32,000 bases of DNA. It comes from Synechococcus sp. A15-28 (lineage in GTDB: Bacteria; Cyanobacteriota; Cyanobacteriia; PCC-6307; Cyanobiaceae). The stretch spans positions 240,001-272,000 of the forward strand of contig NZ_CP047931.1 in the NCBI RefSeq assembly GCF_014280175.1, given 5' to 3'. Both the position numbers and the translations under genes were made by a program. Under the pieces are notes generated by a model that saw only the letters and a program-made list of their open reading frames with translations, was not told the DNA's origin and ran no database searches. This document shows, piece after piece, positions 1 to 32,000 of this stretch (its first letter is position 1; the number at the start of each line of letters is the position of its first letter).

Positions 1-1
1 C

Positions 2-175
2 GACCGATCCCATGAGCAGCGCTGGGGCCCCCGCAGCCTTGATCTGGACCTGCTGTTCTGGGGTGAGCTGCGGCTGGAGCACCCGCGCCTGCTGCTGCCC
101 CACCCGCGCCTGCACCTCAGGACCTTTGTGCTGGCGCCGTTGCTGCAGGCGATGCAGGGGTCGGCTTCACGGTGA
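2..175 (+). CDS. folK: 2-amino-4-hydroxy-6-hydroxymethyldihydropteridine diphosphokinase (HPPK), C-terminal fragment; 5' end lies outside the window
   Basis: Own translation of the frame starting at nt 2: DRSHEQRWGPRSLDLDLLFWGELRLEHPRLLLPHPRLHLRTFVLAPLLQAMQGSASR*, stop TGA at 173-175. It carries the classic HPPK C-terminal pattern RWGPRxLDLDLL...LxLPHPRxxxRxFVLxPL. It is absent from the ORF track because no start codon lies in the window; track ORF 12..347 is a different frame. Confidence 0.8.
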   Translation, partial: DRSHEQRWGPRSLDLDLLFWGELRLEHPRLLLPHPRLHLRTFVLAPLLQAMQGSASR

Positions 176-1868
176 TTACCTGATCGGCCTGGGCCAGGAG
201 CTCCGGGTCGTGACTGCTGATCAGCATCAGCCGTTGCTGGGCGCGTTCCTGAACCACGGAACGAACCTGCGCAGCGGCCTTGGCATCGAGAAAGGCTGTG
301 GGTTCATCGAGCACCTCCAGCGGCTTGTCGCGCAACCAGGCCCGTAGCAGCCCGAGCCGATGAATCTCTCCGCCGGAGAAGGGATCCTGCGCCAGGGCCA
401 GCGGTGCATCCAGCCCGCCAGGGCGTTCCAGCAAGTGGCTCAGCCCCAGCCGTTGCAGCCAGGTTTCGATCGCCTCCTGGTGCTGATCGGCCCCCAGCAG
501 CAGGTTGTCGCGCAGGCTCGCTTCAAACAGCACAGCGTTCTGAGGGGCGTAGGCGATCAGCTGGTGCATCTGCCGTGCGCCTGCCAGCCCGCTCAGTCGC
601 CACGTTTTGCCGGCGCAGCACAGCTGCCACGCACTGTCTTCCTCGTTGAGCAGTCCACAGATGCGATCGATCAATGTCGTCTTGCCGCTGCCGGAGGGGC
701 CAGTGAGCGCCACCAGCCCGTTGGCACTCAGGCAAAGGGATGTCAAGCCTGGGGAAGCGTTATCGCTGCTGCTCCAGTGCAGCTCGCTCCATGGTGCAGT
801 GGAGAGCGTCGTCAGGTTGGTTTCAGCAATGGTCTGGTCGCTGGTTTCGCCCTGGCGGGGAATCAGCTGTCCGCGTCGCTGGCACAGGGCTTCGTAGCCC
901 GGCAGGTTGCCCAGGCAGAGCCTGCGGGCCTGCACCACGGTGCTGAGGGAGGCGCTGGAGCGGTAGGCCAGCACCAGGGTGGTGGTGAGCGTTTCGCCGC
1001 TCAGATCCTCGCCCTGCATCAGCATCCACAGCCCGGCGACGGCCACCACCAGGGTGTCGCGCCAAGCGTTGTAGCTGGCTCGGCGGCGAACCCGTTCCTG
1101 CAGCAGCCAACGCCCCTCCGCCGTGTCCTTGGCGAAGCGCTGCAGCAGCCATCCCTCCGCTGTTGCGGCGCGCAGGGCTTTCAGGCCATGCAGCCCATCC
1201 CCGACCGTTCTCTGCAGCGCTGCATTCAGCCGGCTCTGGATGCGGCCGAGACCCCAGCTGCCGGAGCGCTGCAGCAGGGCGGCGGCTGTGGTGGCCAGCA
1301 GGGCGAGCAACAGCGGCCAGGCGGCGGTTCGGCCCACCAGCACCACGCTGGCGAGGTAGATGCCCATGGCCAGCAGCGACTGCCCCAACCGCACCGCCTG
1401 ATCCAGGCTCAGGGCTGTGCGGTTGATGTCGGCCATCAGCAGGGCGAGCAGTTCACCGCGCCCCAGCCGATCCAGCTGGGCTGAGGAGGCCTCGAACACC
1501 TGATGTAGCAGCTGTTGCCGCAGCCGGTCGGTGAAGCCGGAGCGCAATCGCTCCCGCTGGATGTCCACCTTGGCCTGGATCAGGCCCCGCAGCAGGATCA
1601 GACCCACGAGCATTCCCAGACTTCCCGCCACGGGCAGGCCCTGGATCAGTGCAGGTGAACCGCTGCCCAGCAGCAGCGTCACCGCCAGCCCCAGGCCGGC
1701 GATGTCGAGCAGGCTGTTGAGACTGCTCAGCCCGCTCAACCAGGCCAGGTGCCGCCAGCCCGCTTCCCGAGCCAGGGCTTTGAGCAGCTGGATCTGCCGC
1801 AGGCGGGCCAGCTGTGGTGGACCTGTTTCGCGCAAAGCGGACGACGGGGGACTGGGTTCACCCGCCAT
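117..1868 (-). CDS. ABC transporter, fused permease/ATP-binding protein (exporter type)
   Basis: Track ORF 117..2273 trimmed to the ATG at 1868 (MAGEPSPPSS...), because the upstream part overlaps the divergent nudix gene. The N-terminal half is hydrophobic. The C-terminal NBD has Walker A GPSGSGKTT, a signature-like FSGGEIHRL and Walker B LEVLDEPTAFLD. Substrate unknown. Confidence 0.75.
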   Translation of the reverse strand: MAGEPSPPSSALRETGPPQLARLRQIQLLKALAREAGWRHLAWLSGLSSLNSLLDIAGLGLAVTLLLGSGSPALIQGLPVAGSLGMLVGLILLRGLIQAKVDIQRERLRSGFTDRLRQQLLHQVFEASSAQLDRLGRGELLALLMADINRTALSLDQAVRLGQSLLAMGIYLASVVLVGRTAAWPLLLALLATTAAALLQRSGSWGLGRIQSRLNAALQRTVGDGLHGLKALRAATAEGWLLQRFAKDTAEGRWLLQERVRRRASYNAWRDTLVVAVAGLWMLMQGEDLSGETLTTTLVLAYRSSASLSTVVQARRLCLGNLPGYEALCQRRGQLIPRQGETSDQTIAETNLTTLSTAPWSELHWSSSDNASPGLTSLCLSANGLVALTGPSGSGKTTLIDRICGLLNEEDSAWQLCCAGKTWRLSGLAGARQMHQLIAYAPQNAVLFEASLRDNLLLGADQHQEAIETWLQRLGLSHLLERPGGLDAPLALAQDPFSGGEIHRLGLLRAWLRDKPLEVLDEPTAFLDAKAAAQVRSVVQERAQQRLMLISSHDPELLAQADQVITVKPTPASPAATAPAQRS

Positions 1869-1895
1869 GCTGGGCCCCAGCAATGCCTGTGTCCC

Positions 1896-2459
1896 ATGGC
1901 GCCCCTGCCGTCGCCAGAACCGTTTGATCTGCTGGAAACGGTGGAGGTGGTGAATGTCCGCAAACTCCGCTTCGAGCGCAATCGGATCAAGTTGCCGATG
2001 GGAGTGGAGGCCACCTTCGGGATGATTCGCCACCCCGGCGCCTCCCTGGCGGTGCCGATCACCGAAGACGGTCAGGTGGTGTTGCTGCGCCAATACCGCT
2101 TTGCGGTGCAGGCCCGGCTGCTGGAATTCCCTGCAGGCACGCTGGAAGAGGGCGAAGACCCTCTGGAATCGATGCAGCGGGAACTGGGGGAAGAGGCGGG
2201 CTACAGCGCGGCGCGTTGGGATGCTCTTGGTCCGATGCTCCCCTGCCCGGGCTACTCCGACGAGGTGATCCATTGCTTCCTGGCCCGCGAGCTCACTCCT
2301 CTGGAGAACCCGCCTGCGGGTGATGACGACGAGGACCTCGAGGTGGTGTTGATGACCCCCATGGATCTCGATGCCCGGCTTGGATCCGGTGATGAATGGC
2401 TGGATGGCAAGAGTGTCACCGCCTGGTATCGCGCCAAACAGCTCTTGGGTCTGGGATGA
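1896..2459 (+). CDS. NUDIX hydrolase (ADP-ribose pyrophosphatase-like)
   Basis: Track ORF 1749..2459 trimmed to the ATG at 1896 (MAPLPSPEPF...). Nudix box GTLEEGEDPLESMQRELGEEAGY fits GX5EX7REUXEEXGU. Its stop overlaps the photolyase start (ATGA at 2456-2459). The start is uncertain; an internal MGVEATFG is possible. Confidence 0.8.
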   Translation: MAPLPSPEPFDLLETVEVVNVRKLRFERNRIKLPMGVEATFGMIRHPGASLAVPITEDGQVVLLRQYRFAVQARLLEFPAGTLEEGEDPLESMQRELGEEAGYSAARWDALGPMLPCPGYSDEVIHCFLARELTPLENPPAGDDDEDLEVVLMTPMDLDARLGSGDEWLDGKSVTAWYRAKQLLGLG

Positions 2460-3889
2460 CGACCACGCGTGTTCTGTTCTGGCACCGCCGCGACCTGCGC
2501 CTGGCGGACAACCTCGGTTTGGCGGCCGCTGCGGAGATCAGCCCGGCGGTGACCGGGGTCTATGTGCTCGACCCGCAGGTGATCGCGCCCCCAGAGCACC
2601 TGCCGCCGATGGCTCCTGCGCGGCTGTGGTTCCTGATTGAGAGCCTCGTGGAATTGCAGCAGCGCTGGCGCGAGGCCGGCAGTCGCCTGCTGGTTGTGGA
2701 AGGAGACCCCGTGGCGTTGTTGCCGCAGCTGGCGGAGCAGATCGGCGCTTCAGCGGTGGTCTGGAACAAGGATGTGGAGCCCTACGCCCGCGAGCGCGAC
2801 CGGCAGGTGGCCCGGCAGCTGCAGGCCGATGGCCGCAGGGTGGTGGTCGACTGGGATCAGTTGCTGATCGCGCCGGAGCTGCTCAAGACCGGCGGTGGTG
2901 ATCCTTATCGCGTCTACGGCCCGTTCCTGCGCAACTGGCGCGGCCAGGTGCAGGCCAAGCAGACCAGCACGGTTGCAGCCCCCACGGGGTTGGTGGATCT
3001 GCCGCCGGAACTGGTGCCGGCTGGTGATCCCCTGGCGGAACGACGGGACTGCCATGGCTTCAAGGGCACCGAGATCTGCCCCTGTCGCCCCGGCGAGGCG
3101 GCGGCGATGCAGCAACTCACCACGTTCTGCGATGGGCCGCTGCTCGGCTACGAACCCGACCGTAATTTCCCCGGCACCGCCAGTACCTCGTATCTGAGTG
3201 CGGCCCTGAGTGTGGGCACCCTCAGTCCGCGCCAGGCCTGGTGTGCCGCCCAAGACACCCGCGACCAGGCCCGCAGCGAGGAGCAGCTGCAGGCCATCAC
3301 CGTTTGGGAGCAAGAGTTGTGCTGGCGCGAGTTTTACCAGCAGGCCCTGTTCCATTTCCCCGAGCTGGCCGATGGCCCTTACCGCGAGCAGTGGCGCCGT
3401 TTCCCCTGGGAGAACAACCAGGACTGGTTCGACTTCTGGAAGGATGGCCAGACCGGCATGCCGATCATTGATGCCGCCATGCGTCAGCTCAACCAGACCG
3501 GCTGGATGCACAACCGCTGCCGCATGATCGTGGCCTCTTATCTGGTCAAGGACCTCATCTGTGACTGGCGCTGGGGCGAGCGAGCCTTCATGGAGCTGGA
3601 GGTGGATGGGGATCTGGCCGCCAACAATGGCGGCTGGCAATGGAGTGCCAGCAGCGGCATGGATCCCAAGCCCCTGCGCATCTTCAATCCGGCCACCCAG
3701 GCATCCAAGTTCGATTCAGCGGGTGACTACATCCGCCAGTGGGTGCCGGAGCTCCGCCACGTGAATACCAAGGATTTGCTCAGTGGTGAGATTGGTGGAC
3801 TCGAGCGGCGGGATTACCCCGAACAGCTGGTCAATCACAAAACCCAGCAGGCGAAATTCAAGGCGCTTTACGCAACCATCCGCTCCTGA
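2456..3889 (+). CDS. phrA: Deoxyribodipyrimidine (CPD) photolyase, class I type
   Basis: ATG at 2456 (MTTTRVLFWHRRDLRLADNLGL). FAD-domain motifs TGMPIIDAAMRQLNQTGWMHNRCRMIVASYL and DGDLAANNGGWQWSASSGMD are present. Full-length two-domain architecture, 477 aa. Confidence 0.9.
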   Translation: MTTTRVLFWHRRDLRLADNLGLAAAAEISPAVTGVYVLDPQVIAPPEHLPPMAPARLWFLIESLVELQQRWREAGSRLLVVEGDPVALLPQLAEQIGASAVVWNKDVEPYARERDRQVARQLQADGRRVVVDWDQLLIAPELLKTGGGDPYRVYGPFLRNWRGQVQAKQTSTVAAPTGLVDLPPELVPAGDPLAERRDCHGFKGTEICPCRPGEAAAMQQLTTFCDGPLLGYEPDRNFPGTASTSYLSAALSVGTLSPRQAWCAAQDTRDQARSEEQLQAITVWEQELCWREFYQQALFHFPELADGPYREQWRRFPWENNQDWFDFWKDGQTGMPIIDAAMRQLNQTGWMHNRCRMIVASYLVKDLICDWRWGERAFMELEVDGDLAANNGGWQWSASSGMDPKPLRIFNPATQASKFDSAGDYIRQWVPELRHVNTKDLLSGEIGGLERRDYPEQLVNHKTQQAKFKALYATIRS

Positions 3890-5103
3890 TTGCCAGCCAA
3901 AGGCAAGGGCGTTGGACTGGACTGATCCAGCACCTGTTTCACGGTGTCGATCACGGTCTGTTGCTGCTCCTGACTCAGTTCCGGGAAGATCGGCAGGCTT
4001 AGCACCTGGCTGCAGAGTTGCTCAGTCACTGGCAGGGAACCCTGCTCGAGACCCAGACCGGCATAGGCCGGTTGGCGGTGAATCGGTATGGGGTAATAGA
4101 TGATCGTGTTCACGCCGCGCTCCATCAGGGTCTGCTTCAGCCAGTCGCGGCAGCAGCTTTCCGGGAGTCCGTGGCTCGAGCTGGTGGCCGACGGTGAGCA
4201 ACGGGCGTTGCAAAGGGGCTGGCCGGTGGGGCAGCTGCCGATGCGCACCACGAACTGATTCCAGCTGTGACCGTCGTCAGTTGTGGGAAGGGTGAGGCCT
4301 TTCAGATCTGCCAGAGCGTCCCGGTACCTAGTTGCGATAGCGGTTCGGTTGCTGATCCACTCCCCCAGCTTGGGCAGCTTCACATTCAGAACGGCTGCCT
4401 GCATGGCGTCGAGGCGGCTGTTGTAACCGAGAGCCGTGTGCAGGTAACGCTTCGGCATGCCGTGGACCGCCAGCTCACGCATGGTTTGAGCCAGGGCGTC
4501 ATCGTTGCTGGTGGCTGCACCGCCATCCCCTGCCGCACCGAGATTCTTCGTCGGGAAGAAGCTGAAGCAGCCCACATCACCGAAGCTGCCGACGGGTTTG
4601 CCGTTCCAATGGGCTCCGCTGGCCTGGGCACAGTCCTCAACCACCTTGAGGTTGTGGGCTTCGGCGATGGCCATCAGGCGGTCCATATCCACCGGTCTGC
4701 CAAACAGATGCACAGGCATCAAGGCCTTCGTCGCCGGCGTGACCGCCGCTTCGATCTGATCCAGATCGATCAGGTAAGTGGTGGGGTCCACATCCACGAA
4801 CACGGGCGTGGCACCGACGGCGCTGATGGCCTCAGCGGTGGCAAAAAAACTGAAGGAGCAGGTGATCACTTCGTCGCCCGCGCCAATGTCCAGAGCTCGC
4901 AGGGCCAGGATCAGGGCATCGGTGCCGCTGTTGCAGCCCACGGCGTGGCTGCAGCCGAGGCTAGAGGCAAAAGAGTCTTCAAATTGCTTGATCTGCGGCC
5001 CGCCGATGTACTGGCCGCTTCGCAATACATTCAGCACCGCCTCTTCGAGGTCCTGGCCCAGATCGCTGATCTGCTGGCTGAGGCTGAAGGGGGGAACCTG
5101 CAT
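3868..5103 (-). CDS. DegT/DnrJ/EryC1/StrS-family PLP-dependent sugar aminotransferase, with a Cys-rich insertion
   Basis: Motifs CNSGTDAL and the PLP-lysine motif FSFFPTKNLG, plus the C-terminal YYPIPIHRQPAY. The track start at 5109 is TTG; the first ATG is at 5103 (MQVPPFSL). A roughly 30-aa insertion carrying five Cys maps to nt 4150-4239. Confidence 0.85.
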   Translation of the reverse strand: MQVPPFSLSQQISDLGQDLEEAVLNVLRSGQYIGGPQIKQFEDSFASSLGCSHAVGCNSGTDALILALRALDIGAGDEVITCSFSFFATAEAISAVGATPVFVDVDPTTYLIDLDQIEAAVTPATKALMPVHLFGRPVDMDRLMAIAEAHNLKVVEDCAQASGAHWNGKPVGSFGDVGCFSFFPTKNLGAAGDGGAATSNDDALAQTMRELAVHGMPKRYLHTALGYNSRLDAMQAAVLNVKLPKLGEWISNRTAIATRYRDALADLKGLTLPTTDDGHSWNQFVVRIGSCPTGQPLCNARCSPSATSSSHGLPESCCRDWLKQTLMERGVNTIIYYPIPIHRQPAYAGLGLEQGSLPVTEQLCSQVLSLPIFPELSQEQQQTVIDTVKQVLDQSSPTPLPLAGNQERMVA

Positions 5104-5122
5104 AAACAAAATCTTAAGCGGA

Positions 5123-5707
5123 TCAGCCGAACCACTCCGGCTCCTGTCCGGGATTCCATTTCACGTTGCAGCCCACCGAGGCGGTCTGGTTGGGATTCAC
5201 AGTGCTGCCGCTTAGGACCGCCTCCAGAGCGGCCCGCAGGTCAACACCGTTGAGCGGCACGTCGTTGCCGGGGCGGCTGCCATCCAGCTGACCGCGGTAC
5301 CGGAGCGTCTGCGGTCCATCTCCATCAGCCGCAAAGAGGTAAAACTCCGGGGTGCAGGCGGCTCTGAGATCGCGGGCCAGGCGTTGCTGTTCATCCAGCA
5401 GATAGGGAAAACGCCAGCCGTGGCGACGGGCCTGGTCCGCCAGCTGCTCCGGGCCGTCTTGGGGATGGGTGATCAGGCTGTTGCTGCTGACCGCCAGCAG
5501 CTGAACCGCCGTGCCGTAGTCCCGCTCCAGTCGGCTCAGTTCCGGTTCCACATGCTTGACGAACGGGCAATGGGCGCAGATCACCATCAGCAGCACTGGC
5601 CGCCCATCCAGGTCGGCGTTGCTGATGCTGCCCCCTGCGACCGCCGGCAGTGAGAACGCCGGTAGGGGAGTGTCCAGAGCCAGCATCGTGGAGGGTGTGA
5701 GGGCCAT
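5123..5707 (-). CDS. Thioredoxin-fold (AhpC/TSA / redoxin-like) thiol-disulfide oxidoreductase
   Basis: ATG at 5707. CxxC active site in VICAHCPFVKH. Size and layout are typical of thioredoxin-like redoxins. It lies 13 nt upstream of degT on the same strand. Confidence 0.7.
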   Translation of the reverse strand: MALTPSTMLALDTPLPAFSLPAVAGGSISNADLDGRPVLLMVICAHCPFVKHVEPELSRLERDYGTAVQLLAVSSNSLITHPQDGPEQLADQARRHGWRFPYLLDEQQRLARDLRAACTPEFYLFAADGDGPQTLRYRGQLDGSRPGNDVPLNGVDLRAALEAVLSGSTVNPNQTASVGCNVKWNPGQEPEWFG

Positions 5708-5765
5708 GGCGATTCCTGCAGATCCGTCGTGTTGCTATCAGGATGACCGCAGCTCGAGAAGTGCG

Positions 5766-6281
5766 ATGCAGCGCGGGCTGGCCATGGCAGGGGTGATGCT
5801 GTTGCTTGGTTGTTCGGCGCCAGCGGACCCCCCCAGCTGGCGCGTGATTCCCCTGCAGCGCTACGCCCCCCACGACGGTTTGGCGGTGGTGAACCAACCG
5901 GATGGCTACGGACTGCACATCTTTCTGGAGACGGACACCAGCGATCCAGCGATCTGCAGACCCCGTTGGCTGCCGGACCCAGCGCGTCTGTTCAACGGCA
6001 ATGGCACCACCCCGTTCAGTTCCGGTCTGGCGACCCGTGCTGAGTTCTTTGCGGCGGTGGCACGCAAGGACGTGACCAAGGCTTTGCAGCGGGAGTTGGA
6101 AGCCCTCTGCCAGCAGCGTGCCCCCGATGCCCAATGGGTCTGGAGCGAGCCACCACGATCGGAAGCGGAGGTGGTGCCCGTGCGTCTGCCGGCCCTGGAA
6201 CAAGGGGAACTGCTCACCAATCCCGTCGATGAGCTGGAGCGGGTGGAAGCGTTGCTGCGCAATCAGCCTGCGGCCGAGTAG
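5766..6281 (+). CDS. Hypothetical lipoprotein
   Basis: Track ORF 5556..6281 trimmed to the ATG at 5766. The N-terminus MQRGLAMAGVMLLLGCS has a signal peptide plus lipobox (LLGC). Codon pattern looks coding. I recognise no family. Confidence 0.55.
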   Translation: MQRGLAMAGVMLLLGCSAPADPPSWRVIPLQRYAPHDGLAVVNQPDGYGLHIFLETDTSDPAICRPRWLPDPARLFNGNGTTPFSSGLATRAEFFAAVARKDVTKALQRELEALCQQRAPDAQWVWSEPPRSEAEVVPVRLPALEQGELLTNPVDELERVEALLRNQPAAE

Positions 6282-6703
6282 CTCTCCCACACCACCGGCT
6301 CCGCCTCGCGCCAGTAGCGGCTGAAGCGCCCAAGCCGTGGTGGCCGAGGCAATTCGACGAAAGGCTCAGGATCCAGTTCCTGCAAAGGCAGCTCCGCTTC
6401 GATGGCATCGGCGATCCGTTGCAGGCGCGGATCCACGGCGGTGCTGGTCACCACGCCATCCGCCCCATGGCGATGTGCGAAGGCGATCACTTCGGCCGCC
6501 ACATCCCCCTTGCGCAACGTGAGTGGGAGCTCGAGGGCGTTTTCGTAGAGAAAACCAAGGCGTTTGCGGCTGATCCGGGCGGCCTCAATCCAATTCGTGT
6601 CAAAGACGAATAGCGCTGGCGCATCCGGCCAGGCCCGCAGGGCTGGGTTGGCGGGTCCAAGGGCTTCTTCGTGAACCCAGAGAATCGGTCGTTGCAGAGT
6701 CAT
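6263..6703 (-). CDS. Stand-alone photolyase N-terminal alpha/beta-domain-like protein
   Basis: ATG at 6703 (MTLQRPILWVHEEALGPANPAL...). It runs colinear with the N-terminal domain of the PhrA in this window. ILWVHEEALGPANPAL matches VLFWHRRDLRLADNLGL, LFVFDTN matches VYVLDPQ, and RLGFLYENALEL matches RLWFLIESLVEL. GADGVVTSTAVDPRLQRIADAI matches GASAVVWNKDVEPYARERDRQV. It starts 16 nt after the stop of the FAD-domain gene. Confidence 0.6.
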   Translation of the reverse strand: MTLQRPILWVHEEALGPANPALRAWPDAPALFVFDTNWIEAARISRKRLGFLYENALELPLTLRKGDVAAEVIAFAHRHGADGVVTSTAVDPRLQRIADAIEAELPLQELDPEPFVELPRPPRLGRFSRYWREAEPVVWESYSAAG

Positions 6704-6719
6704 GGCTTCCAGTCGGTAT

Positions 6720-7640
6720 CTATCGCTTGGGGCGGGCCAGGGCAGCACTGGCGCCCCCCTTCCCCTGTTGGCGGTTGTTCGGCCGTCGGTCCCGACGGTT
6801 GCGGTCGTTGCCGCTGTCCCGAATGGCCGGCATCGGGGCAAACAGCTGACTCTCCAACTGGTCGTAACTGCCCTCGAAGGGGCAACGGCTGGCGCTGGGA
6901 CAGCCATCGCAATAGCGGCCATCGCTGTAGCGCTCCAAGTTGCCCCGATTGAAGAAGTAAGGCTTGTGGCTGAAGCTGCTGGCGACCCACTGCCAACTGA
7001 GGTGGTTGCTGGCGGGATCGCCGTCCAGCAAGTGTTCGAGGAACCAGTCGGCGCCGGCTTTCCAATGCACCCGACGCCAGTGCACCAGCCAGGCGGCCAT
7101 CCACATGCGGGCGTGGTTGTGCAGCCAACCCGTCGTCACCAGCTCGGTGCGGAAGCCATCCATGCAGGCCAGCCCGGTGCGGCCGTCGCGCACGTCTTCG
7201 GGTAGCTCCCTGGCGTAGGAGCTGGCGTCGTGGCCTGTCTTGAACGCCTCCTGGTCGTTGTGGATGCCATCGCCCAGATCCAGCCACATCCGCTGCCAGA
7301 AGTCGCGCCAGCCCAGCTCGTTGATCAGCTTGCCGCCGTCGTCCCGTTTGCGGATGCGTTGAAACACGGCATCACGCACCTCCGCCAGCGTCAGCACGCC
7401 GTGGCGGATGAAGGGGGAAAGGCCGGTGACGGCACCCTTCAGGTGATTGCGGCTTTTGGCGTAGCGGGACGGCTGCACCTTCGCCAGTTTGGCGTCGGCA
7501 GCCTGGCGGCCGCCGTGGATCGGGCTGAGGGGACCCTCCGCGCTGGGGAATTCCTGAGTCAGCAGCGCCTCGAGGGAGTCTCTTGAGGCGAACTGACGGG
7601 GCAGATCGCCGGGATGGGGGGCTGACGGGGTGCTGGGCAC
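6720..7640 (-). CDS. Stand-alone photolyase/cryptochrome FAD-binding (C-terminal helical) domain protein with a basic tail
   Basis: Motifs TGLACMDGFRTELVTTGWLHNHARMWMAAWLV and DGDPASNHLSWQWVASSFS parallel the PhrA FAD-domain motifs. The track start (7838) and internal ATGs overlap fabI, so I propose the GTG at 7640 (VPSTPSAPHPG...); this start is uncertain. The C-terminal tail RDSGNDRNRRDRRPNNRQQGKGG is strongly basic. Confidence 0.7.
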   Translation of the reverse strand: MPSTPSAPHPGDLPRQFASRDSLEALLTQEFPSAEGPLSPIHGGRQAADAKLAKVQPSRYAKSRNHLKGAVTGLSPFIRHGVLTLAEVRDAVFQRIRKRDDGGKLINELGWRDFWQRMWLDLGDGIHNDQEAFKTGHDASSYARELPEDVRDGRTGLACMDGFRTELVTTGWLHNHARMWMAAWLVHWRRVHWKAGADWFLEHLLDGDPASNHLSWQWVASSFSHKPYFFNRGNLERYSDGRYCDGCPSASRCPFEGSYDQLESQLFAPMPAIRDSGNDRNRRDRRPNNRQQGKGGASAALARPKR

Positions 7641-7722
7641 CGGCCTTCTGAAGCGAGCGAGCCGAGATCCTGGCGGGGGATGGGGGAGAATCGCGCGATG
7701 CAACCCGTTCCGGTCCGTTTCG

Positions 7723-8505
7723 ATGCTGCTTGATCTCACCGGCAAGAAGATCCTCGTCACCGGCATCGCCAACAACCGATCGATCGCCTGGGGCATCGCG
7801 CAGCAGTTGAAGGCGGCCGGCGCCGAACTCGGCATCACCTATCTGCCCGATGAAAAGGGCCGCTTCGAAGCCAAGGTGCGCGAACTCACCGCACCGCTGG
7901 AGCCCAGCCTGTTCCTGCCCCTGAATGTGCAGGACGCCGACCAGATGGCCGAGGTCTTCGCGGAGATCAAGGAGAAGTGGGGCGTTCTTGATGGCCTCGT
8001 GCACTGCCTGGCCTTCGCCGGCAAGGAGGAGCTGATCGGCGACTACAGCGCCACCACGGCGGAAGGCTTTGCCCGCTCCCTTGATATCAGCGCTTATTCC
8101 CTGGCCCCCCTCTGCGCCCATGCCAAGCCGCTGTTCAGCGAGAAGGCCGGCGTGATCACGCTCTCGTACCTCGGCGCAGAGCGGGCCATTCCCAATTACA
8201 ACGTGATGGGCGTGGCCAAGGCGGCCCTGGAGGCCTCCGTCCGCTACCTGGCTGCTGAGCTGGGTCCGGAGAAGCAGGTGCGCGTCAACGCCATCAGTGC
8301 CGGCCCGATCCGCACCCTGGCCAGCTCCGCCATCGGCGGCATCCTCGACATGATCCACAACGTGGAGGAGAAAGCTCCCCTGCGCCGCACCGTGACCCAG
8401 ATGGAGGTGGGCGGCACCGCAGCCTTCCTGCTCAGCGATCTGGCCAGCGGCATCTCCGGACAGACCATTTACGTGGATGCGGGCTACTGCGTCACCGGCA
8501 TGTGA
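7723..8505 (+). CDS. fabI: Enoyl-[acyl-carrier-protein] reductase (NADH)
   Basis: ATG at 7723 ([26 protein letters not shown]). Catalytic region [20 protein letters not shown]. 260 aa, a typical FabI. Confidence 0.92.
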
Positions 8506-8534
8506 GGCAGCATGAGGACAGCGGAGCAGCGGTG

Positions 8535-9143
8535 ATGGCACGTCAGGGGGAGATCCATCGGGTCACCGGTGAAACCGATGTGAAGGTGCGGCTGGACCTG
8601 GACGGTTCCGGCCAGTGCCAGGCCAGCACCGGCGTGCCGTTCCTCGATCACATGCTTCATCAGATCAGCAGCCACGGCCTGATCGATCTGGACGTCAATG
8701 CGGTGGGCGATACCCACATCGATGATCACCACACCAATGAGGACGTGGGCATCGCCGTGGGCCAGGCCCTGGCTCAGGCCCTGGGGGACCGACGTGGCAT
8801 CCATCGCTTCGGTCATTTCGTGGCGCCCCTGGATGAGGCCCTGGTGCAGGTGGCCCTGGATTGTTCCGGCCGTCCCCACCTCAGCTACAGCCTGATCATT
8901 TCCAGCCAGAAGATCGGTACCTACGACACTGAGCTCGTGAAGGAGTTCTTCGTGGCGGTGGTCAACAACAGCGGGCTGACCCTCCACATCCGCCAGCTGG
9001 ACGGGGCCAACTCCCACCACATCGTGGAGGCCTGTTTCAAGGCGTTTTCGCGCGCCTTGCGCATGGCCACAGAAATCGATCCCCGCCGGGCTGGCGCGAT
9101 CCCCAGCAGCAAAGGCGTCCTGGAGCAGGCCGGCGCCAACTGA
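8535..9143 (+). CDS. hisB: Imidazoleglycerol-phosphate dehydratase
   Basis: ATG at 8535 ([24 protein letters not shown]). Metal-binding His motifs [17 protein letters not shown] and [16 protein letters not shown]. 202 aa. Confidence 0.92.
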
Positions 9144-9203
9144 GGCCGGCTGCGCGCTTCACAGTCCGTTACGAGAGGATGGTGCCACGTTGACCCTCCG
9201 CCC

Positions 9204-10673
9204 GTGACCGTCGCCCCCGCCCGCAGCTACGACCGCAGCGACTGGGCCAGCGCCTTTGTCAATGTGGAGGAGGAACTCACCGATGTGGCGCTGACGCCGG
9301 TGCGTGGCGCGGTGCCCACGGAGCTTCAGGGCACCCTGTATCGCAATGGACCCGGTCGTCTGGAGCGGGATGGCCATCGGGTGCATCACCCCTTCGATGG
9401 CGACGGCATGATCGCGGCGATGCGGTTTGAGAACGGCAGCGTTTCCCTCAGCAACCGCTTTGTGCGCACCGAGGGTTGGCTGGCGGAGGAAAAGGCCGGC
9501 AAGGTGCTCTACCGAGGCGTGTTCGGCAGCCAGAAACCCGGCGGGCGTCTGGCCAATGCCTTCGATCTGCGCCTGAAGAACATCGCCAACACCAACGTGG
9601 TGCGTCTGGGTGATCAGTTGTTCGCTCTTTGGGAAGCCGCCGAGCCCCATGCCCTCGATCCCCGCAGCCTGGAGACCCGCGGCCTCTCCCGGCTCGATGG
9701 TGTGCTGAAGAAGGGCGAGGCCTTCAGCGCTCACCCGCGCTTCGATCCCGGCCACAACGGCCGGCCCTGCATGGTCACCTTCGGTGTGAAGACCGGGCCC
9801 CGCAGCACCATTCGTCTGATGGAATTCGCCACCGATGGTCCTGATGCCGGTGCGCTGCTGCACGATCGTTCTGACACGTTCCCCGGTTTCGCTTTCCTCC
9901 ACGATTTCGCCATCACCCCCAACTGGGCGGTGTTCCTGCAGAACGCCATCGCCTTCAATCCCTTGCCGTTTGTGACCGGCGAAAAAGGTGCTGCCCAGTG
10001 CCTGGCCTCACAGCCCGGCGGCAAAGGGCGTTTCTGGTTGATTCCGCGCGACTCCGGTCGTTTCGCCGGACAAAAACCCCGCATCCTCGAAGCCCCCGAC
10101 GGCTTCGTCTTCCATCACCTCAACGCCTTTGAGGACGGAGATCATGTGGTGGTGGAAAGCATCGTCTACGACGATTTCCCGTCCATCGGTCCCGATGACG
10201 ATTTCGCGCAGGTGGATTTCGACAAGGTCCCCGAGGGAATCCTGCACCGCTGCCGCCTTGATCTGAGCCGCGAATCGGTGCAGACCGAGCGGATCAGCGA
10301 GCGGACTTGCGAGTTCGCCATGGTGAATCCAGAGCGTCAGGGCCTCAGAGCCCGCTTCGCCTGGATGGCTGTTGCTGAGCGGGAGACAGGCAATGATCCG
10401 TTGCAGGCCATTCAGAAGCTTGATCTGGCTTCCGGCGCCACCCACACCTGGAGTGCTGCCCCCCGTGGTTTCGTGAGTGAGCCGTTGATGGTGCGTAGTC
10501 CAGGTTCGGAAGCTGAGGACGACGGTTGGGTGCTGGATCTGGTGTGGAACGGGGCCCGGGCTGCATCCGATCTGGTGATCCTTAATGCCCGTGATCTGTC
10601 GGAGGTGGCGGTGCTGGAGCTGCCGCTTGCGGTGCCCCATGGCTTGCACGGCAGCTGGGCCGCTGAGTCCTGA
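9204..10673 (+). CDS. Carotenoid cleavage oxygenase (apocarotenoid oxygenase-like, RPE65/CCO family)
   Basis: GTG start at 9204. The four iron-ligand His contexts are present: HHPFDGDGM, FLHDFAITPNW, FHHLNAFE and VPHGLHGSW. 489 aa. Confidence 0.85.
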   Translation: MTVAPARSYDRSDWASAFVNVEEELTDVALTPVRGAVPTELQGTLYRNGPGRLERDGHRVHHPFDGDGMIAAMRFENGSVSLSNRFVRTEGWLAEEKAGKVLYRGVFGSQKPGGRLANAFDLRLKNIANTNVVRLGDQLFALWEAAEPHALDPRSLETRGLSRLDGVLKKGEAFSAHPRFDPGHNGRPCMVTFGVKTGPRSTIRLMEFATDGPDAGALLHDRSDTFPGFAFLHDFAITPNWAVFLQNAIAFNPLPFVTGEKGAAQCLASQPGGKGRFWLIPRDSGRFAGQKPRILEAPDGFVFHHLNAFEDGDHVVVESIVYDDFPSIGPDDDFAQVDFDKVPEGILHRCRLDLSRESVQTERISERTCEFAMVNPERQGLRARFAWMAVAERETGNDPLQAIQKLDLASGATHTWSAAPRGFVSEPLMVRSPGSEAEDDGWVLDLVWNGARAASDLVILNARDLSEVAVLELPLAVPHGLHGSWAAES

Positions 10674-10686
10674 GGCCCGCCTCGGC

Positions 10687-12234
10687 TCAACTGAGTCCTT
10701 CCCGTTTCGCTTCCTTCCAGGCCAACCGTGGAGCACTCCAGAGGGTGGCCAGCACCAGCGGTGTGACCGGCACCGCGGTGATCACGATGAAGGCCTGCAG
10801 GGCATCGATGGAGGTGCTGTCCCCCAGGCCGCTGCCGATGCGCAGCAGCACAAGTGTGAGGCTGCCGATCATCAAGGCCCAGAACAGTCGCAGGGGGGCC
10901 GGTGGTTCTGTGCGGCCGCTCACCACCATGGCGGCGGCGTAGCTCATGGAATCGGCACTGGTGCACATGAACAGCACCACCAGCACCAGACCGATCGGGA
11001 TCAGAAGGCCTGCCAGGGGGAGTTGGCTGAGGATCGCGAGCAAGGCCGCCGCGGCACCGTTCTGGGCCAGGGCCTCACTGATGCCAGCACCGGCCAGTTC
11101 CAGTTGCAGACCGGTGCCCCCCAGCAGCGTGAACCAGATGTTGGTCACGATCGGGCAGAGAATCGCCACGGCCAGCACCAGCTCGCGGATGGTTCGGCCA
11201 CGGCTGACGCCAGCGGTGAACAGACCCATCAGTGGGGCATAGCCGAGGAACCAGCCCCAGTAGAAAACGGTCCAGCCGTTGATCCAGTTGCCCGGCGCCA
11301 GATTGGGCGTCAGAGCCATCCGCGGCAGGTGGATCAGATACGTCAGGAAGCCGCTGAAAAAGTGCTGGATCAGCCACAGGCCAGGCCCGAGCAGCAGCAG
11401 CCCGGCCGCCATGGTGAGCGTCAGCCAGACATTGAGTTCCGACAGCCACTTGATCCCCTTCTGTATCCCGCTGACGGTGGAGCTGGCGAAGACAGCGGTG
11501 AGCAGCACCACCACCAGCGACTGCAGCCCGGCGCTGTCGCTGAGCCAGGGCAGCTGGCCGGCGGCGTTGCTGAGTTGAAGGGACAGAAACCCAAGGGGGC
11601 CGACGGTGCCGGCAATCGCCGCGACCACGGACAGTCCATCCGCGAGGTGACCGATCGGCCCATCCACCCAGCCCCGCGGCACGATGTTCACCAGCAACGT
11701 GCGTGGCCGCAGTGGCTCGCCCCGACGTTCCAGGATTGAAAAGGTGATCGTGGTGGTGGTGGCCACCAGGGCCCAGGCAAGAAAGCCCCAGTGCAGAAAG
11801 CTCACCGCCAGGGCAGGATCCACTGCTTCCGCGGTCCCCCCTTGGACGCCCGCAAACACGGGTGATGGAGTCTGGAAGTGATACAGCGGTTCGGCAGCGG
11901 ACCAGAAAACGCCACCCCCGGCCAGCAGGGTGCAGATCAGCACCGCGCACCAATCGAACAGTTTCAGACTTGGTTTGGTCTCAGCGCCACCAAGGCGAAC
12001 GTTGCCGACCGGGCTGATGGCAACGACCATAGCGATCACAAAGACCAACAGCACCATCCATTGCCAGAGCCCACCCAGGGCCGTGCTGACCACAGCCTTG
12101 CCGTTGTCGGTGAATTGCTTTGCCAGGGCCAGGTCAATGGCTGACACCACCAGAAAGATCAGCAGTGGCGTGGCACCGACCCAGAGGGGCGGCTGCCGCC
12201 ACCAGGACCGATCGCTCGTGGGATGGATGGTCAT
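10687..12234 (-). CDS. BCCT-family (betaine/carnitine/choline-type) secondary transporter
   Basis: BCCT signature WTVFYWGWFLGYAPLMGLFTAGVSRGRTIRE, plus GGGVFWSAAEPLYHF, and multiple TM segments. Candidate starts are ATG 12234 (4 nt after the upstream stop), ATG 12255 or GTG 12300. It is the last gene of a four-gene operon. Confidence 0.88.
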   Translation of the reverse strand: MTIHPTSDRSWWRQPPLWVGATPLLIFLVVSAIDLALAKQFTDNGKAVVSTALGGLWQWMVLLVFVIAMVVAISPVGNVRLGGAETKPSLKLFDWCAVLICTLLAGGGVFWSAAEPLYHFQTPSPVFAGVQGGTAEAVDPALAVSFLHWGFLAWALVATTTTITFSILERRGEPLRPRTLLVNIVPRGWVDGPIGHLADGLSVVAAIAGTVGPLGFLSLQLSNAAGQLPWLSDSAGLQSLVVVLLTAVFASSTVSGIQKGIKWLSELNVWLTLTMAAGLLLLGPGLWLIQHFFSGFLTYLIHLPRMALTPNLAPGNWINGWTVFYWGWFLGYAPLMGLFTAGVSRGRTIRELVLAVAILCPIVTNIWFTLLGGTGLQLELAGAGISEALAQNGAAAALLAILSQLPLAGLLIPIGLVLVVLFMCTSADSMSYAAAMVVSGRTEPPAPLRLFWALMIGSLTLVLLRIGSGLGDSTSIDALQAFIVITAVPVTPLVLATLWSAPRLAWKEAKREGLS

Positions 12235-12238
12235 GCTT

Positions 12239-13429
12239 TCAGGCTCGGACGGCATCGCGCTGGTGGCTCCAGCAGGAAAGGTCAACGGCAGGCTGCTCAC
12301 CGCAGGCCAACCGCGCCAGGGAATCTCCGATCAGCGGTGCGAACTTGAAGGCCTGACCGGAGCCACCGGCGAACAGGCTGAGGCTGGGGCTGAGGCGATC
12401 CAGCACAAAATTCACATCGCTGGCCATGGAGTACGGGCTCATCACCGTTTCCACGCGCTCTTGAACGCCCTCCACGTTGTTGAACAGGAAGGTGTCGAGC
12501 AGTTCCACGAGCCTTGGCGGCGCCTCAGTGGCCATGGCGTTGGGCTCGGCCACGCGGAGCTCCTGGGGCGCCCAGTCGATCCCGGCTTTGATCCGGGGCC
12601 GGCCGTCTTCGGTGTGGCTCAGCACCGGGAATGCGTAGTAGAGACCGCCATCATCGCCCCGTTCGCGCTGGAAGCAGAACCACTGGGGATAACGATCGGC
12701 CAAGGCCGGATCGACGGTGTAGTGGGCCCAGAGCATCGGCCAGACCTCCAGTTTCGGTGCCAGACCCAGGGGGGCCAGCAGCAGCTGACTCCAGATGCCG
12801 CTGGCCACCACCACCTGGCCAGCACCGATGTGATGGCCGTTCTCCAGAGTCACACCGGTCCCGTCGGCATCGATGCCTGCCACGGGGCAATGCTCGATCA
12901 ATTGGTGACCGGCCTGCCGTGCCGTGCGGGTCCAGTGGGCGATCACCTTGTCGCTGCGGACCGCGCCGGCGGTGGGTTCAAACAACCCCGTGAAATCCGA
13001 CTTGGGCTTCAGTGGGAACCGTGATCTGATCGCATCGGCATCAAGGGCTTCATAGGGAATGCCCTGATCGTCCATCACCCGGCGGGCACCGGGGATCGAG
13101 CCTTCAATGGTCTCCTCGTCCCAGCTTTCGCCGTAAAACAGCAGCCCGTGGGTTTCCCGGAGCTGCTCACCGGCATGGGCTTCCTCCTCCCGCCACAGGC
13201 GGTTGGCCTCCTGGGCCAGGCGACAGAGCACCGGGTCGGAGTACATCTCCCGGAACATCCTGGTTTCGCCGAAGCTGCTGGCTTTGGCATGGGCCAGGGT
13301 CTTGGCTTCCAGGAGCACCACATCGTTGATGCCGCGGCGCGCCAGGGAGGCGGCGCAGCTGAGGCCCGCCATGCCGCCACCGACGATGACGATGGCCGCT
13401 TGGGTCGGCAGGGAAGAGGATTGGGTCAT
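12239..13429 (-). CDS. FAD-dependent amine oxidoreductase, monomeric sarcosine oxidase / pipecolate oxidase (DAO) family
   Basis: N-terminal dinucleotide fold AIVIVGGGMAGLSCAASLARRGINDVVLLEA. MSOX-like ASSFGETRMFREMY and C-terminal GGSGQAFKFAPLIGDSLA. Its ATG overlaps the upstream stop (ATGA at 13426-13429). Substrate unknown. Confidence 0.8.
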   Translation of the reverse strand: MTQSSSLPTQAAIVIVGGGMAGLSCAASLARRGINDVVLLEAKTLAHAKASSFGETRMFREMYSDPVLCRLAQEANRLWREEEAHAGEQLRETHGLLFYGESWDEETIEGSIPGARRVMDDQGIPYEALDADAIRSRFPLKPKSDFTGLFEPTAGAVRSDKVIAHWTRTARQAGHQLIEHCPVAGIDADGTGVTLENGHHIGAGQVVVASGIWSQLLLAPLGLAPKLEVWPMLWAHYTVDPALADRYPQWFCFQRERGDDGGLYYAFPVLSHTEDGRPRIKAGIDWAPQELRVAEPNAMATEAPPRLVELLDTFLFNNVEGVQERVETVMSPYSMASDVNFVLDRLSPSLSLFAGGSGQAFKFAPLIGDSLARLACGEQPAVDLSCWSHQRDAVRA

Positions 13430-14484
13430 GGGGTGTCCCCGAAGCTGAGGCCGATGGGATCGGTGGATGGTGTGGCGGCCACTTCGTCCAGGGCGGCGCC
13501 AACGGACAGGCCCTGATCGCGCTGGTTGAGGAAGTCATTGGCTCGTCTGCGGACCTCCTGACGGACGAAGGCGTAAACGTCCGTGGCCCCAGCACCCTTC
13601 CAGGCATCCGGTGAGAAGCGCTCAATCGAGTCGGCGATCACCGCACCGGCGTTCACCAGGGGGTCGGGCAGCACCCGGATTCCCCGGCGCCGCAGGTCAT
13701 CGGCCAGGTGCGGACTCTGGAAAGGGGCATTGGCCGCAGGCACCACGGAGGTGACCCGCAAGGCAGAGGCCATCTCCGCGTTGATCAGGCCGGAAATGGA
13801 ACAGGGCAGCAGCAGGTCGAGTTTCAATTCCCACCAGGGGCAGCCCTGGGCCAGGGGTGTGGCGCCGGGGAACCCTGCGCGTTCGCGGCTGAGATCCACT
13901 GTGAACACGGTCCAGCCATGCTCAACCAGCGTGCGGGCCACGGTGCCGCCCACCGCCCCGCAGCCGTGCACCAGGGCCTGGCCGGGTTTCGCATCTTTGA
14001 GTTCCGCTTCGAGCACCGCTTCCACGGCGCCCAGGGTGCCGTGGGCTGTGGCGGCGCTGGCATCCACCGGGCTGCCGACGGCAGCCAGCACATGGGGCGT
14101 GAGCTCCGTGAGTCGCTCCATGTCCTCGAGGCTGGTGTTGAGATCACATCCGGTGATCATCGCGCCGTCCAGGGACTGCAGCAGTTCTGCGGTCACGTTG
14201 ATCAGCTCATCCTTTACGGCGGCGGGTTCCTTGGCCCGAGCCACGATCTTGCCGCCGGCGAAACCGGTGCCGTAGAGATCGTGCTTGTGGGTCATCAGCC
14301 CGGCCAGCCGCTCGCCGTCGGCGATGCAGGCTTCATCACTGGGGTAGTTCAGCAGCCGCAGGCCACCGTTGGCAGGACGCTTGGCATCGGTGTCCTCGGC
14401 CACCACGAACACCGAGAGATGTTCGGAGACGTGTTCCGCCAGCACCGAAACAGTCGGTGTGGGTCTGGTTGTGGTGGTCGTCAT
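13426..14484 (-). CDS. Amino-acid dehydrogenase of the Glu/Leu/Phe/Val dehydrogenase superfamily (LeuDH/PheDH-like size)
   Basis: GGLRLLNYPSDEACIADGERLAGLMTHKHDLYGTGFAGGKIVA aligns with the LeuDH GGxRmxxY...MTYKNA...GGGK region, and both catalytic/substrate Lys are kept. NAD(P) fold VHGCGAVGGTVARTLVEHGWTVFTVD. The ATG at 14484 (MTTTTTRPT) overlaps the upstream TGA by 1 nt (TGATG). Substrate specificity cannot be read by eye. Confidence 0.8.
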   Translation of the reverse strand: MTTTTTRPTPTVSVLAEHVSEHLSVFVVAEDTDAKRPANGGLRLLNYPSDEACIADGERLAGLMTHKHDLYGTGFAGGKIVARAKEPAAVKDELINVTAELLQSLDGAMITGCDLNTSLEDMERLTELTPHVLAAVGSPVDASAATAHGTLGAVEAVLEAELKDAKPGQALVHGCGAVGGTVARTLVEHGWTVFTVDLSRERAGFPGATPLAQGCPWWELKLDLLLPCSISGLINAEMASALRVTSVVPAANAPFQSPHLADDLRRRGIRVLPDPLVNAGAVIADSIERFSPDAWKGAGATDVYAFVRQEVRRRANDFLNQRDQGLSVGAALDEVAATPSTDPIGLSFGDTP

Positions 14485-15521
14485 CAGGCGACCTTCTCCA
14501 TCATCTGATGGTGCTCGACGTAGTCCAGGCTCCATTCACTCGGAGCTTCGGCGATGCGCTGCTCCAGTCGTGCATAGACCTGATCGGCCACGGCATCTCC
14601 AGCAACGCTGGCAAAGCTGTGACGGCTCCAGCTGCGAATGGTGGCCATCAGTCCAGCGGCAAAGCTGGCGGTGTCACCATCCTCATTCCAACGGCGGCGG
14701 TACGGACATTTCACGTACACCGTGTGCTCGTCGACGAGTCGCAGACCATTGCGGTAAGGAGCCGAAGCGGTGTCCTTCAACGGCGCCATGAATTCTTCAG
14801 GCGACTTGTAGAAGTTCAGGACCGTGCCCTTGCGGTACTGCTCTTCGCTGATCAGGCCCTCATCGGCCATGCCGCGCCAGATCTGATGCAGCTGGTCGTG
14901 AACGTTGCGGGTTTCACCGCCGTTGTGGCCGAGATAGCGCCCTTCACCATCCCGGGACAGGTTCACCGTCAGCAGGCGGCCACCGACTTTGAGTTCCTTG
15001 CTGCGCAGCTCGAGAACGTAGGTCCAGTCCTTGAGTGCTTGGGCCGTGAAGCGCTGGAGGGCTTCTCCATCGCCGGAGGCGAGCACGTGAGTGTGGGTGT
15101 CCAAGGGTCCGGGCGACTCACTCAGCCAGTGCATGGCTGTGGCGGAGAAGCCGAAACTCACGGTGTTCGGTGCCACCGATGGCTCGTAGAAGCTGCGGGC
15201 ACTGACGAGCACGGTCGGCTTGGGGGCCCTGGGGATCTGCAGAGCCAGGTTCTCAGCCAGGGCCACATTGTCGTTGCTCGGCAGGTCATTGCCGATCAGC
15301 GTCAAGTGGGCATCGGGCTGGTTGGCGTGCAGGCGGTCCAGCACCTGATGCCAGAGACCGACGGCAGTGCCGCCATCGGCAGCTCCGTAATCGATCAGAA
15401 CATGACTGTCTTGGGCAGTCAGTTGGTCAACACAAGTCAAGGCCCAGTCCGAGGCGGCTTCGATGCAGAGGAGAGCGCCTTCGGTCTGCGCGCTGTAACC
15501 CGTGGTCATGGCGATGGCCAT
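14484..15521 (-). CDS. SABATH-like (Methyltransf_7 / SAM-dependent carboxyl- and N-methyltransferase family) methyltransferase
   Basis: The family motif order is kept: VLIDYGAADGGTAV (SAM motif I), LIGNDLPSNDN (NDLPxNDFN-like), SFYEPSVAPNTVSFGFSATAMHWLSE (SFYxRLFP...SLHWLS-like) and LELRSKELKVGGRLL. ATG at 15521 (alternative at 15509). It is the first gene of the operon. Confidence 0.75.
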   Translation of the reverse strand: MAIAMTTGYSAQTEGALLCIEAASDWALTCVDQLTAQDSHVLIDYGAADGGTAVGLWHQVLDRLHANQPDAHLTLIGNDLPSNDNVALAENLALQIPRAPKPTVLVSARSFYEPSVAPNTVSFGFSATAMHWLSESPGPLDTHTHVLASGDGEALQRFTAQALKDWTYVLELRSKELKVGGRLLTVNLSRDGEGRYLGHNGGETRNVHDQLHQIWRGMADEGLISEEQYRKGTVLNFYKSPEEFMAPLKDTASAPYRNGLRLVDEHTVYVKCPYRRRWNEDGDTASFAAGLMATIRSWSRHSFASVAGDAVADQVYARLEQRIAEAPSEWSLDYVEHHQMMEKVA

Positions 15522-15526
15522 CGACC

Positions 15527-15580
15527 TTGTCAGCGGCAGTAATTACCGTACAGGACGAATTTGTCAGAGCTTCGTGACAG
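15527..15580 (-). promoter_or_regulatory. Repeated TTGTCAG / CTGTCAC elements in the 70-bp leader upstream of the methyltransferase operon (possible operator)
   Basis: On the plus strand TTGTCAG occurs at 15527-15533 and 15561-15567, 34 bp apart. The inverted partner GTGACAG at 15574-15580 forms TGTCA-N8-TGACA with the second copy. No convincing -10/-35 pair is seen. Confidence 0.2.
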
Positions 15581-15591
15581 AGAGCACCTGT

Positions 15592-16167
15592 TTAGGAGAG
15601 CAGGGCTCGTAACCGAGGTTCCAGCAGGGCAAAGGCCCTACCGCGGTGGCCATGGGCTTTCTTGTCGCTCAGTGGCATCTCAGCGAAGGTGAGATCGGTT
15701 CCGCTCACTTCAAAGATCGGGTCGTAGCCAAAACCTCCTTCGCCGCGGGGGAGGGTGGTGATGCGGCCATCACAACGTCCCTCCACCTCAATCAACACGC
15801 TGCCATCGGGAGCGGCAACGCACAGCGCTGCGCAGAACTGCGCGTCACGCTCGCTGGTCTTGGACAGAGCGCTCAAAAGTTTGTTGATTCGTTCCGGGTC
15901 TGTCGGGGCGTACCGGGCTGAGTGCACGCCCGGAGCTCCCCCGAGGGCGTTCACGCTGAGTCCGGAATCATCGGCCAAAGCCCAGTGGCCGGTGGTGGTG
16001 GCCACCGCCTTGGCCTTGATCCGGGCATTGGCTGCAAAGGTGCTGCCGGTCTCTTCGACGTCCATACCCTCGGGCTGAGGCTGGACGTCGAGAGGAAGGT
16101 GTTGGAGCAAGCCCTGAAATTCACGGATCTTGCCGGCGTTTCCGCTGGCGATCACCAGGGTCCTCAT
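15592..16167 (-). CDS. rdgB: Non-canonical purine NTP pyrophosphatase (RdgB/HAM1 family)
   Basis: ATG at 16167 (MRTLVIASGNAGKIREF) and C-terminal GFGYDPIF. Its start overlaps the upstream stop (ATGA at 16164-16167). The track ORF extended to 16284 is an upstream run-on. Confidence 0.88.
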   Translation of the reverse strand: MRTLVIASGNAGKIREFQGLLQHLPLDVQPQPEGMDVEETGSTFAANARIKAKAVATTTGHWALADDSGLSVNALGGAPGVHSARYAPTDPERINKLLSALSKTSERDAQFCAALCVAAPDGSVLIEVEGRCDGRITTLPRGEGGFGYDPIFEVSGTDLTFAEMPLSDKKAHGHRGRAFALLEPRLRALLS

Positions 16168-17627
16168 GCGGCCTCGGCGTAATGCTTTGCCCAGGCCAGC
16201 ACAGCGCCGACCCGATCGGCATCCGGGGCTTCGCAATACAGGCGCAAAAGGGGCTCCGTTCCCGAAAAGCGCAGCATCAGCCAATGGCTGGCGCCCATGC
16301 GCAGCTTGATGCCGTCCGTTGTGTTCACCTCAACCACCGCAGCCCCGGCAACCTCCTGGGGGGTGGAGCTCTCCAGCAGGGTCTCCAGGCGCCGCCGGGC
16401 CTCCATGTCCTGAAGCCGCAGGTCCAGCCGGTCGTAGTGGCTGGCACCACCGTGGTGCTGCTGCAGTGCGTCGAGGCGGCTGCCAAGGGGTTGGCCACCT
16501 TCCACCAGGGCTTCCAAGACAAGCATCGCGGCGAACAGGGCGTCCCGTTCCGGCAGGTGCATGCCGAAGCCCACCCCACCGGACTCTTCACCGCCGATCA
16601 GCACCTCACCCGCCAACATCTCGCTGGCGATGTACTTGAAGCCCACTGCCAGCTCGAGGACGTCACGGCCCTGGGCATCCGCCACCAGGCGCATCAGATC
16701 GGAACCGCTCACCGTTTTCACCACCGTTCCAGGCAGCTGGCGGGCCCTGGCGAGATGGTCGATCAGCAGGGGCATCAACAGCTGGGTGCTGCAGAATCGA
16801 CCGTTTTCATCCACCGCGGCGATGCGATCGCCATCACCGTCGAACACCAGTCCCACAGCAGGGGTGCCGGCAGCCGTGGACTGCTGCACCGCTGTGATCA
16901 GGTCGCTGAGATAAGGCGCCAGGGGTTCCGGCGGATGGCCGCCGAACAGGGGATCACGATTGGTGCGGATCTCTTCCACCAGCTCTGAGGCTTCAGGGCC
17001 GAGCAGATCGCTGACACAGCCCGCTGCCGATCCATGCATCGGATCGACGATCACCCGCAGGTTCATCGCTTTGAGACCTGTCACCAAAGCGGTGAGGTCT
17101 AATTTACGACGCAAGCCCTCCAGATGCTCGCCCCGGCCGTCAAAGCAGTGGCTGGTGGCTGCAATGGGTGCGGTGATGCCGCCAGCCGCCAGTCGCCGCT
17201 CCACCGCTGCGGTGAAATCCCCTTCCACCGATCCGCCAAAGGGCCCTTTGATCTTCAGGCCAAGCCATTCGGGGGGGTTGTGGCTGGCGGTGATCACCAA
17301 CGCTCCCAGGGCTTTCCGCTCCACCACAGCCCAGCTGCAGGCGGGCGTGGGAACGGGGGTGGAGGTGAGCAGTGGCTCCAGGTTGCAGCCACGCACGGCG
17401 CTGGCGATGGCTTCCGCCAGTTCCGGCGCCAGGAAGCGGCGATCGAAGCCGATCACCACAGTGCGGCTCCTCAGGCCCTCCGGTGCGCGATGGGTCAGTT
17501 CCTGTGCAGCGGCAGCTGCGACCGGCAGCAGCCGTTCCACGGTGATGTCCACGCCCAGCACGCCGCGCCAGCCGTCGGTGCCGAATTTGATCGGTGCAGG
17601 ACTGAGGCGGAGTGGTGATGACGCCAT
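16164..17627 (-). CDS. Alpha-D-phosphohexomutase (phosphoglucomutase/phosphomannomutase family)
   Basis: FGTDGWRG, active-site Ser loop ITASHNPPEWLGLK, Mg loop VFDGDGDRIAAVD and sugar loop GGEESGG. ATG at 17627. 487 aa. Confidence 0.88.
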   Translation of the reverse strand: MASSPLRLSPAPIKFGTDGWRGVLGVDITVERLLPVAAAAAQELTHRAPEGLRSRTVVIGFDRRFLAPELAEAIASAVRGCNLEPLLTSTPVPTPACSWAVVERKALGALVITASHNPPEWLGLKIKGPFGGSVEGDFTAAVERRLAAGGITAPIAATSHCFDGRGEHLEGLRRKLDLTALVTGLKAMNLRVIVDPMHGSAAGCVSDLLGPEASELVEEIRTNRDPLFGGHPPEPLAPYLSDLITAVQQSTAAGTPAVGLVFDGDGDRIAAVDENGRFCSTQLLMPLLIDHLARARQLPGTVVKTVSGSDLMRLVADAQGRDVLELAVGFKYIASEMLAGEVLIGGEESGGVGFGMHLPERDALFAAMLVLEALVEGGQPLGSRLDALQQHHGGASHYDRLDLRLQDMEARRRLETLLESSTPQEVAGAAVVEVNTTDGIKLRMGASHWLMLRFSGTEPLLRLYCEAPDADRVGAVLAWAKHYAEAA

Positions 17628-17680
17628 GGCCGTGCGGTCAATGCTGAGGATTTAGCAGCTGGCAGCCGTAAGGTCGGCCC

Positions 17681-19156
17681 ATGGGTGCCACCCCGCTTGC
17701 CGACAACGTTCTCACCGACCGTCTGCTGCGGAGCTGGCTGCGTTGCCGCCGCAAGGCCTGGCTCGATCGTTATGGGGATTCGTCCCTGCGTCAGTGGACG
17801 GCGCACCGCAATCTCCTGCTGGATGATCAGCAGCGCTGCTTCGTGGCGCTTCTGCCCCAGAAGCCTGGCCGAGGTGAGGCGGCCTGCGCTGCGGGGGCGG
17901 ATGGCGTTGTCGGCCTGCGATTGAAGGGTGAAGGACCCGGCGGAGAAGCCCTGGAAGCGCACCCGCCTCTGCTGCTGCGGGTGAAAGGCACCAGCCGTTG
18001 GGGACCTTTTGCATACCAGCCGGTGCTGGCGCGTCAGGGCCGTCGCATGACGCGGGAACACCAGCTGCCCCTGGCGCTGATGGCTCTGCTGCTGGAGCAG
18101 GAGCAGCAGGCGCCGGTGACCGAGATGCTTGTGGTCGGTGGCGGAGGCCGTCGTCTCGAGCGGGACCGTGTTGGTCTGTCCGCTGGACTCCGCAAGCAAC
18201 TGGGGGATGCGTTGCGCAAGCTGCGGCTGGATCTGCAGCGGCTGGAGCCGCCCGATCTGGCAGCGGACCGCCGCAAGTGCACTCTCTGCAGTTGGCGCCA
18301 GGTCTGCAACGGCGTCGCATCCCGAGAAGGTCACCTCAGCGAGGTGAGCGGCATCGGAGCCAAGCGTCGGGAGATGCTCCAGGAGCTCAATGTGCACGGT
18401 CTCGCTGATCTGGCGGCAGCCAACCCGGAGCAGTTGGCCACCGCGATGGAGCGCTTCGGTGAACAGCACGGCGATGTCGCCCGCAGCCTGGTGGCCCAGG
18501 CCCGCTGCCAGCGCAGTGGCCTGCCGGAACGGCTCAGCAGCACTCCGGCTCTGCCGGAACTGACATCGGCTCCGGGTGCGCTGCTTTACGACATCGAGTC
18601 CGACCCGGACGCCCGCCACGACTTCCTGCATGGCTTCTGGTGCCTGCCACGTGGCGGGGATGGAGGTTGGGATCCGGCAGCGGCGCGATATCAGCCCCTG
18701 CTGGTGTTGGCGGGCCATGGTGAGCCCCGCAGCTGGCAACGGATCGCTCGCTACATCGGGCGTTACAGCGACTGGCCGGTGCTTCATTACGGCGAAACCG
18801 AATCGCTGGCCCTGTTGCGGATGGCGCAGCGGCAAGGCGTCTCTGAGAGGCATCAGGCCCGGTTACGACGGCGCCTGGTGGATGTCCATGCCCGAATCCG
18901 CCAGCACTGGCGTTTACCTCTCAGCAGCTATGGCTTGAAGTCTGTGGCGGCCTGGCGTGGCTTTCAGTGGAGCCAGAGCGGTGTGGACGGTGCCCATGCC
19001 CTGCTCTGGTGGCGCCATTGGCAGGGGGAAGGACCCGATCGACGCGGCAGTTCCTATGCCCTGCGTTGGATTTTTCAGTACAACCGCGACGATTGCCGTG
19101 CTACGTGGGCCGTCGCCGACTGGCTTCGGCGTCAAGATCAGGAGGCTGGGGCCTGA
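17681..19156 (+). CDS. RecB-family (TM0106-type) putative nuclease: Cas4-like PD-(D/E)xK domain with a 4-Cys set, HhH, and a C-terminal RNase H-like exonuclease domain
   Basis: ATG at 17681. Cys22 (WLRCRRKAWL) plus C200-x2-C203-x5-C209 (RKCTLCSWRQVC) gives the Cas4/AddB-type arrangement. HhH-like SGIGAKRREMLQELNVHGLADL. The exonuclease-like C-terminal half has LLYDIESDP and HYGETE. Confidence 0.7.
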   Translation: MGATPLADNVLTDRLLRSWLRCRRKAWLDRYGDSSLRQWTAHRNLLLDDQQRCFVALLPQKPGRGEAACAAGADGVVGLRLKGEGPGGEALEAHPPLLLRVKGTSRWGPFAYQPVLARQGRRMTREHQLPLALMALLLEQEQQAPVTEMLVVGGGGRRLERDRVGLSAGLRKQLGDALRKLRLDLQRLEPPDLAADRRKCTLCSWRQVCNGVASREGHLSEVSGIGAKRREMLQELNVHGLADLAAANPEQLATAMERFGEQHGDVARSLVAQARCQRSGLPERLSSTPALPELTSAPGALLYDIESDPDARHDFLHGFWCLPRGGDGGWDPAAARYQPLLVLAGHGEPRSWQRIARYIGRYSDWPVLHYGETESLALLRMAQRQGVSERHQARLRRRLVDVHARIRQHWRLPLSSYGLKSVAAWRGFQWSQSGVDGAHALLWWRHWQGEGPDRRGSSYALRWIFQYNRDDCRATWAVADWLRRQDQEAGA

Positions 19157-19935
19157 AAGGCCGCTGGTGTCGCCAGAATCACAGCTTGATCGGCCGGCCC
19201 CTGCAAGGACGGAAGATCAAGGAACTGCCGACGCACCAGAGCCAGCCCCAGCGTGCCTTCGGGAGTGTTGAGGGCACTGGTGATGGTGCCGGCACGATCG
19301 GAGCCAACCTTGAGCTGATCGCCGGGTTGCAGGGGCTGGTCGCTGCGCCAGCAGCGCAGCTGTTGCTTCACACCTCCCTTGCCGGTGAGCTTGGCCATGG
19401 TCTCCTGACCCAGGTAGCAGCCTTTGTCGAGGCTGATGCGGTTGGTGAGACCCAACTCCAGGGGGTTCGTCTCACCATTCATTTCTTCCGGACCGGGTGG
19501 AAAGCCCTGTTGGAGGCGATGGCGTTCGAGAGCATCGTTCTCCAGGCGGAGGGATCCATGCAGTTCCTCAGGTAACGGCTGGTCGTCGCCGACCCAGAAC
19601 GCCGGACCGGCAGGATCAAGGCCCTGCAGGCGCCGCTGAAGACTGGACGTGCCCAGCCGGACCCGATCGGCGGGAAAGATCACCTGATCGAAGCCGCGGC
19701 GGACGGCCTCTGCATCTCCCGCCAGCACGAGGACATCGGCACCTGTGGCGTCAAGTCGGAGCTCCAGCAGAGCCCGAAGCCGCCCCGTTGCCGTGAGCCA
19801 GCAGCTCTGCTGCAGGACTCCTGCCATCAGGCCTGAGAGATCAGCGGTGGTCTGCCCCTGCAGAAAGTCCTTGGCACCCATGCCCTCCAGCCGCAGCAGA
19901 GGAAAGGTTTGGTCCCAGTGGATGGTGGTCGTCAT
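19138..19935 (-). CDS. ygfZ: Folate-binding YgfZ/GcvT-like protein (Fe-S cluster maintenance family)
   Basis: Signature LDKGCYLGQE and an aminomethyltransferase-like fold length of 265 aa. Its ATG at 19935 overlaps the pyrE stop by 1 nt (TGATG). Confidence 0.75.
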   Translation of the reverse strand: MTTTIHWDQTFPLLRLEGMGAKDFLQGQTTADLSGLMAGVLQQSCWLTATGRLRALLELRLDATGADVLVLAGDAEAVRRGFDQVIFPADRVRLGTSSLQRRLQGLDPAGPAFWVGDDQPLPEELHGSLRLENDALERHRLQQGFPPGPEEMNGETNPLELGLTNRISLDKGCYLGQETMAKLTGKGGVKQQLRCWRSDQPLQPGDQLKVGSDRAGTITSALNTPEGTLGLALVRRQFLDLPSLQGPADQAVILATPAAFQAPAS

Positions 19936-20516
19936 CAGCTGAGCTCCCGGGCGCAGTTGGACACCTCCGTCAGACGGAACAGGCTCACCAGGTCCAGGCC
20001 TGCCGCTGCCATGGCTTTGGCTCCTCCCTCTTCGCGGTCCACGATCGTGATCACTCTGTTGACCACATAGCCGGCTTCCTGCAGTTGATGCACGGCTTTC
20101 AGGGACGAGCCACCGGTGGTGACCACGTCCTCCAGCACAGTGATCAGAGCACCCTTCTGCGGCAAAGGACCCTCGAGCCAGGCGCCGGTGCCATGACCCT
20201 TGGCCTGTTTCCGCACGATCAAGGCATCCAGTGATCGATTCGCCAGGGCCGCCGCCATCGCGACACCACTGACAAGCGGGTCGGCACCGAGGGTCAGTCC
20301 TGCCACAGCAACCGCCTGAGCATCGACGTGATCAAGCATGGCTCTGCTGATCAGAGCCAGACCGGATCCGCTCAAGCTCACCGGTTTGCAATTCACGTAG
20401 TGCTCGCTCTCCCGTCCTGAGGCCAGCGTGAATTGACCATGGCGGTATGCCACCCGTGCCAGTCGCTCCAACAGACTGCGTCGGGCGTCGTCGTCGAAGC
20501 GGAACGCTGAGGTCAT
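19935..20516 (-). CDS. pyrE: Orotate phosphoribosyltransferase
   Basis: PRPP-binding loop [11 protein letters not shown], and [19 protein letters not shown] at 20516 (MTSAFRF) or ATG at 20540. Confidence 0.9.
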
Positions 20517-20571
20517 GGGACTGGCCGCACACACGAACATTCCTTAGTTTGCGATTAGCGGTGCTGAGCTC

Positions 20572-21111
20572 TTGAGATCCAGAACCCTGTGGTCTGCCCG
20601 TTGGCTGCTGGGCCTGGCTGTGGCCGGTGTTTCAACCGTGTTAGGCCCTATGGCTGCAGGCCCTGTGGTCTGCACGACAACGCTTGAAGCGCCAGACCTG
20701 TCGTCAGAGGTGATGGAGCCGGTTGAGGTCACCACATGTGCCCCGGTGGAGACCACCAGTGAGCTGGTGCAGCGTCGCCTCTACACCTGGACCGCTCCCT
20801 ACGAACGCGGCGTTGATCTGGTGCATCAGATCTCCGATCTGTTCGGGATTGCGGTGGCGGGTGATGGCGGTACCCGGGTCATGGGTCTGGGATTCCCGGA
20901 TCAGACCATCATCTGGGACGCCGCTGCCAGCAGCTCCACCACCCGGGCGCTGCTCGAGGAGCAAACCCCCGCACGCCCCTTGAGAACACGAGATCTGACC
21001 AACGGTTTCAACAGCAGCCTTGCCTTGAAGAGCGTTGATCTCGACCAGACCATGGATCCCGATCCGGTGTTTGCTGAACCTGATCTCGCGCCGCTGCAAC
21101 CCCTGTGGTAA
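20572..21111 (+). CDS. Hypothetical secreted protein
   Basis: TTG start at 20572 gives a signal-peptide-like N-terminus (RSRTLWSARWLLGLAVAGVSTVLG). There are two Cys in the mature part. I recognise no family, and the start is uncertain. Confidence 0.45.
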   Translation: MRSRTLWSARWLLGLAVAGVSTVLGPMAAGPVVCTTTLEAPDLSSEVMEPVEVTTCAPVETTSELVQRRLYTWTAPYERGVDLVHQISDLFGIAVAGDGGTRVMGLGFPDQTIIWDAAASSSTTRALLEEQTPARPLRTRDLTNGFNSSLALKSVDLDQTMDPDPVFAEPDLAPLQPLW

Positions 21112-21126
21112 CAATCGTGATGTTCA

Positions 21127-21199
21127 GGGGGTCTAGCAATCTGGTGAATGCAGCGAACTCATAATTCGCCTAAGGCGAGTTCGATCCTCGCGACCCCCA
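21127..21199 (+). tRNA. tRNA with anticodon CAT: elongator type, either Met or lysidine-dependent Ile2, not the initiator
   Basis: Manual cloverleaf: acceptor GGGGGTC/GACCCCC, discriminator A73, and D arm GCAA-TCTGGTGA-ATGC with a 13:22 mismatch. Anticodon arm GCGAA-CTCATAA-TTCGC, variable loop CTAAG, and T arm GCGAG-TTCGATC-CTCGC. G1-C72 is paired and the anticodon stem lacks the three G-C pairs of an initiator. CCA is not encoded. Confidence 0.85.
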
Positions 21200-21212
21200 T
21201 TCCCTTCGATTG

Positions 21213-22496
21213 ATGCGGCTGCCACTGCTGGCCCTGCTTCTGCTGTTGCCGGCTTTCTTCGCCGCGGCAGAGGTTTCCCTCCTGCGACTGCGACCCAGTC
21301 GTGTTGATGTGCTGGTGGAGGAGGGCAAGGCCGGAGCGGCCTCCATTCATCGGTTGCAGCGTCGCCTGCGCCGTGCCCTGATGCTCTCTCAGTTCGGAGC
21401 GACGTTGGCCCTCGTGGCTCTGGGCTGGGCAGGTCGCGGGCTGGGATTGCGGCTTTGGCCTGACGGGACCGAAGGGGTGGTCTGGCTGGATACCAGCCTG
21501 TTCCTGGGGCTGGTGCTGTCAGCAACCCTTTTGGCTGGATTGCTGCCCAAGGCCTGGGTGCTGAGTCGGCCGGAACCTGCCGCTCTGCGCCTGGCTCCCC
21601 TGCTGGAGATGGCGATGCGTTGTCTGTCGCCGCTGCTCAACCTGCTCGAGGGTCTTGCGGCCGTCTTGCTGCGGTTGGTGGGCTTGACGCCGAAATGGGA
21701 TGAACTGGTGCCTGCCCTCTCCGCCGGAGAGCTGGAAACCCTGGTGGAATCCGGACGTGTCACGGGTCTTTTCCCTGATGAACGCAGCATCCTCGAGGGT
21801 GTGTTTGCGTTGCGCGATACGCAGGTCAGGGAAGTGATGGTGCCCAGGTCCGGGATGGTGACGCTGTCTGTCGATGTCCGCTTCGCCGAGATGATGGAAG
21901 CCGTCCATCACACACGCCACGCTCGATTCCCGGTGATCGGGCAGTCCCTCGATGACGTGCGCGGTGTGTTGGATCTGCGGAGGATGGCTGAACCGATTGC
22001 CCGGGGAGAGCTGCGGGCTGATTCACTCTTGGAGCCCTATCTCCAGCCGGCTGTACGGGTGCTGGAGACCAGCACCCTGGCGGAGCTGCTACCGATGATC
22101 CGCAGTGGTCAGCCGCTGTTGCTGGTGGTGGATGAACACGGCGGCACGGAGGGCCTCGTAACAGCTGCGGATCTCAACGGAGAAATCGTTGGAGATGACC
22201 TCCAGGAGGACACCAAAGAGCCTGAGCTGCAGGAGGATGAGGATCAGCCTGGGGCTTGGCTGGCGGCCGGTGATCTTGAAATCTTTGAACTGAACCGGCA
22301 GTTGGAACTGGACTTGCCGGAAGCCGATGATCACCACACCCTGGCCGGGTTCCTGCTGGAACGCCTGCAACACATTCCCTCCCCTGGGGAAGCTCTGCGT
22401 TTCAACGGCTTGCAGTTTGAGATCACCGCCATGGCTGGGCCTCGGATAGAACGCGTCCGACTGGTCCTTCCGGATGCGTCCGAAGAAGAGGGCTGA
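21213..22496 (+). CDS. CNNM/DUF21 transmembrane domain + CBS pair + CorC/HlyC domain protein (TlyC/CorC-family putative divalent-cation efflux protein)
   Basis: ATG at 21213 (the track start 21210 is TTG). N-terminal TM region with AEVSLLRLRPSRV, a CBS region with VMVPRS, DEHGGTEGLVTAADL, and a C-terminal transporter-associated domain. It starts 13 nt after the tRNA. Confidence 0.8.
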   Translation: MRLPLLALLLLLPAFFAAAEVSLLRLRPSRVDVLVEEGKAGAASIHRLQRRLRRALMLSQFGATLALVALGWAGRGLGLRLWPDGTEGVVWLDTSLFLGLVLSATLLAGLLPKAWVLSRPEPAALRLAPLLEMAMRCLSPLLNLLEGLAAVLLRLVGLTPKWDELVPALSAGELETLVESGRVTGLFPDERSILEGVFALRDTQVREVMVPRSGMVTLSVDVRFAEMMEAVHHTRHARFPVIGQSLDDVRGVLDLRRMAEPIARGELRADSLLEPYLQPAVRVLETSTLAELLPMIRSGQPLLLVVDEHGGTEGLVTAADLNGEIVGDDLQEDTKEPELQEDEDQPGAWLAAGDLEIFELNRQLELDLPEADDHHTLAGFLLERLQHIPSPGEALRFNGLQFEITAMAGPRIERVRLVLPDASEEEG

Positions 22497-22533
22497 AGCC
22501 AGATAACCTGCCTCCAATCACCCCGGTCTGTCG

Positions 22534-23541
22534 ATGTCTGCCGACCCCATGCGTCCGGTCAAGGTCGGGGTCATCGGCATTGGAAACATGGGTTGGCACC
22601 ACGCCAGGGTGCTGAGTCTGCTGAAAGACGCCGAACTTGTCGGTGTGGCGGATCTCGATGGCGATCGCGGTGCCTTGGCGGTGGAGCAATTCGGCTGCCG
22701 CTGGTTCGCTGACTACCGCACGATGCTCAGCGAGGTGGAAGCGGTTTGCATTGCCGTGCCCACCCTGCTGCATCACCCCGTTGGTCTGGCCTGCCTCGAG
22801 GCGGGGTTGCATGTGTTGATCGAAAAGCCGATCGCCGCCAGCCAGGACGAGGCCACCGCACTGATCGAAGCGGCCAGCGAGGCGGGCCGTCTGCTGCAGG
22901 TGGGTCATATCGAGAGGTTCAACCCCGCCTTTCGTGAACTCACCAAGGTGGTGGCCAATGAGGAGGTGGTGGTGCTCGAGGGGCGTCGCCACAGCCCCCA
23001 CTCCGATCGGGCCAACGATGTGTCGGTGGTGCTGGATCTGATGATCCATGACATCGATCTCGTGCTGGAACTGGCGAAGGCACCGGTGGTGCGGCTTGCC
23101 GCCGCCGGTGGTCGCAGTGCCGAGGGCCCGATCGATTACGTCAATGCTACCCTGGGTTTCGAGAACGGTGTAGTGGCCAGCCTCACGGCCAGCAAGATGA
23201 GCCACCGCAAAATCCGCAGCCTGAGTGCCCACTGCCGTTCCAGCTTGGTGGAGACCGATTTTCTCAATCACACTCTGCACATCCATCGGCGCGCCCATGA
23301 GTGGTATTCCGCCGACCACGGTGAGCTGCTTTATCGCAATGACGGCTTCATTGAAGAGGTGAGCACCACCTCGATTGAACCGCTCTACGCCGAGCTGGAG
23401 CACTTCCTGCAGTGCGTGCGCGGCCGGGAAACCCCTGCCGTGGATGGTCTGCAGGCCTCGCGAGCGCTGAGGCTGGCGGACCTGATCGAGCAGGCGGTAG
23501 AGCATCCGGATACCGGTGCGCCCCTGCTGGCACCGATCTGA
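22534..23541 (+). CDS. Gfo/Idh/MocA-family NAD(P)-dependent oxidoreductase
   Basis: N-terminal Rossmann VGVIGIGNMGWHHARVL and the family motif VLIEKPIA. 335 aa. Substrate unknown. Confidence 0.8.
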   Translation: MSADPMRPVKVGVIGIGNMGWHHARVLSLLKDAELVGVADLDGDRGALAVEQFGCRWFADYRTMLSEVEAVCIAVPTLLHHPVGLACLEAGLHVLIEKPIAASQDEATALIEAASEAGRLLQVGHIERFNPAFRELTKVVANEEVVVLEGRRHSPHSDRANDVSVVLDLMIHDIDLVLELAKAPVVRLAAAGGRSAEGPIDYVNATLGFENGVVASLTASKMSHRKIRSLSAHCRSSLVETDFLNHTLHIHRRAHEWYSADHGELLYRNDGFIEEVSTTSIEPLYAELEHFLQCVRGRETPAVDGLQASRALRLADLIEQAVEHPDTGAPLLAPI

Positions 23542-23556
23542 TCACCCCGACGCGGA

Positions 23557-26500
23557 TCAGACCAGCCCTTCCTGTTCGGCCAGTTCCCGCAATGCCGCCA
23601 CCTGCCAACGGCGGCACTCAATGGGTGATGCCTTATAGAACTGCGTCCAGGCTCGGGCCTTGTGCTGGCTGTAGCTCGATGCGGTCAAGGCGGGATGGGT
23701 TTGTTGCCAGCCCACTCGCACGGCGTGGCCGATCACCACATCCAAGGCCAGATCGTCGTCGAACTGCACCTCGGGATTGGCTTCCACGAAAGCCATCAAG
23801 GACAAAAGGCACTCCGTGCAGAGCTGCCGGTACTCGGGCGCCTGGATGCGACTGAGCAGGTGCTCCACCAATGTGGCGAAGTTCTTTTCCCCCGCTGTCT
23901 TCTCGAGGATCAGGCGGCTGTTCAGTCGATTGCGGCGTTCCAGCTTGTCGCCGATCACAAGGCCGCGGCAGTGCTGCAGCAGCGACCAGATGCCGGCATA
24001 GAAATCTCTGGGCACCTTCTGCAGAGACCCCAGGCGGATGCGGTGCTGAAGCCAGTCGCCACCGCTGGGGGGCTGGTCGAGGGGATCCGGCACCCTCCAC
24101 TGCACTCGGCCGGTGACATGCAGCTGCTCTCCGCGCTGCAGTGCCGCCCGGGCGTGCTCAACATCGCTGAGCAGTTGCCTGAGCCGATCCCGGATCAGAT
24201 GCGGTGAGCTGCTGCATAACGCTTCAAAGGCCTCGTCCTGGCTGAGCTGCTGCTCCGCCGCCAGTTCAGAGGTGAGCAGCAGCAGCAGTTGGCTGAGTTG
24301 CAGGGTGAGGATCCCTTTCAGCAATCCGGGATCGCGCCGGGCCACGCCGTCCAGGGCCAGCAGCAGCTCCTGTTCCAGCATCCGCTCGCGGCCATCCACC
24401 CCGCTGGTCCGTGCAATCCGTTCGGCGATGGCGCTGCTGTCCAGCGGATGGCTGAGCCGTGCATCGGCGCTGTAGTTCCGGCCCACGACCACTTGTTTCT
24501 GACGCACCAACAGATCGGTCAGGGCGTCTTCCAGCTGAGGATGGACCATGCCCATCGCACCGGCGCAGCGCCGCACCACACTCCAGTCCTGGCAGCGCAG
24601 TCCGCGGTGATACACCTCCTCGAGCAATTGTTGAATCGTCACGCTGCGGCCCTGCGGACTGGTCTCGATGGCGCTGGCTCCGAAGCGTCGTTGCAATAGA
24701 TCGAGAACGTCGGCCTGTTCATGCAGGGACTGGGTGTCCCACAACCGTGTCCGCAGAACGTCAGCATCGGTTTCATCGAGCTCCTGTTCTTCGGCGGCGG
24801 TGAGATCGCGCAGGTCGGTGGCCTCCTGGAGCAGATCGGATCGCTTCCGCTCGAGGGCCGACGGGTTGTTGTCATCGTCGGCGTACCCCTCTCGCAAGGG
24901 CACCCAACGGGCCTGCCTGGCCAGCTGACTCAGCCGGTCGAACTGCACAGGAATCTCCCCGATACGACCCGTGAGCAGCGTTTGTCCCAGCTGCAGGAAC
25001 ACCTCGGGGTGATGCTGGAACGATTCAGCGTTGATGGGAATCAGCAGCAGTGGGAGCCCAGGGCCTCGCCAGTGCCGCCTCAGCAGATGGAGTTCATCCA
25101 CCACGCTGTCCTCCAGCTGAAGTGGATCGTCGGCCAGATAGCTGATGCTGTCTTCCAGCACCGCCGCCGTGAAGGCCAGGGTCTGTTCCCCCTGGCGGTA
25201 GAGCCGTGCCGAGTCCTCGGTTTCAATGCGCTGCAGGGGTTTGCCACTCAAGCCGAGCCTCGCGTTGGCCCCGATGCAGCACCATTGGGCTGCCAGAGCA
25301 TCCGAGGGCTGGATGGTGATCTCGTCACCCCTGTCCAGCGGCAGTCCGGCATCGATCAGAGCCTGTCGAACGGAGGCCGTTTCGGCTGCAAAAGCCACGA
25401 GCACCGCATCAGTTCCGAGCCCCTGGGCGTTTCGCCGTTCGCAGGGATCGAGATCCTCAGGGGTGATCAATCCCTCCAGCAGCATTTCGCCAAGCCAGGC
25501 CAGACTTTGGGTCCAGATCAGCGGAAGATTGCTGTTGGCCTGACGAGGTTGGCTGCCTGGCCTGCTCCGTTCCGCCTCGACCCGGTCGGCGGCCACTTGA
25601 TACAGCTCGGGATAGAGCGCTTCCCCATCCCGATGCACGGCCAGGGCTGTTAGTTTGTTCTGCCAGGTGCGGGCGTCCTGCCAGCGTTCCTCGCAGCAGG
25701 CGGTCACCAGTTCAAAAGCCAGAAACAGGGGCCACTCCGATTCAATCCCTTCGAACTGGGCCAGCTCCTCCGGTTCGTAGTGGAGACGATTGACGTCTTC
25801 CACGGCGGTCTGATGGCCGTCCCGAAGAAAACGCTTGTAGCCATAGGCGCCGCCCAGTTCCCGTCGCACCCGTCGCAGAGTTCGCTGCACCAGGTCCCGG
25901 TCCTCGATGGCCCAGGCCGGGAAGCCCACCACGGACAGGCAGGCGCTGTCGGCTTCCTTGCTGGAGGATTCCCGCGGCAGCAGGCTCTCCAGGGCCCGCC
26001 GCAGACGGACCACAGCCCCCTGGGGAATCAGCAGCTGGCACGACCCATCGCCATGGACCCCGAATAGGTCCAGGTCCTCCAGGGCTTCCAGGGCGGCCTT
26101 CGCCATGCCGATGGAGCTGGAATTGCGCTCCGGCTTGCCGTTGTTTCCCTTGTCACCCCGTTCCCAGATGCCGTAGTCGGGGGTCCGATACGCCCGGGCG
26201 ACGTAATACACCAGGTTCTGGATGAAATCCACCTCATCCCGGCTCTGGATCACCGTGCAGCCACCGCGGGTGAGTTGAGCCAGCTGCAGCAGAAAGAGAG
26301 AGGTGGCATCGAGCTGGAGATGTCCCCATGCGTCATCTGCCACCACCGGATCACCGCTGCTGCTGTCGTATTTCGCGTGCAGAGCGTCGAGGGGGTCGAG
26401 GCTGACCTTGAAGCGCTCCACTTTGTTGGCCTGCCGCAGCATGGCCCGCAGCAATCCCCGCATCAGGGCGATCACCCGTTGCTCCAGCTCCCAGGCCCGC

Positions 26501-26751
26501 CGATCGTGGGAGCCACGGCGGCGACGGTGTGCCAGGGCCAGGGCCCAGACGCACTGCACGGAGTACACACAGTCCCGCACCCAGGCATCGCCGTAGTTGC
26601 CGTGAACGGTGTGGGCCGTGCTGGCGGGCAGCAACCCGCTGACGGGGTCCTGGCGCTGCAGCACCACTTGCTCGATCGAATGATCGAGACGCTCCAGGAT
26701 GTTGTCCCGCTGATCCTGATCCGGTTGGGTCTGTGTTGCCGTCACCACCAT
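23557..26751 (-). CDS. Large GH15 (glucoamylase-like) domain protein resembling the phosphorylase kinase alpha/beta regulatory subunit
   Basis: N-terminal GH15-like motifs GNYGDAWVRDCVYSV, HLQLDATSLFLLQLAQ and YGIWERGDKGNNG, followed by about 600 aa of helical extension. The track start 26784 is TTG; the first ATG is at 26751 (MVVTATQ). Confidence 0.65.
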   Translation of the reverse strand: MVVTATQTQPDQDQRDNILERLDHSIEQVVLQRQDPVSGLLPASTAHTVHGNYGDAWVRDCVYSVQCVWALALAHRRRRGSHDRRAWELEQRVIALMRGLLRAMLRQANKVERFKVSLDPLDALHAKYDSSSGDPVVADDAWGHLQLDATSLFLLQLAQLTRGGCTVIQSRDEVDFIQNLVYYVARAYRTPDYGIWERGDKGNNGKPERNSSSIGMAKAALEALEDLDLFGVHGDGSCQLLIPQGAVVRLRRALESLLPRESSSKEADSACLSVVGFPAWAIEDRDLVQRTLRRVRRELGGAYGYKRFLRDGHQTAVEDVNRLHYEPEELAQFEGIESEWPLFLAFELVTACCEERWQDARTWQNKLTALAVHRDGEALYPELYQVAADRVEAERSRPGSQPRQANSNLPLIWTQSLAWLGEMLLEGLITPEDLDPCERRNAQGLGTDAVLVAFAAETASVRQALIDAGLPLDRGDEITIQPSDALAAQWCCIGANARLGLSGKPLQRIETEDSARLYRQGEQTLAFTAAVLEDSISYLADDPLQLEDSVVDELHLLRRHWRGPGLPLLLIPINAESFQHHPEVFLQLGQTLLTGRIGEIPVQFDRLSQLARQARWVPLREGYADDDNNPSALERKRSDLLQEATDLRDLTAAEEQELDETDADVLRTRLWDTQSLHEQADVLDLLQRRFGASAIETSPQGRSVTIQQLLEEVYHRGLRCQDWSVVRRCAGAMGMVHPQLEDALTDLLVRQKQVVVGRNYSADARLSHPLDSSAIAERIARTSGVDGRERMLEQELLLALDGVARRDPGLLKGILTLQLSQLLLLLTSELAAEQQLSQDEAFEALCSSSPHLIRDRLRQLLSDVEHARAALQRGEQLHVTGRVQWRVPDPLDQPPSGGDWLQHRIRLGSLQKVPRDFYAGIWSLLQHCRGLVIGDKLERRNRLNSRLILEKTAGEKNFATLVEHLLSRIQAPEYRQLCTECLLSLMAFVEANPEVQFDDDLALDVVIGHAVRVGWQQTHPALTASSYSQHKARAWTQFYKASPIECRRWQVAALRELAEQEGLV

Positions 26752-26799
26752 GACCCGCCTTGTCACCGCTTCTAAATTCTCCAATGCAGCCCTTCGGCG

Positions 26800-27534
26800 A
26801 TGGATTCAGTCACCACCACTCCAGATGACCGCCACAGGTACAGGGTTCTCGGCATCCCCGTGGACGTTTGCCGTGATGTTCAGGCTGCTGCCATCGGACT
26901 TCATGCACGCGGTGGTGGTCGCATCGTCACCCTCAACGCTGAGATGACGATGACGGCCCGCACTCTTCCGGAGCTGGGCCATGCCATCGAAGGGGCTGAC
27001 CTGGTCATCCCCGATGGAGCGGGTGTGGTCTGGGCCTTGGCCCGGCAGCGGGTGAGCGTGGTCAAGACCGCGGGCATCGAACTCGCCTGGACGCTTCTCG
27101 GGTATGCCGCAGCCCATGGCTGGCGGGTGGCCCTGGTGGGCGCTGCGCCTGCGGTGATGGACCGTCTTCGGACATCACTCCCGGAGCGACTTCCAGGCCT
27201 GAATCTCGTGATGGCTGTAGATGGTTATCAACCGGCGGAAGCCTGGGATTCCATTGAGGCTCAGCTCAAACGGCTTAAGCCCGACCTTGTGCTCGTGGCC
27301 CTTGGTGTTCCGCGCCAAGAAACTTGGTCTGAGCGGTTGGGCTCAGACCAACAAGGACTCTGGATGGGGGTCGGCGGAAGCTTCGATGTCTGGGCCGGCG
27401 TCAAGAGACGTGCACCTGCATGGATGTGCCGATACCGCGTTGAGTGGTTGTATCGCCTGATTCAGGAGCCCACGCGCTGGAGGCGAATGCTCTCGTTGCC
27501 TGCATTCGCCTGGGCTGTTCTGAAGGGACGCTGA
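26800..27534 (+). CDS. WecB/TagA/CpsF-family glycosyltransferase
   Basis: ATG at 26800. Motifs VIPDGAGVVWA, VLVALGVPRQETW and EWLYRLIQEPTRWRRM are typical of TagA-like N-acetylmannosaminyltransferases. Confidence 0.8.
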   Translation: MDSVTTTPDDRHRYRVLGIPVDVCRDVQAAAIGLHARGGGRIVTLNAEMTMTARTLPELGHAIEGADLVIPDGAGVVWALARQRVSVVKTAGIELAWTLLGYAAAHGWRVALVGAAPAVMDRLRTSLPERLPGLNLVMAVDGYQPAEAWDSIEAQLKRLKPDLVLVALGVPRQETWSERLGSDQQGLWMGVGGSFDVWAGVKRRAPAWMCRYRVEWLYRLIQEPTRWRRMLSLPAFAWAVLKGR

Positions 27535-27678
27535 TCAGCGGAAACCGACGGAGGCCTGCCAGACGAAGGCCAGCAGTAGGAAGAACACCGGGATCAGAGG
27601 AAGAATGTCGATCAGCGGAGAGAAGGCCTGATAGGCCTCGGGCAGCTGAGCCAGCAGGTCGAGGGTGAAGGCGGCCAT
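27535..27678 (-). CDS. psbK: Photosystem II reaction centre protein K
   Basis: Own translation: [47 protein letters not shown] (47 aa), the canonical PsbK sequence ending AFVWQAxVGFR. ATG at 27678-27676 and TGA at 27537-27535. It is below the ORF-track length cut-off. Confidence 0.93.
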
Positions 27679-27709
27679 CCCTAGTGTTCAAAAGGCGTTG
27701 GGCTGGACG

Positions 27710-28828
27710 CTACCACGTGTGATGGGCAGGTGAGCCTGGCTCCCAGGGAGCGAAATCCTCTGAAAAACACCCGTCCCGGATGGCCTGCGCCATAGCGGTG
27801 GTAAAACGCACCAGCTGGGTGATGTTGTGAATGCTCAGCAAAGTGAGGCCCAGCAGTTCCTCGCTGCGGATCAAATGATGCAGATAGGCCCGGGTGTGTC
27901 CGGTGCAAGCCACACAGGAGCAACTCGGATCCAGGGGTGTGTGGTCGTGCCGGAAGCGGGCATTACGGAGGTTCCAGCGCTCGCCATTGACCAGGGCTGT
28001 GCCGTGGCGCCCCAGGCGGGTGGGCAAGACGCAGTCGAACAGGTCGATGCCGTTGGCCACGGCGATGGCCATCTCCCGCAGGGTGCCGATGCCCATCAGG
28101 TATCGCGGTTTGTGGGTTGGGAGCAGGGGCGTGACGTCTCGCACGATGCGATGCATTTCCTCCACCGGCTCGCCGACGCTGACGCCGCCGACGGCAATCC
28201 CCGGCAAGTCGAAGTCGGCCACGGCTCGAGCACTCTCGCGGCGCAGATGGGGAAAGCATCCGCCCTGAACGATGCCGAACAGAGCCTGGTCTTCCCGCGT
28301 GTGCGCTTCAACGCAGCGGGCCAGCCAGGCGTGGGTGCGCCGGCAGGCATCGATCACGTCGTTTTCGGTGGCGGGATAGGGCGGACACTGGTCAAAAGCC
28401 ATGGCCACGTCCGCCCCCAGGGCCATCTGGATCTGCGTGGCGTGTTCCGGCGTCATGTCGATGGTGCGTCCATCGCGGGGGTTTCGGAACACCACCCCAC
28501 GGTCATCGATTTTGTTGAGGTCCCCCAGGCTGAACACCTGAAAGCCGCCGGAGTCGGTGAGCATCGGGCCGTCCCAGCCCATGAACCGGTGCAACCCCCC
28601 GGCTGCCGCCACGATCTCTTCGCCGGGTTGCAGATGCAGGTGATAGGTGTTGGAGAGCACCATCTGAGCCCCGGTGCGGCCCAGTTGCTCGATGCTGATC
28701 CCCTTGACGGTGGCGAGTGTGCCCACGGGCATGAATCGGGGCGTGTGCACCGGTCCATGGGGTGTGTGAAAGCAGCCACAGCGGGCAGCGGTCTTGGCGC
28801 AATGGGCGCTGATCTCGAAGCCGAACAA
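27710..28828 (-). CDS. tgt: Queuine tRNA-ribosyltransferase
   Basis: [41 protein letters not shown] and the Zn site [17 protein letters not shown]. The start at 28828 is TTG, and an in-frame stop lies 27 nt upstream. Confidence 0.92.
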
Positions 28829-28857
28829 GGCAAGGACCCCCCTGCCTCGACCCTACG

Positions 28858-29619
28858 GTGAGACCCGGACCGTTCAACAGAGCCATCGCCCGGAGCGTCT
28901 CCCCCTGGTTGTCAGATCTGGCGGGAGCCTGGATCTTTTACAGCGTGCTGCCGGCCTGGCCCTGGCCGTCGCCACGGTTCCATCGCATCGCCAGATTCGC
29001 CTCCTGGATCGGCCTGGTGATCGGTGCCCTGCAAGCCCTGCTCTGCTGGGGACTGCTTCAGCTCGGTTGGACCATCAGCGCTGCAGCGCCCATGGCGATC
29101 GCCCTCGGCATCTGGCTCAGCGGTGGCCTGCATCACGATGGTCTGATGGACACGGCCGATGGTCTGGCGGCTGGCCAGGAGCGTTGTCTGGAGGCGATGG
29201 AGGACAGCCGGGTAGGGGCCAGCGGTGTGCTCGCTCTGGTCATGGTGCTCATGCTGCAGCTTGGCGCCCTGATCGAGCTGGGTCTCGCAGCGCCAGCGGC
29301 CCTGGTCATGGCTGGGGTCTGGAGCCGAGTGGCACCGCTGTGGGCCATGGCCCGTTTTCAGTACCTACGCCGCGATGGAACCGCCGGATTCCATCGGCGC
29401 CATGGACGACCCCTCTGGGATGCTCTCCCCAGTGCAGCCGTGCTTCTGGTGCTGGCCATGCTGCAGACCCCGGTCATGGTGCTGGCGGGAGCTCCCGTTG
29501 CGCTGGTGGTGGCGGAGGGCCTCGGTCGGCGCCTGGGGGGCCACACCGGCGACAGTTATGGCGCGGTGCTGGTGCTCACGGAAACCCTCACGCTCGTGCT
29601 GTTGGCTCTGGCCACCTGA
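28858..29619 (+). CDS. cobS: Adenosylcobinamide-GDP ribazoletransferase (cobalamin synthase)
   Basis: GTG start at 28858. Polytopic membrane protein with the CobS motif GGLHHDGLMDTADGL. 253 aa. Confidence 0.85.
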   Translation: MRPGPFNRAIARSVSPWLSDLAGAWIFYSVLPAWPWPSPRFHRIARFASWIGLVIGALQALLCWGLLQLGWTISAAAPMAIALGIWLSGGLHHDGLMDTADGLAAGQERCLEAMEDSRVGASGVLALVMVLMLQLGALIELGLAAPAALVMAGVWSRVAPLWAMARFQYLRRDGTAGFHRRHGRPLWDALPSAAVLLVLAMLQTPVMVLAGAPVALVVAEGLGRRLGGHTGDSYGAVLVLTETLTLVLLALAT

Positions 29620-30742
29620 GCTGAAAAGCATTCCCCTGGTCTGGCAGCTCTGCTGCCAGGCGCGACGGCTCAACGCAGAGTTCAAGCCTTCCTCCATCAC
29701 GTTCCGCCAGTTGACGGGCGAGGGCGAGCCCCAGGCCGGTGCCCGGACGTTCACGACCACGAAGGCCCCGCACCCCCTCCTGGAAGATCGCCTCCCGTTC
29801 ATGCACGTCGATCGCCGGGCCGCCATCCCAGACGCATAAGCCGTCCGGCAAAGGCGTCAGTCCGATGGCTGTGCCGGGGGGGCTGTAGCGGAAGGCATTT
29901 TCCAGAAGGTTCGCCACGATTTCCGCAGTGGCCGCGATCTCTGCTGATTCAGAGGCCCAGGCCGGCCAGATCTCAGGCCCGTGCCACGGCCGGCCTTGCA
30001 GCGTGGCCATGGCCATGGCTCGCTCGATCAACGGCATCAGCTGCTGCTTGAGGCTGGTGTCCACGGCGCTGGTGTCCGGCGGAAGCAGCAGGGGTGCAGG
30101 CTCGGGCTGACGTCCGCTCAGGGCTGGTTGCCCGATGCTGTCGAGGGCATTGACATAGCGATTGAGCTGGTTCTGCTCCGCCAGCATTCCTTCGACGAGC
30201 GGGCGATGTTCGCTGCTGCTTTCGAGCCGCCTCAGCAGCAACTGGGCGTAGGTGCGCAGCGCTGAGAGGGGATTGCGCAGCTGATGAACCATGGTGCGCA
30301 GCTGGGTTTGCTGCTGATCCAAGGCACTGCGCAGCTGAAGGCATTCGAGGTCTGTCGCCAGCCCATGACTGAGGGCAGCAGCGCCATCCCGCAGTTGCTG
30401 GTCCCGTTGCGGATGCCACGCTTCGGCAGGGCCAAGGTCGGCGCGCAGGGCTCCCAGGATCAGGTCCCCATCGCGTAAGGGGTACCAGCGGCGCTCCTGA
30501 GCTGGACGCCGCAGCTCGGGATCCGCATCGGCGGGGGGAAGTGATCGATCTGCAGCCGACACCTGTCGAATCAGAAAAAGGGGGGGGTGGTCCTTGTCCC
30601 CTGTCTGGCTGATGTAGAGGGCGAGATGCTGGTAGCCGTGGTTTCGGTTTAGTTGCTCCAGCTGCTGCTCCGCAAAGGTCAGGAAGCGTTCCGTCAGCTG
30701 CAATGGGCCAGGTGGGCGGATGGACACAGAGCCACGGAGCAA
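29588..30742 (-). CDS. Soluble sensor histidine kinase with an N-terminal GAF-like domain (Hik2/CSK-like)
   Basis: H-box MVHQLRNPLSALRTYAQLL, N-box ANLLENAFRYS and G2 GTGLGLALARQLAE. There are no TM segments. The start is TTG at 30742 or GTG at 30727. The Hik2 assignment comes from architecture only. Confidence 0.75.
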   Translation of the reverse strand: MLRGSVSIRPPGPLQLTERFLTFAEQQLEQLNRNHGYQHLALYISQTGDKDHPPLFLIRQVSAADRSLPPADADPELRRPAQERRWYPLRDGDLILGALRADLGPAEAWHPQRDQQLRDGAAALSHGLATDLECLQLRSALDQQQTQLRTMVHQLRNPLSALRTYAQLLLRRLESSSEHRPLVEGMLAEQNQLNRYVNALDSIGQPALSGRQPEPAPLLLPPDTSAVDTSLKQQLMPLIERAMAMATLQGRPWHGPEIWPAWASESAEIAATAEIVANLLENAFRYSPPGTAIGLTPLPDGLCVWDGGPAIDVHEREAIFQEGVRGLRGRERPGTGLGLALARQLAERDGGRLELCVEPSRLAAELPDQGNAFQLRWPEPTARA

Positions 30743-30755
30743 TGGTTAAGGGGAC

Positions 30756-30783
30756 TTGAAAATTCTAGGAAAAGTCTTAATAT
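30756..30783 (+). promoter_or_regulatory. Candidate sigma70-type promoter TTGAAA-N16-TAATAT facing the 31081 CDS
   Basis: TTGAAA at 30756-30761 and TAATAT at 30778-30783, inside the only AT-rich block of the window. The predicted transcript would have a leader of about 290 nt. Confidence 0.3.
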
Positions 30784-30786
30784 CCA

Positions 30787-30813
30787 TTTATAGACCGGTC
30801 CGCTGTTCGTCAA
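30787..30813 (-). promoter_or_regulatory. Candidate promoter TTGACG-N15-TATAAA facing the histidine kinase gene
   Basis: The reverse complement of 30787-30813 reads TTGACGaacagcggaccggtcTATAAA. The spacer is 1-2 nt short of optimal. The element lies about 45-60 nt upstream of the kinase start. Confidence 0.3.
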
Positions 30814-31080
30814 GAGCAGACGCCCGCCAACCCTTGTATCGGTTGCATTTCTGTTGCGACCAAAGTTACAGCAGAGGCTGAAGCGTTCTTTGCTGGGTGC
30901 CGTTTCCGGCATCGCCATTGGTGTTGGTGATCTTCTGAATGGCTGAGGGTTGCCCGCAGCCGTTGCATGACGCGGTCTGAAGACGCCTTTGCGTCGACCA
31001 GCCCCAGGTAATGACGGAAGGTTTCGGCCTCTCCGGTCCCCTTCTCTCTTCTCTTACTCACTGTTCACCGGAGTTCGACC

Positions 31081-31449
31081 ATGTCCAAAAAGCGCAAGCG
31101 CATCAGCCGCCGTCGTCTGGCGGGGCAACGGGTCCTCGCCCATGTGTCCACCCATCACCTGGAAACCGGTGAGTACAAGCCCGTAACGGCAGCCCGCCGT
31201 TACATCGCAGAGGCCGGATTGGTGCCTCCTGCTCTGCTCAATGTGCGTCGCAACGAACACACCACCGATCGCTTCTTCTGGGGCGAGAAGGGTTTGTTCA
31301 GCGCTCAGTACGCCGAAGAAAATCACTTTCTCTTCCCCTCCTTGCGCACCATCGTCGATTCGATCGGTGAAGACACCCTGTTCGAAGGGCTTGATTTCGC
31401 CGCCGATGATTGGGAGGAGATGGAAGAGTACGAATACGCCTTCGTTTGA
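31081..31449 (+). CDS. Conserved-looking hypothetical protein with a basic N-terminus and an acidic C-terminus
   Basis: ATG at 31081, preceded by GGAG 8 nt upstream. N-terminus MSKKRKRISRRRLAGQR and C-terminus DDWEEMEEYEYAFV. Codon usage looks coding. I cannot name a family. Confidence 0.6.
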   Translation: MSKKRKRISRRRLAGQRVLAHVSTHHLETGEYKPVTAARRYIAEAGLVPPALLNVRRNEHTTDRFFWGEKGLFSAQYAEENHFLFPSLRTIVDSIGEDTLFEGLDFAADDWEEMEEYEYAFV

Positions 31450-31450
31450 A

Positions 31451-32000
31451 TCAGGACCCAGCGAGGATCTGGTTCAGAAACGACGCCAACGGTTGCATCA
31501 TCTCCTCTGGGATGGTGTGACCGTTTTCAAATGTGATGGTCCAACAGCGGTCGGGCTGAAGACGTTCAGCGATGGCATCCAAGGCGTTTTGCGGCACGAT
31601 CGTGTCCTGAAGGCCATGCATCGCCAGCACATGGGGATGGTGCGCCGGGGGCTGCCAGTCGGGGTGGGGGTAGCCGCTGCAGGAGATCACCCCAGCAATG
31701 GGTAGGTTGCAGCCGCAGTGGAGTGCCATGGCGCCGCCCTGGGAGAAACCCAGCAACACGGTGCGGCCCATCGGTGCTCCTTGGCTGCTGATCGTCTGCA
31801 GCCGCCGCTGAAGCGCCTCGATGGCTGATGGCACGGCGTCCCAGTCGGCAGGGAAGAGGCCATACCACTGGCGGCCGGGTGGTTGCGGATGGAGGTGGGG
31901 AGCCTCCAGCGCCATCACTTCCATGGAGTGATCCATGGCGTTGGCGAGGGATCGCCCCAGTGGTTCCAGATCATCGGCCGTGGCCCCCCAGCCGTGAAGC
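31451..32000 (-). CDS. Phospholipase/carboxylesterase-family alpha/beta hydrolase; 5' end lies outside the window
   Basis: The frame continues upstream of the track Met (31936) to the window edge as LHGWGATADDLEPLGRSLANA. Nucleophile elbow LLGFSQGGAMAL. Stop TGA at 31451-31453. Confidence 0.8.
   Translation of the reverse strand, partial: LHGWGATADDLEPLGRSLANAMDHSMEVMALEAPHLHPQPPGRQWYGLFPADWDAVPSAIEALQRRLQTISSQGAPMGRTVLLGFSQGGAMALHCGCNLPIAGVISCSGYPHPDWQPPAHHPHVLAMHGLQDTIVPQNALDAIAERLQPDRCWTITFENGHTIPEEMMQPLASFLNQILAGS

What the first reader, a model, noticed from the sequence alone, without database searches (positions are those of the whole stretch)
10687..15591. Coupled operon of a SABATH-like methyltransferase, an ELFV amino-acid dehydrogenase, a sarcosine/pipecolate-oxidase-like flavoenzyme and a BCCT transporter: candidate uncharacterised N-methylated solute pathway (homarine hypothesis)
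Seen in sequence: four minus-strand genes are joined by TGATG (14482-14486), ATGA (13426-13429) and a gap of 4 nt or less (12235-12238). They are therefore almost certainly made as one unit. Each product has clear family motifs, listed under features.

Established knowledge:
- BCCT carriers move betaine-like quaternary or N-methylated solutes.
- MSOX-family flavoenzymes oxidise secondary or cyclic amines such as sarcosine, pipecolate and proline.
- ELFV dehydrogenases interconvert alpha-amino and alpha-keto acids.
- SABATH-family enzymes include N-methyltransferases that act on pyridine carboxylates (plant nicotinate N-methyltransferases, i.e. trigonelline synthases) and on xanthines.
- An FAD-dependent dehydrogenase aromatises a lysine-derived piperideine-2-carboxylate ring in actinomycete 3-hydroxypicolinate biosynthesis.

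Inference: this set is not the known cyanobacterial glycine-betaine route (glycine/sarcosine N-methyltransferases), nor the glucosylglycerol, glucosylglycerate or sucrose routes. Three enzymes would suffice for the following steps:
- L-lysine is deaminated by the dehydrogenase to 2-oxo-6-aminohexanoate, which cyclises to delta1-piperideine-2-carboxylate.
- The flavoenzyme oxidises that ring to picolinate.
- The methyltransferase N-methylates picolinate to homarine.
- The BCCT carrier recaptures the solute.

As far as I recall, metabolomic surveys report homarine as abundant in cultured marine Synechococcus, with no assigned biosynthetic genes. Two alternatives remain open. The product could be another N-methyl or methyl-ester amino-acid derivative. 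The locus could also be catabolic, importing and demethylating a solute.
Basis: partly seen in the sequence, partly recalled or inferred. Interest (0 to 1): 0.85.

Follow-up and report, generated by a model that had tools for sequence, protein, structure and literature searches.

The report
Candidate homarine biosynthesis operon in Synechococcus
Four tightly coupled genes in a marine Synechococcus look like a three-enzyme route from lysine to the abundant ocean metabolite homarine plus a transporter for it, which would give that long-known compound its first biosynthetic genes, though no enzyme activity has been tested.

Summary
Four minus-strand genes are joined by TGATG, ATGA and a 4-nt gap: methyltransferase (MT) 14484-15521, ELFV dehydrogenase (DH) 13426-14484, MSOX-family flavoenzyme (OX) 12239-13429 and BCCT carrier 10687-12234. 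All hit the predicted Pfam families.

New evidence favours the homarine reading.
- MT-DH-OX order is kept in about 50 Synechococcus species, high-light Prochlorococcus (no BCCT), Myxococcota and a Bacteroidota MAG.
- The three enzymes occur fused: DH-OX-MT in Shewanella surugensis, OX-MT in Porphyridium, DH-MT in Pterosperma.
- The closest solved structure to OX is NikD, which makes picolinate from piperideine-2-carboxylate. OX keeps NikD's Glu101, Asp276 and Tyr258.
- DH has Asn and Asp at the two specificity positions that are Leu40/Val294 in LeuDH and Lys89/Ser380 in GluDH. This suggests a cationic substrate such as lysine.
- The MT family also occurs in diatoms and marine invertebrates, which are known homarine sources.
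- Both Synechococcus strains shown to contain homarine carry the cluster. In WH8102 it is mildly salt-induced.

The held literature assigns no homarine biosynthesis genes. Product identity remains inferred (confidence about 0.55). Caveats: the WH8102 DH is annotated as two ORFs, and WH7803 makes about 100-fold less homarine.

The parts
14484..15521 (-). SABATH-like SAM-dependent methyltransferase (345 aa); proposed picolinate N-methyltransferase (homarine synthase)
   Evidence: PF03492, E 8.8e-22. Best solved relative is the Mycobacterium fatty-acid O-methyltransferase 5f2k, E 4e-17; SAMT 1m6e scores E 6e-7. The family has 28 invariant columns from cyanobacteria to diatoms and invertebrates, including DxGxADGG and S.TAMHWL.
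13426..14484 (-). ELFV-family amino-acid dehydrogenase (352 aa from the ATG at 14484); proposed L-lysine 2-(alpha-)dehydrogenase that yields 2-oxo-6-aminohexanoate, which cyclises to piperideine-2-carboxylate
   Evidence: PF00208 and PF02812. The family profile scores LeuDH and PheDH at 143 bits and GluDH at 69. Catalytic Lys68, Lys80 and Asp115 equivalents are kept. Specificity positions: Leu40 is Asn (PANGG), Ala113 is Gly (TGCDLN), Val294 is Asp (NAGAVIADSIE). Asn40 and Asp294 are invariant across the 74 aligned sequences; Gly113 is invariant in the 11 diverse sequences of A3.
12239..13429 (-). MSOX-family FAD enzyme (396 aa), NikD-like; proposed oxidase or dehydrogenase that aromatises piperideine-2-carboxylate to picolinate
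   Evidence: PF01266, E 1.2e-46. The family profile scores NikD 195 bits, MSOX 168, TrSOX 167 and MTOX 151. It keeps NikD Arg50/Arg53, Glu101 (ETIEGSIPG), Tyr258, Asp276 (GIDW) and Lys358 (AFKF). It lacks the covalent-FAD Cys and has Gln at the Trp355 position.
10687..12234 (-). BCCT-family secondary transporter (about 515 aa from the ATG at 12234; alternative in-frame starts at 12255 and 12300); proposed (re)uptake carrier for the pathway's betaine product
   Evidence: PF02028, E 2.5e-128. It falls below NCBIfam's glycine-betaine BCCT equivalog cutoff, 297 against 650 bits. It is co-located in Synechococcus, Myxococcota and a Bacteroidota MAG but absent from the Prochlorococcus loci. The orthologue is annotated betT (SYNW0229) in WH8102 and betP in WH7803 (PMC2874817, PMC7393227).
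14482..14486 (-). TGATG overlap of MT stop and DH start
   Evidence: Read.
13426..13429 (-). ATGA overlap of DH stop and OX start
   Evidence: Read.
12235..12238 (-). 4-nt spacer between the OX stop (12239-12241) and the BCCT ATG (12232-12234)
   Evidence: Read.
15522..15591 (-). 70-nt non-coding stretch upstream of MT; possible promoter or 5' UTR (not shown)
   Evidence: Read. No consensus promoter was found.

Best explanation
The locus is a biosynthetic operon for homarine (N-methylpicolinate), a pyridinium betaine, together with a transporter for it.

Proposed steps, all inferred.
1. The ELFV dehydrogenase oxidatively deaminates L-lysine at C2. The product, 2-oxo-6-aminohexanoate, cyclises spontaneously to delta1-piperideine-2-carboxylate (P2C).
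2. The NikD-like flavoenzyme carries out the four-electron aromatisation of P2C to picolinate. This also pulls the unfavourable dehydrogenase equilibrium forward.
3. The SABATH-like methyltransferase transfers a methyl group from SAM to the ring nitrogen, giving homarine.
4. The BCCT carrier takes up or recaptures the solute.

MT-DH-OX is the functional core. The carrier is an accessory that some lineages lack. The same MT family probably methylates picolinate made by other routes in organisms that have only the MT.

What is shown: gene coupling, family membership, conservation of the cassette, fusion proteins, active-site residue patterns, presence in homarine-containing strains and mild salt induction. 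What is inferred: every substrate, the product, and N- rather than O-methylation.
For: Translational coupling. The junctions were read directly.

Conservation of the cassette.
- MT-DH-OX-BCCT order is kept in all complete Synechococcus loci, in 6 Myxococcota MAGs (42-55% identity) and in a Roseivirgaceae MAG.
- High-light Prochlorococcus has MT-DH-OX only. Its neighbouring genes are unrelated.

Rosetta-stone fusions.
- DH-OX-MT: P0269, P0341, and P0272 from Shewanella surugensis.
- OX-MT: P0314 from Porphyridium purpureum, plus P0252, P0259 and P0267.
- DH-MT: P0330 from Pterosperma, plus P0306.
- A eukaryotic contig (L082) carries the MT gene head-to-head with a DH-OX fusion gene that has the same signature residues.

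OX resembles NikD.
- NikD is the best PDB hit: 119.5 bits for the single sequence and 195 bits for the family profile, against 168 for MSOX.
- NikD-type Glu101, Asp276 (His in MSOX and MTOX) and Tyr258 are invariant in the family.
- NikD converts lysine-derived P2C to picolinate (PMC4021061).

DH pocket.
- Asn and Asp sit at the two canonical side-chain determinants. These positions are Lys89/Ser380 in GluDH and Leu40/Val294 in LeuDH.
- Gly sits at position 113, as in PheDH and TrpDH.
- Asn40 and Asp294 are invariant across the 74 aligned sequences and Gly113 in the 11 of A3; all three recur in the fusion proteins.

MT distribution matches known homarine sources.
- Diatoms: Cyclotella, Fragilariopsis, Pseudo-nitzschia, Cylindrotheca, Nitzschia, Thalassiothrix.
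- Marine invertebrates: Lingula, Priapulus, Orbicella.
- In Ca. Electrothrix the MT sits 8 nt downstream of quinolinate synthase NadA, which hints at a pyridine-carboxylate substrate.

Link to homarine in Synechococcus.
- Homarine was measured in WH8102 (up to 18 mM) and WH7803 (about 0.2 mM) (PMC8269262, PMC10134881).
- WH7803 carries the cluster (L009).
- WH8102 carries BCCT, solA, 'leucine dehydrogenase' and hypothetical genes as the predicted operon SYNW0229-0233 (PMC2874817, suppl. 6).
- SYNW0230, SYNW0232 and SYNW0233 rise by log2 0.40-0.47 after +0.125 M NaCl at 1% FDR (suppl. 10).

Literature. No paper in the held library assigns homarine biosynthesis genes.
Against: - No enzyme activity, metabolite or mutant data exist for any gene of the family.
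- The MT is too distant from characterised SABATH enzymes to tell N- from O-methylation. The carboxylate-binding Gln25 of SAMT has no clear equivalent, on a by-eye alignment.
- OX lacks NikD's covalent-FAD Cys321 and Trp355.
- No ELFV enzyme acting on lysine C2 is known to me.
- WH7803 has an intact cluster yet about 100-fold less homarine than WH8102 under the same conditions (PMC8269262).
- In the 2003 WH8102 annotation the DH region is two ORFs, SYNW0231 and SYNW0232. This may be a frameshift. I could not retrieve the WH8102 DNA, and WH8102 did not appear in the genome scan.
- Salt induction in WH8102 is small, about 1.35-fold.
- MT homologues occur in some prasinophytes and a dinoflagellate, groups reported as not producing homarine in the few strains tested (PMC13236597).
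- Classical labelling work in shrimp proposed different precursors: glycine plus succinyl-CoA, or quinolinate.
Confidence: 0.55

Rival explanations
1. The three enzymes form one biosynthetic pathway from a basic amino acid, as proposed, but the end product is not homarine. Candidates are methyl picolinate (O-methylation), an ornithine-derived N-methylpyrrole-2-carboxylate, an N-methylated partly oxidised piperideine or pipecolate derivative, or another methylated solute.
For: - The closest characterised relatives of the MT are carboxyl O-methyltransferases (5f2k, 1m6e).
- The DH pocket (Asn/Asp) would also fit ornithine or arginine.
- OX differs from NikD at Cys321 and Trp355, so it might stop after a two-electron oxidation.
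- WH7803 has the cluster but little homarine (PMC8269262).
Against: - A BCCT carrier is co-located in most lineages. This fits a cationic-nitrogen betaine better than a neutral ester or pyrrole.
- NikD-type Glu101, Asp276 and Tyr258 are invariant.
- The MT family's distribution tracks known homarine producers.
- Homarine is the one abundant pyridine betaine measured in Synechococcus (PMC8269262).
Confidence: 0.25
2. The locus is catabolic. The BCCT carrier imports an N-methylated amino acid or betaine, the MSOX-like enzyme demethylates it, and the dehydrogenase releases ammonium for nitrogen scavenging.
For: - MSOX-family enzymes classically demethylate sarcosine or N-methyl-tryptophan. The best NCBIfam hit of OX is N-methyl-L-tryptophan oxidase (185 bits).
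- ELFV enzymes deaminate amino acids.
- A BCCT importer lies in the same operon.
Against: - A SAM-dependent MT has no role in such a route, yet it is the most constant member and is fused to DH and OX in several organisms.
- Prochlorococcus keeps MT-DH-OX without any transporter.
- OX has Asp, as in NikD, where demethylating MSOX and MTOX have His269, and it scores below the MTOX and MSOX cutoffs.
- The WH8102 genes rise on salt upshift together with ggpS and proV.
Confidence: 0.07
3. The pathway acts on tryptophan or indole compounds, for example Trp to indole-3-pyruvate or IAA-type acids and their methyl esters, as the best-named database hits suggest.
For: The best NCBIfam names are tryptophan dehydrogenase ScyB for DH and N-methyl-L-tryptophan oxidase for OX. 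The SABATH family includes IAA carboxyl methyltransferase (3b5i hit).
Against: - All these scores are far below the curated cutoffs: ScyB 94 against 600, MTOX 185 against 257.
- The DH profile scores LeuDH and PheDH (143 bits) above TrpDH (130).
- An invariant Asp/Asn pocket is unsuited to an indole ring.
- The OX profile ranks NikD well above MTOX, 195 against 151 bits.
Confidence: 0.05

Closest known systems
NikC/NikD picolinate branch of nikkomycin biosynthesis (Streptomyces tendae, S. ansochromogenes)
   Same: Lysine is converted to piperideine-2-carboxylate, and an MSOX-family flavoenzyme aromatises it to picolinate (PMC4021061). NikD is the best solved match to OX. Glu101, Tyr258, Asp276, Arg53 and Lys358 equivalents are conserved.
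   Different: - The first step here would use an NAD(P)-dependent ELFV dehydrogenase, not the PLP-dependent aminotransferase NikC.
- OX lacks the covalent-FAD cysteine and Trp355.
- Picolinate would be N-methylated to an osmolyte rather than CoA-activated for an antibiotic.
- The setting is an operon in a photoautotroph with a BCCT carrier.
Plant SABATH methyltransferases, including coffee trigonelline synthases (nicotinate N-methyltransferases) and caffeine-pathway N-methyltransferases
   Same: Both belong to Pfam family PF03492. The conserved Trp of the substrate pocket is present in the H-W-L-S motif. From my own knowledge, there is precedent for N-methylation of a pyridine carboxylate within this fold.
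   Different: The MT shows only distant similarity to SAMT (E 6e-7 against the PDB). It belongs to a separate, mostly marine clade with its own invariant motifs (YS..T.G, CPY, T.R.WS, MDY). Its activity is untested.
Glycine betaine synthesis and uptake in marine Synechococcus (gbmt1/gbmt2 with ProVWX)
   Same: Both make a SAM-dependent N-methylated zwitterionic compatible solute in the same organisms, with a cognate uptake system. Both respond to salt shock in WH8102 (PMC2874817).
   Different: The enzyme families and precursor differ: glycine methylated three times there, against ring formation from lysine and a single methylation here. The carrier is a BCCT rather than an ABC transporter.
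Leucine, phenylalanine and tryptophan dehydrogenases (ELFV family)
   Same: Same fold and size. Catalytic Lys68, Lys80 and Asp115 equivalents are present, and these enzymes are the best PDB matches.
   Different: The side-chain pocket has Asn, Gly and Asp in place of Leu40, Ala113 and Val294. This mirrors, with opposite charge, the Lys89/Ser380 pair of glutamate dehydrogenase.
homABCDER homarine catabolic operon of marine heterotrophs (PMC13236597)
   Same: It concerns the same metabolite. It also includes a predicted betaine-type transporter, HomT.
   Different: It runs in the opposite direction: ring opening to N-methylglutamate in heterotrophs.

Membership tests
SABATH / Methyltransf_7 (PF03492) | Profile match above Pfam's gathering score over most of the domain | tested here: met
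   78.1 bits against a cutoff of 29.8; residues 44-328 match profile positions 20-319 of 335.
SABATH / Methyltransf_7 (PF03492) | Substrate-pocket Trp (SAMT Trp151) in the S-x-x-x-x-x-W-L-S motif | tested here: met
   SATAMHWLS aligns to SAMT SSYSLMWLS. His131, Trp132 and Leu133 are invariant in 13 diverse members.
SABATH / Methyltransf_7 (PF03492) | Carboxylate-binding Gln25 (SAMT) in the N-terminal lid, typical of O-methylating members | tested here: inconclusive
   The N-terminal region was not aligned by HMMER. A by-eye alignment of GYSAQTEGA to SYAMNSFIQ puts Ala at this position, but that alignment is unreliable.
SABATH / Methyltransf_7 (PF03492) | N- versus O-methylation, and picolinate as substrate | not testable with these tools
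   Needs an enzyme assay.
Leu/Val/Phe/Trp dehydrogenases (ELFV) | Both ELFV Pfam domains and the catalytic Lys68, Lys80 and Asp115 (LeuDH numbering) | tested here: met
   PF00208 at 55.6 bits and PF02812 at 29.9 bits. MTHKHDL, GGKIV and TGCDLN align to these residues and are invariant.
Leu/Val/Phe/Trp dehydrogenases (ELFV) | Hydrophobic side-chain pocket (Leu40, Ala113, Val291, Val294 in LeuDH) | tested here: not met
   The residues are Asn, Gly, Val and Asp instead. Asn40 and Asp294 are invariant in 74 sequences; Gly113 is invariant in the 11 sequences of A3.
Tryptophan dehydrogenase ScyB (NCBIfam NF035922) | Score at or above the equivalog cutoff | tested here: not met
   94.3 bits against a cutoff of 600.
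Monomeric sarcosine oxidase / N-methyltryptophan oxidase | Curated equivalog or subfamily score | tested here: not met
   MTOX NF008425: 185 against 257 bits. soxA_mon TIGR01377: 140 against 480 bits.
Monomeric sarcosine oxidase / N-methyltryptophan oxidase | Covalent 8-alpha-S-cysteinyl FAD (MSOX Cys315) and active-site His269 | tested here: not met
   Ser or Val aligns at the Cys position (SPYSM). Asp aligns at the His269 position (GIDW).
NikD-type P2C-aromatising oxidase | Best similarity to NikD among solved MSOX-family members | tested here: met
   The profile scores NikD 195 bits, MSOX 168, TrSOX 167 and MTOX 151.
NikD-type P2C-aromatising oxidase | NikD active-site residues Arg53, Glu101, Tyr258, Asp276 and Lys358 | tested here: met
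   All align and are invariant in the family. The roles of these residues in NikD are from my memory of the NikD literature; those papers could not be opened.
NikD-type P2C-aromatising oxidase | Covalent FAD at Cys321 and the stacking residue Trp355 | tested here: not met
   Cys321 aligns to Val or Ser. Trp355 aligns to Gln, or to Arg in the fusion proteins.
BCCT transporters | Full-length PF02028 match | tested here: met
   429 bits; residues 41-528 match profile positions 4-483 of 485.
Glycine-betaine BCCT (NCBIfam NF047988) / BetT / CaiT equivalogs | Score at or above the equivalog cutoff | tested here: not met
   297 against 650 bits, 204 against 695 bits and 202 against 541 bits respectively. 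Substrate is therefore not assigned.

The most novel reading that the evidence does not exclude
This widespread, mostly marine MT family is the general homarine synthase (picolinate N-methyltransferase) of ocean life. In cyanobacteria, marine bacteria and algae it works with two partners in a three-enzyme lysine-to-homarine route: the first known ELFV-type L-lysine 2-dehydrogenase and a non-covalent-flavin NikD-like aromatising enzyme. In animals, and possibly in cable bacteria, the MT acts alone on picolinate or quinolinate-derived substrate.
Probability: 0.45. Interest if true: 0.9.

Novelty: new variant of a known kind. Interest (0 to 1): 0.82.

Why it matters
- Homarine has been known since the 1930s. 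It is among the more abundant nitrogen-containing osmolytes in surface-ocean particles. It is also an infochemical and morphogen in marine animals and a growth substrate for heterotrophic bacteria.
- A catabolic operon for it was described only in 2026 (PMC13236597). I found no biosynthetic genes assigned in the held literature.
- A validated gene set would let homarine production be mapped in metagenomes and metatranscriptomes. It would link lysine and SAM budgets to osmolyte flux in Synechococcus and diatoms, and it would explain strain differences.
- It would add two new enzyme specificities: an ELFV lysine 2-dehydrogenase and a marine SABATH-type pyridine N-methyltransferase.
- The single-polypeptide DH-OX-MT proteins offer a one-gene experimental test.

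Tried and rejected
- **WH8102 presence.** I tried to decide this from the genome-contig scan. WH8102 was not among the 79 loci, and I first read that as absence. PMC2874817 shows WH8102 has the BCCT/solA/LeuDH-like/hypothetical operon SYNW0229-0233, so the scan list cannot be used as evidence of absence. The same applies to other strains, including Prochlorococcus MED4 and NATL2A.
- **Cluster look-ups.** Ten Synechococcus MT variants named RS9909, WH8101, MVIR-18-1 and ROS8604 but not WH8102. I could not retrieve WH8102 DNA to check the apparently split DH.
- **NikD papers.** The structure and mechanism papers could not be opened, nor could Scanlan 2009. The roles of NikD residues therefore rest on memory plus the PDB mutant entries.
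- **HomT.** Its family could not be checked because no supplements are held.
- **Signals in the DNA.** Promoter and terminator scans and Rfam found nothing.
- **Literature search.** One broad search returned only chromium-picolinate nutrition papers.
- **Readings considered and rejected.** The tryptophan/indole reading suggested by NCBIfam names, the catabolic reading and chance adjacency are treated under the rival explanations.
- **Not done.** I did not run structure prediction, because residue-level geometry cannot be inspected with these tools.

Full report
**Observation**

The four minus-strand ORFs exist as described.
- MT: 14484-15521.
- DH: 13426-14484, using the family-conserved ATG.
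- OX: 12239-13429.
- BCCT: 10687 to an ATG at 12234, with longer in-frame alternatives at 12255 and 12300.

I read the junctions directly. TGATG lies at 14486-14482. ATGA lies at 13429-13426. A 4-nt spacer separates the OX stop from the BCCT ATG.

Pfam gives exactly the predicted families, all above gathering scores: PF03492, PF00208 with PF02812, PF01266 and PF02028. No NCBIfam equivalog cutoff is reached by any of the four proteins. Their precise functions are therefore not assigned by current curated models.

The window is from a marine Synechococcus. Its MT is 93% identical to that of MIT S9220. The flanking genes are ordinary housekeeping genes: photolyase, fabI, hisB, an RPE65-type carotenoid oxygenase, Ham1/RdgB and phosphoglucomutase.

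**The three enzymes form one conserved module**

I fetched 79 loci encoding MT relatives and scored them with the window's proteins.
- Every complete Synechococcus locus has MT-DH-OX-BCCT in the same order. This covers about 50 species, including WH7803, RCC307 and WH8017. The cassette always sits after PGM-RdgB.
- The same four-gene order recurs in six Myxococcota MAGs at only 42-55% identity, and in a Roseivirgaceae (Bacteroidota) MAG.
- High-light Prochlorococcus (HNLC1/2, MIT9201, MIT9322 and single-cell genomes) has MT-DH-OX but no carrier. The adjacent genes there are unrelated.

A search of 1.84 billion cluster representatives with the MT found multidomain proteins. Pfam resolves these as fusions.
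- DH-OX-MT: P0269, P0272 and P0341.
- OX-MT: P0252, P0259, P0267 and P0314.
- DH-MT: P0306 and P0330.

Named examples are Shewanella surugensis (tri-fusion), the red alga Porphyridium purpureum (OX-MT) and the prasinophyte Pterosperma (DH-MT). A eukaryotic metagenome contig carries the MT gene head-to-head with a DH-OX fusion gene. Fusions and conserved order in unrelated lineages are strong evidence that the three enzymes act in one pathway. A streamlined phototroph keeps the enzymes without an importer, and a SAM-dependent MT is the constant member. Both points argue for synthesis rather than catabolism.

**What the enzymes look like**

*OX.* NikD is the best solved relative, at 119.5 bits. 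With a profile of 12 diverse family members, NikD leads clearly: 195 bits, against 168 for MSOX, 167 for TrSOX and 151 for MTOX. NikD is the MSOX-like enzyme that converts lysine-derived piperideine-2-carboxylate to picolinic acid in nikkomycin biosynthesis (PMC4021061).

In the residue-level alignment and the family alignments, OX keeps several NikD residues.
- Arg50 and Arg53.
- Glu101, within ETIEGSIPG. MSOX and MTOX have no counterpart.
- Tyr258.
- Asp276, in GIDW. MSOX and MTOX have the catalytic His here.
- Lys358, in AFKF.

OX lacks the cysteine that carries covalent FAD. It has Gln where NikD has Trp355, or Arg in the fusion proteins. The functional roles I attach to these NikD residues come from memory of the NikD literature, which I could not open.

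*DH.* It belongs to the Leu/Phe/Val/Trp dehydrogenase branch. Its profile scores 143 bits to LeuDH and PheDH, against 69 to GluDH. The catalytic Lys68, Lys80 and Asp115 equivalents are present.

The two classical side-chain determinants differ. These are Lys89/Ser380 in GluDH and Leu40/Val294 in LeuDH (established structural knowledge). Here they are Asn (PANGG) and Asp (NAGAVIADSIE), and position 113 is Gly, as in Phe and Trp dehydrogenases. Asn40 and Asp294 are invariant in the 74 aligned sequences, Gly113 in the 11 of A3, and all three recur in the fusions. An acidic residue at the far end of an enlarged pocket is what one would expect for a cationic, long side chain such as lysine. This is inference, not a test.

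*MT.* It is a distant SABATH-fold enzyme. Its nearest solved structure is a mycobacterial fatty-acid O-methyltransferase (E 4e-17), and SAMT scores E 6e-7. It belongs to a well-defined clade with 28 invariant positions shared from cyanobacteria to animals. Sequence alone cannot tell N- from O-methylation.

*BCCT.* It is a full-length family member that falls below the curated glycine-betaine, choline and carnitine models.

**Links to homarine**

[quoted passage not shown] After a published 25-fold correction, the values are up to 18 mM in WH8102 and about 0.2 mM in WH7803 (PMC8269262, PMC10134881).

WH7803 carries the cassette (L009). Its BCCT is the 'betP' reported as induced at low temperature (PMC7393227).

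WH8102 did not appear in my genome scan. Mao et al., however, list SYNW0229 (betT, BCCT), SYNW0230 (solA, putative sarcosine oxidase), SYNW0231 (hypothetical), SYNW0232 (possible leucine dehydrogenase) and SYNW0233 (conserved hypothetical) as one predicted operon. In their salt-shock microarray (+0.125 M NaCl, 2 h, 1% FDR), SYNW0230, SYNW0232 and SYNW0233 rise by log2 0.45, 0.40 and 0.47. They rise alongside ggpS and proV (PMC2874817, suppl. 6 and 10).

The MT family is also conserved in two other kinds of organism.
- Diatoms: Cyclotella, Cylindrotheca, Pseudo-nitzschia, Fragilariopsis, Nitzschia, Thalassiothrix and Corethron, together with the bolidophyte Triparma. Diatoms are known homarine producers (PMC8269262, PMC12817926).
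- Marine invertebrates: the brachiopod Lingula, Priapulus and the coral Orbicella. Homarine is a classic metabolite of marine invertebrates; the one paper I opened on this covers the hydroid Hydractinia (bioRxiv 10.1101/2024.10.30.621027).

In the cable bacterium Ca. Electrothrix, an MT orthologue lies 8 nt downstream of quinolinate synthase NadA. This is an independent hint that the family acts on pyridine carboxylates. Organisms with only the MT could obtain picolinate by other routes. Animals, for example, make it from tryptophan catabolism (my own knowledge).

**Mechanism proposed**

- L-lysine is deaminated at C2 by the DH.
- The resulting 2-oxo-6-aminohexanoate cyclises to P2C.
- OX aromatises P2C to picolinate, pulling the equilibrium forward.
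- The MT N-methylates picolinate to homarine.
- The BCCT carrier takes up or recaptures the solute, as ProVWX and GgtABCD do for other cyanobacterial osmolytes.

Only the coupling, family membership, conservation, fusions, residue patterns, strain occurrence and salt response are shown. All chemistry is inferred.

**Caveats**

- In the WH8102 annotation the DH region is two ORFs. KEGG maps both to leucine-dehydrogenase pathways. If this is a real frameshift in the strongest homarine producer, the DH would be dispensable or the hypothesis weakened. I could not obtain the DNA.
- WH7803 has an intact cluster but far less homarine.
- Salt induction is modest.
- OX lacks two NikD features.
- The MT could O-methylate.
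- Some prasinophytes and a dinoflagellate have MT homologues, although the few tested members of those groups lacked homarine (PMC13236597).
- Early tracer work in shrimp suggested other precursors.
- The genome scan list cannot be used for absence calls.

**Comparison with known systems and novelty**

The closest known chemistry is the NikC/NikD picolinate branch of nikkomycin biosynthesis. Here a dehydrogenase replaces the aminotransferase, and a methyltransferase replaces the CoA ligase. The closest physiological analogue is glycine-betaine synthesis plus uptake in the same cyanobacteria.

All four proteins belong to known families, and the genes are annotated generically as betT/betP, solA, 'leucine dehydrogenase' and 'SAM-dependent methyltransferase'. 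I found no paper in the held library, up to mid-2026, that assigns them a pathway or assigns any homarine biosynthesis genes. The 2026 homarine catabolism paper treats production as known only at the organism level.

I therefore rate this a new variant of a known kind: an osmolyte operon built from known folds with new specificities. My confidence in the homarine assignment is about 0.55. Interest is high because the hypothesis is specific, ecologically important and testable with one expression construct.

Noticed in passing
L075:6865-9047 (Ca. Electrothrix gigas): An MT orthologue (39% identity, same invariant motifs) lies 8 nt downstream of quinolinate synthase NadA on the same strand. No DH, OX or BCCT is nearby. 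This suggests a link to pyridine-carboxylate metabolism, but it is a single instance.
   Followed up: partly
Proteins P0269, P0272, P0341 (DH-OX-MT); P0252, P0259, P0267, P0314 (OX-MT); P0306, P0330 (DH-MT): Natural fusion proteins combine the three enzyme domains in different ways. Named examples are Shewanella surugensis, Porphyridium purpureum and Pterosperma sp. The domain order DH-OX-MT differs from the cyanobacterial gene order MT-DH-OX.
   Followed up: yes
L082:3985-9170 and L083 (eukaryotic metagenome contigs): The MT gene lies divergently next to an intron-containing gene that encodes a DH-OX fusion with the same signature residues. This is a bidirectional gene pair in an unidentified eukaryote, with NFACT genes nearby.
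   Followed up: partly
WH8102 SYNW0231/SYNW0232 (literature only; PMC2874817 suppl. 6 and 11): Other genomes have one DH gene here. The original WH8102 annotation has two ORFs, both mapped to leucine-dehydrogenase KEGG pathways. This may be a frameshift or an annotation artefact. WH8102 was also missing from the genome-contig hits.
   Followed up: partly
L080:250-11298 (Pseudomonadota MAG): A stand-alone MT homologue sits near an Ldh_2-family gene. From my own knowledge, that family contains the P2C/Pyr2C reductase DpkA. Also nearby are a class-III aminotransferase, a BKACE enzyme, an EamA exporter and a WYL regulator. The neighbourhood has a lysine or pipecolate-metabolism flavour.
   Followed up: no
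L017 (record titled MAG: Salipiger bermudensis); also cluster member P0183, labelled Propionibacteriaceae: These records carry full Synechococcus-type synteny (PGM-RdgB-MT-DH-OX-BCCT-CCO-HisB at 74-90% identity). They are almost certainly mis-binned or mislabelled picocyanobacterial contigs.
   Followed up: no
window 16164-16167: The phosphoglucomutase stop and the Ham1/RdgB start overlap as ATGA. The two genes upstream of the cassette, on the same strand, are therefore also translationally coupled. Only a 70-nt gap (15522-15591) separates them from MT, so a longer transcript is possible.
   Followed up: partly
window 11200-11300 (BCCT TM8 signature GWTVFYWGWFLGYAPLMG): Compared with my recollection of the BetP signature (W-A-W-W-I-S-W-S-P), two of the tryptophan-box residues that contact the trimethylammonium group appear as Phe and Tyr. 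This may reflect a planar pyridinium substrate. It rests on memory and was not tested.
   Followed up: no
window 23557-26784 (-): A large 1075-aa protein combines a GH15 glucoamylase-like domain with a phosphorylase-b-kinase C-terminal domain (KPBB_C). It is unrelated to the finding.
   Followed up: no
window 21127-21199 (+): This is a tRNA-Met (CAT) gene, the only RNA gene detected. There were no Rfam hits at gathering threshold anywhere in the window.
   Followed up: yes
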